Assembly (NCBI RefSeq): GCF_000091665.1 | Contig: NC_000909.1 | Location: 563,581 to 595,580, forward strand | Length of the DNA stretch: 32,000 nucleotides | From: Methanocaldococcus jannaschii DSM 2661 | GTDB taxonomy: Archaea; AGJL01; Methanococci; Methanococcales; Methanocaldococcaceae | Reading direction: 5' to 3' | Part shown: positions 1 to 32,000 of the stretch, one piece after another | Position numbering within the stretch: position 1 is the first letter of the stretch | Layout: every line of letters begins with the position of its first letter | Translations under genes and position numbers: made by a program | Notes under the pieces: generated by a model | What the model saw: only the letters and a program-made list of their open reading frames with translations | What the model was told of the DNA's origin: nothing | The model's database searches: none

Positions 1-987
1 TATGTTGAAAAGATGATTGAGCATAAAGAAGATAGGAACATAGCATTTGACTTCATGGGAGAGCATGACACTTCTCCAATAGATTTAGTAACAAGGAGAT
101 ATGTAACTATAGCAATCATTAAGCCTTATGAATCCTGCCCACAGATTTGTGTCTATTGTCAAAGAAACTGGATGGTGCAAGATTTTGATGCTAAGGCGTT
201 CCCAGGATGGGAGAAGGTTGAGAAAGCTTTAGATTGGTTTGCTGAACACGATTCAATGATTGAAATCTTAATTACAGGAGGAGACCCATTCAGCTTAAGC
301 GATAAAGCTATCGAAAAAATGCTAAATAGAATAGCTGAGATGAACCACGTTGTAGGAGTTAGATTTGGAACAAGAACAATAGTAACTGCCCCAATGAGAA
401 TAACGGATGAATTAGCTGAGTTATTAGGAAGTTTTGAAAAGAGTTTGATGATTTCAACACATGTAGAGAGTTGTTATGAGATAACTCCAGAAGTTGCTGA
501 GGCTGTTAAAAAGTTGAGAACAAATAATATCTACATCTATAATCAACATGTATTCCACAGATATGTAAGTAGGAGATTTGAAAACGTAGCTTTAAGAATT
601 GCTTTAAAGAAGGTTGGAATTATTCCTTACTATACTTTTTATCCAAAAGGGAAGATGGAACATAAAGATTACTTGGTTCCAATAGCAAGATTAGCTCAGG
701 AAGTTAAAGAGGAAGCAAGATTGCTTCCAGGTTCATTTAGAACAGATGAGCCAATATTCAACGTCCCAAGAATGGGGAAAAATCACTTGAGAGCATGGCA
801 GGATAGAGAGTTAATAGCTATAAAGCCAAATGGAAGTAGGGTTTATTTAATGCATCCATGGGAGAAGGGGATATATCCAACTAAACTCTACACATATGAA
901 GATGTTCCAATTAAGGAATACTTAGACAGTTTAAAAGAGATTGGAGAAAACATTGAGGAGTATAAAACAATATGGTATTATTATTAA
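1..987 (+). CDS. kamA: KamA-family radical SAM aminomutase (lysine 2,3-aminomutase-like), C-terminal portion; 5' end lies outside the window
   Basis: The frame is open from base 1 (YVEK precedes the Met at 13). CPQICVYCQRNW is a CxxxCxxC radical-SAM motif, followed by ITGGDP as in KamA proteins. Substrate is not determinable from sequence. Confidence 0.8.
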   Translation, partial: YVEKMIEHKEDRNIAFDFMGEHDTSPIDLVTRRYVTIAIIKPYESCPQICVYCQRNWMVQDFDAKAFPGWEKVEKALDWFAEHDSMIEILITGGDPFSLSDKAIEKMLNRIAEMNHVVGVRFGTRTIVTAPMRITDELAELLGSFEKSLMISTHVESCYEITPEVAEAVKKLRTNNIYIYNQHVFHRYVSRRFENVALRIALKKVGIIPYYTFYPKGKMEHKDYLVPIARLAQEVKEEARLLPGSFRTDEPIFNVPRMGKNHLRAWQDRELIAIKPNGSRVYLMHPWEKGIYPTKLYTYEDVPIKEYLDSLKEIGENIEEYKTIWYYY

Positions 988-996
988 ACTTTCTAC

Positions 997-1003
997 TTTT
1001 TTT
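997..1003 (+). terminator. Oligo-T tract (T7) just downstream of the kamA-like stop; candidate archaeal intrinsic terminator
   Basis: A run of 7 T lies 10 nt after the stop codon. Archaeal RNA polymerase terminates at oligo-T. Confidence 0.4.
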
Positions 1004-1091
1004 ATTCTAATTTATTTTATCTAATTTTTATCAATTGCGCACTCTTTTTTATTTATATTATTGTATTTATATAGTTAAATAAATTTATAGA

Positions 1092-1106
1092 CGAAAAGTT
1101 TATATA
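1092..1106 (+). promoter_or_regulatory. BRE + TATA box (CGAAAAG TTTATATA) for the downstream lipoprotein-like gene
   Basis: TTTATATA at 1099-1106 is preceded by a purine-rich CGAAAAG BRE-like element. The predicted transcription start is ~1125-1130. Confidence 0.5.
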
Positions 1107-1215
1107 TTAGAATCGCAAATTTGTGGGGCTTCACAAATGGAGGTGATAATATGAAGAGATAGAAAAAAGCAGTGGGTTATAACTAATGATAACCTGTTAG
1201 GGGGAGGTGAAATTT

Positions 1216-2058
1216 ATGAGAATAGTAAGAATATTGGCTATTTTATTAGCCCTAATTATAGGAACTTCATTGTGTGGATGTTTAAATGACAGTAAAAGTG
1301 AGGCGGATGAATTAATCAAAATGTTACCAGTTGATTATAATGGCTTTGTATATGTGAATTTTAAAAATATTGAAGATAGCAAATATTCATCAGAGTACCG
1401 TTCAAAAATTTTGAATGCTTTAAGATTGGGAAATGCAAACGGTGAAAAGACAGGGATATATATCAACAAAACTAAAAGGATGATTTTTTCAGGCAGTGGT
1501 TATGATAGGTTCGTTATTATTATTGAAGGAGATTATGACTTTGATAAGTTTAAAAATCATCTCAAAGAAATTGGGGTAAATCCAGTAGAAGAGTATGGAG
1601 GATTTAAGATATATACAAAACCTAACGATGATAAAATTGCATTAACATTTTATAAGGATATGATAATTGCAGGGACTAAGCAGGGAGTTTATGACTGCAT
1701 AAATGTAATTAATGGAGAGATGGATTCTTTATTGAAAAATAGAGAAGTTATGGAAATATATGATAGACTTCCATCAGATGCTTGTGTTTATGAAGTTAGT
1801 GGCACTTACAGCCCATGGTATAAAACAGTGGCAGAAGGAATGTCAATATCATTTGAAAATAACGACAGAGTTAAAGTTGTTAGAGTTGAAAAATACAAGG
1901 ATGAAGAGACTGCAAAAGAAAAATATGAAGAGTTATTAAAGAAAAAAGATAGAGATAAAGAAGAAATGGAGAAAAAAGGAATTACTGCAGATATAAAATT
2001 GGATGGACAGTATTTAATTGTAACAGTAGAAGGTCCTGAAGATGAACTTAAAATCTAA
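1216..2058 (+). CDS. Hypothetical secreted or lipid-anchored protein with N-terminal signal peptide and Cys-containing lipobox-like motif
   Basis: ATG at 1216 lies 5 nt after GGAGGTGA. The N-terminus MRIVRILAILLALIIGTSLCGC is a signal sequence ending in Cys. The C-terminal tail is Lys/Glu-rich. No recognisable catalytic motif. Confidence 0.7.
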   Translation: MRIVRILAILLALIIGTSLCGCLNDSKSEADELIKMLPVDYNGFVYVNFKNIEDSKYSSEYRSKILNALRLGNANGEKTGIYINKTKRMIFSGSGYDRFVIIIEGDYDFDKFKNHLKEIGVNPVEEYGGFKIYTKPNDDKIALTFYKDMIIAGTKQGVYDCINVINGEMDSLLKNREVMEIYDRLPSDACVYEVSGTYSPWYKTVAEGMSISFENNDRVKVVRVEKYKDEETAKEKYEELLKKKDRDKEEMEKKGITADIKLDGQYLIVTVEGPEDELKI

Positions 2059-2315
2059 TTAAAATTTTTTAAATAATATCTATTTTCTTTTTATTTTCTT
2101 TTTAAGAGAAAGTTATTCTCATTTTTGCAGAAAAATAGCTTATTGCAATGGTATCGAAAGTTTTAGATAAGTTTTTGCATGGTTTTATTTCAATTGTTAT
2201 TGTTGTTGTTCTTATTTTTTATTTGATTAAAAAATTTAATTGTAATTGTTATTAACCATTAACTTTATATTCAATAACATTAAACCAATTTTTAATTTTG
2301 TTATTTGGTGAAAGT

Positions 2316-3491
2316 ATGACATTAAAGATAGCTGTTGTTGGAGCAGGTCCTGCAGGAAGAACATCGGCTATGTTTTTGGCAAAAAATGGCTTTGATGTTG
2401 ATTTATTTGAAAAAGATAGAGTTGGAGGAACTTGTTTAAACTATGGATGCACATATATAACTGGATTAAGAGAAATGGCAGATATTATTAATAATTTAAG
2501 TATTTTAAAAGGAGAGAAGGTTCATTTAGAGGAAATAATTTCATTTAAAGAGTTGCAGGAAAAAATAAATAAAATTCAGGATAGAATTAGGAATAAATTA
2601 GAAAAAGAAACAAAAGAACTTGGAGTAAATATAAAATACAAAGAGTTTAAGAATAAGCATAAGAACGATTATGATTACATCATCTATGCAACTGGAAGAA
2701 ATTATCCTTCCAATTATAATGGATATGAGGTTTTAACTCACAAAGATATACCAAATTTAAGAGAACTGCCAGAAAATATCTTAATTATTGGTGGAGGAGT
2801 TGTAGCTACCGAATATGCTTCAATATTTTCTGACTTTGGCTGTAATGTTGTTCTATACACAAGGTCTAAGATTTTGAAAGAGATTAAGGATGAGGAAATT
2901 AGAGATTACTTAATGAAGAAAGTTATAAACTTTAAAATAATCAATGACAAAGAAGAGCTTGAAAATCTGTTAAAGGATGAAAGTTATACAAAAATCTTAG
3001 CCATTGGTGGAAATGGCAGATTTAAGACAGATGATTACTTGAGGGTTTTAAATGAAGAGAAAGTTTATGCATGTGGAGATTGTTTAATCAACGGTGGAGG
3101 AAATACTCCAATATCAAGGATGGAGGGGAGAGTGGTAGCCCAAAATATCTACAATGAAATAAACAATAAGCCTCTAATAAAACCAAATTATGAATTAATT
3201 CCAAAGACTATAAGGCTGTCTTTAACTATATCTTATGTAGGGAAGCAGACAAATAATTATAAAACAATAAGAAGCTGTGTAGGGAAGGGGAATTTCTTTA
3301 AAGTTTTGAGTGGTGTTGGGATAAATAAAATCTATTATGAAGATGGAAAAATTGTTGGAGCTATAACCATGATGCCTTGTGCTGAAATTCTTCCATACTT
3401 CACTCAGTTAATTAGGGGGATAGATGTTTATAACAACTTCATGGAAGTTCATCCATCAACTGACATATTTTATAAAGAGTTCAGGTCATAA
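2316..3491 (+). CDS. FAD-dependent pyridine nucleotide-disulfide oxidoreductase (dihydrolipoamide dehydrogenase-like)
   Basis: ATG at 2316 follows GGTGA. Motifs: VVGAGPAGR dinucleotide-binding, GGTCLNYGC redox-active CxxxxC, and IIGGGVVATE as a second Rossmann motif. Confidence 0.75.
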   Translation: MTLKIAVVGAGPAGRTSAMFLAKNGFDVDLFEKDRVGGTCLNYGCTYITGLREMADIINNLSILKGEKVHLEEIISFKELQEKINKIQDRIRNKLEKETKELGVNIKYKEFKNKHKNDYDYIIYATGRNYPSNYNGYEVLTHKDIPNLRELPENILIIGGGVVATEYASIFSDFGCNVVLYTRSKILKEIKDEEIRDYLMKKVINFKIINDKEELENLLKDESYTKILAIGGNGRFKTDDYLRVLNEEKVYACGDCLINGGGNTPISRMEGRVVAQNIYNEINNKPLIKPNYELIPKTIRLSLTISYVGKQTNNYKTIRSCVGKGNFFKVLSGVGINKIYYEDGKIVGAITMMPCAEILPYFTQLIRGIDVYNNFMEVHPSTDIFYKEFRS

Positions 3492-3512
3492 AAACAAAGA
3501 ACAAAAAAATAA

Positions 3513-4331
3513 TTAATCAAAAACTGGGTATTTTCCTAAAAGATTGATAAATGTTGTATGCCTCTCCAAAGATTTTAAAATTTCTTCTAACTTTTCCTTA
3601 TTATTTTCAAAGTCAATGTAAAATATGTAAGTTCCCAACCTCTTTTTTGAAGGTCTTGACTCAATCCTTGTTAAATTTATATTTCTTTCAGCAAACTCCT
3701 TTAAAATATGATATAAAGCTCCAGGTTTATCTTCTTTTAACTCAAAAACAATTGAAACTTTATAATTTTTTGGATGATATTTAAATTTAACTTTTTTACC
3801 AATTAAAATAAACCTTGTCTTATTATTTTTATAATCTTCAATATTTTCATCCAATATTTTTAAATTATAATGTTCTGCAGATTCCTTTGAGCCAATAGCT
3901 CCTAAAGTTTCATCTTTACTTTCAGCAACAATTTTCACAGCCTTAGCTGTGCTTTCCACTGCTTTAACATCCCAACCGTGCTTTTTTATATAATTTCTAC
4001 ATTGAGCTAATGCCTGCGGATGAGAAATAACTGTCTTTATCTTATTTTTATCATAACCAATTAAATTGTGGTGTATATCCAAAGCTAACTCTCCTAATAT
4101 TTTAATATCTTTAAATTGCAATAATAAATCTTGAGTTAAAGATACAGAACCTTCAATAGAGTTTTCTATTGGAACAACTCCTAAGCCATTGTTATCTACT
4201 CTTTCAAACACATCATATATGGAATTGCAATAATCTATTTTATAATCTCCATCAATGTAGTCTAAAAATTTCTTTGTAGCTTTTTCACTATACGTTCCTT
4301 TTGGTAATGTATAAATAACTGCTTTATTCAT
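3513..4331 (-). CDS. pheA: Prephenate dehydratase with C-terminal ACT domain
   Basis: TRF motif (NNKTRFILIG) and ESRPS motif (LTRIESRPSKK) typical of PDT plus ACT. The start overlaps the upstream gene's stop by 4 nt. Confidence 0.85.
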   Translation of the reverse strand: MNKAVIYTLPKGTYSEKATKKFLDYIDGDYKIDYCNSIYDVFERVDNNGLGVVPIENSIEGSVSLTQDLLLQFKDIKILGELALDIHHNLIGYDKNKIKTVISHPQALAQCRNYIKKHGWDVKAVESTAKAVKIVAESKDETLGAIGSKESAEHYNLKILDENIEDYKNNKTRFILIGKKVKFKYHPKNYKVSIVFELKEDKPGALYHILKEFAERNINLTRIESRPSKKRLGTYIFYIDFENNKEKLEEILKSLERHTTFINLLGKYPVFD

Positions 4332-5005
4332 TCTTTCACCATCTCAATAATTAAAAACTGCCCTTTATTTTTAAAAATTTTTGAGAGTTTTTTATCCACT
4401 GGCTTCCAATATTCTATGATTTTTGATAAAATTATTGGTGGAGATATCTTAAAAATTGAAGGTAGGAAATATACTGAGTTTGAATAAACAATTTTAAAAC
4501 CATCTATTTCAAAATCTTTAATAGATAATGGTTTATGGAAGATTTTGAAATCATTAAAAATTTCTTCTTTAATTAAACTATCTTTATTTACAACAACAAC
4601 TATTAATTTTCCTTTATTTTTTAAAATCCTCCTTATTTCATTTAAAGCTTTTAAATAATTTACATGCTCTAAAACATTTATACATAAAACTAAATCAAAC
4701 GTGTTATCTTTAAAAGGCAAATGTAAGATATTAGCACAAATCTTTCTCTCTTTGAGTTTAAATCTTTTGAGCAAATTTAATGATATATCCAAATATATAG
4801 TGTTGAAGTCTTTTGTTAAATTATAAAAAGCTCCAAAGCCACACCCACAATCTAAAACCAAAAAATCCTTTTTATTTTCAAATTTTTTTAACAATAAAGA
4901 GATTTCTTCAAAAATCAGCTCATCAGCAAAATTCATAAGAAGTTTTATATAGTTTGGGAAATCTTCTGGCTCCCACTTATCATAAAAATCTTTAACCTCC
5001 TTCAT
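4328..5005 (-). CDS. Class I SAM-dependent methyltransferase
   Basis: VLDCGCGFG glycine-rich SAM-binding motif I, followed by DLVLCINVLEHV. 4-nt overlaps with both neighbours. Confidence 0.75.
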   Translation of the reverse strand: MKEVKDFYDKWEPEDFPNYIKLLMNFADELIFEEISLLLKKFENKKDFLVLDCGCGFGAFYNLTKDFNTIYLDISLNLLKRFKLKERKICANILHLPFKDNTFDLVLCINVLEHVNYLKALNEIRRILKNKGKLIVVVVNKDSLIKEEIFNDFKIFHKPLSIKDFEIDGFKIVYSNSVYFLPSIFKISPPIILSKIIEYWKPVDKKLSKIFKNKGQFLIIEMVKE

Positions 5006-5289
5006 AGTATCTCACATGTCAGTGTATATATTATCTCATCCTCAAACAGCTTTTTAATTTTTTCTTTGATTTTATTAATCTCCTCTCCACTTAATTCTTC
5101 TCTTAACTCTTTATCAAGCATAAATCCGCATCTGTAATAATAGCCGTTCTCTGAAATTAAAGCCAGCTCTGGATATTCAACAGATAAGATTTTAACATCC
5201 TCTCCTAAAATTTTTAAAACTTCTTTAAATGCTTTTTCAAAGTTAAATCCTTCTCTTACATAAAAAACAGCATCTACAGCTAATTTCAT
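5002..5289 (-). CDS. Small hypothetical protein (~95 aa)
   Basis: The ATG at 5289 is preceded by GGTGA. The longer ORF start at 5331 would overlap the upstream gene and adds a hydrophobic, low-complexity extension. Confidence 0.6.
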   Translation of the reverse strand: MKLAVDAVFYVREGFNFEKAFKEVLKILGEDVKILSVEYPELALISENGYYYRCGFMLDKELREELSGEEINKIKEKIKKLFEDEIIYTLTCEIL

Positions 5290-5318
5290 AGTTTCACCAT
5301 TAAAAATTATATTAAAAA

Positions 5319-6293
5319 TTAACAACCACAAATAAACTCTTTCTCAAAATCAAAAACAACTTCTTTATTTTCACCATCCGTAATATACAATTTCTTTTCA
5401 GCTATAACCTCACCACATATCTCTGCAGTCATCTCAACATCTTCAAAAATATCTTTAATCTCTTTAAAGTTCTCTTCTTTTGCAGTTAAAACATATCCAC
5501 TACCCGGATAAACTTTAAGCCAGTGGATTAAATCAATCTCTTCTGGTTTTGGAATTTTTGTTATATCAACAACTCCTCCTTTCCTTGAAACCTCTAATAA
5601 CATCCCCAAAGTTCCAATAGCCCCTGGATTACTGATATCTTTGCATGAGTTAGCCAATTTATTCTCTGCAATTTGAACTAAAGCATCCATCTGGGCTCTA
5701 ACTAATTTCTTTGATTTCATTGTTGTTGTATCCCAATTTAATGGAAATGATTTATAAATCTGCCCAACTAAATCATAGGCAAAGATAATCTTATCTCCAA
5801 TTTTTGCATTATCACTTCTCAATATACAATCCTTTTTAGCAATGCCAGTTATAGAAACATCTAAAACATTGCACATAGCATCTGGATGTGTATGCCCTCC
5901 AACCATTGGCACTCCAAATTTTTTCACACCATCTTTAACTCCTTTTAAAACCTCTCTGCAAATATCTTTATCTTTTATACTTATTATATTAGTCATCCCT
6001 ACACATTTTCCTCCCATTGCCGCTATGTCTTTACAATTAACTAAGACAGAGCAATAACCTGCCCACCATGGGTCTGCCTCTAAAAGCTTTCCCCAAATTC
6101 CATCAGCGGCTAATAAAATAGCATTATCTCCATCTATCCCTATAACAGCAGCATCATCACCAAAATCTACTATAATATCAAATTCATAATCCTCATCATT
6201 AAAATCAAACGTTTCAACAACATCTTTAATAGCTATCTTCCTTAAAATGCCCTCAAAGTTTCTTATTTCATTAACCACTTTTTTTAAATTCAT
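5319..6293 (-). CDS. AIR synthase-related protein (PurM/ThiL/HypE/SelD superfamily)
   Basis: N-terminal DFGDDAAVI motif and GGHT motif typical of PurM-fold ATP-dependent enzymes. Exact function unknown. Confidence 0.7.
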   Translation of the reverse strand: MNLKKVVNEIRNFEGILRKIAIKDVVETFDFNDEDYEFDIIVDFGDDAAVIGIDGDNAILLAADGIWGKLLEADPWWAGYCSVLVNCKDIAAMGGKCVGMTNIISIKDKDICREVLKGVKDGVKKFGVPMVGGHTHPDAMCNVLDVSITGIAKKDCILRSDNAKIGDKIIFAYDLVGQIYKSFPLNWDTTTMKSKKLVRAQMDALVQIAENKLANSCKDISNPGAIGTLGMLLEVSRKGGVVDITKIPKPEEIDLIHWLKVYPGSGYVLTAKEENFKEIKDIFEDVEMTAEICGEVIAEKKLYITDGENKEVVFDFEKEFICGC

Positions 6294-6451
6294 AGAATCC
6301 CCTTTCTTTTTGGTAATATCGTCTTTTTAATTTTTAATACCATTTCTTTTAAAACTTTCGATTTGTTCTTATTTCACATATTTCCAATTTAAACTCAACA
6401 ATAGAAAAAACTAGTAGAATATTAAAATTAAAAATTAAATTAATTTACTAT

Positions 6452-7699
6452 TTATTGTCCCTTATATTTCTTATATGATTCCTTAAGCATCTCTATTACT
6501 GGCAATTTTTCTCCAGCTAAGAAATCTAAGGTTGCTCCACCTCCCGTACTAACATGGTCAATCTTATCAGCAATTCCAAATAATTCAGCAGCTGCAGATA
6601 AATGCCCTCCTCCAATAACTGAAAACCCTTTTGAGTTAGCTATCGCTTTCAACAGCTCTTCAGTTCCTTTTGCAAATGCCTCTTTTTCAAACACTCCCGC
6701 TGGACCATTGGCAACAATGGTTTTTGCTTCATTAATTATTTCACTGTAAAGTTCGATAGTTTTCTCCCCAATATCATTAATTAAATGTTCTACTTTTTCA
6801 TCCTTATTTAAATCAGCTTCAACCCTCTCTTCATTAATATTTAGGGCTACATCAACAGGGACAACGATTTTATCTTCAAATTTATTTAACAACTCTTTAG
6901 CAATCTCTATTTGGCTTTTTAATCCAAGATTTTCAATAATATCCATATTTACGCCTAAATCATATCCCATAGCTACAAGGAAGATGTTAGCAACAATTCC
7001 TGAAGTTAAAACCTTATCAGCAGTTCCATTTTCTAAGACGTTTTTCATAACTCTTATTGAATCATCTGCCTTAGCTCCTCCCAAAACATAAACACAGGGC
7101 TTTTCTGGATTTTCTAAAACCTTTGATAAAACCCCAACCTCTCTCTCCATCAATCTTCCAGCAATCATTGGCATATAGTAAGAGAAACCAACTAATGATG
7201 GCTGAGCCCTGTGTGCAGCTGCAAAGGCATCATTAACAAAATAGTCAAATAATGGGGCTAATCTTTTAATTAAATTTGTCTCTGCCTGTTTTTTTGGAGT
7301 TATATTTTCCCATTTTTTCCAATCACTTAAAACCTCCTCAGAATAAAACCTAACATTCTCCAATAAAATGACATCTCCACATTTCATATTGATTATTGCC
7401 TCTCTTGCTGTAGAGCCTATAACTTCATCAATATACTCTACTTCTTTACCAATAACATCTGATAAAACCTTTGCATGGTTTTTTAATGTAGTAAAATCTT
7501 TCTTCCCTGGCCTACTTTGGTGAGCTAAGATAACAACCTTAGCACCTTTGTTTATAAGCTCTGTAATTGTGCTTTTTATTTCTCTAATCCTCTTATCATC
7601 TAAAATCTCTCCAGTGTTTGGGTCTATTGGACAGTTTATATCTACTCTCAAAACTACCCTCTTATCTTCAAAATTAAAGTCATCCAACGTCAAAAACAT
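6452..7699 (-). CDS. pgk: 3-phosphoglycerate kinase
   Basis: RVDINCP near the N-terminus, and [10 protein letters not shown]...[13 protein letters not shown] at the C-terminus. The ATG at 7699 is better spaced from the GAGGG SD than the ATG at 7705. Confidence 0.9.
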
Positions 7700-7880
7700 A
7701 ATCATCCCTCTAAGATTTTTATGTTTTTAGAAGTTTTAATAGATTATCGTCATTTGTAGAAACTTTTCTTAGATATTTCCTAATTATCATTTTAAAGTTT
7801 TTAAGGTTTTTGCAGAAAGAATAAATATAAAGAAATCTTAAATAATTATTAAGTTAATTTTAATAACTGATGTGATAACT

Positions 7881-8873
7881 ATGGCATTAAATTTTTACAA
7901 ATACTATAGTCGGCAAATAAAGTATGCCTTACACTTCAATATTCTAAATAATTCAATAATTGATGCTGAAAATAAATACATAAACTTTCAAAAACCATTA
8001 AAAAATGTTATTGTTTCAGATTCTATGTTTATAGACACTGCATATCTCTTAAAGATTAAAAAGATGATTAAAAGCATTAAAGGAGTTTTTTGGGCTGATT
8101 TTGTGTTAAAAAAATATTATCCTCTATACAGTGATTATTTAAAGGGGAAAATATCAAATGTTGGAACAGATGGAAAAATAAACTATGGAGAAATCTTAAA
8201 TATAAATCCGGACATGATATTTTTAATTGATTGGAATATATTCAATCCATTATCTAAGTGGTTGGATAAAAATAACATTCCCTACACAAAAACTGGAAAC
8301 TACAAAGAACCAAAGTTTTTGGGAAAAATGGAGTGGATAAAGTTTTACGCCTCATTTTACAATAAATATAAAAAAGCTGAGAAGGTATTTAACAAGATAA
8401 TTGAAGAAAAAAGAAGGATTTTAAAATCTTTAAATAGTAGAAGCATAAAATATAAACCAGTTGTGGCATTTTTTGGCTATCATAAAAACCAACCATACAT
8501 CTATGGAAAATCCCACTATATTCCCAATTGGATTAGGGAAATAAAAGGCAATTACCTATTTGAAAATGTTGAAGGGACTAACTATCACTATATTGATAGA
8601 AAAATATTTAACAGCAGAGCAAAATATGCTGATGTGTGTATATTAGACACAATGGGAGAGGATATTGACATAAAAGAATTGTTAAAAAACAATCCTCATT
8701 TTTTAAAGTTTAGAGCGTATAAAAATAAGAGATTTTATATAACAACCAAAGATTACCTAAAATTTGAAACACTAAAGTGCTCTGAAGTTATGGAGGAATA
8801 TGTGAAAATTATCCACCCAAAAATTTATCAAAATGGAGATAATGATTTAAAATACTTTATAAAAGTTGTTTAA
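7881..8873 (+). CDS. Periplasmic-binding-protein-fold protein (BtuF/FecB-like, Peripla_BP_2-like) without a signal peptide
   Basis: Pattern [17 protein letters not shown]...[18 protein letters not shown]...KPVVAFFG resembles cluster-A ABC substrate-binding proteins. The start is uncertain (GTG 7872 or ATG 7881). The N-terminus is not hydrophobic. Confidence 0.5.
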
Positions 8874-8892
8874 AATAAATTTGGGTGATTTT

Positions 8893-9873
8893 ATGCTGAT
8901 AAGGCCAAGAAGATTAAGAAAAAACCAAAAAATTAGAGATTTAGTTAGAGAAACTATATTAACAAAAAATGACTTAATTATGCCAATTTTTGTAGATGAA
9001 AATTTAAAAGGGAATGAGAAGAAGGAGATTAGCTCAATGCCTAATCAGTATAGGTTTAGTGTGGAAGGGGCTATAGAAGAAGCAAAAGAAATAGCTGATT
9101 TAGGCATTCCAGCTGTAATATTATTTGGTATTCCAAAGCATAAGGATGAGATAGCAAGCTCTGCCTACGATAAAAATGGAGTTGTTCAAAGAACTATAAG
9201 GGGAATTAAAGAAGAGTTAGGGGATGAGCTTTTAGTTATTGCCGATTGTTGTTTATGCGAATACACAAGCCATGGACACTGTGGAATAGTTAAAGATGGA
9301 AAGATTTTGAACGATGCCACACTCCCAATATTGGCAAAGATAGCTTTATCCTATGCAGATGCTGGTGTTGATATTGTCGCTCCTTCAGACATGATGGATG
9401 GAAGAGTTAGGGCTATAAGGGAGATTTTAGAAGAAAATGGATATGATGATGTTGCTATAATGAGTTACTCAGCTAAATATGCCTCATCATTTTACGGCCC
9501 GTTTAGAGAAGCGGCTGAAAGTGCCCCTAAATTTGGAGATAGGAAGAGTTATCAGATGGACATAGGAAACGCAAGAGAGGCTTTAAAAGAAATTGCATTG
9601 GATATAGAGGAGGGTGCTGATTTAATTTTGGTTAAGCCAGCTTTGCCTTATTTGGATATAATAAGGATGGCTAAGGACAGGTTTGATGTGCCTATTGGTG
9701 GATACTGCGTTAGCGGAGAGTATGCAATGGTTGAAGCAGCAGCAAGAAATGGATGGTTAGATAGAGAAAAAGTAATTTATGAAATACTGTTAAGTATAAA
9801 AAGGGCTGGAGCTGATTTTATTATAACATATTGGGCTAAGGAGGTTGCTGAAATAGGACTTTCACAGGAATAA
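8893..9873 (+). CDS. hemB: Porphobilinogen synthase (delta-aminolevulinic acid dehydratase)
   Basis: IRPRRLR N-terminus, [24 protein letters not shown] and VKPALPYLD motifs. The ATG at 8893 follows GGTGAT. Confidence 0.9.
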
Positions 9874-9969
9874 AATTTATAAAGGAAATTGATGCCTTTA
9901 GGCATCTAAGTACCTTATTAAAACCTACAAACTGTGAAAGTCCTATTAAAAATTATTGTAGGGAGGGCT

Positions 9970-10560
9970 ATGAATATCTTAAAAAATTTTTCAGTTCCCA
10001 ATTTATGTGATGCTGGAGCTAAGCCTTTAAATGGCATTAAACCAATTTTAGAGAATCAAAAGCTTGTTTTTGGTGAGGCTATAACTGTAAAGATAAGCTA
10101 TAACGATTGGGGAACTTTAATTAAGACAATAAGCTTTGCCAAAAATAAATTTATCGTTGCTGAGGTTGTTGGCGAAGGAAAATATGAGACAGCAGTATGG
10201 GGAGGCTTAGCCTCTCTAAATGCCAAAATTAAGGGAGTTAGAGGAGTTGTTATAGATGGATGTGTTAGGGATGTTGAAGATATAAAAGCTTTAAAGTTCC
10301 CAGTTTTTGCAAAAAATTTCTGCCCTAATGCAGGGAAACCTTTAAATCTTGGAGAGATAAATGTAGCAGTGAATTGTTGTGGTGTGATAGTTGAACCAGG
10401 AGATATTATTGTGGGAGACTGCAATGGAGTGGTAGTTATAAAAAAAGAATCTCTTCCAGAGATTATTGAAAATGCTAAAAATATAAAAGAGAAAGAAAGA
10501 AAAATTAGGGAAAGAATTCTAAGAGGGCAGGATTTAAGAGATGTTTTAAATTTAGAATAA
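9970..10560 (+). CDS. RraA-family protein (putative 4-hydroxy-4-methyl-2-oxoglutarate aldolase / oxaloacetate decarboxylase-like)
   Basis: GGLASLNAKIKGVRGVVIDGCVRDVEDI...FPVFAK matches the RraA-fold signature. ATG 9970 follows GGGAGGG. Confidence 0.7.
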   Translation: MNILKNFSVPNLCDAGAKPLNGIKPILENQKLVFGEAITVKISYNDWGTLIKTISFAKNKFIVAEVVGEGKYETAVWGGLASLNAKIKGVRGVVIDGCVRDVEDIKALKFPVFAKNFCPNAGKPLNLGEINVAVNCCGVIVEPGDIIVGDCNGVVVIKKESLPEIIENAKNIKEKERKIRERILRGQDLRDVLNLE

Positions 10561-10589
10561 ATTAGAATAAATAAAAATTAGGGTGATAA

Positions 10590-11165
10590 GTGTTGAGAAT
10601 TCCACGTAGTCTGAAATCTATTATAAACACAATAAATGGAGAATCTGGGACGAGATACATAGTTAGAGGTCTCATCGATGGTTCTTTATCAGCTCTTGGA
10701 GTTGTTATTGGAGCGAGTGGCTCAGCAGATGCATCAGTAATTATAGCTGCTGGGCTTGGAGGAGGGATAGCTAACGGTTTATCTAATATTCTTGGAGCTT
10801 TCACTGCAGAGAAAGCATCATTGGAGAGGGAGAGGATACAAAAAGAAAAGAGCTTGTTAAAGAAGAACGGTTATTTAAAGAAGTCAATAATTTACAAAAA
10901 GGCTATTAGAGAGACGATGATTTGTGGGCTTATTGATGGAATATCAACAACTATTGGTTCAGCTCTTCCAGTAGTGCCTTTCTTTTTATTTGATATAAAA
11001 ACAGCTTTATATGTTGCCATAGGTATAACTATAGCGATATTATTCATATTGGGAGTGTTTATAGGAAAGATTTCTAAGGAAAATGTAATAATTTCAGGAA
11101 TAAAGATGGTTGCTGGAGCTTTAGCTGTGGCAATTTTATGCTTTATGATAGAGAAAGCATTCTAA
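10590..11165 (+). CDS. VIT1/CCC1-family (DUF125) integral membrane protein, possible Fe/Mn transporter
   Basis: RGLIDGSLSALGVVIGASG near the N-terminus and GLIDGISTTIGSALPVVPF in the C-terminal half, plus hydrophobic helices. Non-ATG start (TTG/GTG) after GGTGAT. Confidence 0.6.
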   Translation: MLRIPRSLKSIINTINGESGTRYIVRGLIDGSLSALGVVIGASGSADASVIIAAGLGGGIANGLSNILGAFTAEKASLERERIQKEKSLLKKNGYLKKSIIYKKAIRETMICGLIDGISTTIGSALPVVPFFLFDIKTALYVAIGITIAILFILGVFIGKISKENVIISGIKMVAGALAVAILCFMIEKAF

Positions 11166-11175
11166 TTGTGAGATT

Positions 11176-11670
11176 ATGAAAGCAAGGGAATTATTTGAAA
11201 AATTAAAAAAAGAGCTTAATAATTTTAGCATATACGATATAATGATGATTAGAAGTTTTATTGAAAAAGATGCTAAATATCTCCCTCCACAATACAAAAA
11301 CCATTATGTTGAGGCGATGATGAAGTATTTAATTGAAACATTTAACGAGATTAGAAAAAAAAGCGTTGATGAGATTCAAGATGAAGAAATTGATGAAGAA
11401 AAATTAAATGAGATGCTCAATAGAATTGAAAGGTTTAGGAAATATTATACACCAGATGAAGAGAGATTTATAAACCTTTCAAAAATTCTCTGCCCATACT
11501 TGGCATTTATTGCTAAAAAGCCATTGCATCCAGAATATTTAACATTTCCTGGAAATGTAAAAATCATTAAAAAAGGCAATAACTATTATTGCCCAGTAAA
11601 AAATAAACAGCTTAATGAATATTCCTTGTGCGAGTTTTGTGTTTGTAAGAGTATAGATGAATTAAAATAA
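11176..11670 (+). CDS. Hypothetical protein with C-terminal Cys cluster (CPV...CEFCVC)
   Basis: 164-aa ORF with typical Lys/Glu/Ile-rich composition. The four C-terminal cysteines suggest metal binding. No family recognised with certainty. Confidence 0.6.
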   Translation: MKARELFEKLKKELNNFSIYDIMMIRSFIEKDAKYLPPQYKNHYVEAMMKYLIETFNEIRKKSVDEIQDEEIDEEKLNEMLNRIERFRKYYTPDEERFINLSKILCPYLAFIAKKPLHPEYLTFPGNVKIIKKGNNYYCPVKNKQLNEYSLCEFCVCKSIDELK

Positions 11671-11711
11671 ATAATAAAAAATAAAAAAATAATATAATAT
11701 AATTAAGTTAA

Positions 11712-11876
11712 TTAAGCTTCTTTTTCGTTAATTTTACTTTTTAAGTAATTTATTGCCTCTTCCTTAGTAACCTCTATCCAGATGCCAGACATCTCAATAT
11801 ATACTCTCCTCCCCTCTGGAAGAGATTTCAAGAAGTCAATTACTTCTTGAAACTCATTATTCAGCTTTTTCTTCAT
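11712..11876 (-). CDS. Small hypothetical protein (~54 aa)
   Basis: The internal ATG at 11876 is preceded by GAGGAAG. The ORF-track start at 11927 lies deep inside the pfdA acidic tail read in another frame. It still overlaps the pfdA 3' end by 20 nt. Confidence 0.45.
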   Translation of the reverse strand: MKKKLNNEFQEVIDFLKSLPEGRRVYIEMSGIWIEVTKEEAINYLKSKINEKEA

Positions 11877-12300
11877 TTTCTTCCTCTTCTGCTTTTTCTT
11901 CTTCAGATGTTTGTTGAGCTTCTGCAATTAAATCCTCTATTTTTGCATACAATTCGGCAATTGCTTGCTCTAAGACTAATCTGAATGTCAATAGCTTTTT
12001 AATTTCATCTTCAATGTATTTCAATGCCTCCTCATACTCTAACTCAGCTGAAATATTCTGTCCAACTGAAACAACAACCTTATCCATCTTTTCAACTTTC
12101 ATCTCTACTTGAGCAATACTTCCAACAGGAACTAAGACAGTTTTCCCCTCTCCCAATGTTTTTAAGCTCTTTAATGTTGCTAATGACTGTCTCAATGTTG
12201 CTATTGTTGCGTCTAATCTTCCAATTTCAGCTCTCAAACCTTCAATTTGAGCTATGTATGCTCTAACTGCTTCATTTATGTCTATGACTTCATTTACCAT
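11857..12300 (-). CDS. pfdA: Prefoldin alpha subunit
   Basis: ~147 aa with coiled-coil ends flanking a central beta-hairpin region (VLVPVGSIAQVEMKV...VVVSVGQNISAE). Acidic C-terminal tail. Confidence 0.85.
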   Translation of the reverse strand: MVNEVIDINEAVRAYIAQIEGLRAEIGRLDATIATLRQSLATLKSLKTLGEGKTVLVPVGSIAQVEMKVEKMDKVVVSVGQNISAELEYEEALKYIEDEIKKLLTFRLVLEQAIAELYAKIEDLIAEAQQTSEEEKAEEEENEEKAE

Positions 12301-12517
12301 ACTATCCCCTCTTTTATTATTTAATAATCTTATTCTATTTTTAAGTTATTTTTAGTAATATATTAGAAATTTATTTCACAATTATTGTATTAGTTAGAAG
12401 TTCTATAAAAACTTTTTGGTTAAGTTCATTTTTGTGTCAAAATCATGATCATCAAAAAGGATAAAAAATAATTTGGTTAATAGAAAACCAAATAACCCCA
12501 ATAAAAATGGTGAGGAA

Positions 12518-13864
12518 ATGAGAGCAATAATAATAGGAAGTGGAGCTGCTGGTTTAACAACAGCATCAACAATCAGAAAATACAACAAAGATATGGAAAT
12601 AGTAGTAATAACAAAAGAAAAGGAAATAGCTTATTCTCCATGTGCAATTCCCTATGTTATTGAGGGAGCAATAAAGAGCTTTGATGACATTATTATGCAC
12701 ACTCCAGAAGATTACAAAAGAGAGAGAAACATCGATATATTAACTGAAACTACCGTTATAGATGTTGATTCAAAAAATAACAAAATAAAGTGTGTAGATA
12801 AAGATGGAAATGAGTTTGAGATGAATTATGATTACTTAGTTTTAGCAACTGGAGCAGAGCCATTTATCCCTCCAATTGAAGGAAAAGACTTAGATGGAGT
12901 ATTTAAAGTTAGAACTATTGAGGATGGTAGGGCTATATTAAAATACATTGAAGAAAATGGCTGTAAAAAAGTTGCTGTTGTTGGAGCTGGAGCTATTGGC
13001 TTGGAGATGGCTTATGGTTTAAAATGTAGAGGTTTAGATGTCTTAGTTGTTGAGATGGCTCCTCAAGTGTTACCAAGATTCTTAGACCCAGATATGGCTG
13101 AGATAGTTCAAAAATATTTAGAAAAAGAAGGAATTAAGGTTATGCTATCAAAACCATTGGAAAAGATTGTTGGAAAAGAGAAGGTTGAAGCAGTTTATGT
13201 TGATGGTAAGTTGTATGATGTTGATATGGTTATTATGGCTACTGGTGTAAGGCCAAATATTGAGTTGGCTAAAAAAGCTGGCTGTAAAATTGGAAAATTT
13301 GCAATAGAAGTAAATGAGAAGATGCAAACCTCTATACCAAACATCTATGCAGTTGGAGATTGTGTTGAAGTTATTGACTTTATAACTGGAGAGAAAACAC
13401 TATCTCCATTTGGAACTGCTGCTGTAAGGCAAGGAAAAGTTGCTGGTAAAAATATAGCTGGAGTTGAAGCAAAGTTCTATCCAGTTTTAAACTCTGCTGT
13501 TAGCAAAATAGGAGATTTAGAGATTGGAGGAACAGGTTTAACAGCATTCTCTGCCAATTTAAAGAGAATTCCAATAGTTATTGGTAGAGCTAAGGCGTTA
13601 ACAAGAGCAAGATACTATCCAGGAGGAAAAGAGATTGAGATAAAGATGATATTTAATGAAGATGGCAAAGTAGTTGGATGTCAAATCGTTGGTGGAGAGA
13701 GAGTTGCTGAAAGAATAGATGCAATGTCTATAGCAATATTTAAAAAAGTTAGTGCAGAGGAACTTGCAAATATGGAGTTCTGCTATGCTCCACCAGTTTC
13801 TATGGTGCATGAGCCATTATCATTAGCTGCTGAAGATGCTTTGAAAAAGTTGAGTAATAAATAA
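12518..13864 (+). CDS. nox: NADH oxidase / CoA-disulfide reductase family flavoprotein
   Basis: ATG 12518 follows GGTGA. IIGSGAAG FAD motif, single redox Cys in YSPCAIPY, and VVGAGAIGLE NAD motif. Confidence 0.85.
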   Translation: MRAIIIGSGAAGLTTASTIRKYNKDMEIVVITKEKEIAYSPCAIPYVIEGAIKSFDDIIMHTPEDYKRERNIDILTETTVIDVDSKNNKIKCVDKDGNEFEMNYDYLVLATGAEPFIPPIEGKDLDGVFKVRTIEDGRAILKYIEENGCKKVAVVGAGAIGLEMAYGLKCRGLDVLVVEMAPQVLPRFLDPDMAEIVQKYLEKEGIKVMLSKPLEKIVGKEKVEAVYVDGKLYDVDMVIMATGVRPNIELAKKAGCKIGKFAIEVNEKMQTSIPNIYAVGDCVEVIDFITGEKTLSPFGTAAVRQGKVAGKNIAGVEAKFYPVLNSAVSKIGDLEIGGTGLTAFSANLKRIPIVIGRAKALTRARYYPGGKEIEIKMIFNEDGKVVGCQIVGGERVAERIDAMSIAIFKKVSAEELANMEFCYAPPVSMVHEPLSLAAEDALKKLSNK

Positions 13865-13876
13865 TTGGTGAATTTT

Positions 13877-15943
13877 ATGAAAAGAATCTTAATTTTCTTT
13901 ATATTATTTTTATTATTTTGTGGTAGTTTAAAAGCACATTTGATATTTTATGATAAGGATGTTTCTCAATTGAAGTCATTGGGATTTATTGGAGATTACA
14001 ATGGCAAATACTGGCTAATATCTGATAAGTGTAAGCTAATTAAGTATAACGAAATTCCCATTTTAATTGTGCCGTCTAAGCCATTAAATAATATTGAAAT
14101 AATCAAATGGGACAAATATAGGGAGTCATGGCTAATTATAACAAATAATGAGAGTATATCGAACGTTAGCAGTGATATATATCTTTTAGAGGGCAAAAAA
14201 CTTATTCATTTTGGGAGATTTAATTTTTTAATTGAAGATATAGATGATAATGGAGATTATTTTTTAGTTTCTGCTTTCTGTCCAGATAAAAAATCCAAGA
14301 TTTTTATAATCTATAATAACAAATCAATTGAAGATATAAACAAATATTTAAATATAAAAATTGATGATTTTTCTTTTCCTAAAATAAAATATATTCCAAA
14401 CGGAAATTTTTGGTTGATTGTAACTACTACTCTAGAAGGACAAAACTGTTTAATAAAATTTAATGGGACTTATGGAGAAGACATATCCCCAAAACTCAAT
14501 ATTCCAAAACCTCCAAATAAAATGGGTTGTTATAATATAATAGAAGATGTTGATTTTAATGGAACATCATACCTAATAGTTGGAAAATTCTCAAAATACA
14601 AAGATAGGTGTAATTATATTTTGTCATATGAAAATAATCGTTCAAAGATTTATAAATATAACTTTGATGGGCATTTTAAAAGAGTGAGTTGGATAAATAA
14701 CAGTTGGATAGTTGAGATTGTGAATTTCTCAAGAGATAATAGCTATAGCTATGAATACTATGCCCTCAAAAATGGAAAATTAAAAAGGATTAAAGTTGGA
14801 GAGTCAGCAAATTTTACACCAATTGTTTGGTATTTAGGCACTTATATAACCGATATTGCAAAAATTAATGATAATCAATACTTAATTACCTTAAAATCTA
14901 TAGAAGACTTTCCAAAATATCCAAATATTGGTGCTTTAATAAAACTAACAATAAACAACTCAAAGATAGATAAAAAGATAATATACAAAGGCAAGGGCTT
15001 GACATCTATAGGATATAATGGAAAATATTGTTTAATTGGTGGGAAAGGTGTTTTATTACTTTATAATGGAAAGAATATAACTGATTTGACGAAGAGAGCT
15101 AATATTTCAAATTCAGATTTGATTTCCTCTATTGCCTATGGGAAAGATTGTTGGTTAATTGGATTAGATGAAGTAAATCTTCACTATCCGTCAAAATCGT
15201 TAATAAAATTTGATGGAAAGAAGTTCTATGATTTGACAAACATTTCAAACATCACAATATGTAAAATTTTAAAATCCAATAAAGAGTATATCCTAATTGG
15301 CACTAAAAATGTCTTAATCAAATATAATGGTTCTTTCATTACTATAATTAATTATACGAATTATGAAAAATATGGGCTATGCTATATTTTTGAAGCAATG
15401 GATTACAATCCAAAAGAGAGATATTGGTTAGTTGGTGGAGTGTGTTTATATAATCACCCGTATTCATCAGATGCTATCTTATATAAGGTTTATGATAATG
15501 GAAGTTATGAATCTCTGCCAATAAACGACAACCTTCATAAGATTTATGGAGATTTTGGTTTTGCATTAGTTTCTTTAATTAAATATATTCCTAAAAATAA
15601 CAGCTTTTTAATTAAAGTATGGGTTGGACTCAATGATCACTGGCTTATCTATAAAAATAATACACTAACGGAATTTGTAACTCAAAAAAATCCTGGTTCA
15701 ATAGAAATTGATAACTATACATTATACATATTTAACTACTATAATACAATAGAAATTTATGACAACAACAAACTGTTATCAACTGTTGAATTAATTGATA
15801 TTCCAAAAGAGACCGTTTGTGTTGAAGAATACCACTATAAAGAGAAATCCTCGTATAATAATTACTTATATATTCTCATATTTATTATACTAACAATTAT
15901 AGCCATTTATATAGTGGTAAAAATTAATAAGAAATTAACTTAA
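13877..15943 (+). CDS. Large hypothetical cell-surface protein: signal peptide, ~11-12 propeller-like repeats, C-terminal transmembrane anchor
   Basis: ATG 13877 follows GGTGA. N-terminus [20 protein letters not shown]. Recurring (N/D)Gx(Y/F/C)WLI(G) ... LIK(Y/F)(N/D)G motifs. Many N-x-S/T sequons. C-terminal [19 protein letters not shown] followed by KINKK. Confidence 0.75.
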
Positions 15944-16870
15944 TAACTCAACTCTTCCATTAATCTTTTCCATTCCATATAAAACTTCTCCAATTCCTTT
16001 TCCAATTCCATAACCTAAATAGTATGTTAATCCAAACAATCCTTTATTCTCTTCTAAGCCATATTCAACAATCTCAGGATTTGAGACATTAGCTAACTGT
16101 TCTAATTTTTTCAAAGCATCTTCTTCAGTTCCCACTTCATCAACTAATCCAACTTTTTTAGCATCCTCCCCACTATATATCTTTCCATCTGCTATTTTTA
16201 AAGTGTAGTTTATTGACAAATGCCTATGCTCTGCTACCCATTTAACAAAATCCATGTATGTTTCATTTATCATTTTTTGTAGGTATTCCTTTTCTTCTTT
16301 AGTCATTGGTCTAAATGGAGAACCAATATCCTTATACTTTCCAGCTTTTATTGTAGTTACATTTATACCAAGCTTTTTCATCAATCCATAATAGTGCATT
16401 AAATCCATCCTAACCCCAATACTTCCTACTATTGAGTGCTTTTCAGCCACTATATAATCTGCAGGGGCTGAAACCATATAAGCACCAGAAGCATCTAAGC
16501 CCTCAACATAAACAACTACTGGCTTTTTCTTTGCAAGTTCTTCAACCTTTCTTGCTAATTTCTCACTTGCTATAACCTCTCCTCCGGGAGAATTAACAAC
16601 CAATAAAACCCCTTTAACTGAATCGTCCTTCTCTAAATCATCTAATAAATTTATATAATATCTTGCATCTTTTTTTTGTTGTGGAAAGATTCCATCTCCT
16701 TGATTATAATCAAAATAGATTTCATTGCATAAATAAACCTTGGCTATTTTTTCCCCACCAAACAAATCGACATTTTCTCCTGATAAGCTCATAACTAATA
16801 ATATACTTGCCCCTATTAAACTAATTAAAATCACAAAAAGAATTAGAAGAATGATATAAATTTTTTTCAT
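15935..16870 (-). CDS. sppA: Signal peptide peptidase SppA (36K type)
   Basis: N-terminal TM helix, VNSPGGEV motif, and ClpP/crotonase-like SppA pattern. Its 3' end overlaps the convergent surface-protein gene by 9 nt. Confidence 0.85.
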
Positions 16871-16886
16871 TATCTCCCTCAATTAT

Positions 16887-17279
16887 TTATTCTTTAACTG
16901 CCTTCTTCTTAAACTTCTCAAATAATTCAATAATCTTTTCATCCTTTTTAACCTTTTTCTTTGGTTTTTTAGCTAAATATTTCTTCCAACCTTCTCTTGG
17001 TCTAAATAAGGTTATAACATGTCCTACTACACTAACAACCTCTGCATCACATGCCTTAGCAAGCTTTTCAGCAATTTCATATTTATCTTCATACAATAAA
17101 GCAGCTTTTCTTACTTTAACCTTTATTAAACCTCTCTCTTTTAACTGTCTATCTACTTCTTTAATAACCTTTTCACTTCCCTCTTTTCCAACCCATACAA
17201 CAGGTTCTAAATGATGAGCTTTAGCTCTAAGCATTCTCTTCATTTTTCCAGTAAGTTTTCTTTTTTGTTCTTCTGTCAT
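16887..17279 (-). CDS. CRM-domain (YhbY/CRS1-like) RNA-binding protein
   Basis: KAHHLEPVVWVGKEG...IKVKV pattern of the YhbY fold. Lys-rich C-terminal tail. Confidence 0.75.
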   Translation of the reverse strand: MTEEQKRKLTGKMKRMLRAKAHHLEPVVWVGKEGSEKVIKEVDRQLKERGLIKVKVRKAALLYEDKYEIAEKLAKACDAEVVSVVGHVITLFRPREGWKKYLAKKPKKKVKKDEKIIELFEKFKKKAVKE

Positions 17280-17406
17280 AAATATCACCAAAAATAGTTT
17301 TTAATTTTATTACTGTAAATTTATTATATATTATTAAGATTAAAAATAGTTAATGTAAGGTATGATTTTAAAGGTATATATATCTAATGTTATCCTGAGA
17401 CGAAAC

Positions 17407-17755
17407 TGTCAAGTTAAGTTTTTTATTAAATATTGATAAAAAATAATAAACTATGAGGCTCATGATAGAAGTTATAAAGAAGAAAATCGTAGAGAGGAAG
17501 CTTTTTAAAAGGAATAGGAATCGATAGAGGTTAAAATCTTAGCAGGGCTTTTATACTACCTCGGATTATCATTGAGAAAAGTGGTTTATCCCCCTCCAAA
17601 TTCGAAGATATAAGTCACGAATCGATTAGAATTTATTATCACAAGATTAAAGAGGTTTTAAATAGATTTCCAAGTAATAGTAAATTCGATACGGTTGTTA
17701 GTTGGATAAAAAGCTTCATAATGTTCTACAATTGGATGAAGTCGTTAACTTAACA
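17407..17755. mobile_element. Degenerate, internally deleted insertion-sequence remnant (MITE-like), family uncertain
   Basis: Contains transposase-like coding fragments (see pseudogene). The bounds are imperfect inverted repeats, TGTCAAGTTAA (17407-17417) and TTAACTTAACA (17745-17755), matching 10 of 11. No target-site duplication seen. Confidence 0.4.
17453..17753 (+). pseudogene. Transposase pseudogene fragments (HTH region plus C-terminal tail, no DDE core)
   Basis: Three frames are involved. ATG 17453-17527 gives [24 protein letters not shown]. 17527-17613 gives ..[16 protein letters not shown]. 17535-17753 is open without a start and gives ..[30 protein letters not shown]...[17 protein letters not shown]. 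The GLS..ISHESI..Y segment resembles a transposase HTH, and W..FYNW.KSL resembles the end of a DDE domain. Confidence 0.45.
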
Positions 17756-17839
17756 ACCTCATTGTATAAATAATAAAATATATATAAACCATTATAATGT
17801 TTTATATTTTCTTTATTAGAAAACTTTTAGGGTGGGGTT

Positions 17840-18424
17840 ATGAAAATCGCATGTGACATCCCTGTTTCAGAAGTCATGAGTTTTCCAGTAATTAAAGCCA
17901 CAAAAAATATGTCAATCTACGATATAGCCAATATAATGACAGAAAATAATATAGGAGCTGTTGTTATTGTAGAAAACAATAAACCAATTGGTATTGTAAC
18001 AGAAAGAGATATTGTAAAGAGAGTTGTTTCAAAAAATTTAAAGCCAAAGGATGTATTGGCTGAGGAAGTGATGAGTAAAAAGATTATTACAATCCCTCAA
18101 AATGCTTCAATTACTGAAGCAGCTAAAATTATGGCAACTCATGGGATTAAAAGATTACCAGTTGTGAAAGATGGAGAGTTGGTTGGAATAGTTACACAGA
18201 GCGATATAGTTAGAGTATCTCCAGAGTTGTTGGAAATAGTTATAGAGTATGCATCAATAACACCAGAAGAAAAAGAAGTTATTTCATTAGATACCGATGA
18301 GTTTAGTGAAGAGTATATAAATGGAATTTGTGAAAACTGTGGTTATCAAGGAAGAGTTAGGTTATATCAAGGAAGATACCTATGCGATGAATGCATAGAA
18401 GAATTTGAAGAAAAAGAAGAATAA
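17840..18424 (+). CDS. CBS-domain pair protein with C-terminal zinc ribbon
   Basis: Two CBS repeats (GAVVIVENNKPIGIVTERDI and IKRLPVVKDGELVGIVTQSDI). C-terminal CENCG...CDEC. GGGTGGGG SD before the ATG. Confidence 0.85.
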   Translation: MKIACDIPVSEVMSFPVIKATKNMSIYDIANIMTENNIGAVVIVENNKPIGIVTERDIVKRVVSKNLKPKDVLAEEVMSKKIITIPQNASITEAAKIMATHGIKRLPVVKDGELVGIVTQSDIVRVSPELLEIVIEYASITPEEKEVISLDTDEFSEEYINGICENCGYQGRVRLYQGRYLCDECIEEFEEKEE

Positions 18425-18492
18425 ATAGTTCTTTACAAAACATTTTGGAATAAAATTTAACAACTTTTTGAAAAGAACTAAATATTAAAAAA

Positions 18493-19401
18493 TTATTCAT
18501 GAGCCATCCCAACAATCTCTTCCAATGTTAAATTTTCCTCTTTTAAAAAGCTTATTATTTCATCACAAACTTTTTTAAATATATCATAACCTCTATAATA
18601 AACTCCACTTCCTATTTGAACAGCTGAAGCTCCAGCCATCATATACTCAATGGCATCCTCTCCACTCATAATTCCTCCAACACCGATAATTGGCACATCA
18701 AAATTCTCATACAAATCCCAAACTACTTTTATTCCAATTGACTTTATTGCTTTCCCACTTAAGCCTCCAAATTTATTAGCTAAAATTGGTTTTTTTGCTC
18801 TAATATCTATAGCCATTCCTCTAACTGTGTTTATAGCTACTAATCCATCAACACCAGCATCTACAACTGCCTGAGCAATCTCAATAATATCTGTAACATT
18901 TGGTGTTAATTTAGCAAAAACTGGAATTTTAACAGCTTTTTTAACTGCCTTGCAAACATCATAGGACAAATCTGGATTTTGCCCTATGGTAGCTCCATAA
19001 CCTTTAGCATGAGGGCAGGAAATGTTTAGCTCAATAATATCTACATACCTCTCCATTTTCTTAGCTACTTCAGCAAATTCTTCCTCATCTTTCCCATAGA
19101 TTGAGCCAATAATTCTAACATCCATCCTATTTAACTCATCTCTAACCTTTTCTATCTCCTCCAAATACTCATCAACTCCAGGATTAGGCAAACCCATGGC
19201 ATTTAAAAATCCTCCATAAACCTCTACAATAGTTGGATTTTTATGTCCAGGATTTGGATTTAATCCAATAGATTTTGTTGTTACAGCTCCAGCTCCTCCT
19301 TTAGCAATTCTTTTTAATGCACTTCCAGTTTCTCCCATTATTCCACTTGCTAAAAAAACAGGATTTTTAAATTCTATTCCACAGATGTTTGTTTTCAACA
19401 T
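18493..19401 (-). CDS. pyrD: Dihydroorotate dehydrogenase, class 1 catalytic subunit
   Basis: LASG..G, LNISCPH, GGLSGKAIK and GVGGI motifs. The ATG at 19401 (MLKTNICGIEF) is preferred over 19413. Confidence 0.9.
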   Translation of the reverse strand: MLKTNICGIEFKNPVFLASGIMGETGSALKRIAKGGAGAVTTKSIGLNPNPGHKNPTIVEVYGGFLNAMGLPNPGVDEYLEEIEKVRDELNRMDVRIIGSIYGKDEEEFAEVAKKMERYVDIIELNISCPHAKGYGATIGQNPDLSYDVCKAVKKAVKIPVFAKLTPNVTDIIEIAQAVVDAGVDGLVAINTVRGMAIDIRAKKPILANKFGGLSGKAIKSIGIKVVWDLYENFDVPIIGVGGIMSGEDAIEYMMAGASAVQIGSGVYYRGYDIFKKVCDEIISFLKEENLTLEEIVGMAHE

Positions 19402-19582
19402 ACATTCACCCAACCAAAAGTTTTAAATACTAATTCTTATGGTATTATGATATTAAATTTTTAATGGTAAATTAAAAATTAAGAAAACATTATAGAAATA
19501 CACACTATGATTACGATTTTTTGATAATAATAAGAAGCTAATTCTAATACTATCAAAATTCATACTAAAAGGTGAGTTAAAC

Positions 19583-19852
19583 ATGCCAGCACCAAGATAC
19601 AGGTCAAGGTCATACAGAAGAATATACAGAAGAACACCAGGAGGAAGAATAGTTATCCATTATAAGAGAAGAAAGCCAGGCAAACCAAAATGTGCTATAT
19701 GTGGAGCTGAATTACACGGAGTTCCAAGAGGAAGGCCTGTTGAGATAAGAAAATTACCAAAATCACAGAGAAGACCAGAGAGACCTTACGGAGGCTACTT
19801 ATGCCCAAGATGCTTAAAGAGATTGATGATTCAGAAGGCAAGAAACCTCTAA
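19583..19852 (+). CDS. rpl34e: Ribosomal protein L34e
   Basis: [15 protein letters not shown]-terminus, CAICG...CPRC zinc-ribbon-like cysteines, and GGTGA SD. Confidence 0.9.
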
Positions 19853-19940
19853 ATTAATTAAAATTATTTTAATTAATGCCATCAAAATTACAATGAAAAA
19901 ATATTTATACTAATTAAATCCATTTTGGATGGGTGAATAG

Positions 19941-20477
19941 ATGATAATCACCATTGGGGGGCTGCCAGGGACAGGAACTACAACAATTGCAAAGATGATA
20001 GCAGAGAAATATAACTTAAGACACGTATGTGCAGGATTCATATTTAGAGAGATGGCAAAAGAGATGGGAATGGATTTACAGGAATTCAGCAAGTATGCAG
20101 AACAGCATAAAGAGATTGATGAAGAAATAGACAGAAGACAGGTAGAGATAGCAAAGCAGGGAAATGTTGTATTAGAGGGAAGATTAGCCGCATGGATGCT
20201 TTTAAAAAATGGAATTAAGCCAGATTTAACAATCTGGTTTAAAGCCCCCCTTGAAGTCAGAGCTGAAAGAATTAGCAAGAGAGAAAATATAGATAAAGAC
20301 GTTGCTTTAAAAAAGATGATTGAAAGAGAAGCAAGTGAGAAAAAAAGATATAAAGAAATTTATAATATAGATTTAGATGACTTATCTATTTACGATTTAG
20401 TTATTGATACTTCAAAATGGGACGTGGAGGGAGTGTTTAATATTGTCTCCTCTGCTATTGATAACTTAAAAAAATAA
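19941..20477 (+). CDS. cmk: Cytidylate kinase, archaeal type
   Basis: P-loop [13 protein letters not shown]. It sits in the conserved archaeal L34e-cmk-L14e arrangement. Confidence 0.85.
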
Positions 20478-20498
20478 AAACGAGGGGGCGATATTAAA

Positions 20499-20560
20499 CC
20501 TCCCTCATTGGAGGATGAGTTGTGATTCGCGAGAGTCACAACAACAAAAATGAGGTGAGG
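20499..20560 (+). promoter_or_regulatory. Structured GC-enriched leader of rpl14e: SD-sequestering helix enclosing a GNRA hairpin
   Basis: CCTCCCTCAT (20499-20508) can pair with ATGAGGTGAGG (20550-20560; 10 bp, 1 bulge), covering the GGTGA SD. The hairpin at 20519-20542 has a 10-bp stem and a GCGA loop. An alternative local hairpin is CCTCC/GGAGG (20499-20503 with 20510-20514). Confidence 0.4.
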
Positions 20561-20563
20561 TAA

Positions 20564-20806
20564 ATGCCAGCTATTGAAGTAGGAAGAGTTTGTATAAAAA
20601 CAGCAGGAAGAGAAGCAGGAAAAGTTTGTGTTATCGTAGATATCTTAGATAAAAACTTCGTTATAGTTGATGGGTTAGTTAAGAGAAGAAGATGCAACAT
20701 AAAACACTTAGAACCAACAGAAAAGAAAGTTGATATCCCAAAAGGAGCTTCAACAGAAGAAGTTAAATTAGCTTTAGATGCTGCAGGATTATTGAAGGAA
20801 GAATAA
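20564..20806 (+). CDS. rpl14e: Ribosomal protein L14e (KOW domain)
   Basis: [24 protein letters not shown] motif, 80 aa. Confidence 0.9.
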
Positions 20807-20817
20807 ATCAATTCTTA

Positions 20818-20842
20818 TTTTCTTCTTTTTTATTTTTATTTT
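20818..20842 (+). terminator. T-rich tract (T6, T5, T4 runs) after rpl14e; candidate terminator
   Basis: Successive oligo-T runs begin 12 nt after the stop codon. Confidence 0.45.
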
Positions 20843-20846
20843 GAAA

Positions 20847-20878
20847 CTATATTTGTAAATTTAAATTTACAAATATAG
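20847..20878. repeat. Perfect 32-bp palindrome CTATATTTGTAAATTT|AAATTTACAAATATAG
   Basis: I checked base by base that the two 16-nt halves are exact reverse complements. Confidence 0.9.
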
Positions 20879-20940
20879 AAACTTTAAATAACAATTTAAA
20901 ACAAAAATAAGATTGAACAAATAAAATTTTGGTGGGGTTT

Positions 20941-21897
20941 ATGCTATTCAACATCTTCAAAAAATCCAATAAAAAGAAATTGGATGAGTTTTTAAATGAA
21001 AATAAAGATAAAGTTTTAACATTGAAGTTAGATAAACCAGTAGATTGCTTATGCGACTTTACCTACAACTTTATATGGCAGAGTAAATTCAATCCAGAAA
21101 CTGAGATAAAAGAAAATATTACCTTTAAAACCCTTGTAGAGCATTTAAAGAATGGAGGGGTAGTTTATATTAAAGGAAATGTAGGGAAAAGATTCTGCTC
21201 CTCTATGGGCGTTGATTTAAAATATTTTAGTGGAAGTGGAGAAAGGATAAAAGTAGGAACTGTTATAGTGGATGGAGATGTCGATACAAGATTTGGAATA
21301 AGCATGTTGTCTGGAACCGTCTATATTAATGAAAAAAATAAGATAAAAGAGCCGATGGGGAATGTTATTGAAGTTGAAAGCGATATAAAAGGATATAGGA
21401 AATTTATATCCATAACAGAGTTTGTTGAAGAGAGATATAAAGAAGAGAAGCTTCTAAAACCAAATAAATTTGATAAAAATAAAGGAATTTTAGAGATTAA
21501 TGATAAAATAAAAAGAGATACTGTTGGAGCAAGGTTAAATGAAGATAAAACAATTGTAGTTAATGGAGATGTTGATTTATCCACTGGAATTTTAATGAGA
21601 AAGGGAAAGGTTATTGTTAATGGAAATGCTGGAAAAAATACTGGGGCTGTTTTAAATGGTGGAACTGTTATAATTAACGGAAATACTAATGACTTCACAG
21701 GTTTTGAAATGAGAGATGGGATAATAGTTGTTGATGGTAATGCAGGGAAATACTTGGGCGCTAAGAAAAAAGAAGGAGTTATATATGCAAGGGATGGGAA
21801 AGAAGTTCCTCCAACAAAAAAATATGAGTTAAATAATGATGATATTGCTTTTTTAAAATCTCTTGGCTATACTGGGAAGTTTTATAAATTTATATAA
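20941..21897 (+). CDS. GXGXG-repeat beta-helix protein (FwdC / glutamate synthase C-terminal domain-like)
   Basis: Repeated GN(V/A)G, DGD(V)D and NGN(A/T) turns: [62 protein letters not shown] 20941 follows GGTGGGG. Confidence 0.7.
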
Positions 21898-22044
21898 TCC
21901 GATTTAACTTTTTTAATTTTTATATTTATAGATGTCCAATATTATGACATAAATTTACACAAAATAGTAAATTATATATATCAAGTGGATACATAGTAGA
22001 TAATGTAAAAAACATGAATAAAAATTCTAAAATGGTGAATAAAA

Positions 22045-22461
22045 ATGGTTAGTGAAATAATAAAATTAATTGAGGAAGGAAAAATAGAAGAAGTCCTTAA
22101 AAAAGTTGAAGAAATAAAAGGAGACGCTCAGTTAGAGATAATTGCTTTAACTTTAATAGAAAAAGGTTACTGCGATGAAGCTGTTAAAGTTGCAGAGAAG
22201 ATATCAAGTTTTGGATTGAAAGATGAGGTTTTGAGAAAGGTTGCTATTGCATACATTGAAAATGGAGAAATAGACAAAGCAATGGCTTTAGTGGAGAAAA
22301 TTAAGACAGAAACTGATTTGGAAAAAATAGCTATGAAATTAATAGAAATAAAGAAATACAGAGAAGCATTAAAAGTTGCTGAAAAAATTAAGTCAAGGGC
22401 AATTAAAGAAGGAATATTAATGGCAATTATCAACGCTTTATTGGATGAATTAGGAAAATAA
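22045..22461 (+). CDS. Small all-helical repeat protein (HEAT/TPR-like ~31-aa repeats)
   Basis: Four units of the form x(I/V)A(L/M)xLIExGxxD(E/K)AxxxxEKIxxxxxK. Confidence 0.6.
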   Translation: MVSEIIKLIEEGKIEEVLKKVEEIKGDAQLEIIALTLIEKGYCDEAVKVAEKISSFGLKDEVLRKVAIAYIENGEIDKAMALVEKIKTETDLEKIAMKLIEIKKYREALKVAEKIKSRAIKEGILMAIINALLDELGK

Positions 22462-22551
22462 ACTCTAATTAATAATTAATTTTGTTAATCTTTAAATTGT
22501 TTCTCAAAATGAAAAAAGTATTGAAAGGTTTAGCTAAACCTTAAAGAGATT

Positions 22552-22785
22552 TTAAATTTTTTCTGCAAATGCAAACTTACTTTTTACAGCAGTTATTTTT
22601 ACATTGACTGTTTCTCCTTTTTGTGTTTCAGGGACGAAGACAACGAATCCTTCAACTCTTGCTATTCCGTCTCCGCCTCTACCCATATCTTCAATTGTAA
22701 CAGTGTAGGTTTCGCCTTCTTTAACTGGAACATTTCTTCTAACTTCATTATTTCTTACATTTCTTCTTCCTTTATTATTAAACAT
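22552..22785 (-). CDS. TRAM-domain protein (small nucleic-acid-binding OB-like protein)
   Basis: [44 protein letters not shown] is a typical stand-alone TRAM domain. GGTGA SD. Confidence 0.8.
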
Positions 22786-22911
22786 TCAATTCACCAAATT
22801 TATTTAAGGATTCATCGCATTTCGCTCAATAACAACCTTGTCAAAAGGGGTATAAATACTTATGGATGTGCAAATATTTTTATATTTTTACACAACTATA
22901 AATAAAAAGGT

Positions 22912-23433
22912 TTAATCTTTCTTTTTTCTATACTTTAAAGATTCTTCCAATAACCTCTCTTTAGCCCTTTTAAACTCTTCTTCATCAACACCCTCCTCAA
23001 ATCCTAAGTATTTTAAAACAAGTTCAGCATATTTAAAGTATTCATCCTCAACTTTACCATCTCCCAAATAAAGCCCTCTACAATACCTTAAAAACCATAT
23101 ATCATAGGTTAAAGTTAATTTTCCATTTCTAACTTGGACTGAGTAAGGTCTTAACCTACAAATTAAAGGCCTAACTTTATAAATTTTACATTTTTTGGTT
23201 TTTTTATCTAAAAATATGCATTTTCCTCCAACTTCTTTAAGCTCACCAATATATCCATTAAAAAATCTAACATATCGCTTTAAAACCTCATCAAATGGTA
23301 TTTTTAGATAACCAGCTATTTTAGCCAAGTCCTTTTTTGTAACAGTTGGAGCATCACAGCAGAATCCGCATTTTATACAATGATAAGCTATTCCATTCAA
23401 ATAGACATCAAATTTTATTTTCTTATTTTTCAT
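22912..23433 (-). CDS. YkgJ-family (UPF0153) Cys-rich putative Fe-S/Zn protein
   Basis: CIKCGFCC motif near the N-terminus, with further CIFL...C and C..LRP motifs. The start is uncertain (ATG 23433 or 23460). Confidence 0.65.
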   Translation of the reverse strand: MKNKKIKFDVYLNGIAYHCIKCGFCCDAPTVTKKDLAKIAGYLKIPFDEVLKRYVRFFNGYIGELKEVGGKCIFLDKKTKKCKIYKVRPLICRLRPYSVQVRNGKLTLTYDIWFLRYCRGLYLGDGKVEDEYFKYAELVLKYLGFEEGVDEEEFKRAKERLLEESLKYRKKKD

Positions 23434-24142
23434 GAGTTTCCCTCTCCTTACACTTTCCACATAAAATACATGGTTTTATATGTCCAGCTAAAAAATCAAG
23501 TGCTTTACTAATTTTTATATGAATGGTTTTAGGGAATTTATATATAATATAACCATATAAAACCCCTGTAATGACATCAACAATCCAGTGCATTCCCATA
23601 ATTAGAGTTGAAATTGGAATTAATATCGCCAGTGCAAAATAAATATAATTTAATGGCTTTTCATCTTTAAAATGTAATGCTAACAAAAAAGAATATGCTG
23701 TATGCAATGATGGAATTTCGTATGTTGGTTTTGTAAATATCCAAAAATAATGCATATTTATTAAATCCTTAGCAACACCTACCTGAAATGGAGATTTTAC
23801 AACGACAAAGGTGTATATTAAACCAGCAAACAGCCAACCTAAAGCTAAGTCAATTAAAATAATATCACTCTTCAAAAAATCTCTCTTTATAAATAGATAA
23901 TAGGCGATACCTCCAATAATCATAGAAGAAAATCCATATAAATAAATAATTTTAAAAAATTCAATAACAATATTTGGTAATGACTGTAAAAATATATAAA
24001 ATTCTTTATTGCATAAGGGAAGCTTTAATAACAAATTTGTTACATCAAGTGGAGTTATAATTTGAGAATACCACATCAACCCGCCCCATAAGACATAGGC
24101 GATAGGATAGATTGCCAATCTAACTAAAATCCTTTTATCCAC
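23423..24142 (-). CDS. PAP2-superfamily integral membrane protein (phosphatase/phosphotransferase-like) with C-terminal CxxCxxC tail
   Basis: Multiple TM helices. PSLHTA and GMHWIVDVITG match PAP2 motifs C2 (SGH) and C3 (H...D). The tail is CILCGKCKE. Confidence 0.55.
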   Translation of the reverse strand: MDKRILVRLAIYPIAYVLWGGLMWYSQIITPLDVTNLLLKLPLCNKEFYIFLQSLPNIVIEFFKIIYLYGFSSMIIGGIAYYLFIKRDFLKSDIILIDLALGWLFAGLIYTFVVVKSPFQVGVAKDLINMHYFWIFTKPTYEIPSLHTAYSFLLALHFKDEKPLNYIYFALAILIPISTLIMGMHWIVDVITGVLYGYIIYKFPKTIHIKISKALDFLAGHIKPCILCGKCKERETHEK

Positions 24143-24169
24143 AATCTCACCGTTTAAATCAATATTTTT

Positions 24170-25654
24170 GTGGGTGGTAATATTAAATTCTTAGAAGCTA
24201 TGGTAGATTTCTTAGAAAGAAATGTAAAAACTATATTTTCCTATCCGGGAGAGCAGATATTGCCGTTGTATAATGAAATAGAGGGTAGCAGTATAAAAAA
24301 TATTATGGTTAGGGATGAGAGAGGAGCAGGGTTCATGGCTGATGGCTATGCAAGAATAACTAACTATATAGGAGTTTGCTTAGCTACTGCAGGTCCTGGA
24401 GCTACGAATTTAACAACGCCAATAGCAACAGCCTATAAGGATAATTCATCTGTATTGGCAATTACTGGAAGATGTCAGAGAAAATATATTGGCAAAAATT
24501 ATTTTCAAGAGGTAAATATGGATTTTTTAAATTTTTATAAAGGATATTTTGTTGATAAAGCTGAAGTAAGTTATATAGCAAAAGCATTTGCTGACTGCCT
24601 ATTTAATAAAAAACCTGTTCAGCTAAATATTCCAGTTGATTTATACAAGGAAGAAGCAAAAGATATAAATATAACCACATATACAGATATATATAAAGAT
24701 GATGAAACTCCTTCCAACAACATAAAAGAAATAGATGTCAAAAAACCACTATTTTTAATTGGGCAGGGTATATTTGGGACTTTAAGTTATAAAGAGATAG
24801 TAAAAATATCAAAAATATTAGAAAAGATAAACTGTCCCATAGCTACAACATTTCCAGCGAGAGGAGTTATTAATGAAAAATTAGAGAACTGCATAGGCTT
24901 AGTTGGGAGGAGAGGGGATTTAAAATCTTTGTTAGAGGCAGATAAGATAATAAATATCGGCTCATCTCTATCTTACAACACCTATGTAGAGAGTGTTAGG
25001 GAAAAGCTTTTAAGTAAAACTGAAAATATACAACTAAAACCAAAAAGCATCAAAGAGTTAAAAGAATTTTTTGAAAATTTAGATGTAAAAAATAGTAGCT
25101 GGATATATAAAAATAGCAACAAATTTCAGCCTTCTGGAGATTACTCAAACAAAATCTATGAGATTATTAAAAATATTCCAGAAGATGCCATAATAGTTAC
25201 AGATGCTGGTAAGCATACTGTATTTACCTGCTTATTAAAAACCTGCGTTATTCCAAGAAATATCATTTCCTCACACTCATTTGGAACTATGGGTTTTGGT
25301 TTGCCTGCATCCATTGGAGTAAAATTTGGAACTATAGATTTCAACATCGATAGAGAAGTTGTATTAATTAGTGGGGATGGCGGATTTTTGATGAATGTTG
25401 AGGAGTTGCAAGTTGTAGCTGAAAATAACTTAAAAATCTTAATGGTTGTGATGAAAAATAACAGTTTGGCAGAGTTCTGCAAGATAAAAAATCCAAACTT
25501 CAACAAAATAGCTGATGCATTTGAAATAGATAATTGCTACATTGAAAATGTTGATGAAATTGGTTCAGAAATTAAAGGCTATTTAAAAAAGAATAAGCCG
25601 TTATTGGTGGTTGTTGAAACAGAAAACGAGCCATTGCCTAAACCAAATATTTAA
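24170..25654 (+). CDS. Thiamine-diphosphate-dependent enzyme, acetolactate synthase large-subunit-like paralog
   Basis: N-terminal YPGEQILPLY...DERGAGFMADGYAR...GPGATN (Pyr domain). C-terminal GDGGFLMNVEELQVV...MKNNSL (ThDP GDG-NN motif). Shorter than canonical AHAS. GTG start uncertain. Confidence 0.75.
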   Translation: MGGNIKFLEAMVDFLERNVKTIFSYPGEQILPLYNEIEGSSIKNIMVRDERGAGFMADGYARITNYIGVCLATAGPGATNLTTPIATAYKDNSSVLAITGRCQRKYIGKNYFQEVNMDFLNFYKGYFVDKAEVSYIAKAFADCLFNKKPVQLNIPVDLYKEEAKDINITTYTDIYKDDETPSNNIKEIDVKKPLFLIGQGIFGTLSYKEIVKISKILEKINCPIATTFPARGVINEKLENCIGLVGRRGDLKSLLEADKIINIGSSLSYNTYVESVREKLLSKTENIQLKPKSIKELKEFFENLDVKNSSWIYKNSNKFQPSGDYSNKIYEIIKNIPEDAIIVTDAGKHTVFTCLLKTCVIPRNIISSHSFGTMGFGLPASIGVKFGTIDFNIDREVVLISGDGGFLMNVEELQVVAENNLKILMVVMKNNSLAEFCKIKNPNFNKIADAFEIDNCYIENVDEIGSEIKGYLKKNKPLLVVVETENEPLPKPNI

Positions 25655-25709
25655 ATTTAACAATTTAATTTTATAAAATTTGAAAAATTTAGTTTTACGG
25701 AGGGATAAT

Positions 25710-26585
25710 ATGGGAGAAGTTTTAAATGAATTATTTGAAATTTTATCAAAAGATTTACACTTCAATGCCACTAAACTGAATTCTGAAACTTATGAACAAA
25801 ATTGGAAAGTTCCAGAGGGGTTTATATCAATAATAGGAATTGAAAATGCTAAAATGCCAGTATTTTACTATGGAATAACAAATTCATATAAAAAAGAATT
25901 TGAAATTAAAAAAGTGATTTCACCAAAAGGTCAGAAACAGATTTTTGCAAGAATCTACTACATATTTGACAGGAGAGATATTATTGAAAAAGAAAAGTAT
26001 GTTGTTGCTAATGCATTTAACGGACTCTTATTATTAATAAAATTTGATAAAACTGAGTTTATTGAAAAAGCTATAGAAATGCTCACTAAGGGCTATGAAG
26101 AAGACAATTTCATTAAAGAAGTTCTTAACAATATAAAAGAGAAAAATATGTTTGACAATATTGATGAAACAATAAGATTCGTTGCTAATAGAGATTACAA
26201 TTGGTTAATTGGAAGGATAAAATATAATATGGGAATTTTAGAGTATTCTGGGCAAGGTTATTATTTAATACCAATAAAAACAAATATGCAAATAACACCC
26301 GGAATAAAAATCAATAATGGTAGAGTTATAATTGATTTAGAAAACTCTCACTTGTTTAAAAACTTCATTGTATATGTTGATACCATAAACAATAAAATAA
26401 TTTACAATAAAGAGAGATTGTGTAATAAAAATCCAGCTATATTGGATATAATGTCAAAGATAGATGATAACACTTGCCCATGGTGTGGAGCTAAGTTGAG
26501 AGTAGTTAGAACAAAAAAAGGAGAGTTCTTGGGATGCACAAATTATCCAAACTGTCTATATAGAAGATTTCCAAAGAAAAATTAA
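25710..26585 (+). CDS. Hypothetical protein with C-terminal topoisomerase-type C4 zinc ribbon
   Basis: ATG 25710 follows GGAGGG. The C-terminus CPWCGAKLRVVRTKKGEFLGCTNYPNC matches the zf-C4_Topoisom pattern. The ~250-aa N-terminal region is unrecognised. Confidence 0.65.
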   Translation: MGEVLNELFEILSKDLHFNATKLNSETYEQNWKVPEGFISIIGIENAKMPVFYYGITNSYKKEFEIKKVISPKGQKQIFARIYYIFDRRDIIEKEKYVVANAFNGLLLLIKFDKTEFIEKAIEMLTKGYEEDNFIKEVLNNIKEKNMFDNIDETIRFVANRDYNWLIGRIKYNMGILEYSGQGYYLIPIKTNMQITPGIKINNGRVIIDLENSHLFKNFIVYVDTINNKIIYNKERLCNKNPAILDIMSKIDDNTCPWCGAKLRVVRTKKGEFLGCTNYPNCLYRRFPKKN

Positions 26586-26595
26586 TATTTAATAT

Positions 26596-27621
26596 TTATT
26601 TTAAATAATTACAAACCCTTTCAAACATTAAATCAGTTGGGTCTTCTAACTCAATAACACCCATTCTTTTTCCTAAATTATCTTCAACATAGTTTATTAT
26701 TTCCTTGATATCATTTGTATGAATCATCCTATCTTTTTCAATTAAATATTTATCAACTCCAAGTAACTCTTGAGGATAGCAAGATACCGTTGGAATGCCT
26801 AAGATAGCACTTTCCCTGTTCATCGTTCCTCCAGCACCAATCATGAAATCGGAATTATACAATAAAGAAAGAGCATCTATTGTCTCTTTTGGAACTATAG
26901 CATTAACCTCTCTATATATCTCTTTTTGATGTTCATCCCTTGGGAACACAACTATATTACAGTCAATTCTTTTTTGAAGCTTTTCAATAATTTTTGGTAG
27001 TATATCTTTATGTCCATTACAATAAGAAGAGTTTGGGCAAGGTCTCATAACTATTGTTGGATTATCATCACAAATTCCCAATTTTTTTAAAATTTCATTA
27101 TCTATTGGATAATAACCCTTTAGCCGTGAATTTACATTTGCCACTTCACAAGTTCCTTCAAAGCTTATAAAATTTCTTCCTCCAAATTCTTTCAGCTTAT
27201 TTTCATCTGTTGCTATAGGTTTAATAATCTCATCTGCCAATGGTAGAGTTAATTTATTTTGAGCTTCAGCGTGTTCATTATCTACAACAAAGATTACTGG
27301 AATGTTCAAACCAAAAGCTACCCTTGGCAACTCAACGGAGTGTTTTGCTATAGCTACTTTTGGCTTTACATTTGATATTAGTTCAGTTAATCCAATAACC
27401 CTCTCAGCGTAGAAAATTAACTTATCCTTCAACGTGTTTCCATGCTTTCCTATACACTTCCCTACAAAATTGTAAATTTCAACTAATTTAGCTAAATTCC
27501 CTGAATCTCTAAAAGTTAATAAATACTCAATCCCTTCTTTCTCAAATTTTTTTATCAATTGGCAGAAATAATGCACATGGGGGGCGTTTGTTAAATCAAT
27601 CCATACATCCAAGTTAATCAC
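26596..27621 (-). CDS. DUF354-family protein (GT-B / UDP-GlcNAc 2-epimerase-like fold, function unknown)
   Basis: The N-terminus (M)INLDVWIDLTNAPHVHYF resembles the conserved IWIDI.N.PHV.FF start I recall for DUF354. Start is GTG 27621 or TTG 27612 after GGTGAT. Confidence 0.6.
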   Translation of the reverse strand: MINLDVWIDLTNAPHVHYFCQLIKKFEKEGIEYLLTFRDSGNLAKLVEIYNFVGKCIGKHGNTLKDKLIFYAERVIGLTELISNVKPKVAIAKHSVELPRVAFGLNIPVIFVVDNEHAEAQNKLTLPLADEIIKPIATDENKLKEFGGRNFISFEGTCEVANVNSRLKGYYPIDNEILKKLGICDDNPTIVMRPCPNSSYCNGHKDILPKIIEKLQKRIDCNIVVFPRDEHQKEIYREVNAIVPKETIDALSLLYNSDFMIGAGGTMNRESAILGIPTVSCYPQELLGVDKYLIEKDRMIHTNDIKEIINYVEDNLGKRMGVIELEDPTDLMFERVCNYLK

Positions 27622-27625
27622 CCAT
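27588..27625. repeat. Direct repeat copy 1 (38 bp): SD plus first 11 codons of the DUF354-like gene
   Basis: TTGTTAAATCAATCCATACATCCAAGTTAATCACCCAT. It matches 27780-27817 at 37 of 38 positions, and the single difference is synonymous (GTA vs GTG). Confidence 0.95.
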
Positions 27626-27779
27626 TAAATATATTTAAGTGGGTTGAACGTAGAGTTCCCTCTGGGTATCGCACTATAGAGGGGATATAGCCCCTCTATT
27701 GGGACACACCTCCAAATAGAAAGTGGGGTTGCCAAAGGCAATCCCGCTCTGGATATCCCAATAGGGCGAAGCCCTATGG
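27626..27779. ncRNA. Candidate structured RNA or small inserted element (GC-rich, multi-hairpin); strand undetermined
   Basis: ~48% G+C by hand count (~52% over 27641-27779). Hairpins: 27676-27699 (9-bp stem ATAGAGGGG/CCCCTCTAT), 27726-27745 (GGGTTGCC/GGCAA-CCC) and 27758-27779 (CC-ATAGGGC GAA GCCCTAT-GG). No cloverleaf and no C/D boxes. Confidence 0.45.
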
Positions 27780-27817
27780 TTGTTAAATCAATCCACACAT
27801 CCAAGTTAATCACCCAT
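27780..27817. repeat. Direct repeat copy 2 (38 bp), immediately downstream of moeA
   Basis: TTGTTAAATCAATCCACACATCCAAGTTAATCACCCAT. It is offset exactly 192 nt (64 codons) from copy 1. Confidence 0.95.
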
Positions 27818-27833
27818 CAATAATTATAAATAA

Positions 27834-29030
27834 TCATTTTAGCAAATACACATCTACAAGCTCTCCTTTTTCATAACCTTCAACATTTTCTGGAATTAAG
27901 ATATAGCCGTCACTTTTTATTAACGAGGAAATAACTCCACTTCCAGTAATTCTTATAGGTTCTACTTCTATATCCACCTTAACTCTAACAAAATCAACTC
28001 TACCAAGCTCAGAGGCCATATTTCTTTTTAAAGGTAAGGTAACTTTCTTCCTTTCTATAAAAAATCTTTGAATAAATAACTCAAATTGAACAGCTGAAGC
28101 TACAGGATAGCCAGACAGCATGAAGACTGGTTTATCATTAATTATTCCAAATCCAAATGGTTTTCCAGGTCTTATATTTACACCATGAACTATAACATCT
28201 CCCAATTCTCTGACAGTCTCAACAGTTATATCTCTCTCACTCACAGAAGTTCCTCCAGTTATTAATAAAGCGTCATTTTCACTCAAAGCTGTTTTAATAG
28301 CTTTCTTTAGTTTTTCTTTATCATCTTTAACAATATCATAAATTTTTGCATTAAACCCAAGATTTTTTACTAAACCATATAACATATATGAATTGGAATT
28401 TATAATTTTCCCATCTAATTTACTAATATCTTCCTCAATATCCCTAATTTCATCCAAATTGATGAGCTCATCTCCCGTAGATATTATACCAAAACTTAAA
28501 TCATAAACCTTAATTTTTTTAATTCCTAAAGATGCGAGCATATTTAGATGATAAGGATTAATAATCTCCCCCTTTTTCAAAACTACATCTCCCTTTTTAA
28601 CATCCTCCCCAATCCTTGAGACATTTTCGTTTGGATGAACAGTTTTATAAACTTCAACAAAATCATCAACTTCATTGCAAAACTCTTTCATAACAACAGC
28701 ATTGGCATTTTTTGGTAGTTTATCTCCAGTGAATATTTTTTTAGCTTCTCCATAAGTTATTTCATCTCCATCAGCAAGATTTAGTATTATTGGGTTTGTT
28801 TCAGAAGCTCCAAAAGTATCTTCCGCTATAACAGCATAACCATCCATCGCAGCCTTATTAAAATAAGGTAAATCAATTGGAGCTTTAATATCTTCAGCAG
28901 ATATCCTGTTTAAAGCTTCAACAATATCAACTTCTTTAACTTTTTTATTCTCATCCAAATACTCTGATAATTTTTCAAAAACAATCTTTTCAGCACTTTT
29001 TAAGGGCATTAAATTTTTTATAAGCTTCAT
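27834..29030 (-). CDS. moeA: Molybdopterin molybdenumtransferase MoeA
   Basis: MDGYAV, TGDELI, LITGGTSVSERD and SGYPVASAVQFELF motifs typical of MoeA/gephyrin E domain. Confidence 0.9.
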   Translation of the reverse strand: MKLIKNLMPLKSAEKIVFEKLSEYLDENKKVKEVDIVEALNRISAEDIKAPIDLPYFNKAAMDGYAVIAEDTFGASETNPIILNLADGDEITYGEAKKIFTGDKLPKNANAVVMKEFCNEVDDFVEVYKTVHPNENVSRIGEDVKKGDVVLKKGEIINPYHLNMLASLGIKKIKVYDLSFGIISTGDELINLDEIRDIEEDISKLDGKIINSNSYMLYGLVKNLGFNAKIYDIVKDDKEKLKKAIKTALSENDALLITGGTSVSERDITVETVRELGDVIVHGVNIRPGKPFGFGIINDKPVFMLSGYPVASAVQFELFIQRFFIERKKVTLPLKRNMASELGRVDFVRVKVDIEVEPIRITGSGVISSLIKSDGYILIPENVEGYEKGELVDVYLLK

Positions 29031-29121
29031 GTTTTCACCAATGAGAAGTAATATTAAAGAAAATATATAAAGTTTAGAAAATATAAAAATTTAATAGATA
29101 AAGAAATTAGTGGTGATTTAA

Positions 29122-30633
29122 ATGCTATTTCTAAAAGTTAGAGTTTTAGATATTGACTTGGAGAATTTGGTTTTAATTAATTCTGAAGACTTAAAAAGCT
29201 CTCAGTATTTCCCTCAAGATAGAGTAGTTGTGGAGTTTAAAGGAAAAGAAGTTATTGGAATCCTACATTCTTCAACCACATTGATAAACAGAGGAGAAAT
29301 AGGGCTTCCACAAAAAGTAGTTAAAGAGTTAGGTGTTAAAGAAGGGGATATTGTTACAATAAAACATGCTGAAAAACCTAAATCTCTCCCATATATAAGA
29401 AAAAAGATGGATGGAAATAAATTAAAAAAAGAGGAAATTTTTGAAATTATAGATGAGATGGTGGATGGAAAGCTAACAAATATTGAAATATCTGCCTTTG
29501 TCACCTCATTATATATAAATGGAATGGATATGGATGAGATTGAAGCAATGACAATTAGAATGGCTGAAACTGGAGAGATGGTTAATTGGGAGGGGCATAT
29601 ATTTGACGTGCATTCAATTGGAGGAGTTCCTGGAAACAAATATGCTTTATTAGTCGTGCCAATAGTTGCCTCTGCTGGCTTAAAGATTCCAAAAACATCT
29701 TCAAGGGCAATAACTTCAGCGGCAGGAACAGCAGATGTTGTTGAAGTTTTAACAAGAGTGGATTTAACCATTGAAGAAATAAAAAGAGTTGTTAAAGAAA
29801 CAAACGGTTGTATGGTATGGGGAGGGGCTTTAGATTTAGCTCCTGCAGATGATATAACAATAAATGTTGAAAGACCTCTTGGCATAGACCCAGAGCCCTT
29901 ATTATTATCAAGTGTCATGGCAAAAAAATTAGCTATGGGTGTTAATAAGCTATTGATTGATATTCCAACAGGATATGGAGCAAAAGTTAAATCTATAAAA
30001 GAGGCATCAAGCTTAGCAAGGAAGTTTATTGAATTGAGTGATAGATTGAGGATAGTTACTGAATGTGCTATAACTTACGGAGGACAGCCAATTGGAAGAG
30101 CTATTGGTCCAGCTTTAGAAGCAAAAGAGGCATTATTGGCTTTGGAAGATTATACTCAAGCCCCTACAAGCCTTGTTGAGAAATCTATTTCATTAGCTGG
30201 AATTTTGTTAGAGATGGGAGGAGTAGCTCCTACTGGAGAAGGTAAAGAGTTAGCTGAAGATTTATTAGCAAGAGGGAAGGCACATGACAAATTTATGGAG
30301 ATTATTGTAGCTCAGGGAGGAAAAGAAGTTAGTTCAGATGAAATTGAGGTTGGAAAATATAAAGCTGATATTCACTCACCAATTGATGGGTATGTTACAA
30401 GAATATCAAATGCTGGAATTACAAAAATTGCCAAAGAAGCTGGAGCTCCAAATGATAAAAAAGCTGGTATCTATCTAAACGTAAAAGTAGGAAATAAAGT
30501 TGAAAAAGGAGATGTTTTATACACCATATACTCTGACTCTGAAGAAAGGCTAAAATCAGCTATTAAATTAGCAAGAATATTGTATCCAATCAAAGTTGAG
30601 GGCATGTTACTCCAAAAAATTTCAAGATTCTAA
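29122..30633 (+). CDS. deoA: AMP phosphorylase (archaeal thymidine phosphorylase family with N-terminal extension)
   Basis: DVHSIGGVPGNK, TSSRAITSAAGTADV and glycosyl-transferase family 3 pattern. The ~80-aa N-terminal extension is characteristic of archaeal AMPpase. GGTGAT SD. Confidence 0.85.
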   Translation: MLFLKVRVLDIDLENLVLINSEDLKSSQYFPQDRVVVEFKGKEVIGILHSSTTLINRGEIGLPQKVVKELGVKEGDIVTIKHAEKPKSLPYIRKKMDGNKLKKEEIFEIIDEMVDGKLTNIEISAFVTSLYINGMDMDEIEAMTIRMAETGEMVNWEGHIFDVHSIGGVPGNKYALLVVPIVASAGLKIPKTSSRAITSAAGTADVVEVLTRVDLTIEEIKRVVKETNGCMVWGGALDLAPADDITINVERPLGIDPEPLLLSSVMAKKLAMGVNKLLIDIPTGYGAKVKSIKEASSLARKFIELSDRLRIVTECAITYGGQPIGRAIGPALEAKEALLALEDYTQAPTSLVEKSISLAGILLEMGGVAPTGEGKELAEDLLARGKAHDKFMEIIVAQGGKEVSSDEIEVGKYKADIHSPIDGYVTRISNAGITKIAKEAGAPNDKKAGIYLNVKVGNKVEKGDVLYTIYSDSEERLKSAIKLARILYPIKVEGMLLQKISRF

Positions 30634-30729
30634 ATAGGACCTTCCCGCAGTTTATATACAATTCTGTTTGAACTTAAATACCAAAAGACATCATATTTCA
30701 ATAAAACATTTATTAAAAGTTCTATTAAT

Positions 30730-30951
30730 TTAATTTGATTCTTCATTAATTTCTTCTAATTTAGGACATGCAATTAAAATTAACTTATATAATTCTGTGT
30801 TTTTTGTAGATTCTAAGATTTTATATATTGATTTCTTATCTTTCATATGGGATTCAATAATATGCCTTATCATAAGAATTTTAATTCCAACAAATTTTGC
30901 TTTGCTATTAATAATTTTTAAATCTTCAATAATTTTTTCATCGTTTTCCAT
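30730..30951 (-). CDS. Small hypothetical protein (~73 aa)
   Basis: The ATG at 30951 is preceded by GGTGGT. The upstream extension to 30987 is hydrophobic and probably spurious. Confidence 0.5.
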
Positions 30952-31139
30952 AATAACCACCAAAAAAAACAACATATAAAACAACAATAAAATAACAATT
31001 ATATCTAATTTGTAATATTTAGTTAAAAAGTATTTATGAATTTTTTGTTCTGTATATGTGGTTATGCAAGTGCCTATGGGTGATATATTAATTTAAAATA
31101 AATAAAATAAAATTTATCAATAGCAAAAATAAAAAAGAT

Positions 31140-32000
31140 TTATCCAAATTTTAATTTCTTGATTTTCAATTTCATTGCTCTCTCTATATATCTCAGTTTT
31201 TTATATTCCCTTCTATTTATAATTGATATTGCCTTCCCTTTCTTTCCAGCTCTCCCAGTTCTTCCAATTCTATGCATATAAGATTCAGGATTTTGTGGAA
31301 GATGGTAGTTAATTACACAGTTTAAATCATTGACATCTATCCCTCTACTCATAACATCAGTGGCAATTAAAATCCTAATCTTTTTTTGTTTAAACAATCT
31401 TATAACCTTCTCCCTTTGAGATTGACTTAAATCTCCATGAATTGCTCCAGCTTTAAATCCAATATCTCTCAACATACTTGCCAATTCTTTAGTATCTCTC
31501 TTAGTTTTACAAAAAACTAATCCATAAAATTCTTTATTTTTTAAAAGTCTGCATAAAGCTTCAAATCTCTCATTTTCATTAACTTCAACATAACTCTGTT
31601 CAATATTTGCGTTTATCTTAGCTTTTATAAAGCTATAATCTCCCATATACTTTTTAGCCAAATTTAATATCTCCCTTGGCATAGTAGCAGAGAACAACAA
31701 AATCCTCTTGTCTTTATTACAGGCATTTAAAATCTTTTCAACGTCCTTAATAAAACCCATATTGAGCATTTCATCTGCCTCATCCAATATAAAATATTTA
31801 ACATTTTTTAAATTTAAAGTTCCTCTATTTATGTGGTCTAAAATTCTTCCTGGAGTTCCAACAACTATATTGGCATTTTTTAAAGCCTTAATTTGTGGAT
31901 ATATAGCTTTTCCACCATAAATTTTGGCAATCTTTAAATTTTTGTTACCTTTTAATGACTCTATCTCATCAGCCACTTGTATAGCTAATTCTCTTGTAGG
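31140..32000 (-). CDS. DEAD-box ATP-dependent RNA helicase, C-terminal ~285 aa; 5' end lies outside the window
   Basis: The frame remains open to base 32000 (PTRELAIQVADEI...). Motifs: TPGR, DEAD (ILDEADEM), SAT, and HRIGRTGRAG. Confidence 0.9.
   Translation of the reverse strand, partial: PTRELAIQVADEIESLKGNKNLKIAKIYGGKAIYPQIKALKNANIVVGTPGRILDHINRGTLNLKNVKYFILDEADEMLNMGFIKDVEKILNACNKDKRILLFSATMPREILNLAKKYMGDYSFIKAKINANIEQSYVEVNENERFEALCRLLKNKEFYGLVFCKTKRDTKELASMLRDIGFKAGAIHGDLSQSQREKVIRLFKQKKIRILIATDVMSRGIDVNDLNCVINYHLPQNPESYMHRIGRTGRAGKKGKAISIINRREYKKLRYIERAMKLKIKKLKFG

Follow-up and report, generated by a model that had tools for sequence, protein, structure and literature searches.

Why does the start of one gene occur twice at a single gene junction of Methanocaldococcus jannaschii DSM 2661, with a GC-rich segment between the two copies? 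The junction lies between moeA and a gene of the DUF354 family, for which an exact-sequence look-up returned the names MJ0666 and MJ0665, and it was analysed within a 32-kb window, i.e. the whole stretch of 32,000 nucleotides available here. A first-pass annotation of this DNA had read the arrangement as an insertion event with an unusually long flanking duplication, and had proposed either an att-like integration or the capture of a structured RNA gene as its origin.

The direct repeats on which this reading was built are present and slightly longer than the 38 nt originally given, as they match over 41 nt with 39 identical positions (27588-27628 and 27780-27820). The single mismatch within the 38 nt is indeed synonymous, GTA versus GTG (Val) on the coding strand. 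No repeat match with three or fewer mismatches occurred in 100 dinucleotide-preserving shuffles, and the 233-nt unit is 100% identical across six independent assemblies (L001-L006), which shows that it is not an assembly artefact. The core between the repeats comprises 151 nt (27629-27779, or 27626-27779 using the first-pass boundaries) and has a G+C content of about 50-52% compared to 30.4% for the window, in agreement with the contrast of roughly 50% to 30% noted earlier. Copy A is in frame with MJ0665 and provides its start, at GTG 27621 or TTG 27612; the Pfam profile begins at residue 4 of the protein, and a 338-aa version is also on record. Copy B is located 20 nt past the moeA stop, in the ancestral position, this being the place of the single copy in the empty junctions of relatives. 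The duplication exceeds the 41 nt, as a decayed extension of copy A is homologous to the end of moeA and the following spacer (Table 1). In the relative L007, CTTAAATAATATTAATGGGTGATTAG upstream of copy A aligns with GTTAAAGTAATATTTTAGTGGTGGTTAG upstream of copy B, and the copy-A flanks of M. jannaschii and L007 differ at about two positions. Given this homology, the original duplication spanned ~51 nt and included the moeA stop. The extension also has the appearance of a TATA-like palindrome, and a role as promoter of an antisense RNA or of MJ0665 was considered and rejected, since the palindrome is duplicated junction and similar sequence is present at empty sites.

Table 1 Features of the moeA-DUF354 junction in M. 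jannaschii, numbered by position in the window.
Feature	Position	Strand	Description
moeA (MJ0666), upstream gene	27834..29030	-	MoeA_N, MoCF_biosynth and MoeA_C domains
DUF354 gene (MJ0665), downstream gene	26596..27621	-	PF04007, E 1e-197
Copy B, relic of the duplicated junction	27780..27820	-	GGTGAT ribosome-binding site, GTG/TTG start, first 11 codons
Copy A, in frame with MJ0665	27588..27628	-	Carries the ribosome-binding site and start in use
Leftward extension of copy A, decayed (CTTAAATATATTTAA)	27625..27639	-	Homologous to the last two codons of moeA, stop and spacer
Short-type hairpin module	27743..27779	-	CCATAGGGC-TTC-GCCCTATTGG with tail GATATCCAGAGCGGG; first element of the insert
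Small hairpin	27725..27745	.	GGGGTTGCC-AAA-GGCAATCCC; within the nested insert specific to M. jannaschii
Long-type hairpin module	27667..27717	+	CACTATAGAGGGG-ATATAG-CCCCTCTATTGGGACACACCTCC; in the nested insert, opposite in orientation to the short-type module
Nested second insertion	27658..27757	-	M. jannaschii only; ~72 nt within a ~15-nt direct repeat
Right-hand part of the original insert	27640..27657	-	AACTCTACGTTCAACCCA; GGGGCTTCACTACGTTCARCCCCA; conserved in 5/5 filled lineages
62-codon ORF through the whole insert	27625..27813	-	From the copy-B start to a TAA 3 nt before the MJ0665 GTG

The core consists of two palindromic hairpin modules of the form CCATAG[A]GGG-loop-CCC[T]CTATTGGnATAC and one smaller hairpin. 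BLAST of the core against the window gave no second copy, in line with the earlier statement that the insert resembles nothing else there. Beyond the window such uniqueness is not supported, as copies of the modules were met in the genomes of four or more other Methanocaldococcus, each time at an unrelated locus. The module-bearing sequences belong to Methanocaldococcus sp. 28A (L048), sp. 16A (L050 and L071) and two Methanocaldococcaceae metagenome-assembled genomes (L058 and L092). BLAST matches of the short-type module were obtained in L048 (84% over 44 nt), L058 and L092, and those of the long-type module, which has a perfect 9-bp stem at 27676-27699, in L092 (85% over 48 nt), L050, L058 and L009. 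In the latter, the module is placed at the 3' end of DUF354 and provides its last two codons and stop. The small hairpin is similar to the GCATTGC...GCAATGC hairpins located behind the short-type modules of L048 and L058.

The family is defined by 15 aligned copies (alignment A1), in which CATAG...CTATTG is invariant and the stem is paired in 96% of cells, with both sides changed at 5 pairs. A covariance model detected the short-type module with 42.6 bits (27743-27786, minus strand) and the long-type module with 42 bits (27667-27717, plus strand), both sequences being part of the training set. Over 137 kb of Methanocaldococcus DNA, the model (R1) recovered the training copies only and nothing new above 17 bits, and in ~130 kb of such DNA nearly all perfect GC-rich hairpins of at least 8 bp are members of the module family. 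A collection of 185,579 species genomes was scanned with the pattern ATAGAGGGG-N3-9-CCCCTCTAT; among the 120 matches listed, five are from Methanocaldococcaceae, and the others are scattered single bacterial hairpins. M. jannaschii itself has two module copies within the 32-kb window, the multi-copy status being established in its relatives.

Hairpins in a GC-rich island also suggest a functional structured RNA, either a small RNA or a leader that regulates MJ0665, in which the hairpins would be kept for their role. An island of high G+C in this AT-rich genome is often the mark of an RNA gene, as Klein, Misulovin and Eddy reportedly found in 2002, and either strand of the core forms a better fold than shuffled sequence does (z = -4.7 and -3.5). 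The stems moreover still pair after changes on both sides, although such conservation is expected of any palindromic DNA repeat. However, Rfam yielded no match in the whole window at gathering score, and at E up to 10 only chance-level matches between 27500 and 27900 (mir-1986, SCARNA7 and bxd_1), and no tRNA or tmRNA was detected in the window using ARAGORN. The orthologous inserts of relatives share only individual hairpins, with a consensus fold of -1.0 kcal/mol and no covarying pair, while the insert length varies from 60 to 151 nt by lineage and FS406-22 and M. fervens have no insert. We therefore regard a functional RNA as quite unlikely, and these searches speak against the capture of an RNA gene proposed in the first pass.

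The comparison suggested by the first-pass annotation, that of the orthologous moeA-DUF354 junctions in relatives, revealed both filled and empty sites. Of 16 further junctions, four contain a simpler insert of 60 nt, eight are tight and empty (FS406-22, M. fervens, L133/L210, L140, L141 and L134/L009), and four have unrelated spacers, lengths of 67, 204 and 286 nt being among those seen. The insert has the same boundaries in M. jannaschii, L144, L211, L007 and L008. The tight junction predicted for the state lacking the insert thus exists in relatives, with e.g. 19 nt from moeA to DUF354 in FS406-22, and the interpretation as an insertion with a long flanking duplication is supported. The filled sites do not form one clade in neighbour-joining trees: the empty FS406-22 lies closest to the filled L211, from which it diverges by 6.9%, and L133 and L140, both empty, fall together with the filled L007 and L008. 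As these trees are built from 366 and 900 nt and recombination has clearly taken place (L141 being a mosaic), it is uncertain how many losses and how many transfers of alleles have occurred. Over a segment running from 75 nt ahead of the moeA stop to the 5' end of DUF354, which it includes, L141 (empty) and L211 (filled) are nearly identical. The L141 junction has its left flank in common with copy B of L211 and its internal variants in common with copy A of L211, and looks like the product of recombination between the repeats.

Precise loss in relatives resembles excision, and an insert that lies at the end of a gene between direct repeats of 40-50 bp is arranged as integrase att sites are. 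Both would be compatible with the remnant of a site-specific integration, in which a larger element with a 41-51-bp att core was mostly deleted, leaving attL, attR and a GC-rich stub. Yet the shortest insert has only 60 nt and consists mainly of a hairpin module known from other loci, no tRNA gene serves as the target, and the 15-21-nt repeats at other module clusters do not suit a single att core. The inserts, of 60-151 nt, are without a gene, and no integrase, recombinase or transposase domain was found in the scanned window ORFs of at least 130 aa, which comprise all but one shadow ORF; three ORFs of this size have no Pfam match of any kind. Plasmid and phage collections searched in distant mode gave no match or chance matches only, and in IMG/VR all 59 stretches retrieved with two family-specific patterns were without the hairpin or the right context. 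The att-like integration proposed in the first pass gained no positive support, and we judge such a remnant to be very unlikely.

M. jannaschii differs from the other filled lineages by a second event inside the first. Compared to L144, L007 and L008, it has 84 extra columns (alignment A2), placed exactly between two copies of a short direct repeat, GATATCCAGAGCGGG (27757..27743) and GATACCCAGAGGG (27670..27658). The short-type module is common to all other filled junctions. Of the original insert, 25 nt on the right-hand side (GGGGCTTCACTACGTTCAACCCCA) were found at the moeA-DUF354 locus alone among the sequences compared, and part of the original insert may hence not be repeat-derived. Flanking direct repeats are also present at other module clusters, with 21 nt in L071 and 21 nt in L048, the latter being part of a CRISPR repeat; further clusters have none. 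Flanking repeats at other clusters are few, and two of them involve sequence that is repeated for other reasons, namely CRISPR repeats and an AT-rich palindrome that is also present in L092.

The two copies of the long repeat co-vary within lineages. Copies A and B of M. jannaschii agree at 39 of 41 positions, more than in any comparison of A with A (28-38) or B with B (30-37) between lineages, and the spacer from ribosome-binding site to start is alike in both copies, being TTAAC in M. jannaschii, G-TATT in L144 and TTAGT in L007; at all but one of the eight tight empty sites it reads TTGAT, TTGGT or GATT. This pattern points to gene conversion between the copies. Independent re-insertion in each lineage was considered as another cause of the co-variation and rejected, since the sequence upstream of copy A in M. 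jannaschii and L144 resembles the L007 type and not their own copy-B flank.

The order of duplication and insertion could also be reversed, such that slippage doubled ~51 nt in tandem and modules later entered between the copies. Short tandem duplications are common, and the unrelated spacers of relatives indicate a junction that is prone to indels. However, the insert is located exactly at the copy boundary in all five filled junctions, a relative with the duplication and without the insert was not seen among the junctions compared, and the nested insert of M. jannaschii as well as the clusters of L071 and L048 are likewise bounded by direct repeats. A duplication that came first is therefore unlikely; if it did, the long repeat would be uninformative on how the modules move.

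A last alternative concerns translation. Copy B may act as a decoy or coupling start, at which ribosomes coming from moeA would begin, to melt the hairpins, stop shortly ahead of the real start and re-initiate at the latter. Such a device would be in agreement with the M. jannaschii frame that remains open from copy B across the insert until just before MJ0665, and with the intact ribosome-binding site and start of copy B in four of the five filled lineages, L008 having lost the site. In L144, L007 and L008, however, this frame ends after 9 codons at the TAG of CCATAG, i.e. ahead of the hairpins, and L007 and L008 have a copy B that is visibly in decay. The 62-aa peptide has no Pfam match, and a protein search gave no homologue. 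We consider a translational device highly improbable and the 62-codon ORF probably not a gene; its start in copy B, at 27813, would then be a false gene start, to be flagged for annotators.

Taken as a whole, the explanation that we find likely is an old insertion of a known repeat type, still being gained and lost among relatives, with a GC-rich core made up of clustered small palindromic repeats, whose family is dispersed in Methanocaldococcus genomes. We propose the following history. In the ancestor of the M. jannaschii/FS406-22/L007 group, a unit of ~60 nt, composed of one hairpin module and a second short GC-rich segment, would have entered the moeA-DUF354 junction and duplicated ~51 nt, comprising the last two codons and stop of moeA, the spacer in which the ribosome-binding site lies and the first 11 codons of DUF354. 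As a whole translation start is contained in the duplicated sequence, the downstream copy A would have kept DUF354 intact, and the upstream copy B would have turned into a relic. Later, and in the M. jannaschii lineage only, a piece of ~72 nt would have entered the first insert along with a ~15-nt duplication, bringing in the small hairpin and a long-type module in opposite orientation. Gene conversion between the long repeats presumably keeps their central 41 nt alike, whereas deletion between them would restore a clean empty junction, thereby creating the patchy distribution among relatives.

We further infer that insertion and duplication were a single event. As the repeat lengths vary by cluster (~15, 21, 21 and ~51 nt), a transposase of fixed stagger is disfavoured. 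A replication or repair route, through template switching or through fill-in of a staggered break with capture of hairpin DNA, fits better. The hairpins themselves are probably carried along in the moeA-DUF354 transcript as passengers, selfish or nearly neutral, and serve at most as stabilising intercistronic hairpins.

How do the modules relate to known systems? The first-pass annotation knew of no described element class of this kind, but a family of palindromic repetitive elements has been published for the M. jannaschii genome (Suyama, Lathe and Bork, FEBS Lett 2005; 579:5281, as cited in PMC2229807 and PMC2996958). By the description given in these reviews, the modules fit this family: the organism is the same, and the published elements are reportedly GC-rich, dispersed, imperfect palindromes of ~40-50 bp in intergenic positions or extending into coding sequence. 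Both the long-type and the short-type module of M. jannaschii are short imperfect hairpin-forming palindromes of this sort. The published elements are portrayed by the same reviews as in-frame insertions fused to protein genes (PMC2229807, PMC2996958), to which the module supplying the DUF354 stop in L009 and the M. jannaschii 62-codon ORF crossing two modules may be comparable.

Similarities to bacterial and organellar repeats are also apparent. GC-rich palindromes that spread in AT-rich genomes, insert into one another and vary between close relatives are found as GC clusters of yeast and repetitive hairpin-forming elements of sponge mitochondria (PMC2800124). The hosts are organelles in those cases and a free-living archaeon in ours. 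To our knowledge, the target duplications reported for the mitochondrial elements are only a few bases long. REP, BIME and REPIN sequences are likewise short GC-rich imperfect palindromes, in mixed orientations, between operon genes or after stops. The head of a REP is GTAG or CGTC, and its movement by RAYT transposases (IS200/IS605-type) leaves no target duplication, whereas the ends are CATAG...CTATTG here and direct repeats flank several clusters. No gene of the RAYT kind was seen close to the copies, as judged for the clusters in L050, L058 and L092 from ORFs read by eye, and no transposase-like domain was found in the scanned window ORFs of at least 130 aa. Rickettsia palindromic elements are selfish palindromic repeats, too, that reside inside genes without destroying them, but these are in-frame peptide insertions of 100-150 bp, while at the present locus the gene was rescued by a duplication regenerating its start.

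MITEs resemble the modules in being small, non-coding, multi-copy inverted repeats with flanking direct repeats. Their duplication is short and of a fixed length, set by the parent transposase, in contrast to the ~51, 15, 21 and 21 nt observed here and the absence of repeats elsewhere. A separate element that looks like a classical MITE is present in the moeA-DUF354 junction of Methanocaldococcus sp. 10A. Off-target spacer integration by Cas1-Cas2 ('neo-CRISPR') also places an insert within a direct duplication of tens of bases. The locus does not have the features of such an event, as the duplications of 15, 21 and 51 nt differ from the CRISPR repeats of the relatives (30-31 and 37-38 nt) and the inserts of 60-151 nt are not spacer-sized. 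The module clusters of L048 and L092 sit between CRISPR repeats.

In conclusion, the odd junction in this model archaeal genome is likely the work of a known selfish hairpin repeat family, and on this reading one candidate for a new RNA or a new type of mobile element falls away. What is unusual is that the target duplication is long and variable; the original account of the M. jannaschii elements by Suyama and colleagues is not known to describe long flanking duplications, nested insertions or sites that are filled in some species and empty in others. It is rare for these repeats that closely related genomes offer matched alleles of the filled, empty and doubly filled kind, and the duplication far exceeds classical transposase products, would have rescued DUF354 and makes the insertion reversible. 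As a tentative and rather doubtful generalisation, replication or repair, e.g. template switching at stalled forks or hairpin DNA captured at staggered breaks, may be the means by which the repeats spread; the resulting target duplications of variable length (15-51 nt) would render insertions reversible by recombination and allow them to enter gene starts with the gene surviving, a mode of movement distinct from that of transposase-driven MITEs and REPINs. If it is found genome-wide, the pattern would be a concrete clue to how the Methanocaldococcus hairpin repeats move.

Our comparisons demonstrate that in Methanocaldococcus jannaschii DSM 2661, the source of the window, the junction between moeA and the DUF354 gene MJ0665 holds a cluster of dispersed hairpin repeats with sequence duplicated around it, that its state is polymorphic among close relatives and that the repeat copies exchange sequence. 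The direct repeat reported in the first-pass annotation is present and slightly longer than the 38 bp claimed, with 39 identities over 41 nt, and shuffled sequence gave no match as good. Between its copies lie 151 nt with a G+C content of about 50-52%, compared to 30.4% in the window. Since the complete 233-nt unit is identical across six independent assemblies having the exact MJ0665 protein, it is not an assembly error. A 62-codon ORF starts in the upstream copy, a relic, and terminates 3 nt ahead of the true MJ0665 start. We do not regard this frame as a gene, because in three of the other lineages with a filled site, i.e. with insert and duplicated flank, a stop codon closes it after nine codons, and because no homologue was found.

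Features of the window (core parts in gene-strand order), followed by loci of other genomes
Feature	Position	Strand	Remark
moeA (MJ0666)	29030..27834	-	exact-sequence look-up
Direct repeat, relic copy	27780-27820
Core part 1: short-type module and tail	27779..27743	gene strand
Core part 2: small hairpin			ATTGCC-TTT-GGCAA
Core part 3: long-type module	27667-27717	+	opposite orientation
Core part 4			about 18 nt, seen at the moeA-DUF354 junction locus only
TATA-like palindrome	27625-27639
Direct repeat, functional copy	27588-27628
DUF354 gene (MJ0665)	27621..26596	-	exact-sequence look-up
Weak AT-rich match to module model	5718-5751	-	15.4 bits, E about 0.05
ORF without Pfam match	13865-15943	+	692 aa
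ORF without Pfam match	1207-2058	+	283 aa
ORF without Pfam match	22045-22461	+	138 aa
Module at DUF354 end	L009:2232-2283		also L010
L141 mosaic	L141:3850-4379		against L211:1-520
sp. 10A junction	L150:1290-1440		CP187542.1
sp. 16A cluster	L071:440-610
sp. 28A cluster	L048:650-900		CP187540.1
Metagenome-assembled genome cluster	L092:850-1570		JAMOTQ010000039.1

The DNA between the copies (the core) had been taken for a unique insert, possibly a captured structured RNA gene, and neither proposal held. The core matches no Rfam family, whether at the gathering score or with E relaxed to 10, and contains no tRNA. Both of its strands fold far more stably than shuffled sequence (z = -4.7 and -3.5), into a series of near-perfect hairpins and not into one integrated structure, and the core is no recognisable RNA gene. 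Its modules recur at unrelated loci in other Methanocaldococcus genomes, and BLAST matches extending beyond the stems reach 85% over 48 nt in L092, a Methanocaldococcaceae metagenome-assembled genome, and 84% over 44 nt in sp. 28A.

In a BLAST search against other collected loci, the central hairpin of the core matches CCATAGAGGGGGCTATGCCCCCTCTATTGGAATACTCCCCC at the DUF354 3' end in L009, an 84%-identical relative. Scanning the species-genome collection with the pattern ATAGAGGGG-N3-9-CCCCTCTAT returned, among the 120 matches listed, at least five Methanocaldococcus or Methanocaldococcaceae stretches (sp. 28A, sp. 16A twice and two metagenome-assembled genomes), most matches listed being single bacterial hairpins. 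The Methanocaldococcus loci display a long-type module, CCATAGAGGGG-loop-CCCCTCTATTGGnATACTCCCC, and a short-type module, CCATAGGGC-nnn-GCCCTATTGGnATACCC, with accompanying hairpins (e.g. GCATTGC...GCAATGC), mostly clustered, in either orientation, in intergenic DNA. In an alignment of 15 module copies, CATAG...CTATTG is invariant, 96% of stem cells are paired and five of the stem pairs have changed on both sides; in about 130 kb of Methanocaldococcus DNA, nearly all perfect GC-rich hairpins of at least 8 bp are modules. The covariance model built from this alignment detects only two copies in the 32-kb window, and a further weak match is probably due to chance. We note that in L009 a long-type module overlaps the DUF354 end and provides the last two codons and the stop (…YIQP*); in L134, a relative about 5% divergent in the moeA 3' end, the gene ends …TYL* and the module is missing.

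Suyama, Lathe and Bork (2005) published a family of palindromic repetitive elements with coding potential from M. jannaschii, and, as described in two reviews (PMC2229807, PMC2996958), members of that family are in-frame insertions within protein genes. The core modules are tentatively assigned to it by organism, size and behaviour, not by sequence comparison, and the object at the junction probably belongs to this known class of selfish repeats in archaea.

Comparison of orthologous junctions, as the first-pass annotation had suggested, recovered 16 further cases and both states among relatives, and its reading of an insertion with a long duplication proved right. Filled sites in L144, L211, L007 and L008 share the left boundary, between ...ACAA and CCATAG, and the right-hand sequence, their inserts being simpler, about 60 nt each with one hairpin module. 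The junction is tight and empty in FS406-22, M. fervens, L133/L210, L140, L141 and L134/L009, while unrelated spacers without duplication occur in M. bathoardescens (67 nt), L011/L012 (286 nt) and sp. 10A (204 nt). The sp. 10A spacer bears a different small element, about 115 nt long and bounded by perfect 14-bp terminal inverted repeats, AGTTGTGTGCAAAA ... TTTTGCACACAACT, as well as the hairpins GAATGCCTTCC-TTTT-GGAAGGCATTC and GATGCC-TTT-GGCATC; its gene start is not duplicated, and the called moeA product has 403 aa versus 398 aa in M. jannaschii.

Filled sites do not form one clade on neighbour-joining trees, which are short and recombination-affected: the empty FS406-22 is the closest relative of the filled L211 (6.9% DUF354 divergence), and the empty L133/L210 and L140 cluster with L007 and L008. 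Over the stretch that starts 75 nt ahead of the moeA stop and continues through the DUF354 5' end, L141 differs from L211 at three positions only, and despite this near-identity both the insert and one repeat are missing from it. The L141 junction joins the left flank of the L211 upstream copy to internal variants of the L211 downstream copy, exactly what recombination between the two repeats would leave. Further upstream, L141 moeA is about 20% divergent from the others until the L211-like sequence begins, and a recombination breakpoint therefore lies right beside the junction.

In L007, CTTAAATAATATTAATGGGTGATTAG just upstream of the functional copy aligns with GTTAAAGTAATATTTTAGTGGTGGTTAG, the end of moeA plus the spacer that precede the relic, and comparison of the copies across lineages shows an original duplication of about 51 nt. 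A TATA-like palindrome considered as an insert-borne feature was rejected, as it is the decayed remainder of the duplicated moeA end and spacer. The bases between ribosome-binding site and start are alike within each lineage (TTAAC in both M. jannaschii copies, G-TATT in both of L144, TTAGT in both of L007), the same spacer reading TTGAT, TTGGT or GATT in 7 of 8 tight empty sites. The 39 of 41 identities in M. jannaschii exceed every between-lineage orthologous pair (28-38 of 41), and the copies evolve in concert. Independent re-insertion in each lineage fails because the sequence to the left of the functional copy in M. jannaschii and L144 is of the L007 type and does not repeat their own upstream flank. 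An old duplication accounts for this better, with gene conversion keeping its central 41 nt alike.

Compared with L144, L007 and L008, the M. jannaschii insert has 84 extra columns in its middle, with GATATCCAGAGCGGG at one edge and GATACCCAGAGGG at the other, so that a second insertion of about 72 nt went into the first, again with a flanking direct repeat, here some 15 nt long. At other loci, a three-module cluster in sp. 16A has a 21-nt flanking repeat, the two modules of a cluster in sp. 28A are flanked by the first 21 nt of a 37-nt CRISPR repeat (GTTTCCATCCTTGTTTTAAT...) and by the full repeat, and a cluster of about 180 nt in L092 separates a degenerate CRISPR repeat from the final repeat of an array with 30-nt repeats. 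These cases, few in number and with two of the flanks repeated for other reasons, suggest that variable-length flanking duplications accompany module insertion. The sp. 16A cluster splits an AT-rich palindrome, GAAACTTTT-AGA-AAAAGTTTCATCAAAA, with the right half repeated after it; a related palindrome adjoins modules in L092 and may be a repeat family itself. In sp. 28A, cluster and repeats make up a small orphan array that immediately follows the stop codon of a gene, a second regular array starting about 430 nt further on, and the L092 cluster is immediately upstream of an ORF resembling cas2 by sequence.

Among the window ORFs of at least 130 aa, one shadow ORF excepted, no nearby recombinase is indicated; all but three of the others have ordinary housekeeping domains, the three having no Pfam match at E up to 1e-5. 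The variation in repeat length speaks against a fixed-stagger transposase and, with low confidence, for a replication or repair route. We propose that duplication and insertion arose together. As ribosome-binding site, start codon and 11 codons all lie within the duplicated segment, the MJ0665 start would have stayed intact downstream of the insert, leaving the upstream copy as the relic. The remaining interest of the junction is a long, reversible target duplication that rescues the gene.

What the first reader, a model, noticed from the sequence alone, without database searches (positions are those of the whole stretch)
27641..27779. Candidate novel structured RNA: a chain of GC-clamped hairpins
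By hand count, G+C here is about 52%, a level that in AT-rich hyperthermophiles is typical of structural RNAs rather than proteins. Three strong local hairpins follow each other. Hairpin A (27676-27699) pairs ATAGAGGGG with CCCCTCTAT over 9 bp around a 6-nt loop. Hairpin B (27726-27745) pairs GGGTTGCC with GGCAA(T)CCC around an AAA loop. Hairpin C (27758-27779) is CC(A)ATAGGGC-GAA-GCCCTATGG. Weaker elements are GAAC/GTTC at 27646-27658 and TTGGG/TCCAA at 27699-27715. CCCTCT (27658-27663) can alternatively pair with AGAGGG (27679-27684). It is not a tRNA (no cloverleaf), it lacks C/D or H/ACA boxes, and it is too short for RNase P or SRP RNA. GC-content screens of this type of genome are known to have revealed orphan 'Hgc' RNAs. 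I cannot tell from memory whether this locus is one of them.
Basis: partly seen in the sequence, partly recalled or inferred. Interest (0 to 1): 0.7.

Follow-up and report, generated by a model that had tools for sequence, protein, structure and literature searches.

The report
Hairpin cassette inserted at gene start
The G+C-rich hairpin block in Methanocaldococcus jannaschii is a small non-coding insertion, made of two diverged copies of a two-hairpin module and bracketed by a 41-bp duplicate of the neighbouring gene's start, that is present in only some relatives; it probably makes or once made a small structured RNA, but this has not been shown.

Summary
Window 27641-27779 is 52.5% G+C in a 30.4% window and is the most G+C-rich 100-nt stretch in 32 kb.

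The context changes the reading. The window is M. jannaschii DSM 2661. The 151-nt block (27629-27779) lies between moeA (MJ0666) and MJ0665, inside a 41-bp direct repeat (39/41 identical) that duplicates the MJ0665 ribosome-binding site, start codon and about 9-10 codons.

Five related genomes or contigs have one copy of the 41-mer and no insert; three others have unrelated sequence at the junction. Two metagenomic Methanocaldococcus contigs carry a homologous but shorter insert (74 and 68 nt) at the same site with the same repeat. The M. jannaschii block is therefore two diverged tandem copies of a ~65-70-nt two-hairpin module, separated by a decayed piece of the repeat.

All seven wobble pairs are G·U on the + strand. 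The first-hairpin block is 41/42 identical between lineages whose synonymous sites are 68% identical.

There is no Rfam, tRNA, plasmid, phage or viral match. Expression, strand and genome-wide copy number were not tested. Verdict: a real, lineage-variable hairpin cassette; the "novel structured RNA" reading is partly supported.

The parts
26596..27621 (-). MJ0665, a DUF354 protein. The ORF is 341 aa from GTG 27621. RefSeq uses the TTG at 27612 (338 aa), which has the Shine-Dalgarno-like GGTGAT at 27622-27617.
27588..27628 (-). Direct repeat, downstream copy on the gene strand (DR-down). This is the working Shine-Dalgarno sequence, start codon and first ~9-10 codons of MJ0665.
27629..27702 (+). 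Module 1. It has an AT-rich leader (ATATATTT), a degenerate first hairpin (the weak GAAC/GTTC element at 27646-27658), a linker, and hairpin A (27676-27699).
   Evidence: A covariance model built without this copy finds it at 27634-27701 + (21.1 bits, E 0.0024). It aligns to the single-module homologues with score 40, reached by 0 of 2000 shuffles.
27703..27720 (+). Decayed remnant of the direct repeat between the two modules. CACACCTCCAA at 27705-27715 matches CACACATCCAA of the repeat.
   Evidence: 10/11 match; 21 of 2000 shuffles score as high; see also the alignment.
27721..27779 (+). Module 2: hairpin B (27722-27748, 12 bp with 2 G.U), a linker, and hairpin C (27761-27777).
   Evidence: It aligns over its full length to L133 (score 41, 0 of 2000 shuffles). 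The model hit is 27718-27782, 78.4 bits (this copy was in the training set).
27780..27820 (-). Direct repeat, upstream copy on the gene strand (DR-up). It is a redundant duplicate of the MJ0665 Shine-Dalgarno sequence and start.
27625..27813 (-). A 62-aa ORF created by the duplication. It starts at the duplicated start and reads through the cassette. It is not conserved: the equivalent ORF is 36 aa in L131 and 9 aa in L133 by my reading.
   Evidence: no homologue in the protein collection; uORF lengths read.
27834..29030 (-). moeA (MJ0666), the upstream gene on the same strand. In relatives without the insert it abuts or overlaps the DUF354 gene.

Best explanation
Shown. The block is a non-coding insertion cassette at the moeA/MJ0665 junction of M. 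jannaschii. Its building block is a ~65-70-nt module of two G+C-rich hairpins. M. jannaschii carries two diverged tandem modules separated by a decayed piece of the flanking repeat. The whole is bracketed by a 41-bp direct duplication of the MJ0665 ribosome-binding site and start, so the downstream copy keeps the gene intact. Related lineages have zero modules or one module at exactly this site. Inferred. (1) Copy number changes through recombination between the direct repeats. Unequal crossover would give the two-module array and, reciprocally, a precise empty site. Gene conversion or re-insertion would keep the outer repeats alike. (2) The module is, or recently was, used as a single strand of + polarity, antisense to the moeA-MJ0665 operon. 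Most likely this is a small structured RNA. In the single-module relatives its first hairpin is capped by a K-loop-like CUGA...GUGAAG motif with tandem G.A pairs, which would be an L7Ae-type site. In M. jannaschii that motif is lost in both modules and the stems are lengthened to perfect 9- and 12-bp helices. The window's copy is therefore a derived and possibly degenerate form. How the module first entered the site is unknown.
For: Insertion and duplication: the 41-nt repeat is 39/41 identical. Empty sites with a single 41-mer occur in M. fervens, FS406-22 and contigs L130, L132 and L134 (alignment). Homologous inserts at the same site: L131 288-361 (74 nt) and L133 320-387 (68 nt), each between its own repeat copies. 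Tandem-module structure: both halves of the window block align significantly to the single module (scores 34-41, 0 of 2000 shuffles). The repeat remnant matches 10/11. A model built from module 2, L131 and L133 finds module 1 independently (E 0.0024) and nothing else in 75 kb. Strand: over 61 helix pairs the + strand has 53 Watson-Crick, 7 G.U and 1 mismatch, while the - strand has 53, 0 and 8. The + strand folds better in every homologue, and alone keeps the first hairpin in all homologues at 85 C. Constraint: the leader plus first-hairpin block is 41/42 identical between L131 and L133, whereas four-fold sites of the adjacent gene are 68% identical (p about 1.6e-6); the rest of the module is about 62% identical by my reading. 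Pairing is kept in 97.8% of cells, with a C-G / U.G / U-A series at one pair. Gain or loss by repeat recombination: carriers are not monophyletic. L131 is sister to the empty FS406-22, and L133 is sister to the empty L130 and L132. The flanks follow the species tree right up to the repeat. Repeat copies within a genome share lineage-specific states.
Against: No transcript evidence of any kind is available. I found no BRE/TATA placed so that a + strand RNA would include the 5' arm of the first hairpin. The palindromic TAAATATA (27626-27633), judged against the M. jannaschii consensus TWTATATA with a 19-24 bp spacer (PMC2602779), would start transcription inside that hairpin's loop. Three sequences give no statistical covariation: 307 of 500 shuffles do as well. 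The double-sided changes that lengthen hairpins A and B could come from DNA-level template switching that perfects quasi-palindromes, rather than from selection on RNA. The K-loop-like motif was noticed after the fact and is absent from the window's own copies. Genome-wide copy number could not be tested.
Confidence: 0.45

Rival explanations
1. It is selfish or neutral DNA. The block would be the remnant, or the whole, of a small integrative or MITE-like element that landed at the 5' end of MJ0665. The 41-bp repeat would be its attachment-site or target duplication. The hairpins would be DNA palindromes kept or perfected by replication template switching, or single-strand recombination sites, with no RNA function.
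For: Distribution is patchy and the repeat length is att-like. The same junction holds other insertions: a 112-nt element with perfect 16-nt terminal inverted repeats in strain 10A, and 371 nt of AT-rich DNA in M. vulcanius. The long perfect stems in M. jannaschii arose by multi-nucleotide changes on both arms. No promoter was found. The upstream repeat copy is decaying in L133, at 34/42.
Against: The block has kept about 50% G+C in a 30% genome over a divergence of 32-38% at synonymous sites. The first-hairpin block is 41/42 conserved against 68% neutral identity. All 7 wobble pairs lie on one strand. There are no terminal inverted repeats and no integrase. Neither the element nor the 41-mer matches anything in PLSDB, INPHARED or IMG/VR. 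A 41-bp duplication fits no transposon family I know of.
Confidence: 0.3
2. It is a cis-acting element of the moeA-MJ0665 operon mRNA on the - strand. The intercistronic hairpins would stabilise, terminate or process the transcript, or set how MJ0665 translation is coupled. The duplicated start gives an upstream ORF that ends 3-12 nt before the real start in M. jannaschii and 1 nt before it in L131.
For: The genes abut or overlap in relatives, so co-transcription through the cassette is the default. The - strand also folds well at 37 C (-56.6 kcal/mol, z -3.8). The conserved block sits directly upstream of the working Shine-Dalgarno sequence.
Against: On the - strand all wobble positions become A.C mismatches. 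L133's - strand has essentially no stable fold (-8.9 kcal/mol at 37 C, 0 at 85 C). At 85 C the M. jannaschii - strand is no better than shuffles (z -0.9). The upstream ORF is not conserved; it stops after 9 codons in L133 (read).
Confidence: 0.15
3. It is one of the G+C-island RNAs of M. jannaschii already published and perhaps Northern-verified (Klein et al. 2002 Hgc RNAs, Schattner 2002 candidates, or the presumptive ncRNA promoters of Li et al. 2008). This is a statement about prior knowledge. It is compatible with the best explanation.
For: It is the strongest G+C island in 32 kb, so any composition screen should have flagged it. [quoted passage not shown] PMC3432209 counts 5 (Klein) and 18 (Schattner) predicted sRNAs in M. 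jannaschii.
Against: No Rfam 15 family, and so no Hgc family it holds, matches even at E<=10. The source papers and their tables are not held. No paper in the library mentions MJ0665 or MJ0666.
Confidence: 0.3

Closest known systems
Orphan G+C-rich small RNAs of AT-rich hyperthermophiles (Hgc RNAs of Klein, Misulovin & Eddy 2002; G+C-island ncRNA candidates of Li, Reich & Olsen 2008, PMC2602779)
   Same: It is an intergenic island of about 50% G+C in a roughly 30% genome, built from stable hairpins, with no homologue outside close relatives.
   Different: No Rfam 15 family, and so no Hgc family it holds, matches. This island is an insertion bracketed by a 41-bp duplicate of a gene start. It varies between 0, 1 and 2 modules among relatives. 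It has no adjacent consensus BRE/TATA, whereas the Li et al. candidates were defined by one.
Small hairpin-forming intergenic insertion elements of bacteria (REP/BIME, pneumococcal BOX, Neisseria Correia elements); comparison from my own knowledge
   Same: They are short, non-coding and G+C-rich relative to their surroundings. They consist of modular hairpin units whose number varies between strains. They sit between genes of an operon and are co-transcribed.
   Different: Those are multi-copy families with short or no target duplications. Here only one locus is known, the duplication is 41 bp, and the host is an archaeon. Copy number elsewhere in the genome is untested.
Mobility of archaeal small-RNA genes (C/D box sRNA gene duplication, circular permutation / re-insertion and MITE-like sRNA copies in Pyrobaculum, PMC6009581)
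   Same: A small structured-RNA-like module appears at gene ends and is gained or lost between close relatives. A K-turn-type motif is present in the single-module homologues.
   Different: There are no terminal C and D boxes and no guide architecture. No flanking gene-start duplication came up in the passages of that paper I searched.
Site-specific integrative elements of archaea that duplicate a 40-60-bp attachment site overlapping a gene end (SSV-type, pNOB8-type and pT26-2-type integrases; from my own knowledge)
   Same: The direct repeat is of att-like length and contains a gene terminus, so the target gene stays intact. Presence or absence at one fixed site varies among relatives.
   Different: The cargo is only 68-151 nt, with no integrase or any gene. 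No plasmid or virus carries the 41-mer or the module. The usual targets are tRNA genes.

Membership tests
Rfam families, including any Hgc, SRP, RNase P, C/D, H/ACA and Moco-riboswitch models the library holds | Covariance-model score at or above the family gathering threshold | tested here: not met
   There are 0 hits in the whole window at gathering threshold. At E<=10 in 27500-27900 only three chance-level hits appear, to miRNA, scaRNA and lncRNA models at 11-15 bits against thresholds of 50-75. Homologues L131 and L133 give only E 0.3-0.8 noise.
tRNA / tmRNA | Cloverleaf detectable by ARAGORN | tested here: not met
   0 genes in the window.
Archaeal C/D box sRNA | Terminal box C (RUGAUGA) and box D (CUGA) forming a K-turn, with internal D'/C' boxes and ~12-nt guides | tested here: not met
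   Reading searches shows no terminal C or D box on either strand. A D'-like CUGA and a C'-like GUGAAG cap the first hairpin only in L131 and L133, and their spacing to any further CUGA is 7 nt and not conserved.
Archaeal H/ACA sRNA | Hairpin with a pseudouridylation pocket, a K-turn or K-loop in the upper stem, and an ACA box 3' of the hairpin | tested here: not met
   The hairpins are continuous 7-12-bp stems without a pocket. No conserved ACA follows them. No Rfam H/ACA hit.
K-turn / K-loop (L7Ae-binding) motif | Tandem sheared G.A / A.G pairs next to a helix, with a 3-nt bulge or a loop on the other side | tested here: not met
   The window's own modules lack it: module 1 reads UUGA...AGAGUU and module 2 has an AAA triloop. 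By inspection only, it is present in L131 and L133 (C-U-G-A [ACGUAGU] G-A-A-G on the + strand). Binding is not testable here.
MITE (miniature inverted-repeat transposable element) | Terminal inverted repeats | tested here: not met
   The ends ATATATTTAAGTGGG... and ...GCCCTATGG are not inverted copies of each other. No terminal inverted-repeat pair is reported.
MITE (miniature inverted-repeat transposable element) | Short (2-10 bp) target-site duplication and many dispersed copies | tested here: inconclusive
   The duplication is 41 bp, which is atypical. There is no second copy in the 32-kb window or in 9 other Methanocaldococcus loci. A genome-wide count was not possible.
Integrated element with att-site duplication (tyrosine-recombinase type) | Direct repeats of ~40-60 bp (attL/attR) that reconstitute the target gene | tested here: met
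   The 41-nt repeat is 39/41 identical and contains the Shine-Dalgarno sequence, start and ~9-10 codons of MJ0665. The downstream copy is continuous with the gene.
Integrated element with att-site duplication (tyrosine-recombinase type) | Integrase gene or other cargo, or a free element carrying the matching attP | tested here: not met
   Only 151 nt lie between the repeats and they hold no conserved ORF. No match to the element or the 41-mer in plasmids, phages or IMG/VR.
IS200/IS605-derived hairpin elements (PATE / REP-like) | Subterminal imperfect hairpins used as single-stranded DNA, insertion without target duplication, multiple copies | tested here: not met
   Strand-specific subterminal hairpins are present, but the insert is flanked by a 41-bp duplication. 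Copy number is untested.

The most novel reading that the evidence does not exclude
The module is a site-specific, non-autonomous mobile small-RNA cassette. It would be a K-loop-bearing structured RNA gene that enters and leaves the translation-start region of one host gene by recombination through a ~41-bp copy of that region, possibly via a small circular intermediate. It would amplify in tandem and keep its flanking repeats homogenised. That would be a previously undescribed way for archaeal RNA genes to move and to sit antisense to an operon junction.
Probability: 0.12. Interest if true: 0.75.

Novelty: new variant of a known kind. Interest (0 to 1): 0.45.

Why it matters
Orphan G+C-rich islands in hyperthermophile genomes are usually taken at face value as stand-alone RNA genes. 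Here, comparison with relatives shows that one such island is an insertion cassette with a module structure, a long duplication of a gene start, and presence/absence and copy-number variation between close lineages. One part of it is under clear constraint on one strand. If the + strand RNA is real, this is a small, tractable case of how a structured RNA gene is gained, duplicated, remodelled and lost in archaea, and of an antisense RNA sitting on an operon junction. If it is not real, the locus is a warning that G+C content and hairpin stability alone over-call RNA genes in these genomes.

Tried and rejected
Searches for known RNA families:
- Rfam at gathering threshold and at permissive thresholds, on the window and on the homologues, found nothing.
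- ARAGORN found nothing.
- A Moco riboswitch, suggested by the neighbouring moeA, is rejected because Rfam gave no hit.

Protein coding:
- The 62-aa ORF has no homologue.
- Its counterparts in L131 and L133 are 36 aa and 9 aa.

Searches for a source element or further copies:
- blastn of the block, the single module and the 41-mer against plasmids and phages gave only chance hits.
- Four IMG/VR pattern scans gave only generic terminator-like hairpins or nothing.
- Genome collection: a peptide-pattern scan of the translated block matched 600 stretches, none confirmed.
- The 18-mer CCCTCTATTGGGACACAC gave two chance hits in unrelated bacteria and did not return M. jannaschii itself.
- Metagenome 20-mer from hairpin B: two chance hairpins.
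- In hindsight both DNA patterns lay in M. jannaschii-specific parts, so these scans say little about the family.

Other mechanisms:
- A BHB intron is rejected. The flanks are direct repeats, not inverted ones, and the 41-mer has no internal helix-bulge-helix by inspection.
- A CRISPR-type off-target integration is rejected. The repeat is 41 nt, against about 30 nt for the host repeat as I recall it, and the inserts are homologous to each other.
- Tandem Repeats Finder does not see the two modules because they are too diverged.
- The bacterial promoter/terminator scan is irrelevant to archaea and empty.

Literature:
- Klein 2002 and Schattner 2002 are not held.
- The supplement of Li 2008 is not held.
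- No paper mentions MJ0665 or MJ0666.

Full report
**1. The observation**

Hairpin A pairs ATAGAGGGG (27676-84) with CCCCTCTAT (27691-99) across a 6-nt loop. Hairpin B extends to 12 bp (27722-27748, AAA loop, two G.U pairs). Hairpin C has a 7-bp core (27761-27777, GAA loop).

- G+C of 27641-27779 is 52.5%, against 30.4% for the window.
- It is the highest 100-nt G+C peak in the 32 kb.
- The + strand of 27629-27779 folds at -63.3 kcal/mol, z = -4.57, and no shuffle out of 200 does as well.
- The - strand folds at -56.6 kcal/mol, z = -3.77.
- Rfam gives nothing at gathering threshold in the whole window and only noise at E<=10 locally.
- ARAGORN finds no tRNA.

**2.

The block is bracketed by a 41-nt direct repeat, 27588-27628 and 27780-27820, 39/41 identical. 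This is the only strong local direct repeat in the window.

The window is M. jannaschii DSM 2661. The ORF at 26596-27621 (-) is MJ0665, a DUF354 protein. The ORF at 27834-29030 (-) is MoeA.

Read on the gene strand, the repeat contains the Shine-Dalgarno-like GGTGAT, the start codon and the first ~9-10 codons of MJ0665. The start is TTG 27612 in RefSeq's 338-aa model and GTG 27621 in the 341-aa ORF. The copy next to the gene is functional. The copy next to moeA opens a 62-aa ORF that runs through the cassette and has no homologue.

**3. Empty sites**

In the following relatives moeA and the DUF354 gene abut, with a gap of 0-19 nt and a single copy of the 41-mer:
- M. fervens (L007) and strain FS406-22 (L008)
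- metagenomic contigs L130, L132 and L134

The alignment shows the M. jannaschii sequence as these sites plus 192 nt, namely the 151-nt block and one repeat copy.

Other relatives have unrelated sequence at the junction:
- 67 nt in M. bathoardescens
- 371 AT-rich nt in M. vulcanius
- a 112-nt element with perfect 16-nt terminal inverted repeats in strain 10A

**4. Homologous inserts**

Two metagenomic Methanocaldococcus contigs carry a related but shorter insert at the same position, between their own copies of the repeat.

| Contig | Source | Upstream repeat | Insert | Downstream repeat |
|---|---|---|---|---|
| L131 | JGI 3300041958 | 247-287 | 288-361 (74 nt) | 362-402 |
| L133 | ENA ERZ3624295 | 279-319 | 320-387 (68 nt) | 388-428 |

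On the window's + strand each reads as follows: an AT-rich leader, a first hairpin (AGUGGGGYU / AGCCCCGCU, 9 bp, 11-nt loop), a linker, a second hairpin (AUAGGG.. / ..CUAU), then GG.

**5. The window block is two modules**

The single module aligns significantly to both halves of the M. jannaschii block.

| Comparison | Score | Shuffles reaching it (of 2000) |
|---|---|---|
| L131 or L133 vs the 27629-27703 half | 40 | 0 |
| L131 vs the 27713-27779 half | 34 | 0 |
| L133 vs the 27713-27779 half (full length) | 41 | 0 |
| The two halves against each other | 20 | 15 |

Between the halves, CACACCTCCAA (27705-15) matches CACACATCCAA of the repeat 10/11, reached by 21 of 2000 shuffles.

A covariance model built only from module 2, L131 and L133 finds module 1 at 27634-27701 on the + strand, with 21.1 bits and E 0.0024. 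It finds no other copy in the window or in nine other Methanocaldococcus loci.

The architecture is therefore repeat, module 1, repeat remnant, module 2, repeat.
- Hairpin A is the second hairpin of module 1.
- Hairpins B and C are the two hairpins of module 2.

**6. Signs of constraint and of strand**

Over the seven well-formed helices in the three loci (61 pairs):

| Strand | Watson-Crick | G.U | Mismatch |
|---|---|---|---|
| + | 53 | 7 | 1 |
| - | 53 | 0 | 8 |

By my count the seven wobbles represent about five independent events, all on the + side. That is a one-sided probability of about 0.03 under strand symmetry (inference).

Every homologue folds better on the + strand, for example L133 at -20.7 against -8.9 kcal/mol. 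At 85 C, near the growth temperature as I recall it, the first hairpin persists in all homologues only on the + strand.

The leader plus first-hairpin block is 41/42 identical between L131 and L133. Four-fold degenerate sites of the adjacent gene are 68% identical between the same two contigs (binomial p about 1.6e-6). The linker and second hairpin are only about 62% identical by my reading.

On the three-sequence alignment, 97.8% of pair cells are standard pairs, against 36-60% for slid controls. One pair runs C-G / U.G / U-A. With n = 3 the covariation measures are matched by 307 of 500 shuffles. Structure conservation is therefore visible, but covariation is not statistically established.

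**7. A possible protein site, absent in the window**

In L131 and L133 the first hairpin is capped by 5'-CUGA-[ACGUAGU]-GAAG-3'. That gives tandem G.A / A.G pairs stacked on the stem, in the arrangement of the D'/C' K-loop of archaeal C/D RNAs that L7Ae binds. This is my reading, plus established knowledge of K-turns.

The motif exists only on the + strand and lies in the most conserved block. In M. jannaschii it is lost in both modules: module 1 has UUGA...AGAGUU, and module 2 has a 12-bp stem with an AAA triloop. The window's copy is thus a derived form. Its long perfect stems arose by multi-nucleotide changes on both arms. RNA-level selection could produce that, and so could DNA-level template switching.

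**8. History of the insertion**

Carriers are not a clade in the DUF354 tree. L131 is closest to the empty FS406-22 (92.9%). L133 is closest to the empty L130 and L132 (93%). The flanks follow the same relationships right up to the repeat.

Within-genome repeat identity is 39/41 in M. jannaschii, 36/41 in L131 and 34/42 in L133. Both M. jannaschii copies share a spacer state (AAC) seen in no other genome. Both L131 copies are closest to the single FS406-22 copy.

Yet the M. jannaschii cassette is internally old, with strongly diverged modules and a decayed middle repeat. The simplest reconciliation is recombination between the repeats. Unequal crossover would give a two-module array and, reciprocally, a precise empty site. 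Gene conversion in a polyploid host, or re-insertion of an excised repeat-plus-module circle, would keep the outer repeats alike. This is inference; none of it was observed.

**9. Expression**

I could not place a promoter. The M. jannaschii consensus is BRE MRCCGAAAAG, TATA TWTATATA and a 19-24 bp spacer to a TGC initiator (PMC2602779).

The only good TATA match is the palindromic TAAATATA at 27626-33 (+) and 27637-30 (-). It has no purine-rich BRE on either side. It would start transcription inside the loop of module 1's first hairpin on the + strand, or at the MJ0665 start codon on the - strand.

The - strand is almost certainly transcribed as part of the moeA-MJ0665 operon, because the genes abut in relatives. 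A + strand RNA is suggested only by the fold asymmetry and the K-loop-like motif.

**10. Origin and relatives elsewhere**

No match to the block, the single module or the 41-mer was found in PLSDB, INPHARED or IMG/VR.

They targeted M. jannaschii-specific sequence and returned only chance hits, and not even the M. jannaschii locus, which is therefore apparently masked or absent. Whether the module occurs elsewhere in Methanocaldococcus genomes is open.

**11. Prior knowledge**

Composition screens of this genome have been published (Klein 2002; Schattner 2002), and Li et al. 2008 listed ten presumptive ncRNA genes next to G+C islands without known homologues (PMC2602779; counts in PMC3432209).

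This island is strong enough to have been flagged, but the tables are not available here. No held paper names MJ0665 or MJ0666. No Rfam 15 family matches, so no Hgc family that library holds does either.

**12. Verdict**

The feature is real and exceptional for its genome. It is best described as a lineage-variable hairpin cassette: two tandem modules inside a 41-bp duplication of a gene start.

| Reading | Probability |
|---|---|
| Makes, or once made, a + strand structured RNA | about 0.45 |
| Selfish or neutral DNA | about 0.30 |
| - strand operon element | about 0.15 |

The closest analogues are the orphan G+C-rich RNAs of hyperthermophiles, bacterial modular hairpin repeats (REP, BOX, Correia), mobile archaeal sRNA genes (PMC6009581) and att-duplicating integrative elements. 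It fails a defining feature of each family that could be tested.

Noticed in passing
L011:2293-2404 (Methanocaldococcus sp. 10A, CP187542.1): A different 112-nt insertion sits at the same moeA/DUF354 junction. It has perfect 16-nt terminal inverted repeats (ATAGTTGTGTGCAAAA ... TTTTGCACACAACTAT) and an internal GC hairpin (GAATGCCTTCC...GGAAGGCATTC). It overlaps the moeA stop, so MoeA is 403 aa there rather than 398. It looks like a MITE.
   Followed up: partly
L009:2130-2500 (M. vulcanius M7) and L010:2434-2500 (M. bathoardescens): The same junction holds 371 nt of very AT-rich sequence in M. vulcanius and 67 unrelated nt in M. bathoardescens. The moeA/DUF354 junction therefore seems to tolerate or attract insertions.
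   Followed up: no
L007:3851-5009 (M. fervens AG86): Downstream of the DUF354 gene, M. fervens has an N6_N4 methyltransferase and an MjaI-type restriction endonuclease gene. M. jannaschii and FS406-22 have the Zn-ribbon (Top1-type) gene and a TPP enzyme gene at that position. This is a local synteny break caused by a restriction-modification cassette.
   Followed up: no
L130 and L131 (both JGI metagenome 3300041958): An empty-site allele and an occupied allele of the junction occur in the same sample, on contigs from two different Methanocaldococcus lineages (DUF354 genes 86.9% identical).
   Followed up: partly
window 27766-27772: Hairpin C contains GCGAAGC. As I recall, this is the heptamer known to form an unusually stable DNA mini-hairpin. 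L133 has the related GCGTAG. This may bear on a single-stranded-DNA role.
   Followed up: no
window 27612-27624: The start of MJ0665 is ambiguous. The mechanical ORF starts at GTG 27621 (341 aa). RefSeq's 338-aa model starts at TTG 27612, which is the one preceded at proper distance by GGTGAT. An out-of-frame ATG lies at 27624-27622.
   Followed up: partly
Genome-contig collection: Neither scan returned the M. jannaschii locus itself, although the 18-mer searched is an exact substring of the window. The source genome or this stretch appears to be masked or absent, so negative results from that collection are weaker than they look.
   Followed up: no
window 27511-27526 (+ strand, inside the MJ0665 coding region): AAAAG-TTAATAAA is a fair match to the M. 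jannaschii BRE-TATA consensus on the strand antisense to MJ0665. It is the reverse complement of the conserved codons for EYLLTFR and is present whether or not the cassette is. It could drive an antisense transcript that runs into the cassette.
   Followed up: no
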